Of a stretch of 64,000 nt of DNA, positions 1-64,000 are shown in pieces. Numbering within the stretch: position 1 is the stretch's first letter; each line of letters starts with the position of its first letter. The position numbers were made by a program, and so were the translations under genes. A model generated the notes under the pieces. The model ran no database searches. It was not told the origin of the DNA and saw only the letters and a list, made by a program, of their open reading frames with translations. Origin of the DNA: Aulosira sp. ZfuVER01 (GTDB lineage: Bacteria; Cyanobacteriota; Cyanobacteriia; Cyanobacteriales; Nostocaceae); assembly GCA_034530615.2 (NCBI GenBank), contig JAVRCV020000051.1:1-64000 (forward strand), given 5' to 3'.

Positions 1-13
1 AAGTGAAATCCTT

Positions 14-712
14 TCACTGTAAGAGATTTAACATTTTGGCTAAAGATAAAATTAAATTGTGTCCGCCCGCAGCCGCAATTTCTAAAGCCCGACGGGCATG
101 AGCTTGTCCTTTAACGTCTTGTAAATCTACACTGCGAGAATGTACAGTAGCACCATGACTAGCCACGACAGTTTTATCCAGTTGCACTGGTTTGTGGCGT
201 AAGGGATTATTTAATAAATCAGCCACCTCAGATAAATTTTTACAGCCGTAAACAGTTAACCCTTCCACAACTGCTGCTTCTTGAGCATTATCAATTGGGA
301 CAACCAAACCTGTAATTCCCATCTTTTGCGCAGTAGCCGCAATGGGTAACACACCCGCCACAGGACGGAGACTCCCATCTAAGGAAACCTCACCCAAGAA
401 TAAATAATCACCTAACAAATCGGCATTAATTTGCTCAGAAGCCGCCATAATGCCCACGCTAATGGGCAAATCAAAACTAGGCCCTTCCTTACGTAAATCA
501 GCCGGAGTTAAGTTAATTACAATCTTGCGCATCGGAAAGGCAAAACCAGCGTTCTTCAACGTCGCTTTCACCCGTTCCTTTGATTCCTGAACTGCTGAAT
601 CTGGTAGTCCCAAGACAACAATTCCTGGCAAACCTCCGGATACATCGACCTCCACACCTACTTTTATGGCATCGATGCCCACAATTGATGCACTCCAGAC
701 TCTAGCAAGCAT
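14..712 (-). pseudogene. comM: ComM/YifB Mg-chelatase-like AAA+ ATPase, 5' part only; interrupted just before Walker A
   Basis: Typical N-terminus (VEVDVSGGLPGIVVLGLPD, NLTPADLRKEGPSFDLPI, DVKGQAHARRALEIAAAGGHNLI), then unrelated LSLAKMLNLLQ* instead of the expected GPPGSGKT; 232 aa versus about 500 aa for full-length members. Confidence 0.85.
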
Positions 713-761
713 TTCTTATATCAGAGTAAACCTTTAAAATCTCTAGCAGATGAGTAAGTAA

Positions 762-1118
<357 letters not shown>

Positions 1119-1164
1119 TTTAGAAGCTTTTTCGTTAAGTAAATCTCCTGCTTCGTTTTCGTCT

Positions 1165-1279
1165 CGCCTTGGAATCAATTCCAAGGCTAATAGCTCAAGT
1201 CTACTGAAGTAGACTCAACAAAGATTTCAGTCCACTTGAGTGGACTTAGACTATTAGCCCGGAACTTCAGTTCTGGGCG
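1165..1279. repeat. REPIN/MITE-like multi-hairpin element
   Basis: Four internal palindromes (ccttggaatcaattccaagg; agtctactgaagtagact; agtccacttgagtggact; cccggaacttcagttctggg) joined by complementary arms ctaatag/ctattag, between convergent genes. Confidence 0.75.
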
Positions 1280-1309
1280 GGATGACAGTTAGCGCGATCG
1301 CATTCAATT

Positions 1310-2014
1310 TCAGGAGGTAAAATCGGGTAAATCATTGCATTTATTCAAAATAAATAAACTACCATCACCTCCGCGTCCAATTCTGAATGTTTCATCTAAA
1401 TAAGTAATGTCGAGAGTAGCAACTCTCTCCCTAGGATTCTTTGCTGGCATAACCTTATATGGATTAAGTTGAGGGGTGTTAATGCCGACAATTTTCTCAA
1501 TTGCTAAATAACGTGTGTCGAAATAGACGTTGATGCGTTTGTGTGCTGGCGGCGATACCTCTTCTTGAGCAGGTTCAAAACTAGCTGTTAATTTGACATA
1601 TCCTGAGATTATTCCTAGAAAATGCCGAACTTTTGCGAGATTGAAAAAGGATTTATTGGCAACATCAATCACTTGATAAACTTTCCCCACTTTCAACCCC
1701 AATGGTAGAGAAGCTAAAGAACGAATTTCTCTGGCTGTGGAGTATTTTAGCTGCCAAGCTCCATCCAGCAAAGCAGTAGCATTGAGTAGTGGATAAGGAT
1801 TAGGATTGACGCTTTCTAATTCCGTCGCCAATTGTTCAATTTCTGCGGCTAAGGTTTCTTCTAGCTGCAAATTCGTCACAGGGCCATCGCTGTTGGGTTG
1901 AATCTTCTCAAGCGAGGCTTGTAATTTTTCCTTCAAGAAGAGTCGATTGTTCAAGATTGATTGATTTTCCTTTGATAGCCTATGGATTTTATTGAAAGCG
2001 ACGGGAAATTCCAT
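1310..2014 (-). CDS. PAP/fibrillin family protein (true start may be the TTG at 1954)
   Basis: LESVNPNPYPL, LLDGAWQLKYST, LDITYLDETFRIGRGGDGSLFIL. Confidence 0.9.
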   Translation of the reverse strand: MEFPVAFNKIHRLSKENQSILNNRLFLKEKLQASLEKIQPNSDGPVTNLQLEETLAAEIEQLATELESVNPNPYPLLNATALLDGAWQLKYSTAREIRSLASLPLGLKVGKVYQVIDVANKSFFNLAKVRHFLGIISGYVKLTASFEPAQEEVSPPAHKRINVYFDTRYLAIEKIVGINTPQLNPYKVMPAKNPRERVATLDITYLDETFRIGRGGDGSLFILNKCNDLPDFTS

Positions 2015-2053
2015 CTCCTAAGTGGGTAGAGAGGGATAGTCGCCCCGTCGCTT

Positions 2054-2384
2054 GGGGCATTGGGCATTGGGCATTGGTAACTTCTTCCCCATGCCCTATC
2101 GCGTACTATTCCCAATATTGGCTCTAAGAAAATACTACTTTTGGGTGCTGTGGTAAGCAATCAGAATTTTGACCTATATCAAACTTAATTCTTTACTGAC
2201 TATGCTTTCCACGCGATCGCACTTCTAAACCATTGTATTTTAGGAACGCCGGAATAAGCTTTTTCTCCCTTGTCTCCCTTGTCTCCCTTGTCCCCCTTGT
2301 CCCATTTCTCCCCACACTTCCCACACTCCCCACACTCCCCACACTTCCCACACTCCCCACACTCCCTTGCCCCCCTGTCCCCTT
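2054..2384. repeat. STRR arrays (GGCATTG; CCCCTTGTC; CCCCACACT)
   Basis: Tandem 7- and 9-mers at 2054-2077 and 2265-2384. Confidence 0.9.
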
Positions 2385-2414
2385 CTAATGCTAGAAATTG
2401 GAAAGGAGCATGAA

Positions 2415-3629
2415 ATGGGTAAAACAACTATGATTGCACAGGGGCCACAAGTACAACGAATGCATCCACGCGATTGGTCATGGCCGTTTTGGCCTGCTGT
2501 ACCACTCTACCCCTACGGCAAACGACGGACAGTTTGCACTGAAGTAGTAAAGGATACTATTTGGACATTCGACCAGTTGCACGGCATTCTCTACACCATC
2601 GTGCCCATTCGGATGACTGTAGTCAAGTTGGAAGCAGGGGGTTTGCTTGTATATGCACCTGTTGCACCAACTCCTGAGTGTATCCGTCTGATTAAGGAGT
2701 TAGTGGCACAGTATGGAGATGTTAAATACATTATCCTGCCTACTAGTTCGGGTTTAGAACATAAGGTCTTTGTTGGCCCCTTTGCTAGACAATTTCCCCA
2801 AGCGCAGGTATTCGTCGCTCCTCACCAGTGGAGTTTTCCCGTAAACTTACCCCTGAGTTGGCTGGGTTTTCCTCAAACACGCACCCAGGAAATCCCAGAA
2901 GACAACAGCCAAGTCCCTTTCAGCGATGAATTTGACTATGCGGTGTTAGATATCAATTTAGGACGGGGATCGTTTGGTGAAGTGGCAGTTTTTCATAAGC
3001 GATCGCATACTTTATTACTCACGGATACCATACTTTCTGTACCAGAAGATCCACCTGCGATCGCCCAGTTAGATCCCTACCCTTTACTATTTCATGCCAG
3101 AGAAAATGCTGCGGAGGACATTGAAGATAATCAAGCAAATCGCCGCAAAGGATGGCAACGTATCTGTTTGTTTGCGATCTACTTTCGTCCCAGCGCCTTA
3201 GAAGTGACTGGATTGAGGCAGATGTTGGGCGATTTTATCAAAGCACCGAATCGCTCAAAAAAAGCTTATTTTGGGTTATATCCCTTCAATTGGCAAGAAA
3301 ATTGGCAGCAGTCATTTGCAAACCTCCGAGGCGATGGGCGTCCCTTTGTCGCGCCAATTTTGCAAACCCTGATTCTTCCCCAAGATCCAAAACAAGTACT
3401 TGACTGGGCTGATAAAGTTGCAAGTTGGGATTTTCAGCAGATTATTAGCTGCCATTTTGACTCGCCAATCAAGACAAATCCCCACCAATTTCGCCAAGCA
3501 TTCGCTTTTTTGGAGAAGAATGCATTCGTCAACCAACCCCTACCAGAGGAAGACGTGCGATTTATCAAAGAACTTGAAGCTGGTTTACTTAAGGGTGGTA
3601 TTGCTACACCACCTAAAGAGAAAGTATAA
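2415..3629 (+). CDS. DUF4336 family protein
   Basis: DWSWPFWPAVPLYPYGKRRT, PIRMTVVKL..GGLLVYAPVAPT, GLEHK; AAGGAG ribosome-binding site before ATG 2415. Confidence 0.85.
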   Translation: MGKTTMIAQGPQVQRMHPRDWSWPFWPAVPLYPYGKRRTVCTEVVKDTIWTFDQLHGILYTIVPIRMTVVKLEAGGLLVYAPVAPTPECIRLIKELVAQYGDVKYIILPTSSGLEHKVFVGPFARQFPQAQVFVAPHQWSFPVNLPLSWLGFPQTRTQEIPEDNSQVPFSDEFDYAVLDINLGRGSFGEVAVFHKRSHTLLLTDTILSVPEDPPAIAQLDPYPLLFHARENAAEDIEDNQANRRKGWQRICLFAIYFRPSALEVTGLRQMLGDFIKAPNRSKKAYFGLYPFNWQENWQQSFANLRGDGRPFVAPILQTLILPQDPKQVLDWADKVASWDFQQIISCHFDSPIKTNPHQFRQAFAFLEKNAFVNQPLPEEDVRFIKELEAGLLKGGIATPPKEKV

Positions 3630-3652
3630 AAGTAGGCATTTTTCAATAATTC

Positions 3653-4036
3653 TCAGCGTACAAATCCAGCAACGTGATTTTCATACTTTTTGCTGAGAAC
3701 GTTGAATTGGCTCACCCATTCTTCTGCTTCTGCACTCAGTTTACCGAAAACCTTCATATCAATCGGTTTCACAGTGGTAACAAACTGTTGAAATTCTGGC
3801 CATGCTGTCATCATATTGATATGCTGCATGATTTGGCTGCGATCGGCAAAGGTAAGAATTGCGCCCAACTCAGTTGATTCTGGATTGGCATAAAACTGCA
3901 AAGTTACAAGTGCCTTAATCCCTTCAGTCTCCAGCCGTCGCGCTAGCGCCTGAGAGGCGATCGCATAGTCTTCAAAAGATTTTGTTAGCTTTAGTACTTC
4001 AACAAGGGTGACGTGTTCACTGGCTGATGAATTCAT
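3653..4036 (-). CDS. Hypothetical protein, possibly a dimeric alpha/beta barrel (ABM-like)
   Basis: Clean 127-aa ORF between recognisable genes; fold call is tentative. Confidence 0.6.
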   Translation of the reverse strand: MNSSASEHVTLVEVLKLTKSFEDYAIASQALARRLETEGIKALVTLQFYANPESTELGAILTFADRSQIMQHINMMTAWPEFQQFVTTVKPIDMKVFGKLSAEAEEWVSQFNVLSKKYENHVAGFVR

Positions 4037-4219
4037 AAAAATATGCCATCTGCGAACCTCAGAACTTCATGATACAAGATACTGGGAGAAAATCTTCAAA
4101 TGTTTAGGATTAAGTATTCTAAGCAGAAATTAAGATTTGCCAACAATGGAGAGTAAAGCGCTAGATATTCAGTATCAATAAAGAGCGATCGCTAACATAC
4201 TGTATAAACTTATCTCAAA

Positions 4220-5236
4220 ATGTCTGACCAACCTTCACCTCCTTCACCAGCACATTTTTTTAACACAGTTAATTCTTACCAACAGACAGCAGCTATTAAA
4301 GCAGCAGTGGAATTAGAAGTTTTTACTGCCATCGGTTCTGGAATTGAGTCAGCTGCATCACTGGCACAAAAGTGCCAAGCTTCAGAACGTGGTATGCGAA
4401 TGTTATGTGATTATTTAACAATTATTGGCTTTTTAATCAAGGAAACAGCCGGATATAAACTAACGCCTGATTCAGCAAAGTTTTTGGATAAAAAAAGTCC
4501 TGCTTATGCAGGAGATGTAATGGAATTTCTCTTGTCTGACACCATAACTCAAGCTTTTGCAAACCTCACAAATGCTGTGCGTCAGGGAGGAACTGCTCTG
4601 TCTTCTAAAGGCACTTTAGAAAGCGAACATCCAGTCTGGGTAAGATTTGCACGAGCGATGTCAAGTATGATGAGAATGCCAGCAAAATTAATTGCTCAAC
4701 TTGTCAATGGAGATAATCAAAATCAGATCAAAGTGTTAGATATTGCAGCCAGTCATGGCTTATTTGGTATTGCTTTTGCGCAACAAAACCCGAATGCAGA
4801 GATTGTTGCTCTGGATTGGCAACCTGTGTTAGAGGTAGCAAAAGAAAATGCAATTAATGCAGGAGTGGGAGAGCGTTTTCGGACAATTCCTGGGAGCGCA
4901 TTTGATGTAGATTATGGTAGAGATTACGACATAATTTTACTACCTAATTTCTTGCATCACTTTGATATCCCCACTTGCGAACAATTGTTGCGAAAAATTC
5001 ACGCTGCTTTGACAGAGAATGGCAGAGTGATGACATTTGAGTTTATACCCGATAGCGATCGCATTAATCCTCCCGACGCTGCTGCTTTTAGTCTGACAAT
5101 GTTAGCAACAACCCCACAAGGCGATGCTTATACCTTTGCAGAGTATGAGCAGATGTTTGCTAATGCTGGTTTTGGGCGTAGCGAACTGCATTCAATTCCA
5201 CCTCTTTTCCAGCGAATTGTAATTTCGTATAAGTAA
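4220..5236 (+). CDS. SAM-dependent O-methyltransferase with dimerisation domain
   Basis: AIKAAVELEVFTAI, VLDIAASHGLFG, LLPNFLHHFD. Confidence 0.92.
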   Translation: MSDQPSPPSPAHFFNTVNSYQQTAAIKAAVELEVFTAIGSGIESAASLAQKCQASERGMRMLCDYLTIIGFLIKETAGYKLTPDSAKFLDKKSPAYAGDVMEFLLSDTITQAFANLTNAVRQGGTALSSKGTLESEHPVWVRFARAMSSMMRMPAKLIAQLVNGDNQNQIKVLDIAASHGLFGIAFAQQNPNAEIVALDWQPVLEVAKENAINAGVGERFRTIPGSAFDVDYGRDYDIILLPNFLHHFDIPTCEQLLRKIHAALTENGRVMTFEFIPDSDRINPPDAAAFSLTMLATTPQGDAYTFAEYEQMFANAGFGRSELHSIPPLFQRIVISYK

Positions 5237-5375
5237 CTAAGTGTCAGCGTTAAAAATTGTAGTTATGCAAAGGCAGAAGGCAAACGAGTTTGACTATTTA
5301 TAGCGGGTGGCGCGTCGCTCGTGGGGTGTTTTTTAGATACAAGCGATCGCTTGTGGATTTAAAATCTGAAGTGGA

Positions 5376-5410
5376 GCATAGACGCGCAACGGCTTGTTCT
5401 CAGACATCGC
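5376..5410. repeat. Short dispersed repeat inserted in a degenerate HIP1 site
   Basis: GCA-[TAGACGCGCAACGGCTTGTTCTCAGAC]-ATCGC resembles an element splitting GCG|ATCGC. Confidence 0.55.
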
Positions 5411-5547
5411 CTTGAAAACATTATCATTCCACCTCAGAACTGGTAGTGTCGAGTTCAAAACACTTAAAGTTAGAAATCCGTGATTAGAGATACACTAAAT
5501 ATCATCAATATTTCAGCATACATAACCAATAAATTTTACTAATTCCT

Positions 5548-8322
5548 ATGACTCAAAGCCAAGATAATCAACCCGCTTGGTGGGAATCGGTACAAAAAAT
5601 TTTAGATAACAAATTGGTTGGGTGGGGTATACCGGGTATTTTTGTTGCTATTGCTGCCGATCATGCTAAAAATGCCCGATGGCAAGAGTTTGCTATCTTT
5701 TTAGGAATCACCTTTATTGTCGCGCTCATCATTAGAATTGGCAGCAAGCTTCTTCCCTATTTCGATAAATTTCTGGACTGGTTACTTGCTACTCAAATTC
5801 CTAAATGGTGGACAACAATTACAGATAAGTTTGGAGCAGAGTATCTTGCTAGACTAACGGCTGAATGTAAAGAATACCAGGGACGCGGATTTAGTGGGGA
5901 AGGACTGGATCTGGAAAATGTGTTTGTCCCCTTGGGCTTTAATTCCGAAACCCCAGTGTATAATCCTCAAGATTTGACCTCTGGTGATGAAACTGAGCCA
6001 GAGCAAAACGAGCAAACACTAACTTCTAGAAGCATTACTACTCAACAGGAAAGTGAAATTGGCAGTTTGCTGAGAGGGATTACGAAAAAAAAATCGGCGT
6101 GGCGAAGACTGGTGATTTTAGGCGCGCCTGGTTCAGGAAAAACCACACTTTTACGACATATCACGCTGCTGTTTGCTCTGCGAAAACAATCACAATTGTA
6201 TCGGGGTTTGCCTCAACTTGTTCCTGTTTTGTTGAGATTGAGAGATGTTGCTCCTGCCATTGTTGCAGATGATAATTTCTCTCTAGCGCAAGTAATTGCT
6301 AAGGCGATGGGAGATGAATCATCAAAAATTCAGCAGTGGTTTAACAAGCAGTTGAAAGACGGCAAGTGTCTAGTAATGTTAGATGGACTCGATGAAATTG
6401 CAGATGATGAGCAGCGAAAGCAGGTAAGCGCTTGGGTTTCTCAGCAACTTCAACATTATCAGCATAAATTACCATTCATTTTGACATCGCGCCCACAAGC
6501 TTACAATCAAGCTCCTCTGCCAGATACCCCAGCTTATTTTGTGCGGTCATTCAACACCGAACAGCGCAATAGGTTTCTTTTCAATTGGTATTTTAATTTA
6601 GAAAAACGGAGAAATTCTGGAGGGCGATCGCAAAAGCAACTGAAGAACATTGCCGAGTCTAAAAGAAATGACTTAGTGCGGCAAATTGATGCAGTTCCGA
6701 CCCTGCGCTTGATGGCAACAAATCCGCTATTACTAGCATTAATTATTAACACCTACAAGCAGAAAACAAGCCTTTCTCCAACTCGAACAGGACTTTATAA
6801 ACAAGTTTGTGATGTGCTTCTCCAAGGACGACAAACTCCTTCTGGAAGATTTAGCCAATATCCTCTCAAACCAGAGCAAAAGCAAGAAGCGTTACAAGCA
6901 CTCGCACTAGAGATGACCAAACGCCAAGTTCTTCAGTTTACGCTAGATGAGAGAAATCAGGACAGTAATGTTTTTCTAGCAAAAGACTTTCTTCAGGCAG
7001 AACTAGCTCAGATGGTTGAGGCGGGAAGAGAGTTTAAACCAAAAGATTTTATTGAAAGAGATGATATCGGTGTACGAGAACTGTTGAGCGATCGCAAACA
7101 AGAGAAACTCTATGAATTTACCCATCGCACCTTTCAGGAATATTTAACGGCGGTTGAACTCACAAAGGCAGAACATGAGCCTGATGTATTAGCAGTTTTT
7201 ACCAAAGATGAAAAATACCTCGATTGGTGGAGACAAACCATTTTGTTCTATGCAGGTCAGGTGAAAGTAGATAAACTGATTGATGCTGCATTGAATAACC
7301 CAACTGTAGCCACCCTCACCCTTGCTTACGAGTGTTTGCAGAATAAACTCCGAGTTAGTCCAGAGAAAGAACAGGAACTACTGAGCAAAGTAGAACAGGG
7401 GTTGAAGTCGGATGATGTCGAAGTTTTTAAGTTAGCAGCATCAGTGCAACTGGAAAAACGGCTATACCACCTTAACGAAGATTGTTTTCTAGGAAGTTCA
7501 GAAAAAGAAGACCAGCCTGCGATCGCAACAACAGAAATAGGACACAAAATCTGGGCAGGACAAGTGGTGGATGATACTGAGATTACTGAGGCAGAATATC
7601 GGCTGTTTCTGTTAGAGACAACCAAGGCAAGCAACAGCGACCTATTTTTAGAAATTAAACTAGATGAAATTGATTTTGCACAAGGCAATGCATTTTGTGC
7701 CTGGTTAATTGAAAGAACTAGAGAACGATTTGGTGAGGCAGGAATCTGTTATGTATGGGAGGAAATATCAACAGATCCAAGAGAAAGTTTACCAGTTACA
7801 TACCACTTAGTTCGGTTTCGCATACCCGAAAAGTATCATCAACTTGCTTACTATCTAGCAGCAGGTATGTGGAAAGAAGCTGATGAGGAAACATTTAAGG
7901 TGATGCTAGAAGTAGCAGGACTAGAAAGTGAGGGATATTTAGGCTTGAATGATATGCTCCAATTTCCCTCTGAAGATTTACGAGTGATTGATCGTCTGTG
8001 GGTACAGTATAGTAACGGCAAATTTGGCTTTAGCGTTCAAAAACGCATTTGGCTAGAGGTTGGTGGGTGGTTAGAGGGAGAACAACGCCAATTCTGGTTA
8101 CGGCGATCGCTATCAAATTTGGGTGTTAAACTATGGAACAACGATGATTTCATAATATGGAAAAAATTTTGCGAGCAAGTTGGATGGATTGATGAGAAAG
8201 GAAAAGAGACGTATAAGCAAGGGTGTCTGCCCCAAAAAATCCATAATCATAATGATAAGGTACGAGGTATTTTTATTTTTAGTGATTTAGGTGATTTAGT
8301 TTTTAGGCTAGAATCGAGGTAA
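5548..8322 (+). CDS. NACHT (STAND) NTPase with N-terminal hydrophobic segments and C-terminal GUN4 domain
   Basis: Walker A GAPGSGKTT, Walker B LDGLDE, ILTSRP, NPLLL, FTHRTFQEYLTA; GUN4 motif WKEADEET...DLRVIDRLWVQYSNGKFGFSVQKRIW. Confidence 0.92.
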   Translation: MTQSQDNQPAWWESVQKILDNKLVGWGIPGIFVAIAADHAKNARWQEFAIFLGITFIVALIIRIGSKLLPYFDKFLDWLLATQIPKWWTTITDKFGAEYLARLTAECKEYQGRGFSGEGLDLENVFVPLGFNSETPVYNPQDLTSGDETEPEQNEQTLTSRSITTQQESEIGSLLRGITKKKSAWRRLVILGAPGSGKTTLLRHITLLFALRKQSQLYRGLPQLVPVLLRLRDVAPAIVADDNFSLAQVIAKAMGDESSKIQQWFNKQLKDGKCLVMLDGLDEIADDEQRKQVSAWVSQQLQHYQHKLPFILTSRPQAYNQAPLPDTPAYFVRSFNTEQRNRFLFNWYFNLEKRRNSGGRSQKQLKNIAESKRNDLVRQIDAVPTLRLMATNPLLLALIINTYKQKTSLSPTRTGLYKQVCDVLLQGRQTPSGRFSQYPLKPEQKQEALQALALEMTKRQVLQFTLDERNQDSNVFLAKDFLQAELAQMVEAGREFKPKDFIERDDIGVRELLSDRKQEKLYEFTHRTFQEYLTAVELTKAEHEPDVLAVFTKDEKYLDWWRQTILFYAGQVKVDKLIDAALNNPTVATLTLAYECLQNKLRVSPEKEQELLSKVEQGLKSDDVEVFKLAASVQLEKRLYHLNEDCFLGSSEKEDQPAIATTEIGHKIWAGQVVDDTEITEAEYRLFLLETTKASNSDLFLEIKLDEIDFAQGNAFCAWLIERTRERFGEAGICYVWEEISTDPRESLPVTYHLVRFRIPEKYHQLAYYLAAGMWKEADEETFKVMLEVAGLESEGYLGLNDMLQFPSEDLRVIDRLWVQYSNGKFGFSVQKRIWLEVGGWLEGEQRQFWLRRSLSNLGVKLWNNDDFIIWKKFCEQVGWIDEKGKETYKQGCLPQKIHNHNDKVRGIFIFSDLGDLVFRLESR

Positions 8323-8345
8323 AAATATTCATCTATAAGTGACAG

Positions 8346-8738
8346 ATGACTCAAATTACTATTAATTTACCTGAAGCTTTAGTTGAATCTGCTCAACGTC
8401 TAGGAAAAGTTACAGCGCGAGAGCTATCAGAAGTTTTAGTTGATACGCTGGAAATCATCTTACCTGCTTTTAATAATCTCACAGAAATTAGCAATCATGG
8501 TGAAGTTTCTCTTCTTACAGATGCCGAAGTCATTGAATTAGCTAATTTAAAAATGGATGTAGTCCAGAATCAACGTTTGGGAGAACTACAAGCTAAGGGT
8601 AAAAATACAGGATTGACGGAAGCTGAAGGATATGAATTATTAGTTTTAATGTCAATTTACCAAATGGGACAATTAAGAAAATCAATGGCGTTAGCTGAAG
8701 CAGTTAGAAGAGGACTTAGAGAGCCTTTATTACCATGA
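8346..8738 (+). CDS. Small RHH-like (antitoxin-like) protein coupled to an HNH gene
   Basis: MTQITINLPEALV N-terminus; QLRKSMALAEAVRRGL C-terminus; stop overlaps the next ATG (ATGA at 8735). Confidence 0.7.
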   Translation: MTQITINLPEALVESAQRLGKVTARELSEVLVDTLEIILPAFNNLTEISNHGEVSLLTDAEVIELANLKMDVVQNQRLGELQAKGKNTGLTEAEGYELLVLMSIYQMGQLRKSMALAEAVRRGLREPLLP

Positions 8739-9164
8739 GTTTTCTCTTTTGAAAGTTTACGCCAAAGGGTTAGATAACGAGCAGAAAATCGCTGTGAATA
8801 TTGCCTTAGTCACCAAGATTATATTATGGGCAGACTGCAAATTGATCATATCTATCCCTTAGCTAAAGGAGGGATTAATACGGAAGATAATTTATGTTTA
8901 GCCTGTGAATTATGCAATCAATATAAGTGGAAACAAACTGAAGGTTTAGATCCTGAATCTGGCAAGGTAGTTTCTTTATTTAATCCCCGCAATCAAGAAT
9001 GGAAAGAACATTTTACTTGGAGTGCAGAGGGAACAGAAATTATTGGGATAACGGCTTGCGGTCGGGCAAGAATTGTAGCTTTAAGATTAAATAATAATTT
9101 GGCTGTTATTGTACGTAAAAATTGGGTTCAAGCTGGTTGGCATCCACCAGATGATACGAAATAA
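8735..9164 (+). pseudogene. HNH endonuclease with a 5' frameshift and nonsense codon
   Basis: ESLRQRVR*RAENRCEYC...IDHIYPLAKGG...NLCLACELCN...LFNPR; TAA at 8775-8777; ATG 8735 is out of frame with the body. Confidence 0.85.
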
Positions 9165-9345
9165 CCCAAACTCAGCAGCAAACAAATTGAGCCAAACTCA
9201 TCTCCTAACCAAATAGCGATCGCACTTCGTGGAGAATTTATATTTAGCGATCGCTATAACTGATATTTGGGTACTCCTTGAAACTCACGTAGGTGGGTTT
9301 TGTCTGTGTAGGCGCGATTTCCAATTGCTGGGTGTTTTTAATACA

Positions 9346-10494
9346 TCACCGCAGATCATTTTTCACCCAGTTGTGATTAATCGTAATTCCTCGGCTCTCC
9401 ATTGTTTGCACAAATAAATCTGTTGGTAGTGCTGCTTCTACAGGTGCAACTCCTGGCTTTTTCAGTTTACCTTCAAGTATCAATTGAGCGATACTACCTG
9501 TGCCACAACCAGAAGCCAAAGCTGTATTTTCATAGACTAAATCTGCACAATAAATACCTGTTTTACCATCTTTTCGCCCTGTAACTTCTGACCGTACTGC
9601 TACACCAATTCCCGTAAAAGGATTAGTAACATCTGTCATAAAATGACTGACATGAGATAAAAATTCGATCGCGCTCCTACGTTGCATTAATGCTTTAGGA
9701 AAGATATGGGCTGCTATCCAAGTTAAGTGATTATAAAAATCGGGTATTGAACCGAACTTTGTAATTACCGTTTTAATTGATGGGAAAGAGTATGGCATTG
9801 TGAAAGTTTCCGGCATATCAAACCAGTAAACTCCACTGCGCCCATAGGGAGATGGAAAATTAATAGTTTCGCGTTCGCTGTAGGGTTTAACTAACTCCCA
9901 CTTGCCATTTATCCAAGCCTCAAAAGGATGCTGCAAACCTAAAAAAGTGGTGCGCATAACTGTCACGCCAGCACCACCAGAACCAGACACTAAATAACTG
10001 AGATGGATTTTTTCTGGTTTGTCAAATTGCTCGACACATTGCCGAACCATACTATTAGAAATCCCAGGAAAAATTCCCGTATTAATAATTGCCGTGACAT
10101 TAGCCGCAACAGCTTGTTCGTTAAACTTTAAAGCCTTACTAGTATAAGAACGGTGATCGCTAACATCTAGATAGTTAACGCCTTGTTCAATGCAAATTTG
10201 TATAACATTAGTGTCTCGGTAGTGAAAAGGGCCAGCACAGTGAATGACTAAATCAGAATTTGCGATCGCCTCCCGCAGTTTGTCAACTTCCGCCAAGTCC
10301 AACACCAAAAACTGCACTTGTGTTCCTAAAGTCCAGTTACTTTTGCCACTGAGCCACCTGGCATCTTCGTTCCCCTCAGCCACTGGGTAACGTCCGGTAA
10401 TCGTAATTTGTGCTTGGGTGTGGGTGGCTAGATCCTGAGCAACACTGCTACCAATCCTACCCCTACCTCCAAGAATTAAAACGCGGTTTGTCAT
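9346..10494 (-). CDS. Saccharopine dehydrogenase-like oxidoreductase
   Basis: VLILGGRGRIG, HCAGPF, NYLDVSD, TGIFPGISN. Confidence 0.9.
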   Translation of the reverse strand: MTNRVLILGGRGRIGSSVAQDLATHTQAQITITGRYPVAEGNEDARWLSGKSNWTLGTQVQFLVLDLAEVDKLREAIANSDLVIHCAGPFHYRDTNVIQICIEQGVNYLDVSDHRSYTSKALKFNEQAVAANVTAIINTGIFPGISNSMVRQCVEQFDKPEKIHLSYLVSGSGGAGVTVMRTTFLGLQHPFEAWINGKWELVKPYSERETINFPSPYGRSGVYWFDMPETFTMPYSFPSIKTVITKFGSIPDFYNHLTWIAAHIFPKALMQRRSAIEFLSHVSHFMTDVTNPFTGIGVAVRSEVTGRKDGKTGIYCADLVYENTALASGCGTGSIAQLILEGKLKKPGVAPVEAALPTDLFVQTMESRGITINHNWVKNDLR

Positions 10495-10612
10495 GAGTAC
10501 TGATGGTCAAAACTAGATTTATTGCAACAATTTTTAGTTGTGCTTGTCACCGGCAACAAGTAAGACTTGGTGATGATGCAGGTAGTAGTTGAGGGAGTGG
10601 AAGGGGGCAAGG

Positions 10613-10728
10613 GAGGGTGGGAAGTGTGGGGAGTGTGAGGAGTGTGGGGAGTGTGGGGAGACATAGGACAAGGGAGAAATGCCCAATGCCCAATGCCCAA
10701 TGCCCAATACCCAATACCCAATACCCCA
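10613..10728. repeat. STRR array (GTGTGGGGA; ATGCCCA/ATACCCA)
   Basis: Tandem 9- and 7-mers. Confidence 0.9.
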
Positions 10729-10823
10729 CCAATTAATGTCTGGTTAACCCCCCAAAAATCTAGTGCCCTTTATTATGAGTAATTTTGTAAAGTAAAGATA
10801 AGTAAAGAAAGTGATTTAACAAG

Positions 10824-11498
10824 ATGGCTGCTTTAAGCTTAGAGGAAATTTCTGTTCAGTTAGAAAGTCCAAATTTGCGCGATCGCATGGTAGCTCTAGC
10901 CAATCTGCGAGATGTTCCGTCTGAAGATGCCCTACCGTTAATTAAAAAGGTGTTGCATGACGAATCTCTGCAACTGCGTTCAATGGCAATTTTTGCTTTG
11001 GGAATTAAACAGACGCCAGAAAGTTATCCACTTTTAGTAAAAATTCTCGAAACTGACCCAGATTATGGGATGCGTGCTGATGCTGCTGGAGCCTTGGGAT
11101 ATCTAGGCGATGCCAGAGCCTTTGAGGTGCTGTCACGGGCGTTTTATGAAGATACCGATTGGCTAGTACGCTTTAGTGTGGCAGTTTCTCTAGGCAATAT
11201 TAAAGATCCGCGTGCCCATGCCATTCTCATTCAAGCGCTGGATAGTGAAGAAGTTATATTACATCAAGCTGCGATCGCGGCATTAGGAGAGATTAAAGAT
11301 ATTGAATCTGTAGATCTCATCCTCCGCTTTGCCCAGTCAGAAGATTGGTTAGTGCGCCAGCGTCTTGCAGAAGCCTTAGGTAATCTTCCCACTCCCAAGA
11401 GTGTATCAGCTTTGAAATACCTAGAAAAAGATAGCCATCCCCACGTTGCTGAAGCAGCGAGAATTTCTCTTGTGCGGCTCGAAACAACAGGTGATTAA
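10824..11498 (+). CDS. nblB: HEAT-repeat phycobilisome degradation protein, NblB-like
   Basis: PBS-lyase HEAT repeats (RSMAIFALG, RADAAGALGYLGD, WLVRQRLAEALGNL). Confidence 0.75.
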   Translation: MAALSLEEISVQLESPNLRDRMVALANLRDVPSEDALPLIKKVLHDESLQLRSMAIFALGIKQTPESYPLLVKILETDPDYGMRADAAGALGYLGDARAFEVLSRAFYEDTDWLVRFSVAVSLGNIKDPRAHAILIQALDSEEVILHQAAIAALGEIKDIESVDLILRFAQSEDWLVRQRLAEALGNLPTPKSVSALKYLEKDSHPHVAEAARISLVRLETTGD

Positions 11499-11677
11499 AC
11501 TTAGTCAAGGGGCATTGGGCATTGGGCATTTCTCCCTTGTCCCCCTTGTCCTCCTTGTCCTCCTTGTCCCCCCACACTTCCCACACTTCCTTCTCCCAGG
11601 CTATACCCTCAGCAACACCTCCTGCTACCTTGTTATAAGTGGGATTTTCAGCATTTTGATGCAGGTGAGTTTCAATT

Positions 11678-12244
11678 ATGAATATAGAAGAGTTTTTTGA
11701 ATTGAGTGCTGGTAAATGGTTTTCCCATCGCACCAGTCATCTTTTGGCTGTTAAGCAATCCGAAGACGGTAAATCAAATATCACCATTGAAATGCTGGCA
11801 GCAGATCATCCACAGGTAATCAAACTGTGTCAAAAATATGAAGTTAACCCAAGTAGCGCAGCTTGTGGTGTCATAGTTACTGGGAACGGTGCTATACCAG
11901 GGGACAAAGAAAAACATAGTGGCTCTACTGTGTTAGTTACAGTACCAGATGCAGATAACCCCAATGAAGGCAAGTTACTGTGGGAAATTGGTGATGCACA
12001 AAAAGCGCCAACCGCCGGACGATATAAACTTGGCAATGATGAAGCTTTAACACTAACTACAGAGTCTGAAACCACACGTTCTGAGGAGCGTATATGGTTT
12101 GCTAGCCCCAATTTGCGGATGCGAGTCAGTGTTGTAAAACACTTAGATGGCTTTAGCATGGGTTCTTTCACAACTGAGATTCGCATGGGTGGCGCTCCAG
12201 CAAACGCGAAAGCATCACCAGCAGCTAATACAGCATCAAGTTAG
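11678..12244 (+). CDS. CpcS/CpeS family phycobiliprotein lyase-like protein
   Basis: [21 protein letters not shown]...[14 protein letters not shown]...SFTTEIRMG. Confidence 0.88.
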
Positions 12245-12553
12245 TTGTGCCAGGGAAATTACAATAATATCCAAATGGTAGGGGCACAATATATCGTTGT
12301 GCCTTAAACCTTTGGTGTAGTGAATTTTTGATTGCGAAGCGATCGCATACAATATCTATTACATACAACAGCTAAAAACCCAAAAATATAATTCTTTTGG
12401 CTAGAAAACGGGGTATTGGGCAAGAAGGAGAGATGGAGAAGAAAACTCCCCACACTCCCTTGTCCCCCCTGTCCTTTTTCATACATGGCGATGCAATTTT
12501 TTCATCGGGACTACCTTCTGCCTTCCTCACCAGCCCCTACCAAATAAAAAAGA

Positions 12554-13978
12554 ATGAACCCAGAGAAATTGGCAAAACTGCGGGATTTATGCCGCGATGA
12601 AGCGGCATTTGAGCAAATCAAGCAGATCCTGGGCGAAGAAATTTTAAAATCTAAGTATGAAATCAATCGGGCAAACTTCCAGGTACAGCAGCAAAAAGCA
12701 TTATTTCGTGTAATTACTCGCCTACGCGAACCTATAGACCTAGAAACAATTTTTCACTCTACAGCTACCGAGGTACGCCAACTTTTGGCAGCAGACCGAG
12801 TCGGGATGTTTCGCTTCTACCCAGATTCTGGTTGGGATGATGGGGAATTTGTTTCTGAAGATGTAGACCCAGCTTTTCCCTCAGCTATGGCGCAAAGAAT
12901 TCATGACCACTGCTTTGGCGAGCAATTTGCAATCCATTATCAGCAAGGAAGAATTCAGGCTGTCGCAGATATTTACAATCACGGGTTGAGTGATTGTCAC
13001 ATCCAAGTTCTAGCTCAATTTCAAATTAGAGCCAACTTAGTAGTACCCCTATTACAGAGTGGTAAACTCTGGGGATTGTTGTGTATTCAACAATGTCGTG
13101 CTACACGAGAATGGCAAGCTACAGAAATTGAGTTTGCTACCCAAATTGCCAGTCATTTAGCTGTAGCGCTGCAACACGCAGAACTCCTTGCAGGTGTCCA
13201 AGCAGAAGTACGAGAGCGCCAGCAGGCCGAACAAGCGGTAATTTCTCTCAACCAAGGATTACAACGAGCAATTATTGAACTAGAGGCAGTAAATAAAGAA
13301 CTAGAAGCGTTTAGCTACTCTGTCTCCCACGATTTACGTGCCCCCCTACGTAGTATTGATGGCTTTAGTCAGGCTTTACTAGAAGACTACGAAGACCAGC
13401 TAGATCAAGCAGGAAAGAACTATCTCCAGCGAATTCGGCTAGCTACGCAACGAATGGGTCAATTGATCGATGACCTCCTCAATTTATCTCGGTTGATGCG
13501 TAGCGAGATGCATTTGGAAGTCGTGGATTTAAGTTTATTAGCGAGGCAAATCTGCACAGATCTGCAAGAAACTCGGCCAGGGCGACAGGTAGAGTGTGTG
13601 ATTCAACCGGGACTTATAGCGCAAGGAGATAGCCGACTGTTGCAAATGATGTTGACAAACTTATTTGACAATGCCTGGAAATTTACCTCCAAGCACACCA
13701 AAGCCAAAATTGAGTTTGGCAAAATGCCTCAAGAAAGTGCCATTCCAGTCTACTTTCTTCGAGATGACGGTGCGGGCTTTGATATGGCCTACGCCAACAA
13801 ATTATTTGGCCCCTTCCAGCGCCTGCACAGAATCGATGAATTTCCTGGAACTGGAATTGGGCTAGCCATAGTGCAACGAGTTGTGCATCGGCATGGTGGT
13901 CGGGTCTGGGCAGAAGGAGTTGTAGAACAGGGAGCTACTTTTTACTTTACATTAGTAGCAGACGAGGCTGGAGCATGA
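12554..13978 (+). CDS. Cyanobacteriochrome GAF (DXCF-type) sensor histidine kinase
   Basis: GAF with DHCF and DCH motifs, LWGLLCIQQC; H-box FSYSVSHDLRAPL; NAWKF, DDGAGFD, GTGIGL. Confidence 0.9.
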   Translation: MNPEKLAKLRDLCRDEAAFEQIKQILGEEILKSKYEINRANFQVQQQKALFRVITRLREPIDLETIFHSTATEVRQLLAADRVGMFRFYPDSGWDDGEFVSEDVDPAFPSAMAQRIHDHCFGEQFAIHYQQGRIQAVADIYNHGLSDCHIQVLAQFQIRANLVVPLLQSGKLWGLLCIQQCRATREWQATEIEFATQIASHLAVALQHAELLAGVQAEVRERQQAEQAVISLNQGLQRAIIELEAVNKELEAFSYSVSHDLRAPLRSIDGFSQALLEDYEDQLDQAGKNYLQRIRLATQRMGQLIDDLLNLSRLMRSEMHLEVVDLSLLARQICTDLQETRPGRQVECVIQPGLIAQGDSRLLQMMLTNLFDNAWKFTSKHTKAKIEFGKMPQESAIPVYFLRDDGAGFDMAYANKLFGPFQRLHRIDEFPGTGIGLAIVQRVVHRHGGRVWAEGVVEQGATFYFTLVADEAGA

Positions 13979-14418
13979 GTGTGAGCAATAAAATGATTTT
14001 ACTGGTAGAAGATAATCCTGATGACGAAGCTTTAGCTATTCGCGCACTCAGGCGCAATCATATCAGTAATGAGATAGTAGTAGCTCGCGATGGTGTAGAA
14101 GCTCTAGATTTCCTCTTTGGCACTGGAGTTCACGCTGGTCGGGATATTAGCATTAAACCCACCGTAATTTTGCTGGATTTGAAGTTACCCCGGATTGATG
14201 GTCTGGAAGTATTGCGTCGTTTGCGAGCAGACAGACGTACTAGCGTACTACCTGTAGTCATCTTGACTACTTCCAGTGAAGAACAAGATTTACTTAAGAG
14301 TTACACCTTGGGGTGCAACAGTTATATTCGCAAACCCGTAGATTTTATCCAGTTTACGGAAGCAGTCCGACAACTAGGAATGTACTGGTTACTAATGAAC
14401 GAGGTACCATCCCTTTAG
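13975..14418 (+). CDS. Single-domain response regulator (Rcp1-like)
   Basis: ILLVEDNPDD, LLDLKLP, LTTS, NSYIRKPVDF; ATGA overlap with the kinase. Confidence 0.93.
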   Translation: MSVSNKMILLVEDNPDDEALAIRALRRNHISNEIVVARDGVEALDFLFGTGVHAGRDISIKPTVILLDLKLPRIDGLEVLRRLRADRRTSVLPVVILTTSSEEQDLLKSYTLGCNSYIRKPVDFIQFTEAVRQLGMYWLLMNEVPSL

Positions 14419-14431
14419 AGAGTTAGTCAAG

Positions 14432-16717
14432 ATGCTCCCCTACCTGAATGTTTTGATTGTTGAGGATTCGGAAGATGATACTCTCCTACTTTTAAGAGAG
14501 TTGTACCGCAGTGGATATACTGTCAACTATGTTAGAGTTGATACTGCTGATGGGATGGAGGCAGCGTTAAATCAACAATCATGGGACATTGTAATTGCAG
14601 ATTACAGTCTTCCTGCCTTCAGTGGTTTAGATGCCCTCAAGCTTCTCCAAAGGCAAAAGCTGGATTTACCATTTATCATTGTCTCCGGTACGATTGGTGA
14701 AGATATTGCTGTAGCTGTCATGAAAGCTGGCGCTCACGACTATCTCATTAAAGGTAATCTCACCCGCCTTGTGCCTGCGGTAGAGCGAGAGTTGCGGGAA
14801 GCGGAGGAACGGTACAAACGGCATAGTGCAGAACAAGCTTTTCGAGAAAGCGAAGACCGCTTTCGCACACTCTGCGCCTCGGCTCCTTTGGCGATCTTTC
14901 AAACCGATGCTAAAGGAAAGTTTACCTACAATAATCCTTTATGGTATGAAATTTCCGGCTTAAGCGCCGAGGAGAGTTTAGGCTGCGGTTGGACACAAGC
15001 GATTCACCCCGAAGATAGAGACGAGGTTTTTCAAGATTGGCAGCAGACAATATGCGAACAAAGCACCTGGGTGCATGAGTACAGACTGCTGACTCCCCAA
15101 GGCAAGGTACGATGGGTACGTGCCCTTGCTAGCCCGATGTACTCAGCTGAAGGAAGATTTTTAGGTCATGTAGGGACAGTTGAAGATATTAGCGATCGCA
15201 AACAAGCAGCCCAGAAAATCTACGAACAAGCAGCATTGTTAGATATTTCCACAGATGCGATCGCAGTTCGTGACCTGGAAAATCATATCTTGTTTTGGAA
15301 TCAAGGTGCAGAGCGTCTTTACGGATGGACGACAGCAGAAGTTATAGGAAGAAATGCTGCTAAACTCTTATTTAAATCTGGGGAAACTTCGCCACCGTTT
15401 TCGGAAATCCAGAAAGTATTAGCTAAAGATGGTAAATGGCAAGGCGAGTTACAGCAAGTCACAAAAGATGGCAAAGAAATCATTGTCGCCAGCCGTTGGA
15501 CACTGATGTGCGATGAAGCGGGTAATCCGAAATCTATTCTCACACTCAGTACCGATATTACTCAAAAAAAGCAACTTGAAGCACAATTTCTCCGCGCTCA
15601 AAGGCTGGAAAGCTTGGGTAGTCTTGCAAGTGGTATTGCCCACGACTTCAACAATATCCTGACGCCAATTTTGGCAACTGCACAACTGCTACCTCTCAAA
15701 CTCCCCGAACTCGATGAAAATACTCAGCAACTACTACGGATCCTAGAAGGAAGTGCTAGGCGAGGTGCTGATTTAGTCCAGCAAATTCTATCTTTTACAC
15801 GCGGCGTAGAAGGTAGTCGTGCGATCGTTCAAGTACGGCACTTGCTTTCAGATATAGCGCAGGTTGCTCAACGTACCTTCCCCAAATTTATTGAAACCAA
15901 AACTGATATCGCCCCAGACCTGTGGACAGTTTTTGCCGATGCAACTCAACTTCATCAAGTATTAATGAACCTATGTGTGAATGCGCGTGACGCCATGCCC
16001 GACGGCGGTACTCTGAGGATTAGTGCAGAAAACTTTTGGATTGATGAAAACTACGCTAATATGCACATCGATGCTCAAGAAGGTTTTTATGTTGTCATCA
16101 CCATCGCTGATACAGGAACAGGCATTCCACCAGAAATAATGGATCGGATTTTTGATCCCTTTTTTACCACCAAAGAAATCGGCAAAGGAACAGGTCTAGG
16201 CCTTTCTACGGTCATGGGTATTATTAAAAGTCACAACGGTTTTGTGACAGTGTACAGCGAACTAGAGCAGGGAAGCTGTTTTAAGGTTTACTTACCGAGT
16301 AGAGAAGCTAAAGAAACTAAACTAGTCACCAATACAGAACTGCCAAGCGGTAATGGCGAATTGATTTTAGTAGTAGACGATGAAGTCTCAATTTGCCAAA
16401 TCGCTAAAACTACCTTAGAAAGTCATAATTACAGGATTTTAACTGCTAGTGATGGTATTGGAGCCTTAGCACTTTACGCCCAACACATTGATGACATCAG
16501 TGTAGTGTTAATAGACATGATGATGCCAGTCATGGATGGTGCTAGCACAATACTCATGTTGCAACGCATGAATCCCAAAGCACAAATTATTGCCATGAGT
16601 GGAATCATGGCCTATGAAGCTGCTGCTCAAAAAAAGAGCCTTGGTATCCGAGAATTCCTCCCAAAACCCTTTACAGCCCACGTGTTGCTTAACACGTTGC
16701 AGGAGGTTCTTTCGTAA
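14432..16717 (+). CDS. Hybrid histidine kinase REC-PAS-PAS-HisKA-HATPase-REC
   Basis: [56 protein letters not shown]. Confidence 0.93.
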
Positions 16718-16766
16718 GTCAGAGTTTGGGGAGAAATGGGACAAGGGGGACAAGGAGGACAAGGGG

Positions 16767-16811
16767 GAGCCACTGCGTTGCGCGGGTTCCCCGCGTTGTA
16801 GCAAGTGGCGT
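16767..16811 (+). repeat. ~45-bp short dispersed repeat inserted in a STRR array
   Basis: GAGCCACTGCGTTGCGCGGGTTCCCCGCGTTGTAGCAAGTGGCGT; a related copy lies on the reverse strand at 38869-38913. Confidence 0.8.
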
Positions 16812-16846
16812 TGACAAGGGAAGAAATGCCCAATGCCCAATGCCCA

Positions 16847-18145
16847 TTATTCCAATTCATCAATTGTGGCAGGAATATGAGGCTTTGTATCATGAGCAGT
16901 ATTTCGCTCATACCAACTCATTAATGGAGTCGCGCTAATTCCATGCACAATTACAGAAAATACAATTGTCGTATAAGTTATCCAAGCAATTTGTTCGGCA
17001 GTTTCACCTTTTAAGCCATTACCATAAGCGTAGGCAAGATAATATAAAGAGCCAACACCACGAATACCAAACCAGCCAAATAACCAGCGAGTTACTGGAT
17101 TCAAAGTTCGGCGGTGGGAATTTAAAGGACGTTTTCCGATTGTACTAATCCAAACACCTACAGGTCGGATAACTAAGAATAACAAAACTATCACTAACAA
17201 AGATTGAGCCGCATAATTTAACATTGGCTGCAATAATAATATCGACCCCAAAAGCAAAATTGTCCCAACTTCTAAGAGTCTTTCTAGTCGCTCAATAAAT
17301 CCTAATTGTGCAAGTGATTTATCTGGATTTTGATAACTACGTTGAGCAACTAAACCAGCCACAAATACTGCTAAAAAACCATATCCATTGACTATTTCCG
17401 TGAGAGAATAAGTCACAAAAATAATACTAATTGCAATAAAATCTTCCATCAAATTATCAGCAGGGCGATGCTTTTGAATTCTTTTGTCAAACCAAACTAT
17501 GGCTTTGGCAACAATAATTCCCATGACGATACCAGCAGCGATCGCCCAAATTAAATCAACTAACAACCAACTTTTCAACCAATTATCCCAATTGCTATCT
17601 TTTAGGGCATAAATCCCAAAATAAACGAAGGGAAATGCTAAAGCATCATTCAAACCACCTTCGGAAGTTAAACCAAAGCGCAACTCATCGCGATCATTTG
17701 TATCGGTTAGTTGGACTTCTGAGGCTAAAACTGGGTCAGTTGGTGCGAGAATGGCTCCCAATAAAATCGCTGCTCCCCAATCCATACCTAGAAATAATTT
17801 ACCTACAATAGCTAGGGCAAAAATTGAAATTGGCATCAAAAATCCTATGAGGCGGGCTGTAATATCCCAAATTCCTAATTTGAGAGGTCGCACTATTTTT
17901 AAGCCACAGCTAAACACAGAAATAATGACTACAAGTTCGGCAATACGCTCTAGAACCTCGGCATTAAATACATCATCGCGACGCAATTGAATCAGCCCTA
18001 AGCCATAAGGCCCTAAGAAAATTCCAACCAATAGATAGATGAGGGCAAAGGAAAGTGGTAAACGTGAAATCCATCCTGACCCTAATGTGACCATCAGCAA
18101 AAGTAGCCCAATTATCAACAGGTCAAGAATATAAATATCTACCAT
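16847..18145 (-). CDS. CPA1-family cation:proton antiporter
   Basis: Multi-TM; AILAPTDPVLAS, SEGGLNDALAFP, WFGIRGVGSLYYL. Confidence 0.92.
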   Translation of the reverse strand: MVDIYILDLLIIGLLLLMVTLGSGWISRLPLSFALIYLLVGIFLGPYGLGLIQLRRDDVFNAEVLERIAELVVIISVFSCGLKIVRPLKLGIWDITARLIGFLMPISIFALAIVGKLFLGMDWGAAILLGAILAPTDPVLASEVQLTDTNDRDELRFGLTSEGGLNDALAFPFVYFGIYALKDSNWDNWLKSWLLVDLIWAIAAGIVMGIIVAKAIVWFDKRIQKHRPADNLMEDFIAISIIFVTYSLTEIVNGYGFLAVFVAGLVAQRSYQNPDKSLAQLGFIERLERLLEVGTILLLGSILLLQPMLNYAAQSLLVIVLLFLVIRPVGVWISTIGKRPLNSHRRTLNPVTRWLFGWFGIRGVGSLYYLAYAYGNGLKGETAEQIAWITYTTIVFSVIVHGISATPLMSWYERNTAHDTKPHIPATIDELE

Positions 18146-18279
18146 AGATATGAGTATAAAAAATGAGTTTTGCACTGCAAGTTTAGTAGTATTGCTGATA
18201 GCTCTAAATCACCCTTAGGCTGATTTTATTTTTCTAATTTTGCGTGCAGTGGTAGATTGATCTGGTTGTACCTGCCGAG

Positions 18280-18368
18280 CTATATTGCTGCGCGGAATAC
18301 ATAATCAGCTTTTCCCAAGGGTTTTAGACATTTCCAATGGGTGCTTTATTTACGCCCTGTTGTACTAG
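18280..18368. repeat. Degenerate MITE-like repeat with CTAGTAC-type ends
   Basis: ctatattgctgcgcggaa...tttatttacgccctgttgtactag; a similar left end, ctagtaccgctgcgcgg, lies at 61474. Confidence 0.5.
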
Positions 18369-18963
18369 CTCGCCCAACAGCACCATACACTCTGCTAAGT
18401 TACTCAGGTTGAAGTAAAATTATTGTTATATTTGTTACCACGTAAGGCAAGTCAATTAATTTACTTAGCTATTAGGCTAATTTTTATACTAAAAATTTAC
18501 TTTCAAAAAATTTAACTGCTGTTGAACATAATAAAATCTCATATTTTAATAAAAAAGCCTAAATATTGGCAATAAAATTTTTTGTTGTTATCATGTGGCA
18601 AATCTATAATTTGATACTGCCGTACTTAAGTGTTTAGCAATCTAATTGCAGAGCATCAAGAAAAACTTGGTGCTAGAAAATTTATAATTTGCCAATCTCA
18701 TCCGTAAAATTACTATGTCAGCTAGTCTAACGCCAGAACAGTTGACAGTAAGTCTAAGTGTTACGTATTCCGCGATAAATCGTGAGGAAAATGAACGCTT
18801 TAAGCCCTCGCTACTAGCTATGCAGAAGATTGAGGTGATGTAGGAAGAGATGGGCGAACAAAGTCAGGATTAGACATCATTCTTCATGTGAATTTTGCAC
18901 TTAGGAAATCACAAACTATCAAATAACCTTGCACTAGAGAAAGCTTCACTAAATTTATTAAAT

Positions 18964-20412
18964 ATGACTACCGTTTTACAGATTGCAAACAAACAACTCA
19001 CGGGTGAAGAATTGATTTCTTGTCTGAATCGTTCTCATCTCCTACCGCAAGTTCTCAGGGAAGTAATTATCGAACAAGCGATCGCATCAATTGACTATAC
19101 CCTAGATGAACTTCATTCTTTTTGCCAACAGCTTCAGCAAGCAAACCAAACTCAAGTAAATTTTCAGCATGATTTAGAGGCGAGTGTCGTTCGTCAACTC
19201 AAGATTCATAAATTTCAAAAAGCTAACTGGGGCGATCGAGTTGAATCTTACTTCCTTTCTCAAAAACACCGTTTAGAGCGAGCCTCTTTTTCTCTGATTC
19301 AAATATCTGATGGCAGAATGGCCCAAGAAATTTATTTTCGCCTTACAGAAAATGAACATAGTTTTGCAGAATTGGCAAAACAATACTCTCAAGGTTTGGA
19401 AGCACAAAATGGTGGATGGGTTGGCACATTAAAACTTAGCTATCTTCATCCAAAATTATCTGAAATTCTCCGTACCAGTCAACCAGGAGAAATTTCGCCG
19501 ATTGTGTACTTAGAAAAAATGTTTTTTATTGTGCGCTTAGAACAGTTTATTCCTGCTCAATTGAATGCACAAATGCGCCAAGAATTGCTTCAAGAGATGT
19601 TTGATAATTGGTTGCAAGAACAAATTATTCAATATAAAGATGCAGTTTGCTTAGATACCTTCTCTGAGTCTCATATTGTTGTTCAGAATACCGAAGAACT
19701 TCCAAGCAAATCCGCAGAAACAAAACTCGAATTTGGTAAAAATGCGATTCTAAACACTGTACCAAATTTACCAGAAGCTAATTTTCTAGGAAATTTAAAA
19801 TCAGAGAAACCAAAAACTCGGTCTATTTCTCTATTTTATCAGTCGCAAAAAACGAAATTTGCGGCAGCTTTATTGCTGTGTTTGTTAATCGGAGGATTTG
19901 GCGGTTTTTATCTTTCTACCCACAATCTACCCTTATCGTATGCAACTTTGGTGCCCGCGGTTTCAAAGACCAATACTTTCCACACAGCAATAAATCTGGC
20001 AACACAAGCAGCAAACCTCAGTCAAATCGCCCAATCGCTAGCAGAATGGGAACAAGTAACACAGACTTGGAAAAGTGCGATCGCACTTTTAAAGTCCCTT
20101 CCCAAAACCCATCCTCATTACACTCTCGCTGCCCACAAAATTAACGAATACGAGCGCAATTTAAACTACGCACATCAATATACGCAAAATAGATTCCATC
20201 TTGCCGTTAATTATGCTACAACTGCTGCCAACTTAACTCAAGCAGCTTCTAAGAGTGAAGATTGGAAAGTTGTCATTAAGCATTGGCAAGGTGCGATCGC
20301 GTTAATGAAATCCGTTCAACTTAATAGTCCTAAATATTCTGTTGCAAAGCAAAAAACAATTGAGTATCAGCACAATCTCAACTACGCTCAGGCAAACATA
20401 TTGAATCATTAA
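18964..20412 (+). CDS. PpiC/parvulin-type PPIase fused to a TM segment and a duplicated helical domain
   Basis: WGDRVESYFL, FAELAKQYSQGLEAQNGGWVG; TM FAAALLLCLLIGGFGGFYL; two copies of FHxAxNxATxAANL..W..V...W..AIAL.K. Confidence 0.85.
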   Translation: MTTVLQIANKQLTGEELISCLNRSHLLPQVLREVIIEQAIASIDYTLDELHSFCQQLQQANQTQVNFQHDLEASVVRQLKIHKFQKANWGDRVESYFLSQKHRLERASFSLIQISDGRMAQEIYFRLTENEHSFAELAKQYSQGLEAQNGGWVGTLKLSYLHPKLSEILRTSQPGEISPIVYLEKMFFIVRLEQFIPAQLNAQMRQELLQEMFDNWLQEQIIQYKDAVCLDTFSESHIVVQNTEELPSKSAETKLEFGKNAILNTVPNLPEANFLGNLKSEKPKTRSISLFYQSQKTKFAAALLLCLLIGGFGGFYLSTHNLPLSYATLVPAVSKTNTFHTAINLATQAANLSQIAQSLAEWEQVTQTWKSAIALLKSLPKTHPHYTLAAHKINEYERNLNYAHQYTQNRFHLAVNYATTAANLTQAASKSEDWKVVIKHWQGAIALMKSVQLNSPKYSVAKQKTIEYQHNLNYAQANILNH

Positions 20413-20413
20413 A

Positions 20414-20525
20414 AATCTCCCGGTTGTGTAGATTTCGCTTTGCTCATTGACGCGAAAAACCGGGAGATTCTTGGTTCCACGAGTAGGGACGGGTTTAGAG
20501 ATATCATCAATCATCCCATCCCTAC
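20414..20525. terminator. Hairpin and GTAG-type REP between convergent genes
   Basis: aatctcccggtt...aaccgggagatt (20414-20469); gtagggacggg...cccatccctac (20483-20525). Confidence 0.6.
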
Positions 20526-20533
20526 TTAACCAT

Positions 20534-22924
20534 TTACCCATCCACAGTCAATTTGACTTGGACAATTAAATCGTTGAAATCGCGATCGCTGCCTGCTCCT
20601 GTGATATCCTCAAAGCCAAAGCAGTTATTGCCTAGCATCCGAACATGATTATTCTTGTCAGAATTTGCACCTAAGAATGGACTGTAAACTGCAAAGTCGT
20701 CAGAATTACTACTTAAAATTGCATCTACAGTGCTATTAGCAATAATAAAAGGTGCAAATAGCCAACCTGAGTCAAAATTGCCGGTGAAAGTTGCTTTACC
20801 TTGGTTTTTCACCTTCAAGTCAATGCCGTCAACACGTGCCCGAAGCATGGCTTTAATGTAGCCTTTATCCCCTGGACGGAAGTCAATACTACCATCATTG
20901 TCACTATCAATACCTCCATTCTCATCATTGACTCTACAGAAGCCAACTAAGTTGTCGTAAGCAGCTTCTCTGTTGATAACAAACTCTGCTTTAACCTTAG
21001 TTTTGACTTCCCGTAAATCGATGACTTCACCTTGATGCTTTCCTTGGCGGCCTATACCTAAAGGTATTTTGTCATTGGTTTCCTTAACCTTCAGCACTAA
21101 ATCGCTACCACCAATAGATACACCTTTCCAAGTCATAGAAAACCCTTCAATTTCTGAGCTTTCTATTTTGACATTCGTGGCAGATGAAAACACTACTTCA
21201 GAGAGTGAAGTTTTTCCAGACAACACAGCATCAGTAGTGCTGTTGCGTATCGTGTAGAATCTCAGGTTGGCACCTGAGTCGAATTCTAATAAGTTTGCCA
21301 AGTCAGTTGGATTAAAACCATCGGGTGCATTGGCAATAGCAGAGCAAACTATCTTTGATCGTTTGAGAGCTACTTCTGCATAACCTGCTGCACCGGGAGC
21401 AATACCCTCAATCGTACCTTGGGCATCGTCAACGATAAATACACCTATTTCGTTGACTACTTTAGAAGTGTTGCCTTCAATTTTGATTGAGATTTTTGCT
21501 TTATCACCTTTAACTTTACTTTTGACAGTAAAGATATTTTCCGTAATATTTGTGAAATTGACAATCGTTGTTATTTGATTGATGGCAGCAAATCCCAAGT
21601 CGTTAACATTGATAGCCAAGTCTTTGTCAAAGGACTCTCCTAGACTGTCAGTTGTGCGGACACGGATATTGTAGGTAGTTTTAGTTATGGAAGATTTAAT
21701 TTTGAGGCTATCTCCCTCGATAATGAATGCATCATTATCAGTATCGCCAGTGCCTGCAACCAAACTGAAAGTATACTTGATGTTTTTATCTAAGTCAGTG
21801 GTTTTGAAGACACAGATGGCTTTCTCATCATCATTACTACTACCATCATCATTCTCATCATCACCGATCGCAGTAAATATTACATCTGTAGGTGCAGAAT
21901 TAAGTACTGAGACTTGATTACTATCAGCATTCAATACCACTAAGTCAGGTTTTTTGTCACTGTTTAAGTCTGCCACCGTCACGTAAGGCGAAGATGTTTC
22001 AACTGTTAAATCGGTAGGAGTAGCAAAACCACCATTACCATCGTTTAACAGCACTGAGATGTTGTTGACATCAGCCTTTTTCCCTACTACCAAGTCAAGT
22101 TTGGCGTCACCGTCAATATCTTCTAAGACAACAGAATTCGGATTTGTCCCGACTGTGAAATTGGTATAAGTGCCAAAACCACCATTACCATCGTTCAATA
22201 GCACCGAGACATTACTAGAAGCATAATTCGCCACCACCAAGTCAAGTTGCTTGTCACCGTCTATGTCTCCAATGGCGATCGCACTGGGTTTTGTCCCAAC
22301 TGTGATGTTGGTGGGAGTACCAAAGCCGCCATTACCATCGTTCAACAATACTGAAACGTTGTCGTCATCAGCGTTCGTTACTACAAAGTCAAGCTTGCTA
22401 TCACCGTTAATGTCTCCGATTGCGATCGCAGAGGGTTTTGTCCCGACTGTAAAATCGGTAGGAGTACCAAAGCCACCACTACCATCGTTCAACAATACTG
22501 AAACGTTGTTGTCATCAACGTTGACTACCACTAAGTCAAGCTTGCTATCACCGTTAATGTCTCCGATTGCGATCGCAGAAGGTTTTGTCCCGACTGTAAA
22601 ATCGGTGGGAGTACCAAAGCTGCCATTACCATCGTTTAACAACACTGAAATGGTGTTGTCATCAGCGTTCGCTACCAATAAGTCAAGCTTTTGATCGCCA
22701 TCTACGTCTTCTGAGGTAAGGAAAACTGGGTTAGTTCCGACTGCGAAGTTGATAGGAGTGCCAAAACCATCATTACCATCGTTTAACAACACAGAAATGT
22801 TGTTGTCACCAGTGTTCGCTACTGCTAAGTCAAGTTTTCCGTCTCCATTTAAGTCTTTCACTACCACAGAAGAGGGACTTGAACCAACAGGAAAGTCGTT
22901 GGCACTTGCAAATGATAGGCTCAT
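20534..22924 (-). CDS. FG-GAP/VCBS beta-propeller plus cadherin-like plus DUF4114 surface protein
   Basis: About seven ~49-aa GDINGDSKLDLVV..SVLLNDGNGGF repeats; YNIRVRTTD; C-terminal REAAYDNLVGF, FGFEDITGAGSDRDFNDLIV. Confidence 0.88.
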   Translation of the reverse strand: MSLSFASANDFPVGSSPSSVVVKDLNGDGKLDLAVANTGDNNISVLLNDGNDGFGTPINFAVGTNPVFLTSEDVDGDQKLDLLVANADDNTISVLLNDGNGSFGTPTDFTVGTKPSAIAIGDINGDSKLDLVVVNVDDNNVSVLLNDGSGGFGTPTDFTVGTKPSAIAIGDINGDSKLDFVVTNADDDNVSVLLNDGNGGFGTPTNITVGTKPSAIAIGDIDGDKQLDLVVANYASSNVSVLLNDGNGGFGTYTNFTVGTNPNSVVLEDIDGDAKLDLVVGKKADVNNISVLLNDGNGGFATPTDLTVETSSPYVTVADLNSDKKPDLVVLNADSNQVSVLNSAPTDVIFTAIGDDENDDGSSNDDEKAICVFKTTDLDKNIKYTFSLVAGTGDTDNDAFIIEGDSLKIKSSITKTTYNIRVRTTDSLGESFDKDLAINVNDLGFAAINQITTIVNFTNITENIFTVKSKVKGDKAKISIKIEGNTSKVVNEIGVFIVDDAQGTIEGIAPGAAGYAEVALKRSKIVCSAIANAPDGFNPTDLANLLEFDSGANLRFYTIRNSTTDAVLSGKTSLSEVVFSSATNVKIESSEIEGFSMTWKGVSIGGSDLVLKVKETNDKIPLGIGRQGKHQGEVIDLREVKTKVKAEFVINREAAYDNLVGFCRVNDENGGIDSDNDGSIDFRPGDKGYIKAMLRARVDGIDLKVKNQGKATFTGNFDSGWLFAPFIIANSTVDAILSSNSDDFAVYSPFLGANSDKNNHVRMLGNNCFGFEDITGAGSDRDFNDLIVQVKLTVDG

Positions 22925-23320
22925 GATTTTTTTAATTAATAGTGTGTTGGCTTCCTCACACCTGTTTCTGTTTAGCTCACCCGATAATTCACAAAATTAA
23001 GATTCTTTATTGAAATTGTGAGGAATACATCATTCAGATTATTTCGGAAATCATAAAACACGCTTCCGTGAACATACTATAAACTCTAGATCGTGGTAAT
23101 TACGCAAAGACAATACATTTCTATCCGAAATAGAGAATCGCAGAGTTGTATGTAAATTGTGTTGTCAACATTGTTCTAAAAACTAATGACTGTTATCGAT
23201 AACATAAATATCTGACTATATCTGCATTGTAATGAAAATTATTATGCATAGTATTAAGAGTAATATCTCTAGTCAATTAAACCTATTAAATGGCTAATGT
23301 TTTGCAGATTCAGAAAATAT

Positions 23321-23932
23321 ATGATAACCCTCACCAACACATCGATAAAAACCAAAACTACAATCCAAAATCATCATGAGTCTGATTATTGTGACTTGCT
23401 ACAAGTTTATTTTCTACAAGTCGTGATTGAAAGCTTAGAAGATGGTATTTTAATTCTTAATGAAGCGGGTAAAGTAGTTCATGCTAATGCACCTGCCTAT
23501 CAAATATGTACTCAATTAAGACAAGAATATGGGCATCAAAAGTTTATTCATCCAGTCATCTGGCAGCTTTGTCAGTCTTTAATTGATAGGCAAAGCTTTA
23601 ATGCAGATAAATTGATTATTCTATCTGATGAAATTGTAGTTAATCGGTCAAGCATTTTTCGCATCCGAGTAAGATGTCTGAATTTAAAAACTACTCAGAT
23701 GCGTCATTTTTTAGTAACGATTGAAAATCGCAATGAATCACTAAAAAACATTGCGATCTCTGAAGTTATAAAATATGATTTAACACCGCGAGAAGCTGAA
23801 ATTTGGTCTTTATATAGAGGCAATTATAGCTATAAAGATATTGCTGCCAAGCTGTACATTACTATAAATACTGTGAAGAAGCACATGAAAAATATCCATG
23901 CTAAACGACAAGCATATCTAGAAGTACAGTAG
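23321..23932 (+). CDS. PAS-like/LuxR-family HTH transcriptional regulator
   Basis: LEDGILILNEAG; LTPREAEIW..YSYKDIAAKLYITINTVKKHMKNI. Confidence 0.9.
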   Translation: MITLTNTSIKTKTTIQNHHESDYCDLLQVYFLQVVIESLEDGILILNEAGKVVHANAPAYQICTQLRQEYGHQKFIHPVIWQLCQSLIDRQSFNADKLIILSDEIVVNRSSIFRIRVRCLNLKTTQMRHFLVTIENRNESLKNIAISEVIKYDLTPREAEIWSLYRGNYSYKDIAAKLYITINTVKKHMKNIHAKRQAYLEVQ

Positions 23933-24220
23933 CATTGCCAAATGTTTGAGTATGAGCTTGAGAAAATTTAAATGTAGACCCCTGGTACAAAATTTGCATA
24001 GGTATCTGTATTGAATAATCAAGAGAAGCCTAGCTCTCAATAATTTTCATCCAAAAGCCAAAATTGCTCTGAGCTACTCAAATGAGTATGAATAGCCAAT
24101 TGTAACGTTGACATTGATAATATTTGAGCATTTCTAATTGCTTAACTATTCATAGTTAGCAGGTTAATTCCAAAATCCTAACTTTTGACTTTGCTAATTT
24201 CTGAAGTTAATTGTTAAAAT

Positions 24221-24697
24221 CTAGGGCTTTTTAGCAGGATTTTGAATGAGTATCAATGTATTAGAAATCTTCTGTTTCAAGTCATTATCATTTTGAAGAT
24301 CCACAGTAATCTTATTGAAACGCTCAATAGTAAGACCATTCTCTTCTACTATTTTTTGAGAGTGTTTACAGTAATTTACTGCAATATCTTGAGCTTTTTT
24401 TGGCAGCCCACTGATACTTTTGGAGTCATTACAAACTATCTTGGGAATTTCGCGATCGCCCATCAGTTTTTTAATTTCGTCAAAGGCTTGTTGACGTGCT
24501 GGCTCCATTGCTAACACAGCTTGAGCATAGCTGATGATTTCATTACTGTTAACTGGTTGTGGGGTTTGAGCGTTAACTTTACCACTAATTATAACGCTGG
24601 CAACTATACCAGCAGTGGCGATCGCACTATAAGATAAAGCCTGCGAAAGTATGTGTTGTAGTTTTCGTTGGAAAAACAAATCAGCAATTTTTTTCAT
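24221..24697 (-). CDS. DUF4168 family exported protein
   Basis: Signal-like N-terminus; YAQAVLAMEPARQ, IVEENGLTIERFNKIT. Confidence 0.75.
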   Translation of the reverse strand: MKKIADLFFQRKLQHILSQALSYSAIATAGIVASVIISGKVNAQTPQPVNSNEIISYAQAVLAMEPARQQAFDEIKKLMGDREIPKIVCNDSKSISGLPKKAQDIAVNYCKHSQKIVEENGLTIERFNKITVDLQNDNDLKQKISNTLILIQNPAKKP

Positions 24698-24825
24698 ATA
24701 GCGTGTGACACAGAACTAAAGTAGGGATATGTTATTTGCTTTGAATTATTTTAAGAGTAAGAAGTTCCGCAAACTCCTCAATCCATGAAATTTTTATATA
24801 ATCCATAAAATTTTTAGATTTAGTA

Positions 24826-25815
24826 TTAGCTTCCTCTAGAGACTTGACAAAGTTCTATCACTTTCGTCTGTAGAGTTGCAATATCTGAATATCCTTGCTT
24901 CAGGCTAACTTCTAACTCCAGCAACAAAGGTAAAATGGAGATGAGTTGCTGTACAGAAAGTGACTTGACTTCTTGTTGTAAAAAGTAAATTCGTTTGGGA
25001 TTTCCTATCTCCGCCGCCTGAGCGATCGCTTGTGGATTCCGCTCACCACTTTCCATCATAATTTTTACCCATAACCAAGTGCGAAATTGACCAATCAATG
25101 TCGCAACTATCCGTAACCTAGGCTCAGAAGCATTAATCAGATCGCTTAAAGTAGCCAAAGCTTTAGCTGTATCTCCAGTTCTAATTGCTGCCGCCAATTG
25201 TAAACTATTTTGAGTAGTATTTCTGATTAGCCTTGTAATTATATCAACATCTAAAGGCTGAGTGGTACCAGCAGCATAGAGGCGCAACTTCTCCATTTCA
25301 TTGTAAAGAAGGCGTGTATCGTTACCTACAGATTCTGCTATGAGTTCCGCAGTCTTGGGTGTCAATTTTACGCCTGTAGTCTGAGCAGCTTGATTTACGG
25401 CTTGTACCAGCAACTCTGTTTTCCAAGGTGGAATCAGCGGAAATTCCCGGAACTCAGTAGCGTATTGCTTCAAAATTTTTGTCGATTTTAAGCGTTCATC
25501 CGGTTTGTTGCGACTGGTGAGCAATAAAAATGAGTTCTCCGGGATTACAGGTAAAGTGCGCCCAAGTTCTGCTAAGACATTATCTGGGCAATGTTGGCAG
25601 AGAGTAGTATTAGCTAACCAGACTAACCTGCCACCAGCACCAAAACTTGGTGTCATAACTTGATTTAATCCCTGAATCGCCGCATCAGCTTGATCTGGTA
25701 ACAAGGAAGTGTAGTTAAAACTTGTCCATTGGGGATCGAGGACGCGATCGCACAAACTAGCCACCGCTTTTTCTATAGCAAAATCATCTTCACCCCAGTA
25801 AACATGAATGGGCAT
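24826..25815 (-). CDS. holA: DNA polymerase III delta subunit
   Basis: MPIHVYWGEDDF, TPSFGAGGRLV, KPDERLKSTK, GNPKRIYFL. Confidence 0.93.
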   Translation of the reverse strand: MPIHVYWGEDDFAIEKAVASLCDRVLDPQWTSFNYTSLLPDQADAAIQGLNQVMTPSFGAGGRLVWLANTTLCQHCPDNVLAELGRTLPVIPENSFLLLTSRNKPDERLKSTKILKQYATEFREFPLIPPWKTELLVQAVNQAAQTTGVKLTPKTAELIAESVGNDTRLLYNEMEKLRLYAAGTTQPLDVDIITRLIRNTTQNSLQLAAAIRTGDTAKALATLSDLINASEPRLRIVATLIGQFRTWLWVKIMMESGERNPQAIAQAAEIGNPKRIYFLQQEVKSLSVQQLISILPLLLELEVSLKQGYSDIATLQTKVIELCQVSRGS

Positions 25816-25875
25816 GAAAAACCTCTGTTCTCCTCTTGTTTCACCGTAGCACCACCAAGGAGATTCATGTCATTG

Positions 25876-26048
25876 GGTATGGGACATGGGGCATTAGGCA
25901 TTGGTAATTTCTCCCTTGTCCCCCTTGTCCCCCTTGTCCCTCCGAAGTTCTGAGCGGAGGCTTCCTCCGCTCAGACTTCTCTCCTTGTCTCCCCACACTT
26001 CCCACACTTCCCACACTCCCCACACTCCCTCATCCCCCTTGTCCCTTC
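25876..26048. repeat. STRR array with an embedded GC-rich hairpin
   Basis: GGCATTG/CCCCTTGTC/CCCACACT units; gaagttctgagcggagg-ctt-cctccgctcagacttc at 25944-25979. Confidence 0.85.
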
Positions 26049-26061
26049 TTCATCACTTGCA

Positions 26062-27087
26062 CTAATAGCGAATTCGGGGATCTACGTAAGCGTTTAAAAT
26101 ATCAATTAAAATACTGGCGCTAACGACGATTGCCCCGAAAAATACTAGCACTCCCTGTACTGTGGGATAATCGCGATCGGAAATCGCTTGATACAGTCGG
26201 TTTGCTAACCCAGGCCAAGAAAATGTCACCTCAGTTAGAATCGCCCCACCCAACAAAGAAGCAAAGGTTAATCCCAAAACTGTAATTACTGGAATCAGAG
26301 CATTTTTCAAAGCATGAGAAACTAAAATCTTGTTTTCTGGAATACCTCTGGCTCTAGCTGCTTCTACATAATCTGCTTGTAGAGTTTGCTTGAGGTTTAC
26401 GCGCACAATTCTTTCAAAAATCCCACTCAGCAAAATACCTAGAGTCAAGCTAGGAAGGGCAATATGGTGTAGTGAGGTAAAAAACTGAGAAAAGTTCCCC
26501 GCTAGTAAACTATCAAATGTATACAAACCAGTAATATGGGCAGGTGCAGGAAGATTTGGTGGGAATCTGTTGGAATTGGGAAACCAACCTAGTTGTACCG
26601 AGAAAATCAACTGAAGAATCATTCCCGCCCAAAACATAGGCAGTGCGTATGTAATAATTCCAAATAATCGCCCCCCTGCATCTACAGCTGTCCCAGGACG
26701 GGAAGCCGAAAGAGTCCCAACTAAAATTCCGACAATGAGTGCAACTGCCATACTACACACTGCTAACTCTACTGTCGCGGGAAAATATTGTCCAATTATG
26801 TCCCCAACGTGCTGTCCCCGACTCGTTAACGAGGTTCCTAAATCAAAGCGCAGCAAGTTTCCCAAATAATTTAAATACTGTAACCACAAAGGTAAGTCTA
26901 AACCCAGTTGTTTGCGCAATTCTGCTTTAGCGCTTTCTGGCGCACGTCCACCCAGAATCGCATCTGCTGGATCTCCTGGTGTTGCTCTCAGTAAGAGAAA
27001 CACGATGGTAATAATTGTTAATAACTGAAGTGGTGCTAAGAGTAAACGGGAAGCAATGTAATATTGTAGGGCTTTGGATCGTGACAT
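26062..27087 (-). CDS. Peptide/nickel ABC transporter permease (DppB/OppB family)
   Basis: PGDPA, DLGTS, DYVEAARARG, EVTFSWPGLA, RDYPTVQG. Confidence 0.93.
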   Translation of the reverse strand: MSRSKALQYYIASRLLLAPLQLLTIITIVFLLLRATPGDPADAILGGRAPESAKAELRKQLGLDLPLWLQYLNYLGNLLRFDLGTSLTSRGQHVGDIIGQYFPATVELAVCSMAVALIVGILVGTLSASRPGTAVDAGGRLFGIITYALPMFWAGMILQLIFSVQLGWFPNSNRFPPNLPAPAHITGLYTFDSLLAGNFSQFFTSLHHIALPSLTLGILLSGIFERIVRVNLKQTLQADYVEAARARGIPENKILVSHALKNALIPVITVLGLTFASLLGGAILTEVTFSWPGLANRLYQAISDRDYPTVQGVLVFFGAIVVSASILIDILNAYVDPRIRY

Positions 27088-27180
27088 ATTATAGAAAGGA
27101 TGAAAAATAAAGGATGAAGGATGAAAAGGAATATGGTCTTGATTTCAGACTTCATAATTCAAACTTCATCCTTTAGACTG

Positions 27181-28830
27181 TTACTTTTTAATTGGCTTAT
27201 AAACTAGATTTTGGGTGGGGTCAAGTTGGACGTTACTCACACCTTTTTGAGCAAATACATAGTCTTTGTTTTGCCATAAGGGAACGTAAGGCACATCATT
27301 TGTGACTATCTCTTGAATTTGGGTAAATATCTGCTTACGTGCTTCTGGATTTTGTTCTTTGCGTTGTTGATCGATCAGCTTATTGACAGTTTCATTGTAA
27401 TAGAAAGAACCTTGACTTTGGCTACCGCCGTCTTCGCATCCCTTAGCAACAGAACCCTTCTGACAAGCTAAAAACGGTTGTACGTAATTATCAGGATCTA
27501 AAAAGTCTGGATACCAATCAAGTAAAGCTGCTGGATATAAACCCTTACCGATGTCTTTAAAGAAGGTAGCACCTTCTACAGTTTTGGCTTCAACTAGCAG
27601 TATGCCTTCCATCTTTTGATCGATAAGTGATTTTAGTGTCTGCGCTGCTAAACTTCGGGTAGGCGAACTAGCGGGATACCAAACTTCTACTTTTGCAGGA
27701 TTATCTTTAGAAAAACCTGCAGCAGTTAATAGTTGTTTAGCCCGATCAAAGTTAGCATCCCCATATTTATCTTTAAATAAAGGCTGGGAAACATTAAAGG
27801 TGGTAGGAATCATGCTATAGAGCGCATCGGCTTGATTAAACAAGACTCGCTGATTTAAAAGCGGACGATCGATTAATGAAGCGATCGCTTGTCTTACCTC
27901 TGGTTTATCTAAAGGCTTTTGATTTCGGTTCAACACCATGTAACTTACTACACTACCTTGAGCGGTAATCGCTTGCCAGTCTCCTTTTTTTGCACCGTCT
28001 TCTAAACTGCGAATTTGATCTGGTTGCAGAGAAAGATAGGCTACATCCACCGCACCTGTACGGAAAGCATTAAACAAATTCACCGGGCTAGTCTGAATTT
28101 GAACGTTAATACCTTTATTCGCTGGTTTTTCTCCCCAATACTTATCAAAAACATCCAATCGCAGGGAATCAGTACCATAGGAAGCTAATTTGTAAGGGCC
28201 AGTTCCTACAAACGTCTCTGGCTTAAATTTACCTGCACCCAGTTCGTAAGCTTTCGGCGAAACTGGACAAACCCCAGAAAAAGCCAGTAGTGAAGGAAAC
28301 GCCGCAAAAGGTTTTTTCAGTTTAACAGTTAACTCAGATTCACCCGTAGCTTTGACTGAGTCTATCGTATCGGCTAGTAAGAAAGAGGGTTTCCCCTTAT
28401 TTTCAATAAAGCGCTTGATAGTAAATGCCATTGCTTCCGCATTAAAGGTAGTTCCATCATGAAAAACTACTCCCTGGCGTAAAGGGATGGTGTAAGTTAA
28501 ACCATCTGAACTGACTTTGGGTAATGCTGTTGCTAGTTGGGGTTTAATTTCTGTGCTACCTGGCTCATAAGTATAGAGGCGATCGCTCATATTAAACACT
28601 AAACCCAAGGATGCCAATTCATAAGCATCAGCAGGATCTAGGGTTCTCGGCTTTGCTGTCGTCCCTACAGTAATGCGACCATCGCCAGTAGAAGTAGTTG
28701 TAGAACCAGTTGATGTATTTGTCTGGGAACGAGGAGTACAACTGACAACCAATAATAAACATAGACAGAATAAACAGAGGAATTGTGTCATCCCTCTCCA
28801 TCGTCTAACCGATAAGGTAAACCTGGTCAT
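27181..28830 (-). CDS. Peptide ABC transporter substrate-binding lipoprotein (family 5)
   Basis: Lipobox LVVSC; LDPAD, PQLATALP, FHDGT, VGTGPYKL. Confidence 0.93.
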   Translation of the reverse strand: MTRFTLSVRRWRGMTQFLCLFCLCLLLVVSCTPRSQTNTSTGSTTTSTGDGRITVGTTAKPRTLDPADAYELASLGLVFNMSDRLYTYEPGSTEIKPQLATALPKVSSDGLTYTIPLRQGVVFHDGTTFNAEAMAFTIKRFIENKGKPSFLLADTIDSVKATGESELTVKLKKPFAAFPSLLAFSGVCPVSPKAYELGAGKFKPETFVGTGPYKLASYGTDSLRLDVFDKYWGEKPANKGINVQIQTSPVNLFNAFRTGAVDVAYLSLQPDQIRSLEDGAKKGDWQAITAQGSVVSYMVLNRNQKPLDKPEVRQAIASLIDRPLLNQRVLFNQADALYSMIPTTFNVSQPLFKDKYGDANFDRAKQLLTAAGFSKDNPAKVEVWYPASSPTRSLAAQTLKSLIDQKMEGILLVEAKTVEGATFFKDIGKGLYPAALLDWYPDFLDPDNYVQPFLACQKGSVAKGCEDGGSQSQGSFYYNETVNKLIDQQRKEQNPEARKQIFTQIQEIVTNDVPYVPLWQNKDYVFAQKGVSNVQLDPTQNLVYKPIKK

Positions 28831-28898
28831 AGAAATAAAATTATTGAGGTTAGCGGTGAGTCATTTTACTATAGGTTGATGAATTTTCTTTAGAAAAA

Positions 28899-31871
28899 TT
28901 AGACTTCTACACCAAGGATGCATAAGTGATCCTTGATTAGTTGTTTGCCTAAGTGCATCGGATATGGAAAGAGAATATTACCCATAGACCATGCTGGGGA
29001 GTATCTTAAATAGTGTGGCACTCGGCAAAGAGATTTTAGGCTTTCTTCGGTTTTTTGAAAATCCGGATGAACAAAAAAGGGTACGATTTCTAGTATCTGC
29101 TGGTGCTTGAATGCAATATTTGCACCGTATTCGTCATTTTGAGAGTCGAGGATGTAGAGTTCGCGTACTGTTGGCGTATCTTGTGCTTTTTGTGTTGTTG
29201 GTAATCTTCCAATAGAGAAATAATGTAGCAACTTAGGTATAGATTTATCGTAAAAGCCACTTAAGCGAATTAGATCTCGCGCTGGGGATTTTTCATGCCA
29301 AGCTTTTCGATTTGTAATGTATTGGGTTGTCTCGTCACCAGTGCGGAAGCGAATAATTCCTAGCAAATTTCTGAGTTGGCTATAGTCACGAGTATATATA
29401 CAACCATGACCTGGAACATGTTGGAAATCCAAGACATCCCGCTTTGCTAGGAGATTTTCATTTTTTAGCTGGAACCAAACTTGACCTCCATTTTCTTCGC
29501 CACGTTCATTACGCCACACATCAGCTTCAATTAAGACAAGAGTAGGACGTTCATCTACTTGCATAATGACATCCGCAGCAAATTTTGCCAGTTCTATTCC
29601 CTTTAACTGAACTGTTTTCATATAATTGCGATCACGTCTTGCTCGTGAGAAAATCTGCCCAAGTTCAATCCCTGCTTGTGGATAAGGAATCCAATCCCCA
29701 CTATCGGGAAATAATACATCGACTGCACCTGTTGCCCGCAGACGCACAGCAAGGGCATAGTGAATATTATCTTGCCCTAGATGACTTTTTCGGCGACAAA
29801 GAGCAATTACATCGAGATTTTGGGCGATTTCTTTGGGTATTCCGGCTCGTTCATAGACTTCTGAAGGCAGTCCATAGAGTGCCCCAATCTGGCGTAGTGA
29901 CACATCTAAGACAGCATTTAAAATACGTCCTGTTGTTTTCTTACTATAAGACGGCGATGTGCTTGCGCTTTCAACTTCTTTATCAGTTGATTTTGGTTTA
30001 ACAGTTTGCACCATTTGAGAACCAATTTTTTCTAACACACAAGCTTCTCGAACTGCCCTATAGATGCTTTGTTTAGGGTGAACTCCTTTCTTTTTGGTTT
30101 GTCCTATTTCAACAATTGCAAAGCAGTAAGGTTTAGTAATGGAGTCAATTAAACTAATAACTTTCTGTTTTAAAAAACTACGCCATGCATCAAGTTTAAT
30201 TTGATGTTGCTTGCGAATCTGTTTGTCAAACTCTTGACCATCTTTAGGAATAAGTCCGGCTGTCTCAAGTGGCTGTAAAAGAGTTGCATCATCAATCCAC
30301 ACAGGTGATACTTTGATATGCTTTGGAAAATCTTCTCCTTCATTGAGTAGGAAAGCATCACGCAATGTTTGGTAAACTACATCATACGTATCTCGCTCGC
30401 GCCACAAAAGAAAAATATGCAGAGGGTTTCCTGACAACACTCGCTCAATAGAATTAGCAATGATTGTTTGTCGTTCATGATGATGCTTATCTACACGTTG
30501 CTTAATTTCTATTTCACTTAACCTCTGTTTTTGTTGTTTTGTGAATGTTAGAAGTTTAGAAATATATTCATAATCGCGCATAGCCAAGGGTGTTTTAAGA
30601 CCAGAGGGAGCCGGAATATCGCTTTGCATTGGAATATCTGCTATTAAAACTCCATTTAAAAGATTTAATACTTGAGCAACAATATTGCCCCGTTCTTGCA
30701 AACTAAAACCAGGTTTAATGCTGTGTCCTCTTTTATGATTGTCATATTCATACTTATATCCTTCAGCATGAACTAAATAATATTCATCTTGATTCCAGTT
30801 AGAATGATTATCTAAATTTCCACATCTCGCAGGATTTTGAAAAATGTTTTCTGTTGTTTGCAATGGACGTGCTTTAAATGCAGCTAACAAATTTGGTAAT
30901 TGAAATTTCCACTGATTACTATTTTCTCTACCATTATTCTCAATGGTCAGACGTATAAGTGTTGAATCTATTCCATAACCAGTTAGGCGTTCTTCATTCA
31001 TTCCTATTAGTACAGAGATATCACGACCATAGTTAGGTTCTATTAATGGTTCATGGGCATATCGTTGACAGCTTAAATGTAGAAATATCCAAGGTTTAAG
31101 CTTGCCATTTTCATTGAATCTACCTGCTTGGGTCTGAACGCGAAAATCTAAACGATAAACAAAATATCCTTCTCTTTCATTGTCATTATCATCTATGTAG
31201 AGTGCCCGAAATGGTTGACTAACTAAGAATAGTCCAGTCCTTCCCGAACCATCGCCTTGCACCTTACGCCACTGAATTTCTTGCTGTCTTTCTCCTGAGG
31301 AAATTACACATTTTTTTTCATGTAGCAATGTTGCTAAAAAGCTGGGAATCGCTTGAAAACCAATTCCTTTTTCGGCATTAATGTCTTGAATTAGCTTTTC
31401 TGGGGTGATAGATTGCCAACTCCAATTAGTGGGAATTATTGCTATGTCTTCTAGAAAGCGATCGCAAACACTCTTGACTTGATCCACCTTCCCTTTACCC
31501 TGAAACTGTTTTGTCCATTCCTGCGCCCAAATCATCACTAATTCATGTATTTGCTCAGGTGTTGGCACTCGCAGCGGATTTTCAACTGTTCCTACAGCTA
31601 ATGCTCGATAATCGCCGATATCAAAATACTCAAAACCATGCGTTAAGGTTGATGCACAGGCAAGTAATGCATTATTTAATTGTCGATACGGCACTCCAAC
31701 CTTTGTTTTTCGGTTAGCGGCAAGAACCTCTTCCATACTGTTGCGAAAGTCAGTAACAATTCCTGCAAATGGAAACTGAAGTACTGCAATGTCCAAATCT
31801 ACAAGAGCATCTTCCGCAAGACTCATTCGCGCAGGTAGGAGAATAGAAGGTTGCACCTCTTTTTTAGGCAT
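28899..31871 (-). CDS. pPIWI-RE family protein (N-terminal X domain, MID, RNase H-fold PIWI)
   Basis: 990 aa; VPYRQLNNALLA, IFLHLSCQRYA, HPKQSIYRAVREA..SQMV, ILNAVLD..LRQIG, ILEIV, HYLR...FPYPMHLGK; 25 bp downstream of a pPIWI-RE-type helicase C-terminus with an AAAGGA ribosome-binding site. Confidence 0.82.
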   Translation of the reverse strand: MPKKEVQPSILLPARMSLAEDALVDLDIAVLQFPFAGIVTDFRNSMEEVLAANRKTKVGVPYRQLNNALLACASTLTHGFEYFDIGDYRALAVGTVENPLRVPTPEQIHELVMIWAQEWTKQFQGKGKVDQVKSVCDRFLEDIAIIPTNWSWQSITPEKLIQDINAEKGIGFQAIPSFLATLLHEKKCVISSGERQQEIQWRKVQGDGSGRTGLFLVSQPFRALYIDDNDNEREGYFVYRLDFRVQTQAGRFNENGKLKPWIFLHLSCQRYAHEPLIEPNYGRDISVLIGMNEERLTGYGIDSTLIRLTIENNGRENSNQWKFQLPNLLAAFKARPLQTTENIFQNPARCGNLDNHSNWNQDEYYLVHAEGYKYEYDNHKRGHSIKPGFSLQERGNIVAQVLNLLNGVLIADIPMQSDIPAPSGLKTPLAMRDYEYISKLLTFTKQQKQRLSEIEIKQRVDKHHHERQTIIANSIERVLSGNPLHIFLLWRERDTYDVVYQTLRDAFLLNEGEDFPKHIKVSPVWIDDATLLQPLETAGLIPKDGQEFDKQIRKQHQIKLDAWRSFLKQKVISLIDSITKPYCFAIVEIGQTKKKGVHPKQSIYRAVREACVLEKIGSQMVQTVKPKSTDKEVESASTSPSYSKKTTGRILNAVLDVSLRQIGALYGLPSEVYERAGIPKEIAQNLDVIALCRRKSHLGQDNIHYALAVRLRATGAVDVLFPDSGDWIPYPQAGIELGQIFSRARRDRNYMKTVQLKGIELAKFAADVIMQVDERPTLVLIEADVWRNERGEENGGQVWFQLKNENLLAKRDVLDFQHVPGHGCIYTRDYSQLRNLLGIIRFRTGDETTQYITNRKAWHEKSPARDLIRLSGFYDKSIPKLLHYFSIGRLPTTQKAQDTPTVRELYILDSQNDEYGANIAFKHQQILEIVPFFVHPDFQKTEESLKSLCRVPHYLRYSPAWSMGNILFPYPMHLGKQLIKDHLCILGVEV

Positions 31872-31895
31872 TATGAATTCCTTTGTACAAAAAAT

Positions 31896-33005
31896 TTACC
31901 AGTGTAAGTCTTCAATTCTTTCCAGTGCATCAGCCAGAGGCTTGTAAAGCGCATTTCCCACTGTGTTATCCTCGCTGGCGTAGTCGCAGATGCGTAAAAG
32001 CATGGCTACCAGAAGACTTGTTTCCTCTGTATCAAATTCAGATAATTCAGGATCTGCTTTCCTTGCAGCACTCTTGGGTGCCCAAGCTGCATCAACAAAA
32101 TAACCACGAAATGGCACACCTCCACGTAAGAGACGACCAACAGCTTGAATAACTAACCCAGCCGTAGTAGCAGCCAGGTCAAATCGCGGAAAAGACAGTA
32201 ATTCCTGATGATCGCGCAGGATTTTATAGTAAGAACGTTGCTCAACCGATCGCCAATAACGCGCTGCCAATTGACGCACCTTTTCTGCACGTTGTACAAT
32301 TCCATCTCCCTGTTGCCATGCCACAAAATCTGCTTTATCTGCCCAGTCTAAAGCGCGACGGTTCATTTCTTGGGCGATCGCTTGTGTATCATGGGGGTGT
32401 GGATATGGACGAGTGAGAAAATATACAGCACCAAATGCAGCTTTACCATGAATATTCAAAATATTGAACCCACGTCCGATCGCATTCATCGGTGCAACTA
32501 GAATCTTGGCTTTTATTTGCCCAAAAGTCTCAATATCTGCGCGGTTCAGCGCACCTTTATCATTTGATTTGGCAAATTTTTCGCCTTCATCAAGGTCATC
32601 TTCTGTGTATGTATCAGTATTATCAGGAACTAAGTGATAAACTAATTCCTGCATACTTGACCAACAATTACGGATCTCGTTTGCTACCCAACGGGCTTGA
32701 TCGTAAGAGTTGACTAGTAGTAAAAGGCGATCGAGATCGCGCCAGTGGTTATCAGCATCACGATCGCCAATATATTTCAATTCTCGAAGTTCTTGCCCTA
32801 GATGACCTGTGCCGTTAGTCCCAACAAGCGATCGCGCTATTTCCTGCAATAAGCTCATTTTGCGTCGTTCAGACATACCAGAAATGCGGAGAGGTTGGTT
32901 CTTTTGGTTGAATTGGGGAAGAAACTTGAAGAAGCTTTGGGCGATCGCCTCACTCGCCTCCTGTTCTGGCATCAAAACAGCGTGGGCATTATCAAGGTGA
33001 AAACT
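31896..33005 (-). pseudogene. C-terminal part of the pPIWI-RE-associated DinG-like SF2 helicase (open frame 31896-32975)
   Basis: LLLVNSYDQA, ILVAPMNAIGRGFNIL, FGAVYFLTRPYPHPHD, QAVGRLLRGGVP, YFVDAAWAP, LYKPLADAL; no Walker A/B half. Confidence 0.8.
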
Positions 33006-33100
33006 AGCAAATCTGAAAAGTAGAACGTTTCAGAGATAGTCAGCAAAATAGAACCACATTGACTACTAAAGTTGTCAATAAGTGGCGAAAAGTTACATTT

Positions 33101-33128
33101 TTGACAAAATTTAGTTCAGATGTATTAT
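33101..33128 (+). promoter_or_regulatory. Candidate sigma70-type promoter for the PLD-helicase gene
   Basis: TTGACA-N16-TATTAT about 30 bp upstream of ATG 33161. Confidence 0.5.
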
Positions 33129-33160
33129 TATCTATAGTTCAAACGTATTAGCACTGAGTT

Positions 33161-35851
33161 ATGACTGATTCTCCGCCAAGATCCTGGTTTGATTCCAAGA
33201 CAATCTATGAACAAATCCAATACCACTTCCCAAAGTGCCAATCAAAAATACGTATTGCATCTGGCTATTTTACTGTAAACGGCTGGGATCAGATTCGGGA
33301 TGTTGTAAAAGGAAAGTATGTTGATCTGTTAGTTGGAATTAACGAACGAACTCAAAGACAAGACGAAAGACACGCACAGCACCTTCTAATCCAAGAAATC
33401 AAGAAAGATTTAGCAACAGGATCATCACCAGGTAATCGCCGTCAAGCTGTAGCAGATTTAGTTAATAGAATTCGGACGGGTCAATTTCGGATTGTTGATG
33501 CACGTGCTAGGAAACATCATGCAAAACTTTACTTTGTTGACTGTAAGGTTGTCATCATTACCTCAGCCAATTTAACGAAACATGGCTTAATGCAACAGGT
33601 TGAAGCTGGTAATCCACTGAGTCGGAAGAAGGAAATTGTAAAACTTGTCAAGAAATTTGATGGATATTTTGCTGAAGCAGTAGATTTAACTCAGAGGCTA
33701 CTTAAAGCTCTTGAAGATTGGTTGAAACTTGCTACTCCGTGGGATATTTACCTCAAAACCTTACTTGCTTTTGAGGATGTAGAAATTGATAATAAGTATA
33801 CTCCGCCAACGAATTATCAAAGAGCAATGATTGCTGAAACTTTACAGAAAATAAGCGATCACAGCGGAGTCATGTTGGTTGCTTCAACAGGACTTGGAAA
33901 GACCGTTGTTGCTACTCACCTCGCCTTGAAACTTTTTAGATCAAATGAAATTATACATGTATTGATTATTGGCCCGAAATTAGTTAAAAGGCAATGGCAG
34001 TCTGAATTTATGGATGCGGGTATCCCTCAGACCTATATCGGCTATCAAGCTTTAGATAAAGAAGATCCAAGCCATGATCGTAATCTTGAACACTTTATCG
34101 AAATAGAAGAAAAAATAAATAAGCAATGGCTCATTATTATTGATGAATGCCATCTATTCAGAAATTGCCATGATAGTGCAGAAGGCCCTAGAAGGCGCTC
34201 ATTCCAAAGATTGATTTCACGAATTAAAGAAAGTGGCTGTAAAGTCTTACTTCTAACTGGCTCACCTTACTCTAAAGATATTAGGAATCTCAATCACCAA
34301 ATTCTGCTTCTACCTCACACTGCGGAAATTGAAACTTTTTCAGATAAACAAAACAAGAACAATTTCAATTGGCATACAGATAGTATAAAAGGATTTATTA
34401 ACTTGCCTGTTGTGTCTCAATTAACTACACCTTATGTTGCACAACAGTATGGAAAGAAGCTAGAGACTGGCATATTAATTGAGTTTGGACAGCAAAAGCG
34501 ATATATTCCGCTTGTCAAGTTATATCGAGTTAATTTCCATTTATTCATGGAAAGTGAAATTTCTCAAGTTTTTAGGGATGGTTGCTTTACCGTTAATGAT
34601 CCTCCAGCGTCACGCAAGTTTATAGAGACGCAAGCAGAAGTTGCCTGGGTTAGTTCACCGTGGGCACTTCGCGAAATTATCAAAAAGGTTATTAATACCC
34701 CAGGCAAGCGAAACTTGTCATACGAATTTGGGTTTGAAATGTCTCAATCTCAGCGCCGTGAAATATTAGAGCCGCTCCTAAGTCGATTAAACCAAATGCA
34801 GTTTACTGAGGATCACAAACTTGCATCTCTATGTAACTTTCTCCAAAAAGCTCACTTTAATAGTAAAAAAATTATCATTTTTTGTGAGCGTCGTGCAACA
34901 GTGGTTTATCTTGTTGAAGCCATTAATGCTTTACTTCCCAATCTGCGAGTATTTGGCACAATTAAGCAAGCAAAAGGTCAATATGTGCATAGAAGCGACC
35001 GAGAGATTTTCCAGGCAATTAAAAAGTTTGCGCCAGTTGCAAACAGAGCCGAAGGAAAATACAAAGAGACTTACGAAATTTTTATTTCAACCGATGCTCA
35101 TGGTGTTGGCATTAATCTACAAGACGCACCTGTAGTTATTAATTATGATTTAGCTTGGACAGCTATTGAACCTACACAAAGAGCAGGCCGTGTTCTAAGA
35201 CCCTGGATTGAACCGCGTAATGTGGAGCTTTACACTTTTGTTCCACCACTAGAAGGTGATGCTTTACGTGATTTAGGCATTGCAAAACGTTACAGTAACC
35301 TAGCAAATCGCCACAGTCAATCTCAAGAAATTATGGAGCTTCCTGTTCTATCTATAAATGAGAAAGAAGAAGTTAATTTTTTCAACAATGTATCCAAAGT
35401 AACAATTCAATCGGGTGTACTTGATTTAGAGGCTTTAGTCGATGACAATATATCACCATATTATCACCATGCATCTAAGCTGTATAATAACCGCGACTAT
35501 GCTCGAAAGATTCGTGATGATATTATTAGTGCAAAAATTTATTCAGGGCGAACAATTTTGATTTACGTCTTGTTTAAACACGAAGATGAATACAAATGGG
35601 CTGTTTATGAACCTAAGTCAAAAAGCTTGCGGAACATATCACGTAATCAATTACTTGATTGGCTGGAATGTAAAGAACATACTGAACTTGCCCTCGTTAA
35701 TACTGATGAAATTGAAGAACTTAGCTATGCTTGCATAAAAGAGTGGTCTAAACAAAATAATGCTAATTTAGATGATATTGTCAGAGAATGTGCAATGTAT
35801 CTCAAACCATCACATCAAACTGATGATGTTGAAAGTTTAGCTAGATATTAG
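33161..35851 (+). CDS. PLD-family nuclease fused to an SF2 (SNF2/DExH-like) helicase
   Basis: IASGYFT and HAKLYFVD...TSANLT (PLD HxK); ASTGLGKT, IIIDECH, LLTGSP, IIFCERRAT, STDAHGVGINLQDA..INYDL, QRAGRVLR. Confidence 0.9.
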   Translation: MTDSPPRSWFDSKTIYEQIQYHFPKCQSKIRIASGYFTVNGWDQIRDVVKGKYVDLLVGINERTQRQDERHAQHLLIQEIKKDLATGSSPGNRRQAVADLVNRIRTGQFRIVDARARKHHAKLYFVDCKVVIITSANLTKHGLMQQVEAGNPLSRKKEIVKLVKKFDGYFAEAVDLTQRLLKALEDWLKLATPWDIYLKTLLAFEDVEIDNKYTPPTNYQRAMIAETLQKISDHSGVMLVASTGLGKTVVATHLALKLFRSNEIIHVLIIGPKLVKRQWQSEFMDAGIPQTYIGYQALDKEDPSHDRNLEHFIEIEEKINKQWLIIIDECHLFRNCHDSAEGPRRRSFQRLISRIKESGCKVLLLTGSPYSKDIRNLNHQILLLPHTAEIETFSDKQNKNNFNWHTDSIKGFINLPVVSQLTTPYVAQQYGKKLETGILIEFGQQKRYIPLVKLYRVNFHLFMESEISQVFRDGCFTVNDPPASRKFIETQAEVAWVSSPWALREIIKKVINTPGKRNLSYEFGFEMSQSQRREILEPLLSRLNQMQFTEDHKLASLCNFLQKAHFNSKKIIIFCERRATVVYLVEAINALLPNLRVFGTIKQAKGQYVHRSDREIFQAIKKFAPVANRAEGKYKETYEIFISTDAHGVGINLQDAPVVINYDLAWTAIEPTQRAGRVLRPWIEPRNVELYTFVPPLEGDALRDLGIAKRYSNLANRHSQSQEIMELPVLSINEKEEVNFFNNVSKVTIQSGVLDLEALVDDNISPYYHHASKLYNNRDYARKIRDDIISAKIYSGRTILIYVLFKHEDEYKWAVYEPKSKSLRNISRNQLLDWLECKEHTELALVNTDEIEELSYACIKEWSKQNNANLDDIVRECAMYLKPSHQTDDVESLARY

Positions 35852-35859
35852 TACTTTAT

Positions 35860-36060
35860 ATCCACTGGTTACAAGTGCCACCTGCTGAGTTATTCAGAAC
35901 TACAGATGCGGATCAATTGAATACACCTGAAGCGATCGCCATTCAACTACGAGCTGACAAAAACCTTGATCCAGCGATTGCTAATGCTTTAGCGTCTCTA
36001 GTCAAAGCAGCCTATCAAGACCTTTCTCAAAAAGATAGCGAATACAAGCAAGACTCTTGA
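35860..36060 (+). pseudogene. 3' remnant of an XRE-family HTH regulator
   Basis: HWLQVPPAELF...EAIAIQLRADKNLDPAIANALASLVKAAY; starts mid-domain, right after the PLD-helicase stop. Confidence 0.6.
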
Positions 36061-36062
36061 CT

Positions 36063-36119
36063 ATGTCATTGATTGAAAAACTATCACCTGAATTTAGGCA
36101 ACGCTGTGAGGCGATCGCA
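36063..36119 (+). pseudogene. 5' remnant of a gene coupled to the XRE gene, probably an ImmA/IrrE metallopeptidase
   Basis: MSLIEKLSPEFRQRCEAIA, then AT-rich non-coding-like sequence immediately after HIP1 at 36111-36118. Confidence 0.4.
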
Positions 36120-36425
36120 TACTATAAATATTTATTACAAAATTTTTGTAAAAATACTTACTTTGAGATGAAATTCTTAGAAAGCACAAAACTATATATA
36201 TTATTAAAATTTTCTCCAGTAGCTTATTTTGTCGTAAATTTTATAAGTAATCAGGGATATTTGGGATAGTTTAGCTTTAAGCAATAGCCCAAGTAGTTTA
36301 AATCAAAAATTTCCCATTTGCTGCCTAGCTTTGCTGACAATATATCAAGGGCTATACATCAGCGCTTGAGACGAGCGCGATATCGTAAACAGCAGATTGA
36401 TAGTCTAAATAGTGAGACTCAAAAC

Positions 36426-36752
36426 GTGAAATATTTTTTTCTATCTGAAGGATGGACAGTGTCTAGAGTCTGGGCCTCTGATGGACTCTGGCAGATCACC
36501 GCTTGGCGACGCCAACCAGATATTCAGAAACTGAATATTTGTCTGGTAGAAAATAATGAATTGTTATGGCTTTATCGAGTTGAAGAGGCCGTTTTAACTG
36601 TAGAAGTGAAGCCAACAACAGCAGTACTGGCAACTACTACCATCGGTCAAGTAGTGCTGAAGCGTTTGATGACAGCTGAACAAGTAATCGAACGCCTGGG
36701 TACGGCCGAGGCCAAGTGTCAACTGCAAAACATTCAATCGGTGGCGCAGTAA
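36426..36752 (+). CDS. Conserved cyanobacterial hypothetical protein
   Basis: GTG start MKYFFLSEGWTVSRVW...IGQVVLKRLMTAEQVIERL. Confidence 0.7.
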   Translation: MKYFFLSEGWTVSRVWASDGLWQITAWRRQPDIQKLNICLVENNELLWLYRVEEAVLTVEVKPTTAVLATTTIGQVVLKRLMTAEQVIERLGTAEAKCQLQNIQSVAQ

Positions 36753-37278
36753 GAAGCGGGGCATGGGGCATTGGGCATTGGGCATTGATTATTTCTCCTT
36801 GTCCCCTTGTCCCCCTCATCCCCTTCACTTCCATCCTTCACTTCCATAAGAACACGCAAACTAGATGTAAGACAGGGATTGGTAGCAAAAAATATCATAG
36901 ATGCTACGCGATCGCATCTATTTACACGCTTGCAAACAGTTCCATCAATAGTTACACTTTTTAAAATATTCTCATTTTTGCACTTGCTATTGCCTAGCAC
37001 GCTTAACTACCCAAATTCCTTTAAGGTGTTTCATCACTCCTGAAGAAGTCTGAGGTAGTTCAAAAAAAGAGCGATCGCTATCCTATCGGGTACAGATCGC
37101 CAAGCGTGTAAGCATAGCCAGAATCCGCACGCTGTCTGACTTATAAGACTAAGCTGTGGTAAACAAGACCCTGGCAATAACAAAAAACTGAGAGAAGTAA
37201 GAGCGGTAACTTCTGCCGCGCATAACTTCCGTAAGAAAATTGCTTTGTAAACTAACTCATCGAGGAGGAGCGTAGTCG

Positions 37279-38808
37279 ATGGGACTACCCTGGTACCGAG
37301 TACACACAGTCGTTCTGAATGATCCAGGACGGCTGATTTCTGTACACTTGATGCACACAGCTCTAGTGGCAGGCTGGGCTGGTTCGATGGCATTGTACGA
37401 ACTAGCTGTTTATGACCCCAGCGATCCAGTTCTCAACCCAATGTGGCGTCAAGGGATGTTCGTATTACCCTTCATGTCACGTTTGGGTGTCACTCAATCT
37501 TGGGGTGGTTGGAGTGTTACTGGTGGCCCAGCAACCGATCCTGGTTTCTGGTCATTTGAAGGTGTTGCTGCGGCTCACATTGTTCTTTCTGGTCTTTTGT
37601 TCTTAGCTGCTGTTTGGCACTGGGTTTACTGGGATTTGGAACTCTTTAGAGATCCTCGTACTGGTGAACCTGCTCTAGACTTGCCAAAGATGTTTGGCAT
37701 TCACCTGTTCTTATCTGGTCTACTTTGTTTTGGCTTCGGTGCTTTTCACCTCACTGGACTATTTGGCCCGGGAATGTGGATTTCTGATGCCTTTGGAGTC
37801 ACAGGTAGCGTCCAGCCAGTAGCACCAGAATGGGGGCCAGCTGGCTTTAACCCCTTTAATCCTGGTGGCGTTGTTGCTCACCACATAGCTGCTGGGATCG
37901 TCGGCATTATTGCAGGCTTATTCCACCTCACAGTCAGACCACCCGAACGGCTCTACAAAGCCTTGCGGATGGGTAACATTGAAACAGTACTTTCTAGCAG
38001 TATTGCGGCAGTATTCTTCGCTGCCTTCGTGGTTGCTGGAACTATGTGGTACGGTAACGCTACCACTCCAATTGAACTGTTTGGCCCTACCCGTTACCAA
38101 TGGGATCAAGGCTACTTCCATCAAGAAATTGAGCGCCGCGTCCAAAACAGCGTTGCCAATGGCGCAAGCCTTTCGGAAGCTTGGTCACAGATTCCTGAAA
38201 AACTGGCTTTCTACGATTACGTGGGTAACAGCCCTGCCAAAGGCGGTTTATTCCGTACAGGGCCAATGGTAAAAGGTGATGGTATTGCCCAATCTTGGCA
38301 AGGCCACGCAGTATTCAAAGATTCTGAAGGCAGAGAATTGACAGTACGTCGTCTGCCCAACTTCTTTGAAACCTTCCCAGTCATCTTGACCGATGCAGAT
38401 GGTATTGTCCGCGCTGACATTCCTTTCCGTCGGGCAGAATCCAAATATAGCTTTGAACAATCTGGTGTAACTGTTAGCTTCTACGGTGGCGATCTGAACG
38501 GTCAAACCTTTACAGATCCAGCCGAAGTTAAGAAATACGCCCGTAAAGCTCAAGGCGGTGAAATATTTGAATTTGACCGGGAAACCTTGAACTCTGATGG
38601 TGTATTCCGCACCAGTCCCAGAGGTTGGTTTACCTTTGGACACGCTGTATTTGCTCTGCTATTCTTCTTTGGTCATCTCTGGCATGGTGCGCGTACAATT
38701 TACCGCGACGTATTTGCTGGTGTGGAAGCGGATCTAGAAGAGCAAGTTGAGTGGGGTCTATTCCAGAAAGTGGGTGACAAGACAACCCGCCGTAAGGAAG
38801 CTCTCTAA
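37279..38808 (+). CDS. psbB: Photosystem II CP47 protein
   Basis: [30 protein letters not shown]. Confidence 0.99.
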
Positions 38809-38868
38809 ATTCAGTGCTGAGTTATGAGTAACGAGTTCTGAGTTAAAGCTCTGACTCAGGACTCAGAA

Positions 38869-38913
38869 ACGCCAGATGCTACAACGGAGGGAACCTCCGC
38901 AACGCACTGGCTC
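38869..38913 (-). repeat. ~45-bp short dispersed repeat inserted in an ACTCAG(N) heptamer array
   Basis: Reverse complement GAGCCAGTGCGTTGCGGAGGTTCCCTCCGTTGTAGCATCTGGCGT; same family as 16767-16811. Confidence 0.8.
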
Positions 38914-38963
38914 CTCAGTACTCAAAACTTTAATTACTGGCTGGATAGGCAGGAACTTGTGAT

Positions 38964-39068
38964 ATGGAAAGCGTTGCGTACATCTTAATTTTCACTCTGT
39001 GTATAGGAGTTCTCTTCTTTGCGATCGCATTTCGGGAACCCCCCCGGATTGCAAAGAAAGATGATTAG
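38964..39068 (+). CDS. psbT: Photosystem II reaction centre protein T (absent from the ORF track)
   Basis: MESVAYILIFTLCIGVLFFAIAFREPPRIAKKDD. Confidence 0.97.
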   Translation: MESVAYILIFTLCIGVLFFAIAFREPPRIAKKDD

Positions 39069-39106
39069 AACACTCTTACTAGACGTGTAAGGTCATACAA
39101 AGATAG

Positions 39107-39143
39107 ATATCCGCTGTTACCTCTTGGGGATCGGCGGATATTT
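39107..39143 (+). terminator. Stem-loop after psbT
   Basis: atatccgctg...cggcggatat followed by T-rich sequence. Confidence 0.55.
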
Positions 39144-39527
39144 ATGTTTATTCGCTCTAGAGTTAATTTGCTGGGCAAAAATTACACTATCTATAATCAC
39201 TTTGATTTACGATCGATCCCGATCTTGGTAAAGAATCGGGGAAGACTTTGGTGTAAGCTAGAGGCTGGGTCAAATACCTTAATTATGAGTAATTTGATAA
39301 CAAATTATGAATCATGAGGTTGAAGCCCTTGGCGCTAGACATCAACTCCTGATAAATGACTTGTCACTAGACAGTATGATATAATCTTCTATCTGTGAAG
39401 TTGATATGTGTTGTTACTAGCTTTTCTGCGCTAGGATGAAATAGGTTTGGGCTGGCATGATATAGCTTGCCTAATAATTGCAATCGCGACAAAAAATTAC
39501 GGAGACTAGAACCAGGAACAAATTAGC

Positions 39528-40568
39528 ATGGTCAATCAGAATTTAACCGCTACAGAAATTGGATTTACACACGAAGATTTCGCTGCTCTACTTGATAAGT
39601 ACGATTATCACTTTAGCCCTGGTGATATTGTCCCAGGAACCGTTTTCAGTATAGAGCCGCGCGGCGCTCTGATTGACATAGGTGCGAAAACCGCAGCATA
39701 CATCCCTATACAGGAAATGTCTATTAACCGGGTAGATGCCCCGGAAGAAGTATTACAGTCTAACGAAACGCGCGAATTTTTTATTCTCACTGACGAAAAC
39801 GAAGATGGTCAGCTGACTCTTTCGATTCGTCGTATTGAATATATGCGGGCTTGGGAGCGTGTGCGCCAGCTGCAAGCTGAAGATGCTACAGTTCGTTCTG
39901 GTGTGTTTGCTACGAACCGTGGTGGTGCATTGGTGCGGATTGAGGGATTGCGTGGCTTTATCCCAGGTTCCCACATCAGCACTCGCAAGCCTAAAGAAGA
40001 ATTGGTAGGCGAAGAACTACCATTGAAATTCCTCGAAGTAGACGAAGAACGGAACCGCTTAGTTCTATCTCACCGTCGGGCGTTGGTTGAACGGAAGATG
40101 AACCGCCTCGAAGTTGGTGAAGTTGTGATTGGTACAGTGCGCGGTATTAAGCCCTACGGTGCCTTTATTGATATCGGCGGCGTTAGCGGTCTATTGCACA
40201 TCTCTGAAATTTCTCACGAACATATTGATACACCTCACAGCGTATTCAATGTCAATGATGAAGTGAAAGTAATGATCATTGATTTGGATGCAGAAAGAGG
40301 TCGGATCTCCTTGTCAACCAAACAGCTGGAACCCGAACCCGGTGACATGATTAAAAACCGCGATTTGGTTTACGATAAGGCAGAAGAAATGGCAGCCAAG
40401 TATCGCGAACAAATGCTAGCCAAACAACAAGGTGCTACTGCTGTTGCTGCTGAAGCTGTAGCTGAAGAAGACATCCCCTCAGCAATCGAAGAAGATATCC
40501 CCTCAGCAATTGAAGAAGATATCCCAGCAGCTATTGAAGAAGAAATTCCAGCAGCTATTGAAGAGTAA
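39528..40568 (+). CDS. rpsA: 30S ribosomal protein S1
   Basis: FTHEDFAALLDKYDYHF, three S1 domains. Confidence 0.97.
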   Translation: MVNQNLTATEIGFTHEDFAALLDKYDYHFSPGDIVPGTVFSIEPRGALIDIGAKTAAYIPIQEMSINRVDAPEEVLQSNETREFFILTDENEDGQLTLSIRRIEYMRAWERVRQLQAEDATVRSGVFATNRGGALVRIEGLRGFIPGSHISTRKPKEELVGEELPLKFLEVDEERNRLVLSHRRALVERKMNRLEVGEVVIGTVRGIKPYGAFIDIGGVSGLLHISEISHEHIDTPHSVFNVNDEVKVMIIDLDAERGRISLSTKQLEPEPGDMIKNRDLVYDKAEEMAAKYREQMLAKQQGATAVAAEAVAEEDIPSAIEEDIPSAIEEDIPAAIEEEIPAAIEE

Positions 40569-40610
40569 TACACTGGTATTTGTCTGTAATTAAAAACATG
40601 AAAGTTTTTC

Positions 40611-40637
40611 AAAAAGGGGGATTTTCCCTCTTTTTTT
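40611..40637 (+). terminator. Intrinsic terminator after rpsA
   Basis: aaaaaggggg-atttt-ccctcttttttt. Confidence 0.7.
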
Positions 40638-40703
40638 ATGGTATTCATGGGCACAATTTTGAATTTTTAATTGATATGTAAGGGTGAAAAAGGGTGAAAG
40701 ATT

Positions 40704-41438
40704 TTGGTAACTATTAAATGCGGAAATATCACATTTCCGAATATTCAAGCTATTTTGTTTGATAAAAACGGGACTTTAGAAGATTCAGAAGCGTATTTGC
40801 GATCGCTCGCACAAAGAGCCGCAAGATTAATAGACGCGCAAATTCCTGGTATTGGGGAACCCTTACTTATGGCATTTGGGGTTAATGGCAATAGCCTCGA
40901 TCCCGCAGGTTTAATCTCCGTCGCCAGTCGCCGCGAAACAGAAGTTGCCGCCGCCGCATATATTGCTGAAACTGGTAGAGGGTGGTTCGAGTCTTTAACA
41001 ATTGCCCGTCAAGCTTTGGATGAAGCCGAAAAATACATTGCTCAAACTCCTTCCCCACTGTTTGTTGGTAGCTTAGAGGTGTTGATGTCTCTTTCCGAAG
41101 CAGGATTAAAACTTGGTATCCTCTCAGCAGCGACAACTCAAGAAGTACAAAGCTTTGTAGCTCATCACAAGTTAAGTGATTACATCCAGCTAGAAATGGG
41201 AGTAGATGAAGGGCCAAGTAAGCCAGATCCCATCTTATTTTTAAAAGCTTGCCAAGGTTTAGGAGTAGAACCAAGCGCCACATTAATGGTTGGTGATTCT
41301 GTAGGTGATATGCAAATGGCACGCAATGCTAACGCCGCAGGTTGCATAGGGATCACTTGGATTGGGAAATCAGATCATGTTAAAGGTGCAGATGTGGCGA
41401 TTAACCAGCTTGAAGAAATTCAAATTTTTGCACTCTAA
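40704..41438 (+). CDS. HAD-family hydrolase
   Basis: ILFDKNGTL, SKPDP, MVGDSVGD; motif I reads DKNGT rather than DxDGT. Confidence 0.88.
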   Translation: MVTIKCGNITFPNIQAILFDKNGTLEDSEAYLRSLAQRAARLIDAQIPGIGEPLLMAFGVNGNSLDPAGLISVASRRETEVAAAAYIAETGRGWFESLTIARQALDEAEKYIAQTPSPLFVGSLEVLMSLSEAGLKLGILSAATTQEVQSFVAHHKLSDYIQLEMGVDEGPSKPDPILFLKACQGLGVEPSATLMVGDSVGDMQMARNANAAGCIGITWIGKSDHVKGADVAINQLEEIQIFAL

Positions 41439-41616
41439 AGGCGACGTAATAAGTAGCTTCCAAACAGCCTGGAGGGAAACTAAGTTTTTCCAATTAAACC
41501 AATATTTCCAAGCTTTTTGAAAAGTGGTGTCGGCAAAGCCTACTTGAAGCAACTGTAGTTACAGAAGGCAGAATTATTTTCTAAAACCTTCTGCCCTCTG
41601 CCTTCCTTGAGTCAAG

Positions 41617-42633
41617 CTACTTGCCAAACACACTGCCAAGGGCACGAGCCATATTTTGTGGTTGCATCGCATCCATCGCTGCTGTTGGTTCATAGCCACA
41701 GTGAACCATGCAATCGGCACACTTGGGATTACCACTGGCGCGACCGTATTGGCTCCAGTCGGTATCTTCTAGCAATTCCTTGAAGGTGGAATAATATCCT
41801 TCATTTAATAGATAGCAGGGTTTTTGCCAACCAAGAACGCTGTAACTTGGGCTACCCCAAGGTGTACATTCGTAGTCTTTCTCACCAGTGAGGAAGTCTA
41901 AGAATAGAGGGTTGTGATTGAAGTTCCAGTTTTTCTCTCCAGCTTTATGGGGGGCAAGGATTTCGCGGAAAAGGGCACGTGTTTGTTCGCGCTTGAGAAA
42001 GTGATTTTGGTCTGGTGCCCATTCGTAGCTGTAGCCAGGCGAAATCATCATGCCATCAGTATCCAGGGTTTCCAGGAAGTCGAAGAACTCCTGCATTTCT
42101 TTGGGGTCAGTACCCTCAAAAATGGTCGTGTTAGTTGTGACACGAAAACCCTTAGCTTTAGCAGCGCGAATGGCTTTGACAGCAATATCAAATACGCCTT
42201 GGCGATCGACACATTGATCGTGTAACTCGCGCATCCCATCTAAATGAACGCTAAAAGTTAAGTAATGGGAAGGTTGAAATTTATCCAGGCTTTTTTCTAA
42301 CAACAAACCATTGGTACACAAGTAAATATATTTCTTGCGCTCAACTAATCCCTTAACAATCTCATCAATTTGGGGATGTAGTAGCGGTTCTCCCCCAGGA
42401 ATTGAGACAACAGGTGCGCCGCACTCTTCCACAGCGGCGAAGCACTGTTCTGGGGTTAAATTTTGCTTGAGTATCTCTGGTGGATGCTGGATTTTTCCAC
42501 AACCATTACAAGCTAGGTTACACCGGAAAAGCGGTTCCAACATCAATACTAAGGGAAAGCGTTTGCGCCCTTTCAAGCGCTGAGTCACGAGATATTTCCC
42601 GATATCTATAGCTTGTTGTAAATTAATCGCCAT
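41617..42633 (-). CDS. hpnH: Adenosyl-hopene transferase, radical SAM
   Basis: [44 protein letters not shown]. Confidence 0.95.
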
Positions 42634-42675
42634 CGAACTGTTCACTCCTCTGTTACGTTGAAACACACCACATTC

Positions 42676-43728
42676 TCAGCTCCCAGATAAATCTGTAGGG
42701 CCTTTAATTTTGAATTTTGAATTTTGAATTTTGAATTCCCCTAAGGGGTTGACATATCCCCTACTAACAAACCAATCAACAGCATCCTGAAGTGCTATCT
42801 TCAGGGAAGACTGAGGTAAGCCCAACTCTTGTACTGCTTTTGAGGCATCGTAGTACATTGGTTGTTGAGCCATGCGCACACCATCTAATGGTACTGAGGG
42901 TGATTTTCCCAAAGGTGCGAGAATTTTTTCATCAACCCAAGCAACGCTAAGGGGTAGCCAAGCAGGTACAGCCTTTTGCGGTGCTTTTAACCCTGTAATT
43001 TGGGCGAGTTGTTCTAAAAGTTGCTTCAGGGTGAGATTTTGATGTCCTAAAATATAGCGATCGCCTGATTTTCCTCGCTGTAAAGCTAGTAAATGCCCCC
43101 AGGCTACATCGCGCACATCAATAAAATTCAGCCCTGTATCCACATAAAATGGCATTTGCCGTCGTAAAAACCGCAAGATAATATCACCTGTTGGCGTAGG
43201 TTTAATATCCAATGGCCCGATTGGGCTACTAGGATTGACCACAACTATTTCCTGACCTGCACTAGCTGCTTGCATGGCTACTTGTTCCGCCAGAAATTTC
43301 GACTTTTTGTAGTGACCAACCAATTTTTCCAAGGGACTCTGATGAGTTTCATCTACGACTTTACCAGATTCCCCTACCCCAATTGCAGCCACCGAGCTAG
43401 TATATACAGTGCGTTCAATCCCAGCTTTTTGCGCTGCTGCTAACACATTGCGCGTACCTTGGACGTTGTGGCGGTAGAGTAACTCTTGGTCTGTTTGCCA
43501 TAGGGAATAATGAGCTGCAACATGAAATAGGTACTGACAACCCAGCATTTGCTGCCAGAGATCTGAGTCATTTAGATCTCCCTGGACAATTTCTACCTCT
43601 AGCCCTTGTAAATTCTCTAGGTTGCTGCTGGGGCGTACCAGCGCCTTCACAGCATATCCTTCTTGCCGCAACCGCCGTACTAAGTGGGCACCGATAAAAC
43701 CCGTACCCCCAGTGACAAAGGCTTGCAT
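42676..43728 (-). CDS. hpnA: Hopanoid-associated sugar epimerase
   Basis: AFVTGGTGFIG, FHVAAHYSLW, YKKSK, DIKPTPTG. Confidence 0.92.
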   Translation of the reverse strand: MQAFVTGGTGFIGAHLVRRLRQEGYAVKALVRPSSNLENLQGLEVEIVQGDLNDSDLWQQMLGCQYLFHVAAHYSLWQTDQELLYRHNVQGTRNVLAAAQKAGIERTVYTSSVAAIGVGESGKVVDETHQSPLEKLVGHYKKSKFLAEQVAMQAASAGQEIVVVNPSSPIGPLDIKPTPTGDIILRFLRRQMPFYVDTGLNFIDVRDVAWGHLLALQRGKSGDRYILGHQNLTLKQLLEQLAQITGLKAPQKAVPAWLPLSVAWVDEKILAPLGKSPSVPLDGVRMAQQPMYYDASKAVQELGLPQSSLKIALQDAVDWFVSRGYVNPLGEFKIQNSKFKIKGPTDLSGS

Positions 43729-46451
43729 TAGGGAATCCACCTTTTTTGAAAACGCGGAAACCAATCATCTAATATGGCGTAGACCACAGGCACAACAATT
43801 AAACTGAGGACAGTTGAAGTTACCAATCCGCCAGCGATCGCAACAGCCATAGGCGATCGCAATTCTGAACCTGCACCTAAACCTAAGGCGATGGGAACCA
43901 TACCTAAGATTGTGGCCGCAGTGGTCATCATGATTGGTCTAAGGCGCACTGGCCCGGCTTTGAGGATAGCGTCTTTACGTTCCAGCCCAGAGTTACGCAA
44001 TTGGTTGATGTAATCCACAATCAGAATGGCATTCTTATTGGTGATACCCAACAAAAACACAAAGCCAATCAGTGAAATCATGCCGAAATCACTCTTAGTT
44101 ATTAGTAGCGCCAGCATCGCCCCCACCAAAGCTAAGGGCAAAGAAATGCCAATCACTACAGGGTCTACCCAGCTTTTAAATAGCCAAATCAGTACCACCA
44201 CAATGCAAAGAGCTGATAGAGCTAAGGTAGTGCCGAAACTGCCAAAAACTTCACCCAAACGGGCAGAATCTCCTCCCAGGTCTAAAGACACACCTGAAGG
44301 CAATACAGCTTTAGCTTCTGCTACTACCTTATCAGTAGCATCACCTAAAGACATATCTTTGCCCAGGTTAGCGCCAATATAAGCTACTCGTTGATTATTC
44401 AGTCTCTCAATCTGAAAAATTTGATCGTTTTGATTGCTTTCACCTGTAACAGTAACATCAGCAAATCCCGATAGTTTTACTAATCTGTCTTTAATTGCTT
44501 TAGCTGCCTTGCTGAGTTCTTTGAGGTCATTACCTCTTAATGCCAACTGTAAGGGTTTTTGACCACCAGTATCAACAAATTGAATATCTTCCACACTGGT
44601 TGTTACATTCGGCAGATTTGGTAAAGAAGTACGGAATTGCTCTTGTAATTCCGCAGTTGTGATTTTGCGGTCTTCCTTGAGCTTGACATAAATTGTGCCT
44701 TTATTTGGCTCACCTTCACGGGAACCAACGGTGGTAAATACTGTTTCTACAGCTGGTGATTTTCTTACGACCTCTTCCAGTTTCTTAGCAACTTGCAGAG
44801 AATCGTCTAAAGGATTAGAAATTGGCCGTTGGGATTGGGCATTAGCAATTTGTGAATTAGCTATTTCCCCTTGTCCCCCTTGTCCTGCTTGTGCTTGTGC
44901 TGCCTGTGCCTGTGCTGCCTTTAAATGCTCAGGTAAACTCAGGAGAGGAGCAGTGTAGGTAATATTAAATTCACCGCGATCGAGTTTGGGAATAAATCCC
45001 TTGGGAATCATGGGAACGATCGCTATACCCGCAATGAAGCTGAGTAAAGCTAAACTCATGACTATGCGCTTGTGATCCAAAGACCAAGACAGCAAATCTC
45101 GGTAACTTTGGGCAAAGCCAATCCATAGCTTAGATTCGCGACGGCGAGAATGGGACGATGCGGGTTTGAGCCAGTAGATAGAAAGTACCGGCGACAAAGT
45201 CCTGGCTACTAGCAACGAAGCCAGCATAGCAGCAGAAACAGTAATACCAAAGGGTTTGAAGAATTGACCAATTACTCCACCCATCAACCCAATTGGCAGA
45301 AAAACTGCGACTGCGGTAAAAGTTGCGGCTGTGACTGTCAGTCCAATTTCATTGGTAGCAATCAGCGCCGCTTGGCGGGGAGTTTCACCATCTTCGACGT
45401 GGCGCATGATGTTTTCTACATCCACAATCGCGTCATCGACAATACTACCAATCACCAAAGCCAAGGCTAACAGGGTAATGGTTTCTAGGTTGAAGCCAAA
45501 AAACGCCATGACTATAAATGTTGCCAACAAAGATGTCGGAATCGCCAAGGCAGAAATTAAGGTAGCTTGCCAATTCCACAAAAAGGGAAAGATGACAATT
45601 ACCGATAACACAATTGCTTCAATCAAAGCGTCGATTGTGGAATGGGTGGCGTTGCGGATATACTCAGCCTGAGTGGCGGCTAAAGTGAGTTGGACATCCT
45701 TGAGAGAAGACTGCAGCTTTTGGACTTCTTGCTCAACTCGGCTCACCACTTCCAAAGTATTGGCTGTGCCTTTTTTTATTACCTGAAATGCCAAAGCATC
45801 TTTACCGTTGAAGCGCACTAAGGTAGACCCGCCTTCCGGTAAAGCAGCTGTATTGGCTGCTAGCTGGGGAGGAGAAGTACTAGGCGCACCCAACAGCACT
45901 ACTTTTAGTACTCCTGGTAGTTTAGCGATCGCTGGCTGAATTTTGTCTTTTGCCAACTTCGTCAAATCAGTAAGATTCCCAGAAGGATTCTCAATGGCAT
46001 AACTAATGGCAGCTGACTCATTCAGATTCAGGGGAATAATTTTATAATTTGCTCCCTTAGTTAGAGTCAACTTTTTGAGCGCATTCTCGACTTTGCGTGT
46101 GGAATTTTCGAGATTTGTCCCGACAACAAAAGACAAACTAACCGCAGTTTGCCCTGGATAAGTGGATGAGCGAATATCCTCAATTCCTTCCAGTGATTGC
46201 AAACGCTGTTCTATTGGTTGAGTAAGTTTTGTCTCTGTATCCAGGGCTGATTCTATGGGGGCAGTAGCATTTACGACCACCACAGGAAAAGTAATGTCTG
46301 GAAACAAAGCATACTTGAGGGAACTGAAAGCCAAAAGCCCAGCTACCGTCACGGCAATCCAAAAACCTACCGTCAGCCACGAAAATTCAATCGCCAATCT
46401 AGAAATATTGAAGCGTTCTCGTGCAGATTTTGAGCTATTAGGCTTGACCAT
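43728..46451 (-). CDS. RND (AcrB/AcrD/AcrF-family) transporter with short periplasmic loops
   Basis: LFPDITFPVVVV, IVDDAIVDVENI, KNAILIVDY, RLRPIMMTT; stop overlaps the hpnA start (TAATG). Confidence 0.92.
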   Translation of the reverse strand: MVKPNSSKSARERFNISRLAIEFSWLTVGFWIAVTVAGLLAFSSLKYALFPDITFPVVVVNATAPIESALDTETKLTQPIEQRLQSLEGIEDIRSSTYPGQTAVSLSFVVGTNLENSTRKVENALKKLTLTKGANYKIIPLNLNESAAISYAIENPSGNLTDLTKLAKDKIQPAIAKLPGVLKVVLLGAPSTSPPQLAANTAALPEGGSTLVRFNGKDALAFQVIKKGTANTLEVVSRVEQEVQKLQSSLKDVQLTLAATQAEYIRNATHSTIDALIEAIVLSVIVIFPFLWNWQATLISALAIPTSLLATFIVMAFFGFNLETITLLALALVIGSIVDDAIVDVENIMRHVEDGETPRQAALIATNEIGLTVTAATFTAVAVFLPIGLMGGVIGQFFKPFGITVSAAMLASLLVARTLSPVLSIYWLKPASSHSRRRESKLWIGFAQSYRDLLSWSLDHKRIVMSLALLSFIAGIAIVPMIPKGFIPKLDRGEFNITYTAPLLSLPEHLKAAQAQAAQAQAGQGGQGEIANSQIANAQSQRPISNPLDDSLQVAKKLEEVVRKSPAVETVFTTVGSREGEPNKGTIYVKLKEDRKITTAELQEQFRTSLPNLPNVTTSVEDIQFVDTGGQKPLQLALRGNDLKELSKAAKAIKDRLVKLSGFADVTVTGESNQNDQIFQIERLNNQRVAYIGANLGKDMSLGDATDKVVAEAKAVLPSGVSLDLGGDSARLGEVFGSFGTTLALSALCIVVVLIWLFKSWVDPVVIGISLPLALVGAMLALLITKSDFGMISLIGFVFLLGITNKNAILIVDYINQLRNSGLERKDAILKAGPVRLRPIMMTTAATILGMVPIALGLGAGSELRSPMAVAIAGGLVTSTVLSLIVVPVVYAILDDWFPRFQKRWIP

Positions 46452-46566
46452 CTTGGAAAATCATCGTGCGGGTGACACAATTATTGTCATGCTACAGTAA
46501 TCACTTGCAGTTTGCGAGTTCGGGTACTCCCCAATCAGCAATATTGCTGATTGTTCTAACCTTGGT

Positions 46567-47031
46567 ATGACTCAATCTTTAGCTTTTGGGCTGTTTGGAA
46601 TTGCCCATGATCCTAAAGTATTGCTTGAGCAACTCTTCACAATTTTCGATCCAATTTTGGACAAAGAAGCTCGGTATATTGTCTTTTTTGTCAAATGGTT
46701 TACCTATATCCAAATTAATCGCGGTCAAGGACTTTTACCTCTGCGGATCGTCAGAACTCTCTAGTATTACGGAAAAGCACTGAGCAATTTAATTACCGCC
46801 TTTGGCGATTCCGATTCCAGTGGTATTGGTTTCACCGCTACTAGCGCAAGCACTTTCACCGACGACCTGACATTAGAAAAGTTTCTCGGAGTGTGCATTC
46901 AAGAAAATCGTCAAAGGATGAGTAAGTATGATTCCCGACTACTCAATCCAGAATTAATGCCCAGACTTGCTAGTATTGCGTTACGCACTTTTCAATTAAT
47001 ACCCCACCGACTCAAGCCTCAAACTGTATAA
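46567..47031 (+). pseudogene. Degraded ORF of unknown family with one in-frame TAG
   Basis: Frame stays open after TAG 46762-46764: YYGKALSNLITAFGD...LEKFLGVCIQENRQRMSKYDSRLLNPELMPRLASIAL. Confidence 0.5.
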
Positions 47032-47091
47032 AGGGCGTGTGGGGAAAGTGGAGAGAAATGGGACAAGGGAGAAACTGCGTTGTAAACTTAT

Positions 47092-47418
47092 GAGGCTTTT
47101 AGCTCCGTGAACGAGGCTTTTAGCTCCGTTAATGAGGCTTTTTGCTCCGCTAACGAGGCTTTTAACTCCGTGAACGAGGCTTTGAACTCCGTTCGCGAGT
47201 CTTTTAGCTCCGTTAATGAGGCTTTTTGCTCCGTTGACGAGTCTTTTAGCTCCGTGAATGAGGCTTTTAGCTCCGTGAACGAGTCTTTTAGCTCCGTTGA
47301 CGAGGCTTTTAGCTCCATTAATGAGTCTTTTAGCTCCATTAATGAGGCTTTTAGCTCCGTGAACGAGGCTTTTAGCTCTGTTAATGAGGCTTTTAGCTCC
47401 GTTAATGAGGCTTTTAGC
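47092..47418. repeat. 21-bp tandem repeat, about 15.5 copies (GAGGCTTTTAGCTCCGTTAAT)
   Basis: Contiguous units with no spacers; minus frame reads (TELKASL/F)n. Confidence 0.95.
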
Positions 47419-47454
47419 CTTGAAAATCTGAGCTTGACCAATGACTAATAACAA

Positions 47455-48147
47455 ATGACAGACATCCAACTAATTCTTGTACCCCAAGGAGCAGAGTATA
47501 AAGCTGTGAGTCGTGGCTTAACCCGTGTCACTAGCTCAAATACCACTGTAGTTCCTATTCCCGTGGGTGTAAAAGCTCTAAGCGCATATCTGCACAAATT
47601 GCAACAGGATGGAAGGTTGCGGAATCAACCACAAGCGAAAGTGCTATTGATGGGTTTGTGTGGTAGTTTATCCCCCAGCTACCCTGTAGGAAAAATCGTG
47701 TTGTATGAAAACTGTGTTTATCAGGGGAATGTGCGCGAGTGCAATGGCACTTTCACAGCACAGTTGTACTCAGCACTCAAAACTCATATCTCAGCACTCG
47801 ATTTAGTTAAGGGACTAACAAGCGATCGCGTGCTTTGTTCCGCTGTGGAAAAACGCCAACTTGGTGAGACTCTAGGAGCTGATGTTGTAGATATGGAAGG
47901 ATTTGCAGTTTTAGAGTTTTTCCATCAAGTGGGGGCATCAGTAGCAATGTTGCGTGTAGTCAGCGATGATTGTCAACATGATATCCCTGACCTGACATCG
48001 GCAATCAGCCCTGATGGTTCCCTGAAGCCTTTACCCCTAACATTAACATTACTTCGACAACCTATTGCGGCTACCCGTTTAATTCGAGGTTCCTTACAAG
48101 GATTGAAAGTATTAGAGGAAGTAACCGCGTTATTATTTTCTAGTTAA
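47455..48147 (+). CDS. Hopanoid-associated nucleoside phosphorylase (HpnG-like)
   Basis: LLMGLCGSL, ADVVDMEG, LRVVSDD; located in the hopanoid cluster. Confidence 0.8.
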   Translation: MTDIQLILVPQGAEYKAVSRGLTRVTSSNTTVVPIPVGVKALSAYLHKLQQDGRLRNQPQAKVLLMGLCGSLSPSYPVGKIVLYENCVYQGNVRECNGTFTAQLYSALKTHISALDLVKGLTSDRVLCSAVEKRQLGETLGADVVDMEGFAVLEFFHQVGASVAMLRVVSDDCQHDIPDLTSAISPDGSLKPLPLTLTLLRQPIAATRLIRGSLQGLKVLEEVTALLFSS

Positions 48148-48233
48148 TATCAGCCCCTTCTTGTGTTTTCTGGCAGAAAATAAATTTATGGATGTGCAGT
48201 GCAGTCGGTGAACAAAAAACGGGAACTACCCTT

Positions 48234-48812
48234 ATGACGCCACTTACATTAAACCTCAATTCTGTAATTAAACTGACTTCAGAAGAGTTTTATCAGCTGT
48301 GTCAAGATAACCCTGATTTAAAGCTAGAACGTAATGCCGCCGGAGAACTAATTATCATGCCGCCTACTGGAGGAGAAACGGGAAAAAGAAATTCTACTAT
48401 TAATGCACAACTGTGGCTATGGAATGAAGAAAACCAGCTGGGAGAAGTTTTTGATTCTTCTACGGGATTTACTTTACCAAATGGGGCTGACCGTTCTCCT
48501 GATGTGTCTTGGGTTGAGAAAAGTCGTTGGAATTCTTTAACTAAAGAACAAAGAGAGAAATTTATTCCTCTATGTCCTGATTTTGTAATTGAAATACTTT
48601 CACCATCAGACAGATTGCCAAAAGTTCAAGAAAAGATGCAAGAGTATTTAGATAATGGCTGTCGTTTAGGTTTATTGATTAATCGAAAAAAGCAAGAATT
48701 AGAAATATATCGTCCTAATCAAAAAGTTGAAATTTTACAAGCTCCTCAAACTTTTGCCGCAGAAGATGTCTTACCTGGATTTATATTAAATATGCAAAAA
48801 ATTTGGCAATAA
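48234..48812 (+). CDS. Uma2 family (PD-(D/E)xK) endonuclease
   Basis: GELIIMPPTGGETG, FDSSTGFTLPNGADRSPDVSW, CPDFVIEILSPSD. Confidence 0.93.
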   Translation: MTPLTLNLNSVIKLTSEEFYQLCQDNPDLKLERNAAGELIIMPPTGGETGKRNSTINAQLWLWNEENQLGEVFDSSTGFTLPNGADRSPDVSWVEKSRWNSLTKEQREKFIPLCPDFVIEILSPSDRLPKVQEKMQEYLDNGCRLGLLINRKKQELEIYRPNQKVEILQAPQTFAAEDVLPGFILNMQKIWQ

Positions 48813-48874
48813 AGGACAGCAATATCGCTATCATAAGCGTGATAGCAATACGGCTTACCTGTGAAGATTAATGA

Positions 48875-48962
48875 GAATTACCAATAGAATTACCAATAGA
48901 ATTACTAATTGGTAATTGAAAATTCATGAATTACAAATTACGAATTACGAATTACGAATTAT
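48875..48962. repeat. STRR-like array (GAATTACCAATA/GAATTAC)
   Basis: Tandem repeats between convergent genes. Confidence 0.8.
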
Positions 48963-48968
48963 CTGGGG

Positions 48969-50138
48969 TCAACCAGGGTAAACGCGACCTTTCCAAGCAC
49001 CACCGCGTCCTTGCCAGTGACGTATAGCTGAATCTATGGTCATTAATGTATAAAGAAAGGCGATCGCGGGTAAGCAAAACGCTAGCCAGGTAGGACATTT
49101 ATAAAAGCGGATAGTAGGAAAGTAAGCTAAGGTCATTAACAACCAAGCTGATAAACTCACAAGAGCGATCGCCCAATTCCCTGTTAAACCCCCTAAGATA
49201 GCAGCTATTGGTGGAATTAAATAAATTAAAGTCATCGCTAAGACTGTGCCAACTAATAGCAAAGGTGAATAATTGAGTTGGGTGTAAGCAGTACGCGCCA
49301 CCATATCCCATACTGTATCTAGGCTGGTATAAGGACGTAAACTCCGAGTTAAAGTACTTAATCCTAGCCAAATATGTCCTCTACCATTTTTGCCTAACTT
49401 GACTGCATGAGCTAAGGCACAATCATCAATTAAAGCTTGGCGAATCGCTGCAATTCCACCAATACGCTCAAGTGCTTGTTTGCGAATTAAAATAGATCCG
49501 CCAGCAGCAGCGGCGGTGGGGTTTTTGGGATGATTAACCCAGCGGAAAGGATAGAGTTTTTGAAAGAAAAACACGAAAGCCGGAATCAAAAGTTTTTCCC
49601 AAAAATTTTCACATCTGAGCCGCACCATCACTGAAACTAAATCTAAATCTTCTTGTTCAGCTTTCGCTACTAATCGGCGGAGACTACCCAAGTCATGTTC
49701 AATATCTGCATCTGTAAGTAAAAAATAATCAGGTGTAAACTCATTAGCTATTTGAATACCTTGCTCAACAGCCCAGAGTTTGCCACTCCAGCCAGGAGGT
49801 AAGGATTTGCCGGAAATAATATGCAGTTTTTCGGGTTGATTTAAGGCGCAAGCAACTCCTTGAGCAAAATCGGCTGTCCCGTCGGTGCTGCGATCGTCTA
49901 CCAAAAAAACGTTAAAATCACCAGGATAGTCTTGAAGTAAAAGCGATCGCAGGGTGAGTGGTAGCAATTCGGCTTCGTTACGCGCTGGAATTACCACACA
50001 AATCCTCGGCAAAGATAATAAGGGGATTTCTTTTGCTTCTAATTTCTGGTCAGATCGCCAAAACTGCCCCCGAAAACTCAGTAATCCTATCCAAATTAAT
50101 AAAGATAAAACTGTGAGTGCTAATACAAATGCCGCCAT
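48969..50138 (-). CDS. hpnB: Hopene-associated GT2 glycosyltransferase
   Basis: IPARNEA, GWSGKLWA, TDADI, LIDDCALA, MVARTAYTQL, GGAWKGRVY. Confidence 0.9.
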   Translation of the reverse strand: MAAFVLALTVLSLLIWIGLLSFRGQFWRSDQKLEAKEIPLLSLPRICVVIPARNEAELLPLTLRSLLLQDYPGDFNVFLVDDRSTDGTADFAQGVACALNQPEKLHIISGKSLPPGWSGKLWAVEQGIQIANEFTPDYFLLTDADIEHDLGSLRRLVAKAEQEDLDLVSVMVRLRCENFWEKLLIPAFVFFFQKLYPFRWVNHPKNPTAAAAGGSILIRKQALERIGGIAAIRQALIDDCALAHAVKLGKNGRGHIWLGLSTLTRSLRPYTSLDTVWDMVARTAYTQLNYSPLLLVGTVLAMTLIYLIPPIAAILGGLTGNWAIALVSLSAWLLMTLAYFPTIRFYKCPTWLAFCLPAIAFLYTLMTIDSAIRHWQGRGGAWKGRVYPG

Positions 50139-50239
50139 GACCTATTGCCCATTCTCAATGTCTCAGACAGAATACTATGTCTGCTGATTATGGGAAAATA
50201 TTTTTCACCGTTGTGGTGTTGAGGTGAAATAGTATTTCG

Positions 50240-52159
50240 ATGCAAACTCAAGACAGGGTAACAGTCAATCAAGTCGCAGCGGCGATCGCAGCCAGCCAAA
50301 AACATCTGCTGTCAATTCAAAATTCATCAGGTTACTGGTGGGCAGAGTTAGAATCTAATGTCACTATTACTGCTGAAGCTGTTCTACTGCATAAAATTTG
50401 GGGCACAGATAGCACCAGACCCTTACACAAAGTGGAAACCTACCTGCGTCATCAACAACGCCAGCATGGAGGTTGGGAACTGTTCTATGGGGATGGGGGA
50501 GAACTGAGTACTTCGGTGGAAGCTTACATGGCTTTGAGACTCCTGGGTGTGCCAGCTAGCGATCCCGCAATGCTCAAGGCTAAAGCTTTTATTCTCCAAC
50601 GTGGTGGCATCAGTAAAACTCGCATCTTTACTAAGTTACACCTAGCTCTCATTGGCTGCTATGACTGGCGCGGTATTCCCTCCCTACCACCCTGGATTAT
50701 GCTTTTGCCTAATGCTTTCCCCGTCAACATCTATGAAATGTCGAGTTGGGCGAGATCGAGTACTGTACCGCTGTTGATTGTCTGTGACAGTAAACCTGTT
50801 TATCTGATTGACCCAGCCATCAACCTAGACGAACTGTATGCTGAAGGTCGCGATCGCGTCCAGTGGGAATTACCCCGGAGTGGCGATTGGACAGATTTAT
50901 TCATCACCCTCGATCGAGGATTCAAGTTGGCAGAAAGCTTGAATTTAGTTCCCTTCCGTGAAGAAAGCATCAAAGCCGCAGAAAAATGGATTTTAGATCG
51001 GCAAGAAGCTACAGGTGACTGGGGTGGAATTATTCCGGCCATGCTCAATTCCCTGTTAGCCTTGCGCTGTTTGGGTTATGACCCAGCCGACCCAATTGTA
51101 GAACGGGGATTAAAAGCAGTCGATAACTTTGCCATTGAAACCGCAGATAGCTACTGCGTCCAGCCTTGTGTTTCACCAGTTTGGGATACAGCCTGGGCAA
51201 TTCGTGCCTTAGTAGATTCTGGTTTTGCCCCAGATCATCCCGCGATCGTGCAGGCGGGAGAATGGTTAATCGACAAGCAAATTCTCGACTATGGAGATTG
51301 GTATGTCAAAAATCGCCAAGGAAAACCAGGTGCTTGGGCATTTGAGTTTGACAATCGCTTTTACCCAGACGTAGACGATTCTGCTGTTGTGGTAATGGCG
51401 CTACATCAGGCGAAACTCCCCAATGAAAAATTAAAGCAAGCTGCGATCGCCCGCGCCTTAAACTGGATTGCGACTATGCAGTGTAAACCAGGTGGTTGGG
51501 CAGCTTTTGACCTTGACAACGATCAAGATTGGCTCAACGCTATACCCTACGGCGATTTGAAAGCCATGATCGACCCGAACACAGCAGATGTCACTGCCAG
51601 GGTACTAGAAATGCTGGGTGCTTGTGACCTATCAATAGATAATCAAAACTTTGAGAAAGCGATCGCTTATATTCTCCGCGAACAAGAATCAGAAGGCTGT
51701 TGGTTTGGTCGTTGGGGAGTAAATTATATTTATGGTACTAGTGGCGTTATTTCAGCCTTAGCCTTAGTTGCGCCGCAAACTCAGCAAAAGAGTATCGAAC
51801 GGGGAGCCGCTTGGCTAGTTAGCTGCCAAAATCCTGACGGTGGTTGGGGCGAAACTTGCCTCACATATAACGATCCTAGCCTTAAAGGACAAGGAACTAG
51901 TACAGCATCCCAAACAGCTTGGGCTTTAATTGGACTAATCGCCGCAGGTGAATCCACTGGCAAATTCGCTCATGATGCCATTGAAAAAGGAATCAGCTAC
52001 CTTTTAGCAAACCAAAAGCCAGATGGTACTTGGTTCGAGGCGTACTTTACAGGTACAGGCTTCCCCTGCCATTTCTATCTGAAATATCACCTCTATCAAC
52101 AGTATTTCCCTTTAATCGCTCTCGGTCGCTACCGCTCAGTTTTAGAAGCTAGGGGATAG
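50240..52159 (+). CDS. shc: Squalene-hopene cyclase
   Basis: YPDVDDSA (DxDD), QW repeats, FTGTGFP..FYLKYHLY. Confidence 0.97.
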   Translation: MQTQDRVTVNQVAAAIAASQKHLLSIQNSSGYWWAELESNVTITAEAVLLHKIWGTDSTRPLHKVETYLRHQQRQHGGWELFYGDGGELSTSVEAYMALRLLGVPASDPAMLKAKAFILQRGGISKTRIFTKLHLALIGCYDWRGIPSLPPWIMLLPNAFPVNIYEMSSWARSSTVPLLIVCDSKPVYLIDPAINLDELYAEGRDRVQWELPRSGDWTDLFITLDRGFKLAESLNLVPFREESIKAAEKWILDRQEATGDWGGIIPAMLNSLLALRCLGYDPADPIVERGLKAVDNFAIETADSYCVQPCVSPVWDTAWAIRALVDSGFAPDHPAIVQAGEWLIDKQILDYGDWYVKNRQGKPGAWAFEFDNRFYPDVDDSAVVVMALHQAKLPNEKLKQAAIARALNWIATMQCKPGGWAAFDLDNDQDWLNAIPYGDLKAMIDPNTADVTARVLEMLGACDLSIDNQNFEKAIAYILREQESEGCWFGRWGVNYIYGTSGVISALALVAPQTQQKSIERGAAWLVSCQNPDGGWGETCLTYNDPSLKGQGTSTASQTAWALIGLIAAGESTGKFAHDAIEKGISYLLANQKPDGTWFEAYFTGTGFPCHFYLKYHLYQQYFPLIALGRYRSVLEARG

Positions 52160-52300
52160 GGGAAGAGGCAGAGGGGTAGGGCGCAGAGGGAGATGAGGGA
52201 GACAGGGAGGACAATGAGGACAAGGGGGAAATAACAAATGACCAATGCCCCTTGCCCCATGCCCAATGCCCAATGCCCAATTACAAATGACAAATGACAA

Positions 52301-52693
52301 ATGACAAACCTAATCGAATACGAACAAGCCAGCGATGAAGTCCAGGCGGTATATGATGATATCCGCACCACACGACAGACTGAATATATCAACAATTTTT
52401 GGAAAGCGATCGCCAACCATCCTCCGACTCTGCAACGCACTTGGCAAGCAGTCAAGGAAGTGATGACTAGCCCTGGTGAGATCGATCCGCTAATGCGCGA
52501 ACTCATTTACATCGCCGTGAGTGTGACAAATGGCTGTGATTATTGCATTGCCTCACACTCAGCATCAGGGCGTGCTAAGGGGATGAGCGATACTATGTTT
52601 GGTGAACTTTTGGCGATCGTTGCTACCGCGAACATGACTAATCGCCTTGCTGATGGTTATAAAATTCCTGTGGATGAGCAATTTAAGACGTAG
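52301..52693 (+). CDS. Carboxymuconolactone decarboxylase/AhpD family protein
   Basis: ELIYIAVSVTNGCDYCIASH. Confidence 0.9.
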   Translation: MTNLIEYEQASDEVQAVYDDIRTTRQTEYINNFWKAIANHPPTLQRTWQAVKEVMTSPGEIDPLMRELIYIAVSVTNGCDYCIASHSASGRAKGMSDTMFGELLAIVATANMTNRLADGYKIPVDEQFKT

Positions 52694-52919
52694 GAATTTC
52701 AACCTCTCGCATAAATTGATTTTTTGGATATCAAACCACAGATAAACACAGATAAATATCGGTGTACATCTGTGGTTCCTTTTCTTGCTATTCCTATTTT
52801 TGCAAGAGACTCCATGACCTGCGCTTACAAGGGACAATAAAAATCAATCTTTCCATGCCCAATGCCCAATGCCCAATGCCCATTGCCCATTGCTCATTTT
52901 TAAGGCAGTCTATTCTCTA

Positions 52920-53795
52920 TCACCCTAAACCTAGATGATTTTGCAGTGCTTGACGCATTACATCTACAGGTACAGTTTCTTGCTGTAACCAGATTTTTAA
53001 GGCGGCCGCACCTTGTTGAACTAGCATTTCTAAACCATCGATCGCTATTGCACCTTTTTCCTGGGCGATTTGGAGAAACTGCGTCGGTTGAGGAATATAT
53101 ATCAAATCGTAAGCGATCGCTCCTGTTGGTAACTTGGCTATTTCCGCCGCACTCAAAGGCGATTCATCAACTTTGGGATACATTCCTATTGGAGTTGTAT
53201 TGACTAACAAATTTCCTTGGGGAATCAGTTTCCCTAATTTATCCCATGTATGAACTTGCAAATTTGTGGCTAGTGAAGAATCATCCCAACTAGCATAAAA
53301 TTCTTCTAATCTCTGCTGACTGCGCCCTACAACGTGAATCTCGGCAAATCCTAGTTGGTGACAACCTGCAACAACTGCTCTCGCCGCGCCGCCGTTACCT
53401 AAAATTACCGCTGCTTTCTGGCTCCAATCTTGGTGATATGTGGTTTGCAAAGGGGCGATAAATCCTTCTATATCTGTGTTTGTACCTACCCATTTGTTAT
53501 CTTGACGACTAACAGTATTCACTGCGCCGATAGCTTGGGCAATGGGGGTAATTTCTGCTAACAATGGCATAATTGCCTGTTTGTGAGGGATAGTGACACT
53601 AAAACCAACAACCCCAACAGCCGCAAAACCTGCGATTGCTATTTCTAAATTCTCTGGTGCTATAGGAAAAGGAAGATAAACATAATCTAATCCCAATTGA
53701 GCGATCGCTGCATTGTGCATCACTGGTGATAAGGAATGTTCCACCGGATGCCCAATCACTCCTAAAAGTTTAGTTTTGCCTGTAATCTGCAACAT
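52920..53795 (-). CDS. aroE: Shikimate dehydrogenase
   Basis: GHPVEHSLSPVMHN, VTIPHK, GAVNT, NTD, GNGGAARA. Confidence 0.96.
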   Translation of the reverse strand: MLQITGKTKLLGVIGHPVEHSLSPVMHNAAIAQLGLDYVYLPFPIAPENLEIAIAGFAAVGVVGFSVTIPHKQAIMPLLAEITPIAQAIGAVNTVSRQDNKWVGTNTDIEGFIAPLQTTYHQDWSQKAAVILGNGGAARAVVAGCHQLGFAEIHVVGRSQQRLEEFYASWDDSSLATNLQVHTWDKLGKLIPQGNLLVNTTPIGMYPKVDESPLSAAEIAKLPTGAIAYDLIYIPQPTQFLQIAQEKGAIAIDGLEMLVQQGAAALKIWLQQETVPVDVMRQALQNHLGLG

Positions 53796-53855
53796 ACTTT
53801 GTCAGCCAGTGACTTCTCGCCTCTGGGCAATTTATCACAACTTTGGTGGCATTAT

Positions 53856-56018
53856 TTAGACATCTCTTTTAAATGATTGCAGAATTTCCATCAGCGTATT
53901 TTGGCTACTGCGTTCTGGCTCATGCTTACGGGGGCGACGTTGGATATAGGAACCATCGGATTGCAGATCCCAAGCTTGGCGATTGTCTGCCAGCATAATC
54001 TCCAAAATGTCTTGTAAAGTTTGCGAAATTTTGGGATCTTCCACTGGTGTTACAGCTTCTACCCGTCGATCTAAGTTGCGCGGCATCCAATCCGCACTAC
54101 CGATGTACACTTCATTTTGCCCGTTATTGTGGAAGTGAAAGATCCGAGAGTGCTCTAAAAAGCGGCCAATAATGCTGATGACGCGGATGTTTTCGCTGAT
54201 TTCTGGTACTCCCGGACGCAAACAGCACGTACCGCGAACAATTAGATCAATTTGGACTCCCGATTGCGATGCGGCGTAGAGGCTGGTAATAATTTGCGGA
54301 TCTACCAGAGAATTCATTTTGGCAACGATTCGGCCTGTTTTCCCATTTTTGCAGTGTTCAATTTCGCGGCGAATCAAGGCGATCGTGCGATCGCGCATAC
54401 TTACAGGTGATACTAGCAGCTTGCGGTAACAAGGCTGATAGGCATAGCCAGTTAAATAATTAAATAAATCAGTTAAATCTGCACCTATGTCTTCTCGACA
54501 AGTAAAAAGTCCTAAATCGGTGTATAACTTTGCTGTTTTCGGATTGTAGTTGCCAGTGCCAATATGAACATAGCGACGAAGTTTTTCTCCTTCTCGACGC
54601 ACCACCAAGACAATTTTGGTGTGAGTTTTCAGCCCTATCAAGCCATATACAACATGAATTCCTGACTTTTCTAATATTTGCGCCCAGGTAATGTTATTTT
54701 CTTCATCAAAACGGGCTTTTAATTCTACAAGAACTGTAACTTGCTTGCCACTTTCTGCTGCTGCAATCAAAGATTGAAAAATCTCCGAATCTCCAGAACA
54801 ACGATAAAGTGTCATTTTAATTGCCAGTACATGAGCATCACACGCCGCTTGCGCGATAAATTCCTCTACAGAGGCGGTAAAAGATTCGTAGGGATGATGT
54901 ACTAACAAATCATTTTGTTGAATTATCGAGAAAATATTTTCTCTTGCTGCTGCTTTTTTTAATTTAGTTATTTGTTTGGATTGATGAATATCATGTAGCC
55001 GAGGTGGAATTATTGGCGTCCAAGGTGGATCTTTCAATTCTGGTAATTGCAAAGCCATGAACGACATTAAATCCTTTAAATTTAACAGTCCATCTATTTC
55101 ATAAACATCATTCTCAGTCAGTTCCATTTCTGGGCATAACATTTGTCGCACATACTCAGGCATTGAAGGTTGAATTTCTAATCGGACTACACAACCGCGA
55201 AAATGTCGCCCACGTAACTCCTGCTGAATTGCTAATAGTAAGTCATCTGCTTCTTCTTTGGCTACTGCTAAATCTGCCTTACGAGTGAGTCGAAATAGAT
55301 GATATTCTTGCACAACCATGCCAGGAAATAAGGTTTCTAGATTGTGCGCAACTACCTGTTCTATTGGTACACCCATCCAATGATTTACTGTGCCATTTTG
55401 TGGTTCTAAATCTTGAGGTAACTCAATAAATCGCGGCAGAATATCTGGCACTTTGACTTTAGCAAACTTTTGTTTTTCTGTGGTTGGATCTTTGACAACT
55501 ACTGCCAAATTGATGCTGAGATTAGCCATTCGCGGGAAGGGATGGCTAGGATCTACTGCTAAGGGTGTCAGAACTGGAAAAATTCGCTGTTTAAATAAGT
55601 TTTGTAGGTAAGAACGCTGTTCTAAACTGATATCTGTGTAATTGAGCAGATAAATCCCATTAGATGCCATTTCTGAACGCAGCACCTGCTCAAAGTGGTG
55701 ATGCTGCTGCATTACCATTGGACGCAATACTTGTGCGATCGCTTCTAATTGTTCTTGTGGAGTCAAACCATCTGGCGTTCGTTTACTTACCTGCGCTTGG
55801 ACTTGCTCTTTGAGAATTGCTACGCGAATCATGAAATATTCATCTAAATTAGAACTGAAGATGGCAGTAAATTTTAGTCTTTCTAATAAGGGTGTACGCA
55901 GATCCAACGCTTCATGTAAAACCCGCCGATTAAATTCTAACCAACTTAACTCTCGATTAAAGTAATATTGGGGGTCACTCAAGTTAATAGCTGTAGTTAT
56001 CTGTTTAGCTTTGACCAT
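53856..56018 (-). CDS. ppk1: Polyphosphate kinase 1
   Basis: NRELSWLEFNRRVL, HHPYESF, ELKARFDEENN, GSADWMPRNLDRRVE. Confidence 0.97.
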   Translation of the reverse strand: MVKAKQITTAINLSDPQYYFNRELSWLEFNRRVLHEALDLRTPLLERLKFTAIFSSNLDEYFMIRVAILKEQVQAQVSKRTPDGLTPQEQLEAIAQVLRPMVMQQHHHFEQVLRSEMASNGIYLLNYTDISLEQRSYLQNLFKQRIFPVLTPLAVDPSHPFPRMANLSINLAVVVKDPTTEKQKFAKVKVPDILPRFIELPQDLEPQNGTVNHWMGVPIEQVVAHNLETLFPGMVVQEYHLFRLTRKADLAVAKEEADDLLLAIQQELRGRHFRGCVVRLEIQPSMPEYVRQMLCPEMELTENDVYEIDGLLNLKDLMSFMALQLPELKDPPWTPIIPPRLHDIHQSKQITKLKKAAARENIFSIIQQNDLLVHHPYESFTASVEEFIAQAACDAHVLAIKMTLYRCSGDSEIFQSLIAAAESGKQVTVLVELKARFDEENNITWAQILEKSGIHVVYGLIGLKTHTKIVLVVRREGEKLRRYVHIGTGNYNPKTAKLYTDLGLFTCREDIGADLTDLFNYLTGYAYQPCYRKLLVSPVSMRDRTIALIRREIEHCKNGKTGRIVAKMNSLVDPQIITSLYAASQSGVQIDLIVRGTCCLRPGVPEISENIRVISIIGRFLEHSRIFHFHNNGQNEVYIGSADWMPRNLDRRVEAVTPVEDPKISQTLQDILEIMLADNRQAWDLQSDGSYIQRRPRKHEPERSSQNTLMEILQSFKRDV

Positions 56019-56332
56019 ATTAATTTATTCAGAGAAAAATTTTGGAAAATATAGATAAAGCTTCTACTTTATATCGCTCAGATTGATAGATTATTTTATG
56101 TTTTACACAGAAGATTTATAAGAGTTAAATTGTGGTTGATTCAGGTATAGTAAATATATTTTCAATCTTTTAAGACTAATTGAAAATTAATAACTATTTA
56201 TTAGCCTGCAAATATTTAAAAATTTTTTATTTATAAAATTAATTAGTATTTTGATTATTTTCTGCTTATTTATCAAAGGAATTTTTCCAAATTAATTTTG
56301 ACATTGCTGTCACTAACTAGATTCTTTGTAAT

Positions 56333-56362
56333 TAATTAACATGAGGTTAAGCAAAGGTTAAG
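56333..56362 (-). promoter_or_regulatory. Pho (SphR/PhoB) box upstream of ppk1
   Basis: Minus strand CTTAACCT-ttg-CTTAACCT-cat-GTTAATTA: three 8-mers with an 11-bp period. Confidence 0.75.
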
Positions 56363-56583
56363 TAAGCCTTGATTTTATATCAACTTTGCTAATGTAAGCT
56401 TTTTTACATAGACAACTAGCGTCGAATAAAAAATGTTTTTTTATGCGAACTAATAGAAGATAAAATGCCAGCCAATTTTTATAGCATATATAAGCTCAAA
56501 TGTTCGATTGAAGATGAACAAAACTAATACTAAATATTAATTTTTAACTTTATTTATCCAATATTTGATAGCAATGAATCTAT

Positions 56584-56597
56584 GTAATAAATATTAC
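56584..56597 (+). promoter_or_regulatory. Candidate NtcA site
   Basis: tGTA-ATAAATAT-TACa; TAGGCT -10-like box 20 bp downstream. Confidence 0.45.
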
Positions 56598-56729
56598 ACA
56601 ATAAACCTATTTGACTGTAGGCTAACTAAACCTAAAAAGTTGATGGTTAATGTTGGTTTTCCCGACCTTAAACCGAACCTAGTTACTGGATTACAATGAT
56701 TAAAAGCTACTTCACATTTCTTTAGAATC

Positions 56730-57665
56730 ATGCAGGCAATTACAGCCCCCTCTACAACCCCAATTCCTGGACAATACTGGCAGTGGCGAGGGCATAAAGT
56801 TTACTATGTACGAGCCGGAGAACAACATCCGCAACGTCCGCCTTTGTTATTAGTACATGGATTTGGTGCTTCTACAGACCACTGGCGCAAAAACATTACA
56901 GAACTAAGCCAAGATTTTCAAGTATTTGCAATTGATTTATTAGGATTTGGACGTTCAGCCAAACCTAAATTGCAGTACGGTGGTGACTTGTGGCGTGACC
57001 AACTTTACGACTTTATCAGTGAAATTATTGGTCAAAAAGCAGTTTTAGTAGGTAACTCCCTTGGTGGCTATGCTTCCTTGTGTGTTGCAGCACAACGGCC
57101 TGATAGTGCTGCTGGGGTAGTCTTGTTAAATAGTGCGGGGCCCTTTAACGAACAGCCAACATCTGAACCTGAAGCTTTGCAAACACAAATTCAGCCTCCC
57201 AAACAAGAATCGGGATTGCAAAAGTTGCTGGGTGAAAGCGTGAAGTGGATGTTTCAGCAACCTTTAGCGCAGTTTTTATTATTTCAATACGTGCGACAGC
57301 GTTGGGTAATTCGCCAAACCCTAGAAAAAGTTTATTTGGATAAGAGTGCAATTACAGACCAATTGATAGAAGAAATTTATCGGCCTGCTTATGATGCAGG
57401 CGCATTCGATGTATTTGTCTCCGTGTTTAGTAGTCCCCAAGGAGAAAAAGTGGATGTACTGCTAAAGCAATTAACTTGTGGTTTATTGTTATTATGGGGA
57501 GAAGCTGACCCTTGGATGAATGCTAGAGAGCGTTCCCAGAAGTTTCGCCAATATTATCCACAACTGCAAGAACATTTTCTCATGGCAGGTCATTGTCCCC
57601 ATGATGAAATACCAGAGCAAGTAAACTCTCTTTTGAAAGATTGGGTGTTGTCACTTCCTCAGTAA
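56730..57665 (+). CDS. Alpha/beta-fold hydrolase
   Basis: LLVHGFGASTDHW, GNSLGG, AGHCPHDE. Confidence 0.93.
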   Translation: MQAITAPSTTPIPGQYWQWRGHKVYYVRAGEQHPQRPPLLLVHGFGASTDHWRKNITELSQDFQVFAIDLLGFGRSAKPKLQYGGDLWRDQLYDFISEIIGQKAVLVGNSLGGYASLCVAAQRPDSAAGVVLLNSAGPFNEQPTSEPEALQTQIQPPKQESGLQKLLGESVKWMFQQPLAQFLLFQYVRQRWVIRQTLEKVYLDKSAITDQLIEEIYRPAYDAGAFDVFVSVFSSPQGEKVDVLLKQLTCGLLLLWGEADPWMNARERSQKFRQYYPQLQEHFLMAGHCPHDEIPEQVNSLLKDWVLSLPQ

Positions 57666-57699
57666 ATCACAAAACAATTTTAAGTATTCCATACACAAT

Positions 57700-57723
57700 A
57701 AAAGCCTGCACAAGCAGGCTTTT
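57700..57723. terminator. Bidirectional intrinsic terminator
   Basis: aaaagcctgc-acaa-gcaggctttt between convergent genes. Confidence 0.8.
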
Positions 57724-57770
57724 AAATAGCAAAATATCCTGATTTTTCAGTAGCAAATTCCTGTTAGCTA

Positions 57771-58205
57771 TTACTTATTGAGGGCGTATTGTCGAAACCT
57801 TTCTAAATCGGCTTGAATTGTTGACTCAACAACTCTCCCCAAAAACAAGTTATCCATAATTTTGCCAAGAAAGCCAGGGATAGCGTAGGAAATAGTCATT
57901 TTGACAATACTACTACCGTGGCGATCGTAAAAGCGAATCGCGCCTTGATTTGGCAAGCCATCAATCGATTCCCATTGGATAATCTGATTGGGTATAACTT
58001 TGAGAATCCGGGATTTCCAGGTAAAATCCAGACCGCCAGTACTCAGCTTCCAAATAGATATCTCTGGATCGTCAGGCGATATTTTCACAGAATCAATCCA
58101 CTTCATCCATTTGGGCATTTGCTCCAAATCAGACCAGAGACTCCATACTAAATCAATAGGAGCCTCAACCTCGACCTGTACACTATGCTCTAGCCAGTCT
58201 GACAT
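57771..58205 (-). CDS. SRPBCC/polyketide cyclase family protein
   Basis: VWSLWSDLEQMPKWMKWI, IQWESIDGLPNQG; lies directly downstream of zds. Confidence 0.88.
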   Translation of the reverse strand: MSDWLEHSVQVEVEAPIDLVWSLWSDLEQMPKWMKWIDSVKISPDDPEISIWKLSTGGLDFTWKSRILKVIPNQIIQWESIDGLPNQGAIRFYDRHGSSIVKMTISYAIPGFLGKIMDNLFLGRVVESTIQADLERFRQYALNK

Positions 58206-58247
58206 TTTGTTTCCTTCCTCTACGTCCTCTATCGCCTCGCGCGGTTC

Positions 58248-59687
58248 TTATTGCTTCAAATTTTCCAAAATCACTTTTGCCGCACGTCGCCCGGAAATTG
58301 TTGCTCCCTCCATGCTATCGATATAGTCTTGCTGAGTATAACTCCCTGCCAAAAAGAAATTAGGAACTGGTGTCTTTTGGTTGGGACGGTACACATCCAT
58401 CCCTGGTGCTTCTCGGTAAAGAGACTGGGCAAGTTTTACTACGTTGTACCAAGTCATATTTAACTCTCGTGACGAGGGGAAGAGTTCATGCACTTGCCCA
58501 AGAACGTGCTGGGCGATCGCTTCATTGCTTTGTTTGATAAACGGATCTCCCGGTGTTAGCACTAACTGCAACAAAGAACCCTGTCCTGGGCGATAATAAT
58601 CAGCAGGGCTAGCTAACGCCAAATCTGCAAAGCATGAGAAATCAGCATCGGCGGTGTAGAGCAAGTTATCTATACCCGCTGCATGATTTAGCTGCTTGCG
58701 TTGCTCTCCATCTTGTAGTTCTGTTACCCAACCATCAAACCTTAGCTGTACTGTGGCAACGGGCACGGCATCTAGTTTGTAGATGTTGTCAAATTCTGAC
58801 CACTTACGCCACTGTTGAGGTATGATGCGTTGAATCCCAGGTACATCACAGGCAAAGACGTAGGCATCAGCAGTAATTACTTCTTCTGTATCACCTTGGG
58901 CAACCACTATACCCGTAACCTGGGTTTGTTCCCCTTGTTCTGCAAACTGAATTTCCCGCACTTGCCGACGGGTGTAAACTTGAGTGCCTCTAGCTGCCAA
59001 ATATTCCAAGATGGGTTTGTGCAGGTATTCATGTGGGGAACCTTCCAGCATCCGCATTATTGAGGCTTCAGTCTTAACTGCAAAAAACTGAAAGATTGTC
59101 AACATACAACGGGCGGAAATGTTTTCGCAATCAATAAATCCCAAGGCGTAAGCGATAGGGTTCCACATCCGCTTAATGCTACCTTCATTACCACCGTGAC
59201 TGCGAAACCAGTCAGCAAAGCTGATTTTATCTAAGTCACGAATGGTTTTCATCGCCCTATCAAAGTCCACCAAACCCCGAACGATGGGGCTAGTGCCTAG
59301 GGCGATCGCATTTTGCAATTTATCCTGTAATGATAGTTGAGAAGTAGTAAAAAATGCCTTTAACCCATTAAAAGGCGCACCAGTGAAGAAACGAAAATCT
59401 AAAGCACCGGTGCGCCCTCCTTTGTTGATAAAAGTGTGGGTATGTTCTTTAAGGCGTAGATTATCTAACGCCCCTACCTTCTTCATCAAGTCAAATAGCT
59501 GATAGTAGCAGCCAAAAAACACGTGCAACCCCATTTCAATATGGTTGCCATCGCCATCTACCCAACTACTAACTTTTCCACCAACAAATGGACGGGACTC
59601 AAAAATCTGTACTTCACAGCCAGCATCAGCTAAATCTACGGCAGTTGCTAGCCCTGCCAGTCCCGCACCTACGATTGCAACGCGCAT
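58248..59687 (-). CDS. zds: 9,9'-di-cis-zeta-carotene desaturase
   Basis: [38 protein letters not shown]. Confidence 0.96.
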
Positions 59688-59937
59688 TCCGTCGTTCCTT
59701 TTCAGTTTCTTTACAGATTGTAACTGTCTTGGTGTCGGAATTTGCTACTCAATATTCAGTCGATTAGCACTATGGAGGTATAAGGGTGTTCTATTACATA
59801 CTCTGGTCTGCCAAGAGTTTTCAGTAACGAGTAATACCTCATAAAATAGCTCAAGTCTAGGCATTGAGTTACTCAGTACTTACTTTGTAACAACTGAATT
59901 AAAACAAGTATTTAAAGTATTGTTGGCAAACACCTTC

Positions 59938-60108
59938 CTACTTGCTGAGTTCTCTAGTATCTTCAGAGACAGGTAAACCTCTAATCAGTTCCCGAATGAC
60001 ATCGGTTGCTGGTCTACCAGTCTGCTGACAATATTGTTCCAGTTTTTCAGCTTCTTGTGCTGCGAGATTAACTGTTATACGTTTTACGGCCCACTTTTTA
60101 TTTGTCAT
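59938..60108 (-). CDS. Small CopG/ribbon-helix-helix protein, 56 aa (absent from the ORF track)
   Basis: MTNKKWAVKRITVNLAAQEAEKLEQYCQQTGRPATDVIRELIRGLPVSEDTRELSK. Confidence 0.8.
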   Translation of the reverse strand: MTNKKWAVKRITVNLAAQEAEKLEQYCQQTGRPATDVIRELIRGLPVSEDTRELSK

Positions 60109-61473
60109 TATCATGCTAGTTGCTATATATTAACATCATCAAACACATCTAACTTCCAGAACAAAAAGCTAATATTCTTGGAATTAGTTTCAGGAAACAA
60201 GCAATGCCATTAATATTAAAAATGCGAGTTTTCTCAAAGGTTGTTCATTTTCCAATAAAATATAAAAGGTATGATTCATTTGTTACTGTTGTGACAGGGA
60301 AAATAGCGCACACTTGCCGTGAAACTAATTTTCATCGGCAAAAGTATCGCGGCTAAAAGCTGACTGTTAAGTTTTCAAAATCAATGGGTATCCATGCTGT
60401 TAACTAAATAAAGATTACCCAGATTTTTCTTTATCAAAAGCATTTCTCTTTCTCTCTATACTCAGTTCGCTACAAAACTCTGGAGAGAACATAATACCAC
60501 AACATCTAACAATCAAGAGTGTGAATATCATTATTGTTAAATGCTGGCTTGTAAAGATGTTTTAGTAGCATGTGTAGTTTGCGATCGCTCGTGGTAAAGT
60601 TCACACTAACTAGCTACGTCTCCGGAGGAGGAAGAGTTTTCGCACTTCTTCATGTTAAAGTCATCAAACTTCATACTCTTAAATTCAGATTTTTTGGAGA
60701 GTAAGGCTTTGGTAATTTTGGTTTTCGCATCCTCTAAGAGCTTTGACACTGTTATTTATTAGACTGTTACTATCTTCTGATGCAAGCAGTCTCTTTCATC
60801 AATCATTATTCTGACAGAAAAGCAACATCTGTTAATGCTATTCAAATCTGCACAATTCATCTATAATTGCTAGAAATTTTTTAAATTTCCACCAATTTAT
60901 ATATTTCAGTAGGTCTCTTGAATAAATGAATATTTTCAATCATTAATTTTGGGTCTCTGATTGCTCATTTTCTCAATTACTAGCGTACTAGAGATGTGGT
61001 AGATTCAACTTATAGATCAACCTAGAGCTACTGATGGAATCAAATTTTAATTCCAGATAGGTACTCTAACTATCAAAGCATTTTCAGCTTGCTATTCAAA
61101 CATGATGCAAATAACCATCACTGTATAAAAAATATTGTACACCTCAATATTTTTTAAGTGCATTTATTATTGCCATTTTGGCTAAAATTTAAATAATCTT
61201 TATTCAAGTGTTAATTAACAGTATTCATCTAGCTTTATAAAAGAATTATAAAGTAGCCTTTGATCTGCTAAACTTTTAATGAATAAAATTCATAAATAAT
61301 AGAATTCTGAATTAAAAAAAAGGCAGATATTGAAACAAGTTGGCTTAATTTAAGCTAACCCTACCATCTATAAAAATTTTATTTATTGTGCTAATTTATA
61401 CATTTTAATTAGCCCTAATAGTCACTATAAAAATATAAGAATATAGTTACTTCATAAAGTTTTAAGCAAGTAA

Positions 61474-61692
61474 CTAGTACCGCTGCGCGGTAGTCAATAG
61501 ACTTTTCCTCTAGGGCAGCACCAAGGTTAGAGTTTTTAGGAGGAGCCAGTCACGTGTGGTGAAACCAGCGCAGCGGTAGGGTTTCCTCCATGAGCGACTG
61601 CTGTTAGCATAGCGGTGAGCCAGTCCGGTGGACAGGTTCTCTGGCATAAAGGAGCCGGCGCGTTCGGTCGCCAGACTTGAAGCGACTGGCGT
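61474..61692. repeat. Composite of nested short dispersed repeats
   Basis: GC-rich patch in AT-rich DNA; several GAGCCAGT-like starts and GCGACTG(G/C)C ends, preceded by ctagtaccgctgcgcgg. Confidence 0.65.
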
Positions 61693-61854
61693 GAACTGTC
61701 TCACCCGTCTGTTCAACCTAACCTACGCATCTACGCATCTGTCGCATAATTTTATTGAATTGGTATAACTGGCAAAGAAGCAATAGTTTAGCCATTGCTG
61801 AATGCAGGCTATATGATATTGTTCAGCAAGCTTTGATCCCCGTTTGGGGCAGTA

Positions 61855-63495
61855 CTATTCAAATTGAAGTTGAGGTACGAGTTGCAGAGTACCAAGACCT
61901 AAATCTTTTGGAGAAAGCGATCGCGCTTCAAACAGAGCCATCATATCTCGTAATTGTGGGTTGCCACGAGCCGCTCCTGTCAATCCTTTAGCAATGATTA
62001 AACCACAGTAGCCCTCGGTATTTTGACACCGCTGATTCCATTTTTTTCGGGCTTCTACATGAATGGGATCGTTATCTAAAAATTCACCAAATAGGAACAA
62101 TTCACCATTGTGAGTTTGTAATAAACCCAAATCATAGTTATTGCCATCAAAGGGATCGGCACCAGGATTAAAGCAAATTGCGTTCAATCCCCCAGCGGCT
62201 TCTAAATGTTCAATAACTGTCTTACCCCTAGGACGAGAAGTTTGAATTAAAATTACTGGCAACCCATCACCTACTTGTTGAATTTCACCAACAGGATGAT
62301 AGGTAACGCCTTGACGTAAATACTCCAGCATCTCCCAAGAGACTACTCCCAAACTAAGAAAAGAGTCTTCTGGGATCAAATCATCTCTCAAGGAACGGAA
62401 CACCGAGGAAGATTCTTCTATCTCACCATCCTCGATATCTAAGCCTGCCATTTCCTCTAATTCCGCTGCCAATTCTGGCATGGTAGAGACAGTCACAGAT
62501 ACTGTTTTAGTTGCTTCATTGCACTGAGGAAGCGTAATCCGATAGCGATGGTTCAGGCTAGGGAATGAGTCTCCATAAAGTTGACGACGATGATCGCGGA
62601 TAAAGCGGTTCAAGCTCTCTAAAGCTACAAAAACCACAAGTGCTTCTTCGTCATACAAAACAGACCGCAGTCCTTCTAAAGGATGGATATTACCAAAGGT
62701 AGGGTCAATGTCGGATAACGGCAGATCGGCTAAATCACCATCATCATCGTCAAATTCATCTGTTTCATCACTACGCTCAAAAGTAAGAAACAGACAATCT
62801 TGTTTGAGGAATGCTTCTTCTAAACGTCCTTGTGAATCCTCATCTCTTAAGACGGCGGCGCGAAACTGCTTGAGGGAATCTTCGGAACGATACAACAAAA
62901 TTCCATATTCCATCCCCAGCATTCCCATGACTGAGGCATAGAGTTTACCCACATCCCACTTATTAATCTCTATGGACAAAATTTGTTGTTCTTCTAAAAA
63001 CTCCCACGGAGATGCTTGCCAAATGGCGAATGCCTTTTCTTGTAACGCTTGGGCATACTGGGGGGGTAAATCGGGAGTTTGGCTATCGAGAATTTCGCCA
63101 AAAGAGCGAAACAGCTCGTTAATTAAAGGCAGTTCTGGTGAGTAGTCAATGACAATATCTAAGTCTTGCAGCACCCCACGCAGATAAAATTGAATCTCGC
63201 GATCGCGGACGACAATTCTTTGCGGTCGAGCAGGTTTAGCAGGACTATGGGGATGCTCCATCGCCCGCATGAGAGTGCGAACCACTGCTTCGGGGCCAGT
63301 GTCAGGTGCGACAACATCCATACCTCTGACAATACCTTGAGAGCCATCCACCCACAGTATGCAATCACCCTTGCCCTCTGCGTCTCTTGGCTGAGTTTGT
63401 GATGATGACAACGGACGGCGATCGCCCTCCCATACAGAAGGAATCTGGGATAATTTCTTCAACCGACGACTGGTAGAGCGATTAAAACTTGTCAT
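61855..63495 (-). CDS. Conserved cyanobacterial hypothetical protein
   Basis: 546-aa ORF; SVWEGDRRPL, CILWVDGSQGIVR, SVMGMLGMEYGILLYRS. Confidence 0.8.
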   Translation of the reverse strand: MTSFNRSTSRRLKKLSQIPSVWEGDRRPLSSSQTQPRDAEGKGDCILWVDGSQGIVRGMDVVAPDTGPEAVVRTLMRAMEHPHSPAKPARPQRIVVRDREIQFYLRGVLQDLDIVIDYSPELPLINELFRSFGEILDSQTPDLPPQYAQALQEKAFAIWQASPWEFLEEQQILSIEINKWDVGKLYASVMGMLGMEYGILLYRSEDSLKQFRAAVLRDEDSQGRLEEAFLKQDCLFLTFERSDETDEFDDDDGDLADLPLSDIDPTFGNIHPLEGLRSVLYDEEALVVFVALESLNRFIRDHRRQLYGDSFPSLNHRYRITLPQCNEATKTVSVTVSTMPELAAELEEMAGLDIEDGEIEESSSVFRSLRDDLIPEDSFLSLGVVSWEMLEYLRQGVTYHPVGEIQQVGDGLPVILIQTSRPRGKTVIEHLEAAGGLNAICFNPGADPFDGNNYDLGLLQTHNGELFLFGEFLDNDPIHVEARKKWNQRCQNTEGYCGLIIAKGLTGAARGNPQLRDMMALFEARSLSPKDLGLGTLQLVPQLQFE

Positions 63496-63800
63496 AGAGT
63501 AAGTTAATTAAAAGAAGCAGTTTCTTCGTCAATTTTTGGGAATGGTTAGCCTTGGATAAAATTTTCCTAGCTATACCTGAAGATTGGTTGCGATTCAGGC
63601 TGCCACAAGGCTGAATCTCCAAAAATAGCGAATCTCAAAACGCACCTAATCTCTCAATTCTAGAATAAAAATATTTAGCCGCTTTTGACGGAGTCTTTAC
63701 AATTTGGCAACCAGGGACATCAACATCGCTAGAATAGATACAAAAACACCAATTACAAGCCGAGACTACTGGTTAAACCAATTAAGGAGTTGAACAGCAG

Positions 63801-64000
63801 ATGACACAAGCAATTCAACCGCAACAACGCGGAATTCAGTTGAGCGAAGCTGCATTACTTCAAGTAAAATCGCTACGTGACAAGCAAGGTAAAGATTTAT
63901 GCTTGCGGGTAGGTGTTAGGCAAGGTGGCTGCTCTGGGATGTCTTACATGATGGACTTTGAAGACTCCAGCAAGATCACCCCCCAGGATGAAGTTTTTGA
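63801..64000 (+). CDS. iscA: Fe-S cluster assembly A-type carrier (IscA/HesB family), partial at the window end
   Basis: AAGGAG ribosome-binding site; MTQAIQPQQRGIQLSEAA...LRVGVRQGGCSGMSYMMDF. Confidence 0.9.
   Translation, partial: MTQAIQPQQRGIQLSEAALLQVKSLRDKQGKDLCLRVGVRQGGCSGMSYMMDFEDSSKITPQDEVF

Follow-up and report, generated by a model that had tools for sequence, protein, structure and literature searches.

We conclude, with a probability of about 0.7, that a cassette encoding an HKD nuclease-Snf2 motor fusion has replaced the middle of a pPIWI-RE island in Aulosira sp. ZfuVER01 and spreads across species of the Nostoc group by homologous recombination on the island's left-over ends, leaving a PIWI gene that is probably an orphan and is usually deleted later. 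The window analysed is the first 64,000 nucleotides of contig JAVRCV020000051.1.

Host genes flank the island: one for a peptide ABC substrate-binding protein and, at the opposite end, a conserved 144-aa ORF that precedes psbB. In relatives, the ancestral order is an XRE-ImmA pair transcribed divergently from a REase-DinG-PIWI operon, and the whole XRE and peptidase genes match HTH_3 and Peptidase_M78. At the same site, a genome of the same genus (G007) has the DinG 5' part, REase and XRE 5' half (L041 7398-10824) where the window has the cassette. What the island lost runs from the first ~810 codons of DinG through the REase and the intergenic (promoter) region between REase and XRE to the 5' half of XRE, and the locus lacks both the first-gene REase and the full-length DinG with Z domain of the three-gene system. 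By tblastn with relatives' proteins, neither the REase (two queries, 0 matches) nor the DinG 5' part was found elsewhere in the window's own genome. No terminal sequence is shared at the island ends beyond the PIWI and ImmA stops.

An earlier note had listed, between two host genes, a pPIWI-RE-like ORF of 990 aa, half a DinG-like helicase, a divergent 896-aa PLD-SF2 helicase and two regulator fragments, and had proposed that the PLD helicase replaced the REase and the 5' parts of the helicase and XRE genes. All of these parts are present and the replacement maps as proposed against G007 (Table 1); the ~370 C-terminal DinG codons were correctly recognised, but they are the last ~31% of the gene, not half.

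Table 1. Features of the rearranged island, in window coordinates.
Feature	Position	Strand	Evidence
pPIWI-RE gene, 990 aa, frame intact	28899..31871	-	profile searches, AlphaFold, alignment
DinG-type helicase 3' remnant, codons ~811-1208; open frame 31896-33017	31896..33090	-	PADLOC, comparison with whole relative
Left crossover interval, with G007-like resident-type sequence on its left and donor-type sequence on its right	32952..32980		informative sites
Incoming cassette of 2,773 bp (one gene with its promoter), in place of 3,427 bp of island	33091..35863	+	comparison with G007 and carriers
Cassette promoter TTGACA-16-TATTAT (33101-33128), the region's best match, plus two LexA-like boxes	33101..33150	+	motif scan
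HKD (PLD) nuclease-Snf2 motor fusion, 896 aa	33161..35851	+	Pfam, structure, homologue alignment
XRE repressor 3' remnant, codons ~56-121; most of HTH (15-66) gone	35864..36060	+	comparison with relatives
ImmA/IrrE-like peptidase, first 19 codons	36063..36119	+	comparison with relatives

The 990-aa protein is confirmed as pPIWI-RE; it is intact and has the fold of an Argonaute. The profile searches proposed in the earlier note matched both the X and the RNase H domains in Pfam (pPIWI_RE_X 4.8e-15; RNaseH_pPIWI_RE 9.9e-21, above cut-off), PADLOC assigned PprPIWI (3.7e-45), and the AlphaFold model (pLDDT 92.9) had Argonaute/PIWI structures as its best Foldseek matches. Pfam MID_pPIWI_RE matched a 65%-identical relative and gave no match to the protein itself. 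All key residues are kept. Across 76 aligned rows, the putative guide-binding positions R608 and Q619 are invariant, and two further ones, R843 and E928, conserved in 69 and 71 rows, respectively, would from their spacing be the published signature R/E pair; Y604 stands in place of the common K, as in all 17 close relatives checked. Because strand 1 of the RNase H domain ends without an Asp (C692/R693), as it does in whole-operon relatives, the window protein is likely non-slicing, a prediction from the model and from an alignment that does not include PsPIWI-RE.

The DinG remnant has 373 open codons, which cover positions 640-924 of 930 in the PADLOC PprDinG model and, in a whole relative of 1,208 aa, residues 839-1208. 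It keeps motifs IV-VI and lacks the Z domain and Walker B (DEIE at 484 in the whole relative); from these motifs, it would be no ATPase by itself. A deletion that begins at a HIP1 site (36111) has removed the rest of the ImmA/IrrE-like gene.

The cassette is divergent from PIWI and has its own predicted promoter. Its protein matches PLDc_2, ResIII/SNF2 and Helicase_C in Pfam, and H120/K122/D127, Walker A (T243-T248), D328/E329 and motif VI are invariant among 45 homologues. The model superimposes on the Ino80 ATPase (VIA Z 25.3, rmsd 3.2, 391 residues aligned); HKD motif, Snf2-type ATPase motifs and fold all identify it as an HKD-Snf2 nuclease-motor protein. The C-terminal ~150 aa, the place of the SRA domain for modified bases in SauUSI-like type IV restriction enzymes, received no assignment: Atlas matches to residues 735-896 were all <0.9, and whole-model searches covered only 208-743. 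The LexA-like boxes, at 33112-33127 (overlapping the promoter) and 33135-33150 (3' of it), are degenerate: they have 2 mismatches, and 196/725 background windows score as well or better. Both are conserved among carriers and in the 63%-identical outgroup, one of whose boxes has a single mismatch.

A search for the same pairing elsewhere, as the earlier note had suggested, showed that other strains have it too: 17/389 family genomes hold the cassette, whole or as a large piece, at >=80% identity and at three chromosomal sites, with a junction sequence common to the 14 carriers that were aligned. The island flank in the window is mostly 89-97% identical to whole-operon alleles at the same site, and the cassette's 5' part is 96-98% identical to carriers at other sites. 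Just inside the left crossover, which lies beside a HIP1 site at 32941, all 29 informative sites from 32980 to 33086 are donor-type, giving a donor tract of 110-140 bp; the right arm is mostly resident-type (23 resident, 11 donor and 2 other among 36 sites). Tree tests rejected the carriers as a clade for the PIWI 3' region (8 versus 25 rows, p-AU 3.7e-7), the DinG remnant (8 versus 19 rows, p-AU 3.3e-11) and XRE/ImmA (13 versus 20 rows, p-AU 5.5e-7). Cassette and flanks therefore have differing histories at the three sites, as judged by mosaics and trees. Since the flanks group with intact islands and not with other carriers, the cassette likely enters resident islands through homologous recombination. 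An 18-mer at the right junction was rejected as a recombinase site; it corresponds to the 3' end of the cassette itself and also remains in G009. Sampling of the phylum (12 of 401 genomes) brought no further close relative besides G079 and the Nostoc carriers, a metagenome scan with the 63% outgroup protein as query returned only one 100%-identical copy, and a plasmid search gave four distant homologues, all <=47%.

PIWI tends to be lost once the cassette is in place. It is full-length and open in 4/17 carriers versus 14/22 alleles that keep the DinG 5' part (p 0.023), and at least a quarter of it is deleted in 12/17 versus 1/22, in a comparison in which kin are not independent and the 22 alleles were chosen for keeping the DinG 5' part. 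Because the same swap occurs in 17 related species and PIWI is usually lost afterward, the window PIWI is likely an orphan and not half of a new machine. The earlier note's suggestion of decay at a defence hotspot thus holds for the outcome but not for the process, which was a spread across species and no one-off event.

We infer the following course, including the DNA entry route and the direction of each exchange. A single illegitimate event would have fused the cassette with DinG (at codon ~811) and XRE (at codon ~56), and the island's left-over ends would then have served as homology arms for exchange. With the repressor, the REase, the intergenic region between them and the ATPase half of the helicase gone, the PIWI system would have died. 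The cassette is predicted to act alone, as a LexA-repressed, DNA-damage-induced anti-invader nuclease whose Snf2 motor may track double-stranded DNA while paired HKD domains cut it. Selection for the cassette, relief from a costly island, or both could have driven the spread.

The recurrent arrival of the cassette in resident islands, at three sites and with so short a left donor tract and a mostly resident-type right arm, might instead reflect a homing-like drive, in which the nuclease cuts the part of the island that the cassette replaces and repair from the cassette copy converts intact islands. That 8/17 cassettes are already broken would fit such a drive, as would the company kept by other nuclease lineages. 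A second cassette, 29% identical, has remnants of sister-type islands beside it in 8/10 genomes, including an insertion antisense within DinG, and the nearest outgroup gene (63%) adjoins a whole operon and is itself frameshifted. In all, three separate lineages lie in or beside pPIWI-RE islands, which is more than cassette spread by ordinary recombination strictly needs. We nonetheless consider homing unlikely. An identical mosaic would result from ordinary recombination plus selection, and HIP1 sites, one of which adjoins the crossover, are reported to increase recombination efficiency (10.1101/2024.09.10.611283). The same DinG helicase was also struck by an RT-type gene, DRT4, which replaced another part of it, and structure and Atlas searches identified no sequence-recognition domain in the cassette protein. 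One genome, G253, holds an open-frame third-lineage homologue together with a whole operon, which also rules out strict incompatibility between this nuclease family and whole operons. We know of no HKD-Snf2 homing nuclease. The fuller proposal that HKD-Snf2 cassettes are parasites of pPIWI-RE islands, damage-induced, cutting the REase-DinG part, copied in via the island ends and evolved at least twice in Nostoc, is in our view equally doubtful.

The state of the window PIWI itself invites another explanation. The dN/dS analysis proposed earlier shows no relaxed selection: against nearest relatives, PIWI gives 0.17-0.20 and the DinG remnant 0.15, and whole-operon alleles give 0.21 and 0.14, although these are pairwise values between living sequences that mix periods before and after the swap. 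The DinG remnant frame is open in 4/4 full-PIWI carriers, and a neutral PIWI would have escaped stops up to the upper bound on junction age with a probability of only ~0.1-0.2. These observations, like the kept key residues, count against the orphan reading, but the window junction is young. PIWI, perhaps with the DinG fragment, might therefore be weakly expressed and retained for some separate guide-binding task, such as DNA-damage tolerance, independently of the cassette; in P. stutzeri, deletion of PIWI-RE alone is reported to cut ciprofloxacin survival (PMC10991935). That protein has catalytic activity and an operon around it, however, and much of PIWI is gone in the 12 carriers noted above. 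The candidate promoter near 33017-32988 is at chance level (9 of 12; 18 sites found versus 21.7 expected), and dN/dS is raised in another full-PIWI carrier, L062 (0.39, p 0.037, confounded by low divergence). We judge such a residual function improbable.

The novel branch of the earlier note was that PIWI recruits the HKD-Snf2 protein as a replacement effector, the cassette bringing both types of activity that were lost, nuclease and motor. In 3/17 carriers both genes are intact, the family occurs beside pPIWI-RE in three lineages, and at L052 and L114 the nuclease gene is co-oriented, after whole or near-whole pPIWI-RE modules. This reading is disfavoured by the divergent transcription and separate promoter and by the scarcity of full PIWI among carriers: five have an intact cassette without full PIWI, one has full PIWI with a truncated cassette, and there is no co-retention (3/5/1/7, Fisher p 0.57). 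PIWI is absent from the fetched flanks of all 59 more distant homologue loci (one homologue adjoins Mokosh genes), and the L052 gene keeps its own boxes and is frameshifted. We regard a joint machine as very improbable.

Cassette spread onto left-over ends carries a warning: where a PIWI adjoins a new nuclease, the pair may be a passing stage of replacement and no new system. It also suggests a route of defence-gene turnover in which the ends of a dying system become portable landing pads across sites and genera. The stand-alone, likely SOS-controlled HKD-Snf2 nuclease is a candidate anti-invader gene, uncharacterised so far, and the whole-operon, cassette-bearing and eroded alleles form a natural panel for pPIWI-RE, on which we found little experimental work. 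If the drive were true, the cassette would represent a novel type of selfish element directed against a defence island, chromosomal and akin to intronless homing, with one defence gene deleting and replacing another. Our literature search returned no title or abstract start on pPIWI-RE with a PLD helicase, or on this cassette.

Among known systems, the locus most directly recalls the pPIWI-RE three-gene island (Burroughs, Iyer and Aravind 2013, PMC3702460). The window PIWI has the X and RNase H parts, a probable MID-like part and the conserved R/E, and lies directly 3' of DinG-type sequence (PADLOC PprPIWI/PprDinG models), and relatives have the full REase-DinG-PIWI set; unlike that island, the window has no REase, Z domain or helicase ATPase half, and Nostoc islands add the divergent XRE/ImmA pair whose remnants remain here. 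PsPIWI-RE of Pseudomonas stutzeri belongs to the same protein family and is reported to slice via D525/D610 (PMC10991935), whereas in the window clade, as judged from the model and the alignment, RNase H strand 1 does not end in an Asp. The ancestral HTH repressor and IrrE-like peptidase, divergent from the defence operon, resemble CapH/CapP and ImmR/ImmA (10.1101/2022.04.27.489752, a preprint whose main text does not mention PIWI), but the island peptidase is short (181 aa) and both regulator genes are destroyed in the window.

The cassette protein shares an N-terminal HKD nuclease and Snf2-type motor with type-2 BR helicases (PMC12839542), PbeA (PMC10853773) and SauUSI (PDB 7clg; Foldseek E 2.4e-15). 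It falls far under all NCBIfam cut-offs (NF042964: 71 versus 1100 bits), and the window has no methylase, DUF499 or ABC-ATPase partner genes, which places it outside type-2 BR, PbeA and the NF042964 anti-phage PLD protein; the LexA-like boxes and its unassigned C-terminal ~150 aa set it further apart from these restriction effectors. As a free-standing nuclease gene that may convert alleles without it, the cassette would resemble SegB/SegF intronless homing, although the reported cases are phage GIY-YIG enzymes (PMC13096335). Finally, as in the E. coli immigration control region and hotspot 37 (PMC12707154), defence cargo is swapped between conserved anchors; unlike those, the anchors here are what is left at either end of a different, broken defence system, so one cassette can cross chromosomal sites and genera.

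Between a peptide ABC transporter gene and psbB lie the remains of a pPIWI-RE island with an HKD-Snf2 gene in their midst (table). The 990-aa protein, read as pPIWI-RE in an earlier note, proved to be one: beyond its domain matches and PprPIWI call, its predicted structure (pLDDT 92.9) matches Argonaute and PIWI structures, and R608, Q619, R843 and E928 are retained. RNase H strand 1 does not end in an Asp, nor does it in relatives with whole operons; pPIWI-RE catalytic residues are retained in a subset only, according to PMC3702460. The locus does not qualify as a three-gene pPIWI-RE system; the 990-aa protein itself is a member of the family. The frame of ~370 codons upstream of it is, as proposed, the C-terminal part of a DinG-type helicase and is open. 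Catalytic motifs of the 896-aa protein, an HKD nuclease of the kind that requires two HKD domains per active site, are invariant across 45 aligned homologues. Elsewhere, the same genome holds another XRE gene, frameshifted and akin to the island repressor (G000:C36 13495-13832), and the window encodes a 796-aa protein with FG-GAP-like repeats, judged by eye from the translation (20534-22924).

Features of the window island and of two related islands carrying a DRT4 gene
Feature	Position	Strand	Remarks
pPIWI-RE gene, 990 aa	28899-31871	-	pPIWI_RE_X and RNaseH_pPIWI_RE above cut-off; PADLOC PprPIWI
DinG-type helicase remnant	31896-33017, upstream of PIWI		residues 839-1208 of a 1,208-aa relative; without Walker B region
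HKD nuclease fused to Snf2-type motor, 896 aa	33161-35851	+	domain and fold matches
XRE and ImmA/IrrE remnants	beyond the 896-aa gene
DRT4 reverse transcriptase gene	L152 8882-10486; L153 9515-11119	antisense in island	PADLOC 1e-180; replaces DinG 3' half and PIWI start

At the same site in a genome of the same genus (G007), ImmA, XRE, REase, DinG and PIWI are all present, in an island that is itself disrupted, by frameshifts and by an insertion. Mapping against it bears out the earlier suggestion that a PLD-helicase replaced the REase and the 5' parts of the helicase and XRE genes: window positions 33091-35863 (2,773 bp) occupy the place of 3,427 bp comprising the first ~810 codons of DinG, the REase, the intergenic region between XRE and REase, and the first ~55 codons of XRE. 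The incoming cassette consists of a promoter and a single gene, nothing else, and in a tblastn search the rest of the genome, which is 99.99% complete, yielded neither a REase nor the 5' part of DinG. Nostoc pPIWI-RE islands (L138-L148 among others) carry a CapH/CapP-like XRE/ImmA pair divergent from the REase, which suggests that DNA damage may induce the whole operon.

HKD-Snf2 homologues occur in 37/389 family genomes. Seventeen of these, counting the window and counting a duplicate of L050 once, carry the window-type cassette or a large piece of it at ≥80% identity, so the pairing is not peculiar to this strain, as the earlier note had allowed it might be. Two further genomes (L179, L046) hold traces only, L046 retaining 18 bp of the cassette 3' end. 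Junctions are common to the 14 carriers aligned. The three carrier sites, named by their ImmA-side neighbour, are psbB (2), deoxyhypusine synthase (4) and pentapeptide/purK (11), and each also holds alleles with REase and DinG 5' part in other species. Same-type islands occupy at least five chromosomal sites (L137-L156, L034, L041); among these no integrase was seen, and apart from the stop codons of PIWI and ImmA the ends have nothing in common. The psbB-site island of L046 (4233-11537) is taken up by a small integrase together with a Trypco1/trypsin-iSTAND/MoxR/vWA/FGE-sulfatase ternary system.

Up to 32900, the window shares 89-97% identity with G007 and 88-96% with comparison genome G005, but 72-90% with other carriers; in the cassette 5' part, its identity with carriers at other sites is 96-98%. 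The change-over falls at 32952-32980, beyond which 29/29 informative sites are donor-type. A single carrier clade is rejected for the PIWI 3' part (p-AU 3.7e-7), DinG remnant (3.3e-11; rows with too little sequence were left out of these two trees) and XRE/ImmA (5.5e-7), and some carriers are sister to intact alleles, such as L062 with L142 (100/100). The cassette, too, has mixed ancestry: in the window, the 3' part is sister to same-site L050 (100/99) and the 5' part is not; more than one exchange therefore built the window allele. Intact flanks could also have flowed into carriers, so exchange may have run in either direction. We conclude that, whichever the direction, PIWI and cassette are reshuffled rather than co-inherited. 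Among 70 alignment ends in eroded islands, which include non-deletion breaks and junctions shared among kin, 11 have HIP1 within 15 bp (background 3.3%); in the window, a HIP1 site lies at 36111.

The cassette promoter is the best sigma-70 match of the region (11/12), and two LexA-like boxes overlap its -10 element and continue beyond. Against a consensus from PMC3091678 and the genome's own lexA and recA boxes, the window boxes have 2 mismatches, which 196/725 background windows equal or better; carriers retain them, as does the 63%-identical outgroup, one of whose boxes has 1 mismatch. A third, Nostoc lineage of the gene has perfect boxes at 4/6 loci (background 0/725), and most non-Nostoc homologues have none. 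PIWI is absent at 59/59 more distant homologue loci, some of them short. Homologues also occur on plasmids, and at L053 (8525-16545, on a 177-kb contig) Mokosh MkoA/MkoB are immediately followed by a third-lineage gene. A role as restriction effectors is predicted for HKD-Snf2 fusions in PMC12839542 and PMC10853773, neither of whose main texts mentions PIWI. We infer that the cassette protein would act on its own against invaders, as a nuclease induced by damage and tracking along DNA at the expense of ATP.

The gene's link to pPIWI-RE islands recurs. Sister-type island remnants adjoin a second, 29%-identical lineage in 8/10 genomes, the gene lying antisense inside DinG in some and after ImmA of a near-whole, damaged operon in one; in G079 the outgroup gene, which is frameshifted, comes after a pPIWI-RE operon that is whole but distantly related. 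Upstream of the second-lineage gene (L115, L117, L119, L128, L056), differing left junctions reach the same short CAGGACTTACGCA motif, which we take to be a Nostoc dispersed repeat. In two genomes DRT4 took the place of a different part of DinG, and many islands are eroded without any cassette trace. A general hotspot would cover these cases, but the three separate nuclease-island associations keep alive a drive or accessory reading; its boldest form, a homing-like drive by the cassette against pPIWI-RE islands, we consider unlikely. A second hotspot lies downstream of glmS (L038, L040, L039, L047, L056), with a sister-type island and AIPR/AbiU, DndB-like, GmrSD, HEPN and C5-methylase genes.

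PIWI is full-length and open in 4/17 carriers (window, L062, L063, L067), lacks 43 N-terminal codons in one and is missing a quarter or more in 12; of 22 alleles picked for retaining DinG 5', 14 have it intact and one, near a contig end, has lost most of it (p 0.023 for full-length and 1.7e-5 for large loss, kin not being independent). Neither the pure decay that the earlier note considered nor the relaxed selection on PIWI that it saw as counting against itself appears in the window's substitution rates: PIWI dN/dS is 0.17-0.20 against four nearest relatives (control median 0.21; 55 pairs among 11 whole-operon alleles, two with minor lesions), and that of the DinG remnant 0.15 versus 0.14. 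L062 PIWI, at 0.39, hints at relaxation. The junction formed recently (pS 0.029 to nearest donors over 200 codons). At the upper bound of its age, a PIWI evolving neutrally would have a probability of ~0.1-0.2 of having gained no stop, and a higher one if the junction is younger; recentness and continuing constraint are thus inseparable. The cassette gene (8 intact, 8 broken, one split across two contigs) has a median dN/dS of 0.285 (91 pairs), pointing to purifying selection in its past. That PIWI recruited the HKD-Snf2 protein as a replacement effector, the earlier note's other proposal, is very improbable, both being intact in three carriers without association (p 0.57).

'Phospholipase' is absent from the main text of PMC3702460, whose Additional file 1 of gene neighbourhoods may bear on this. 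PMC10991935, 10.1101/2022.04.27.489752, PMC13096335 and 10.1101/2024.09.10.611283 were also consulted, and among the papers that literature searches listed there was no case of another system's broken ends serving as arms across sites and genera. Cargo replacement at defence hotspots is already known (PMC12707154). Cargo is likewise exchanged here, but the arms are probably the broken ends of another system, serving across sites and genera.
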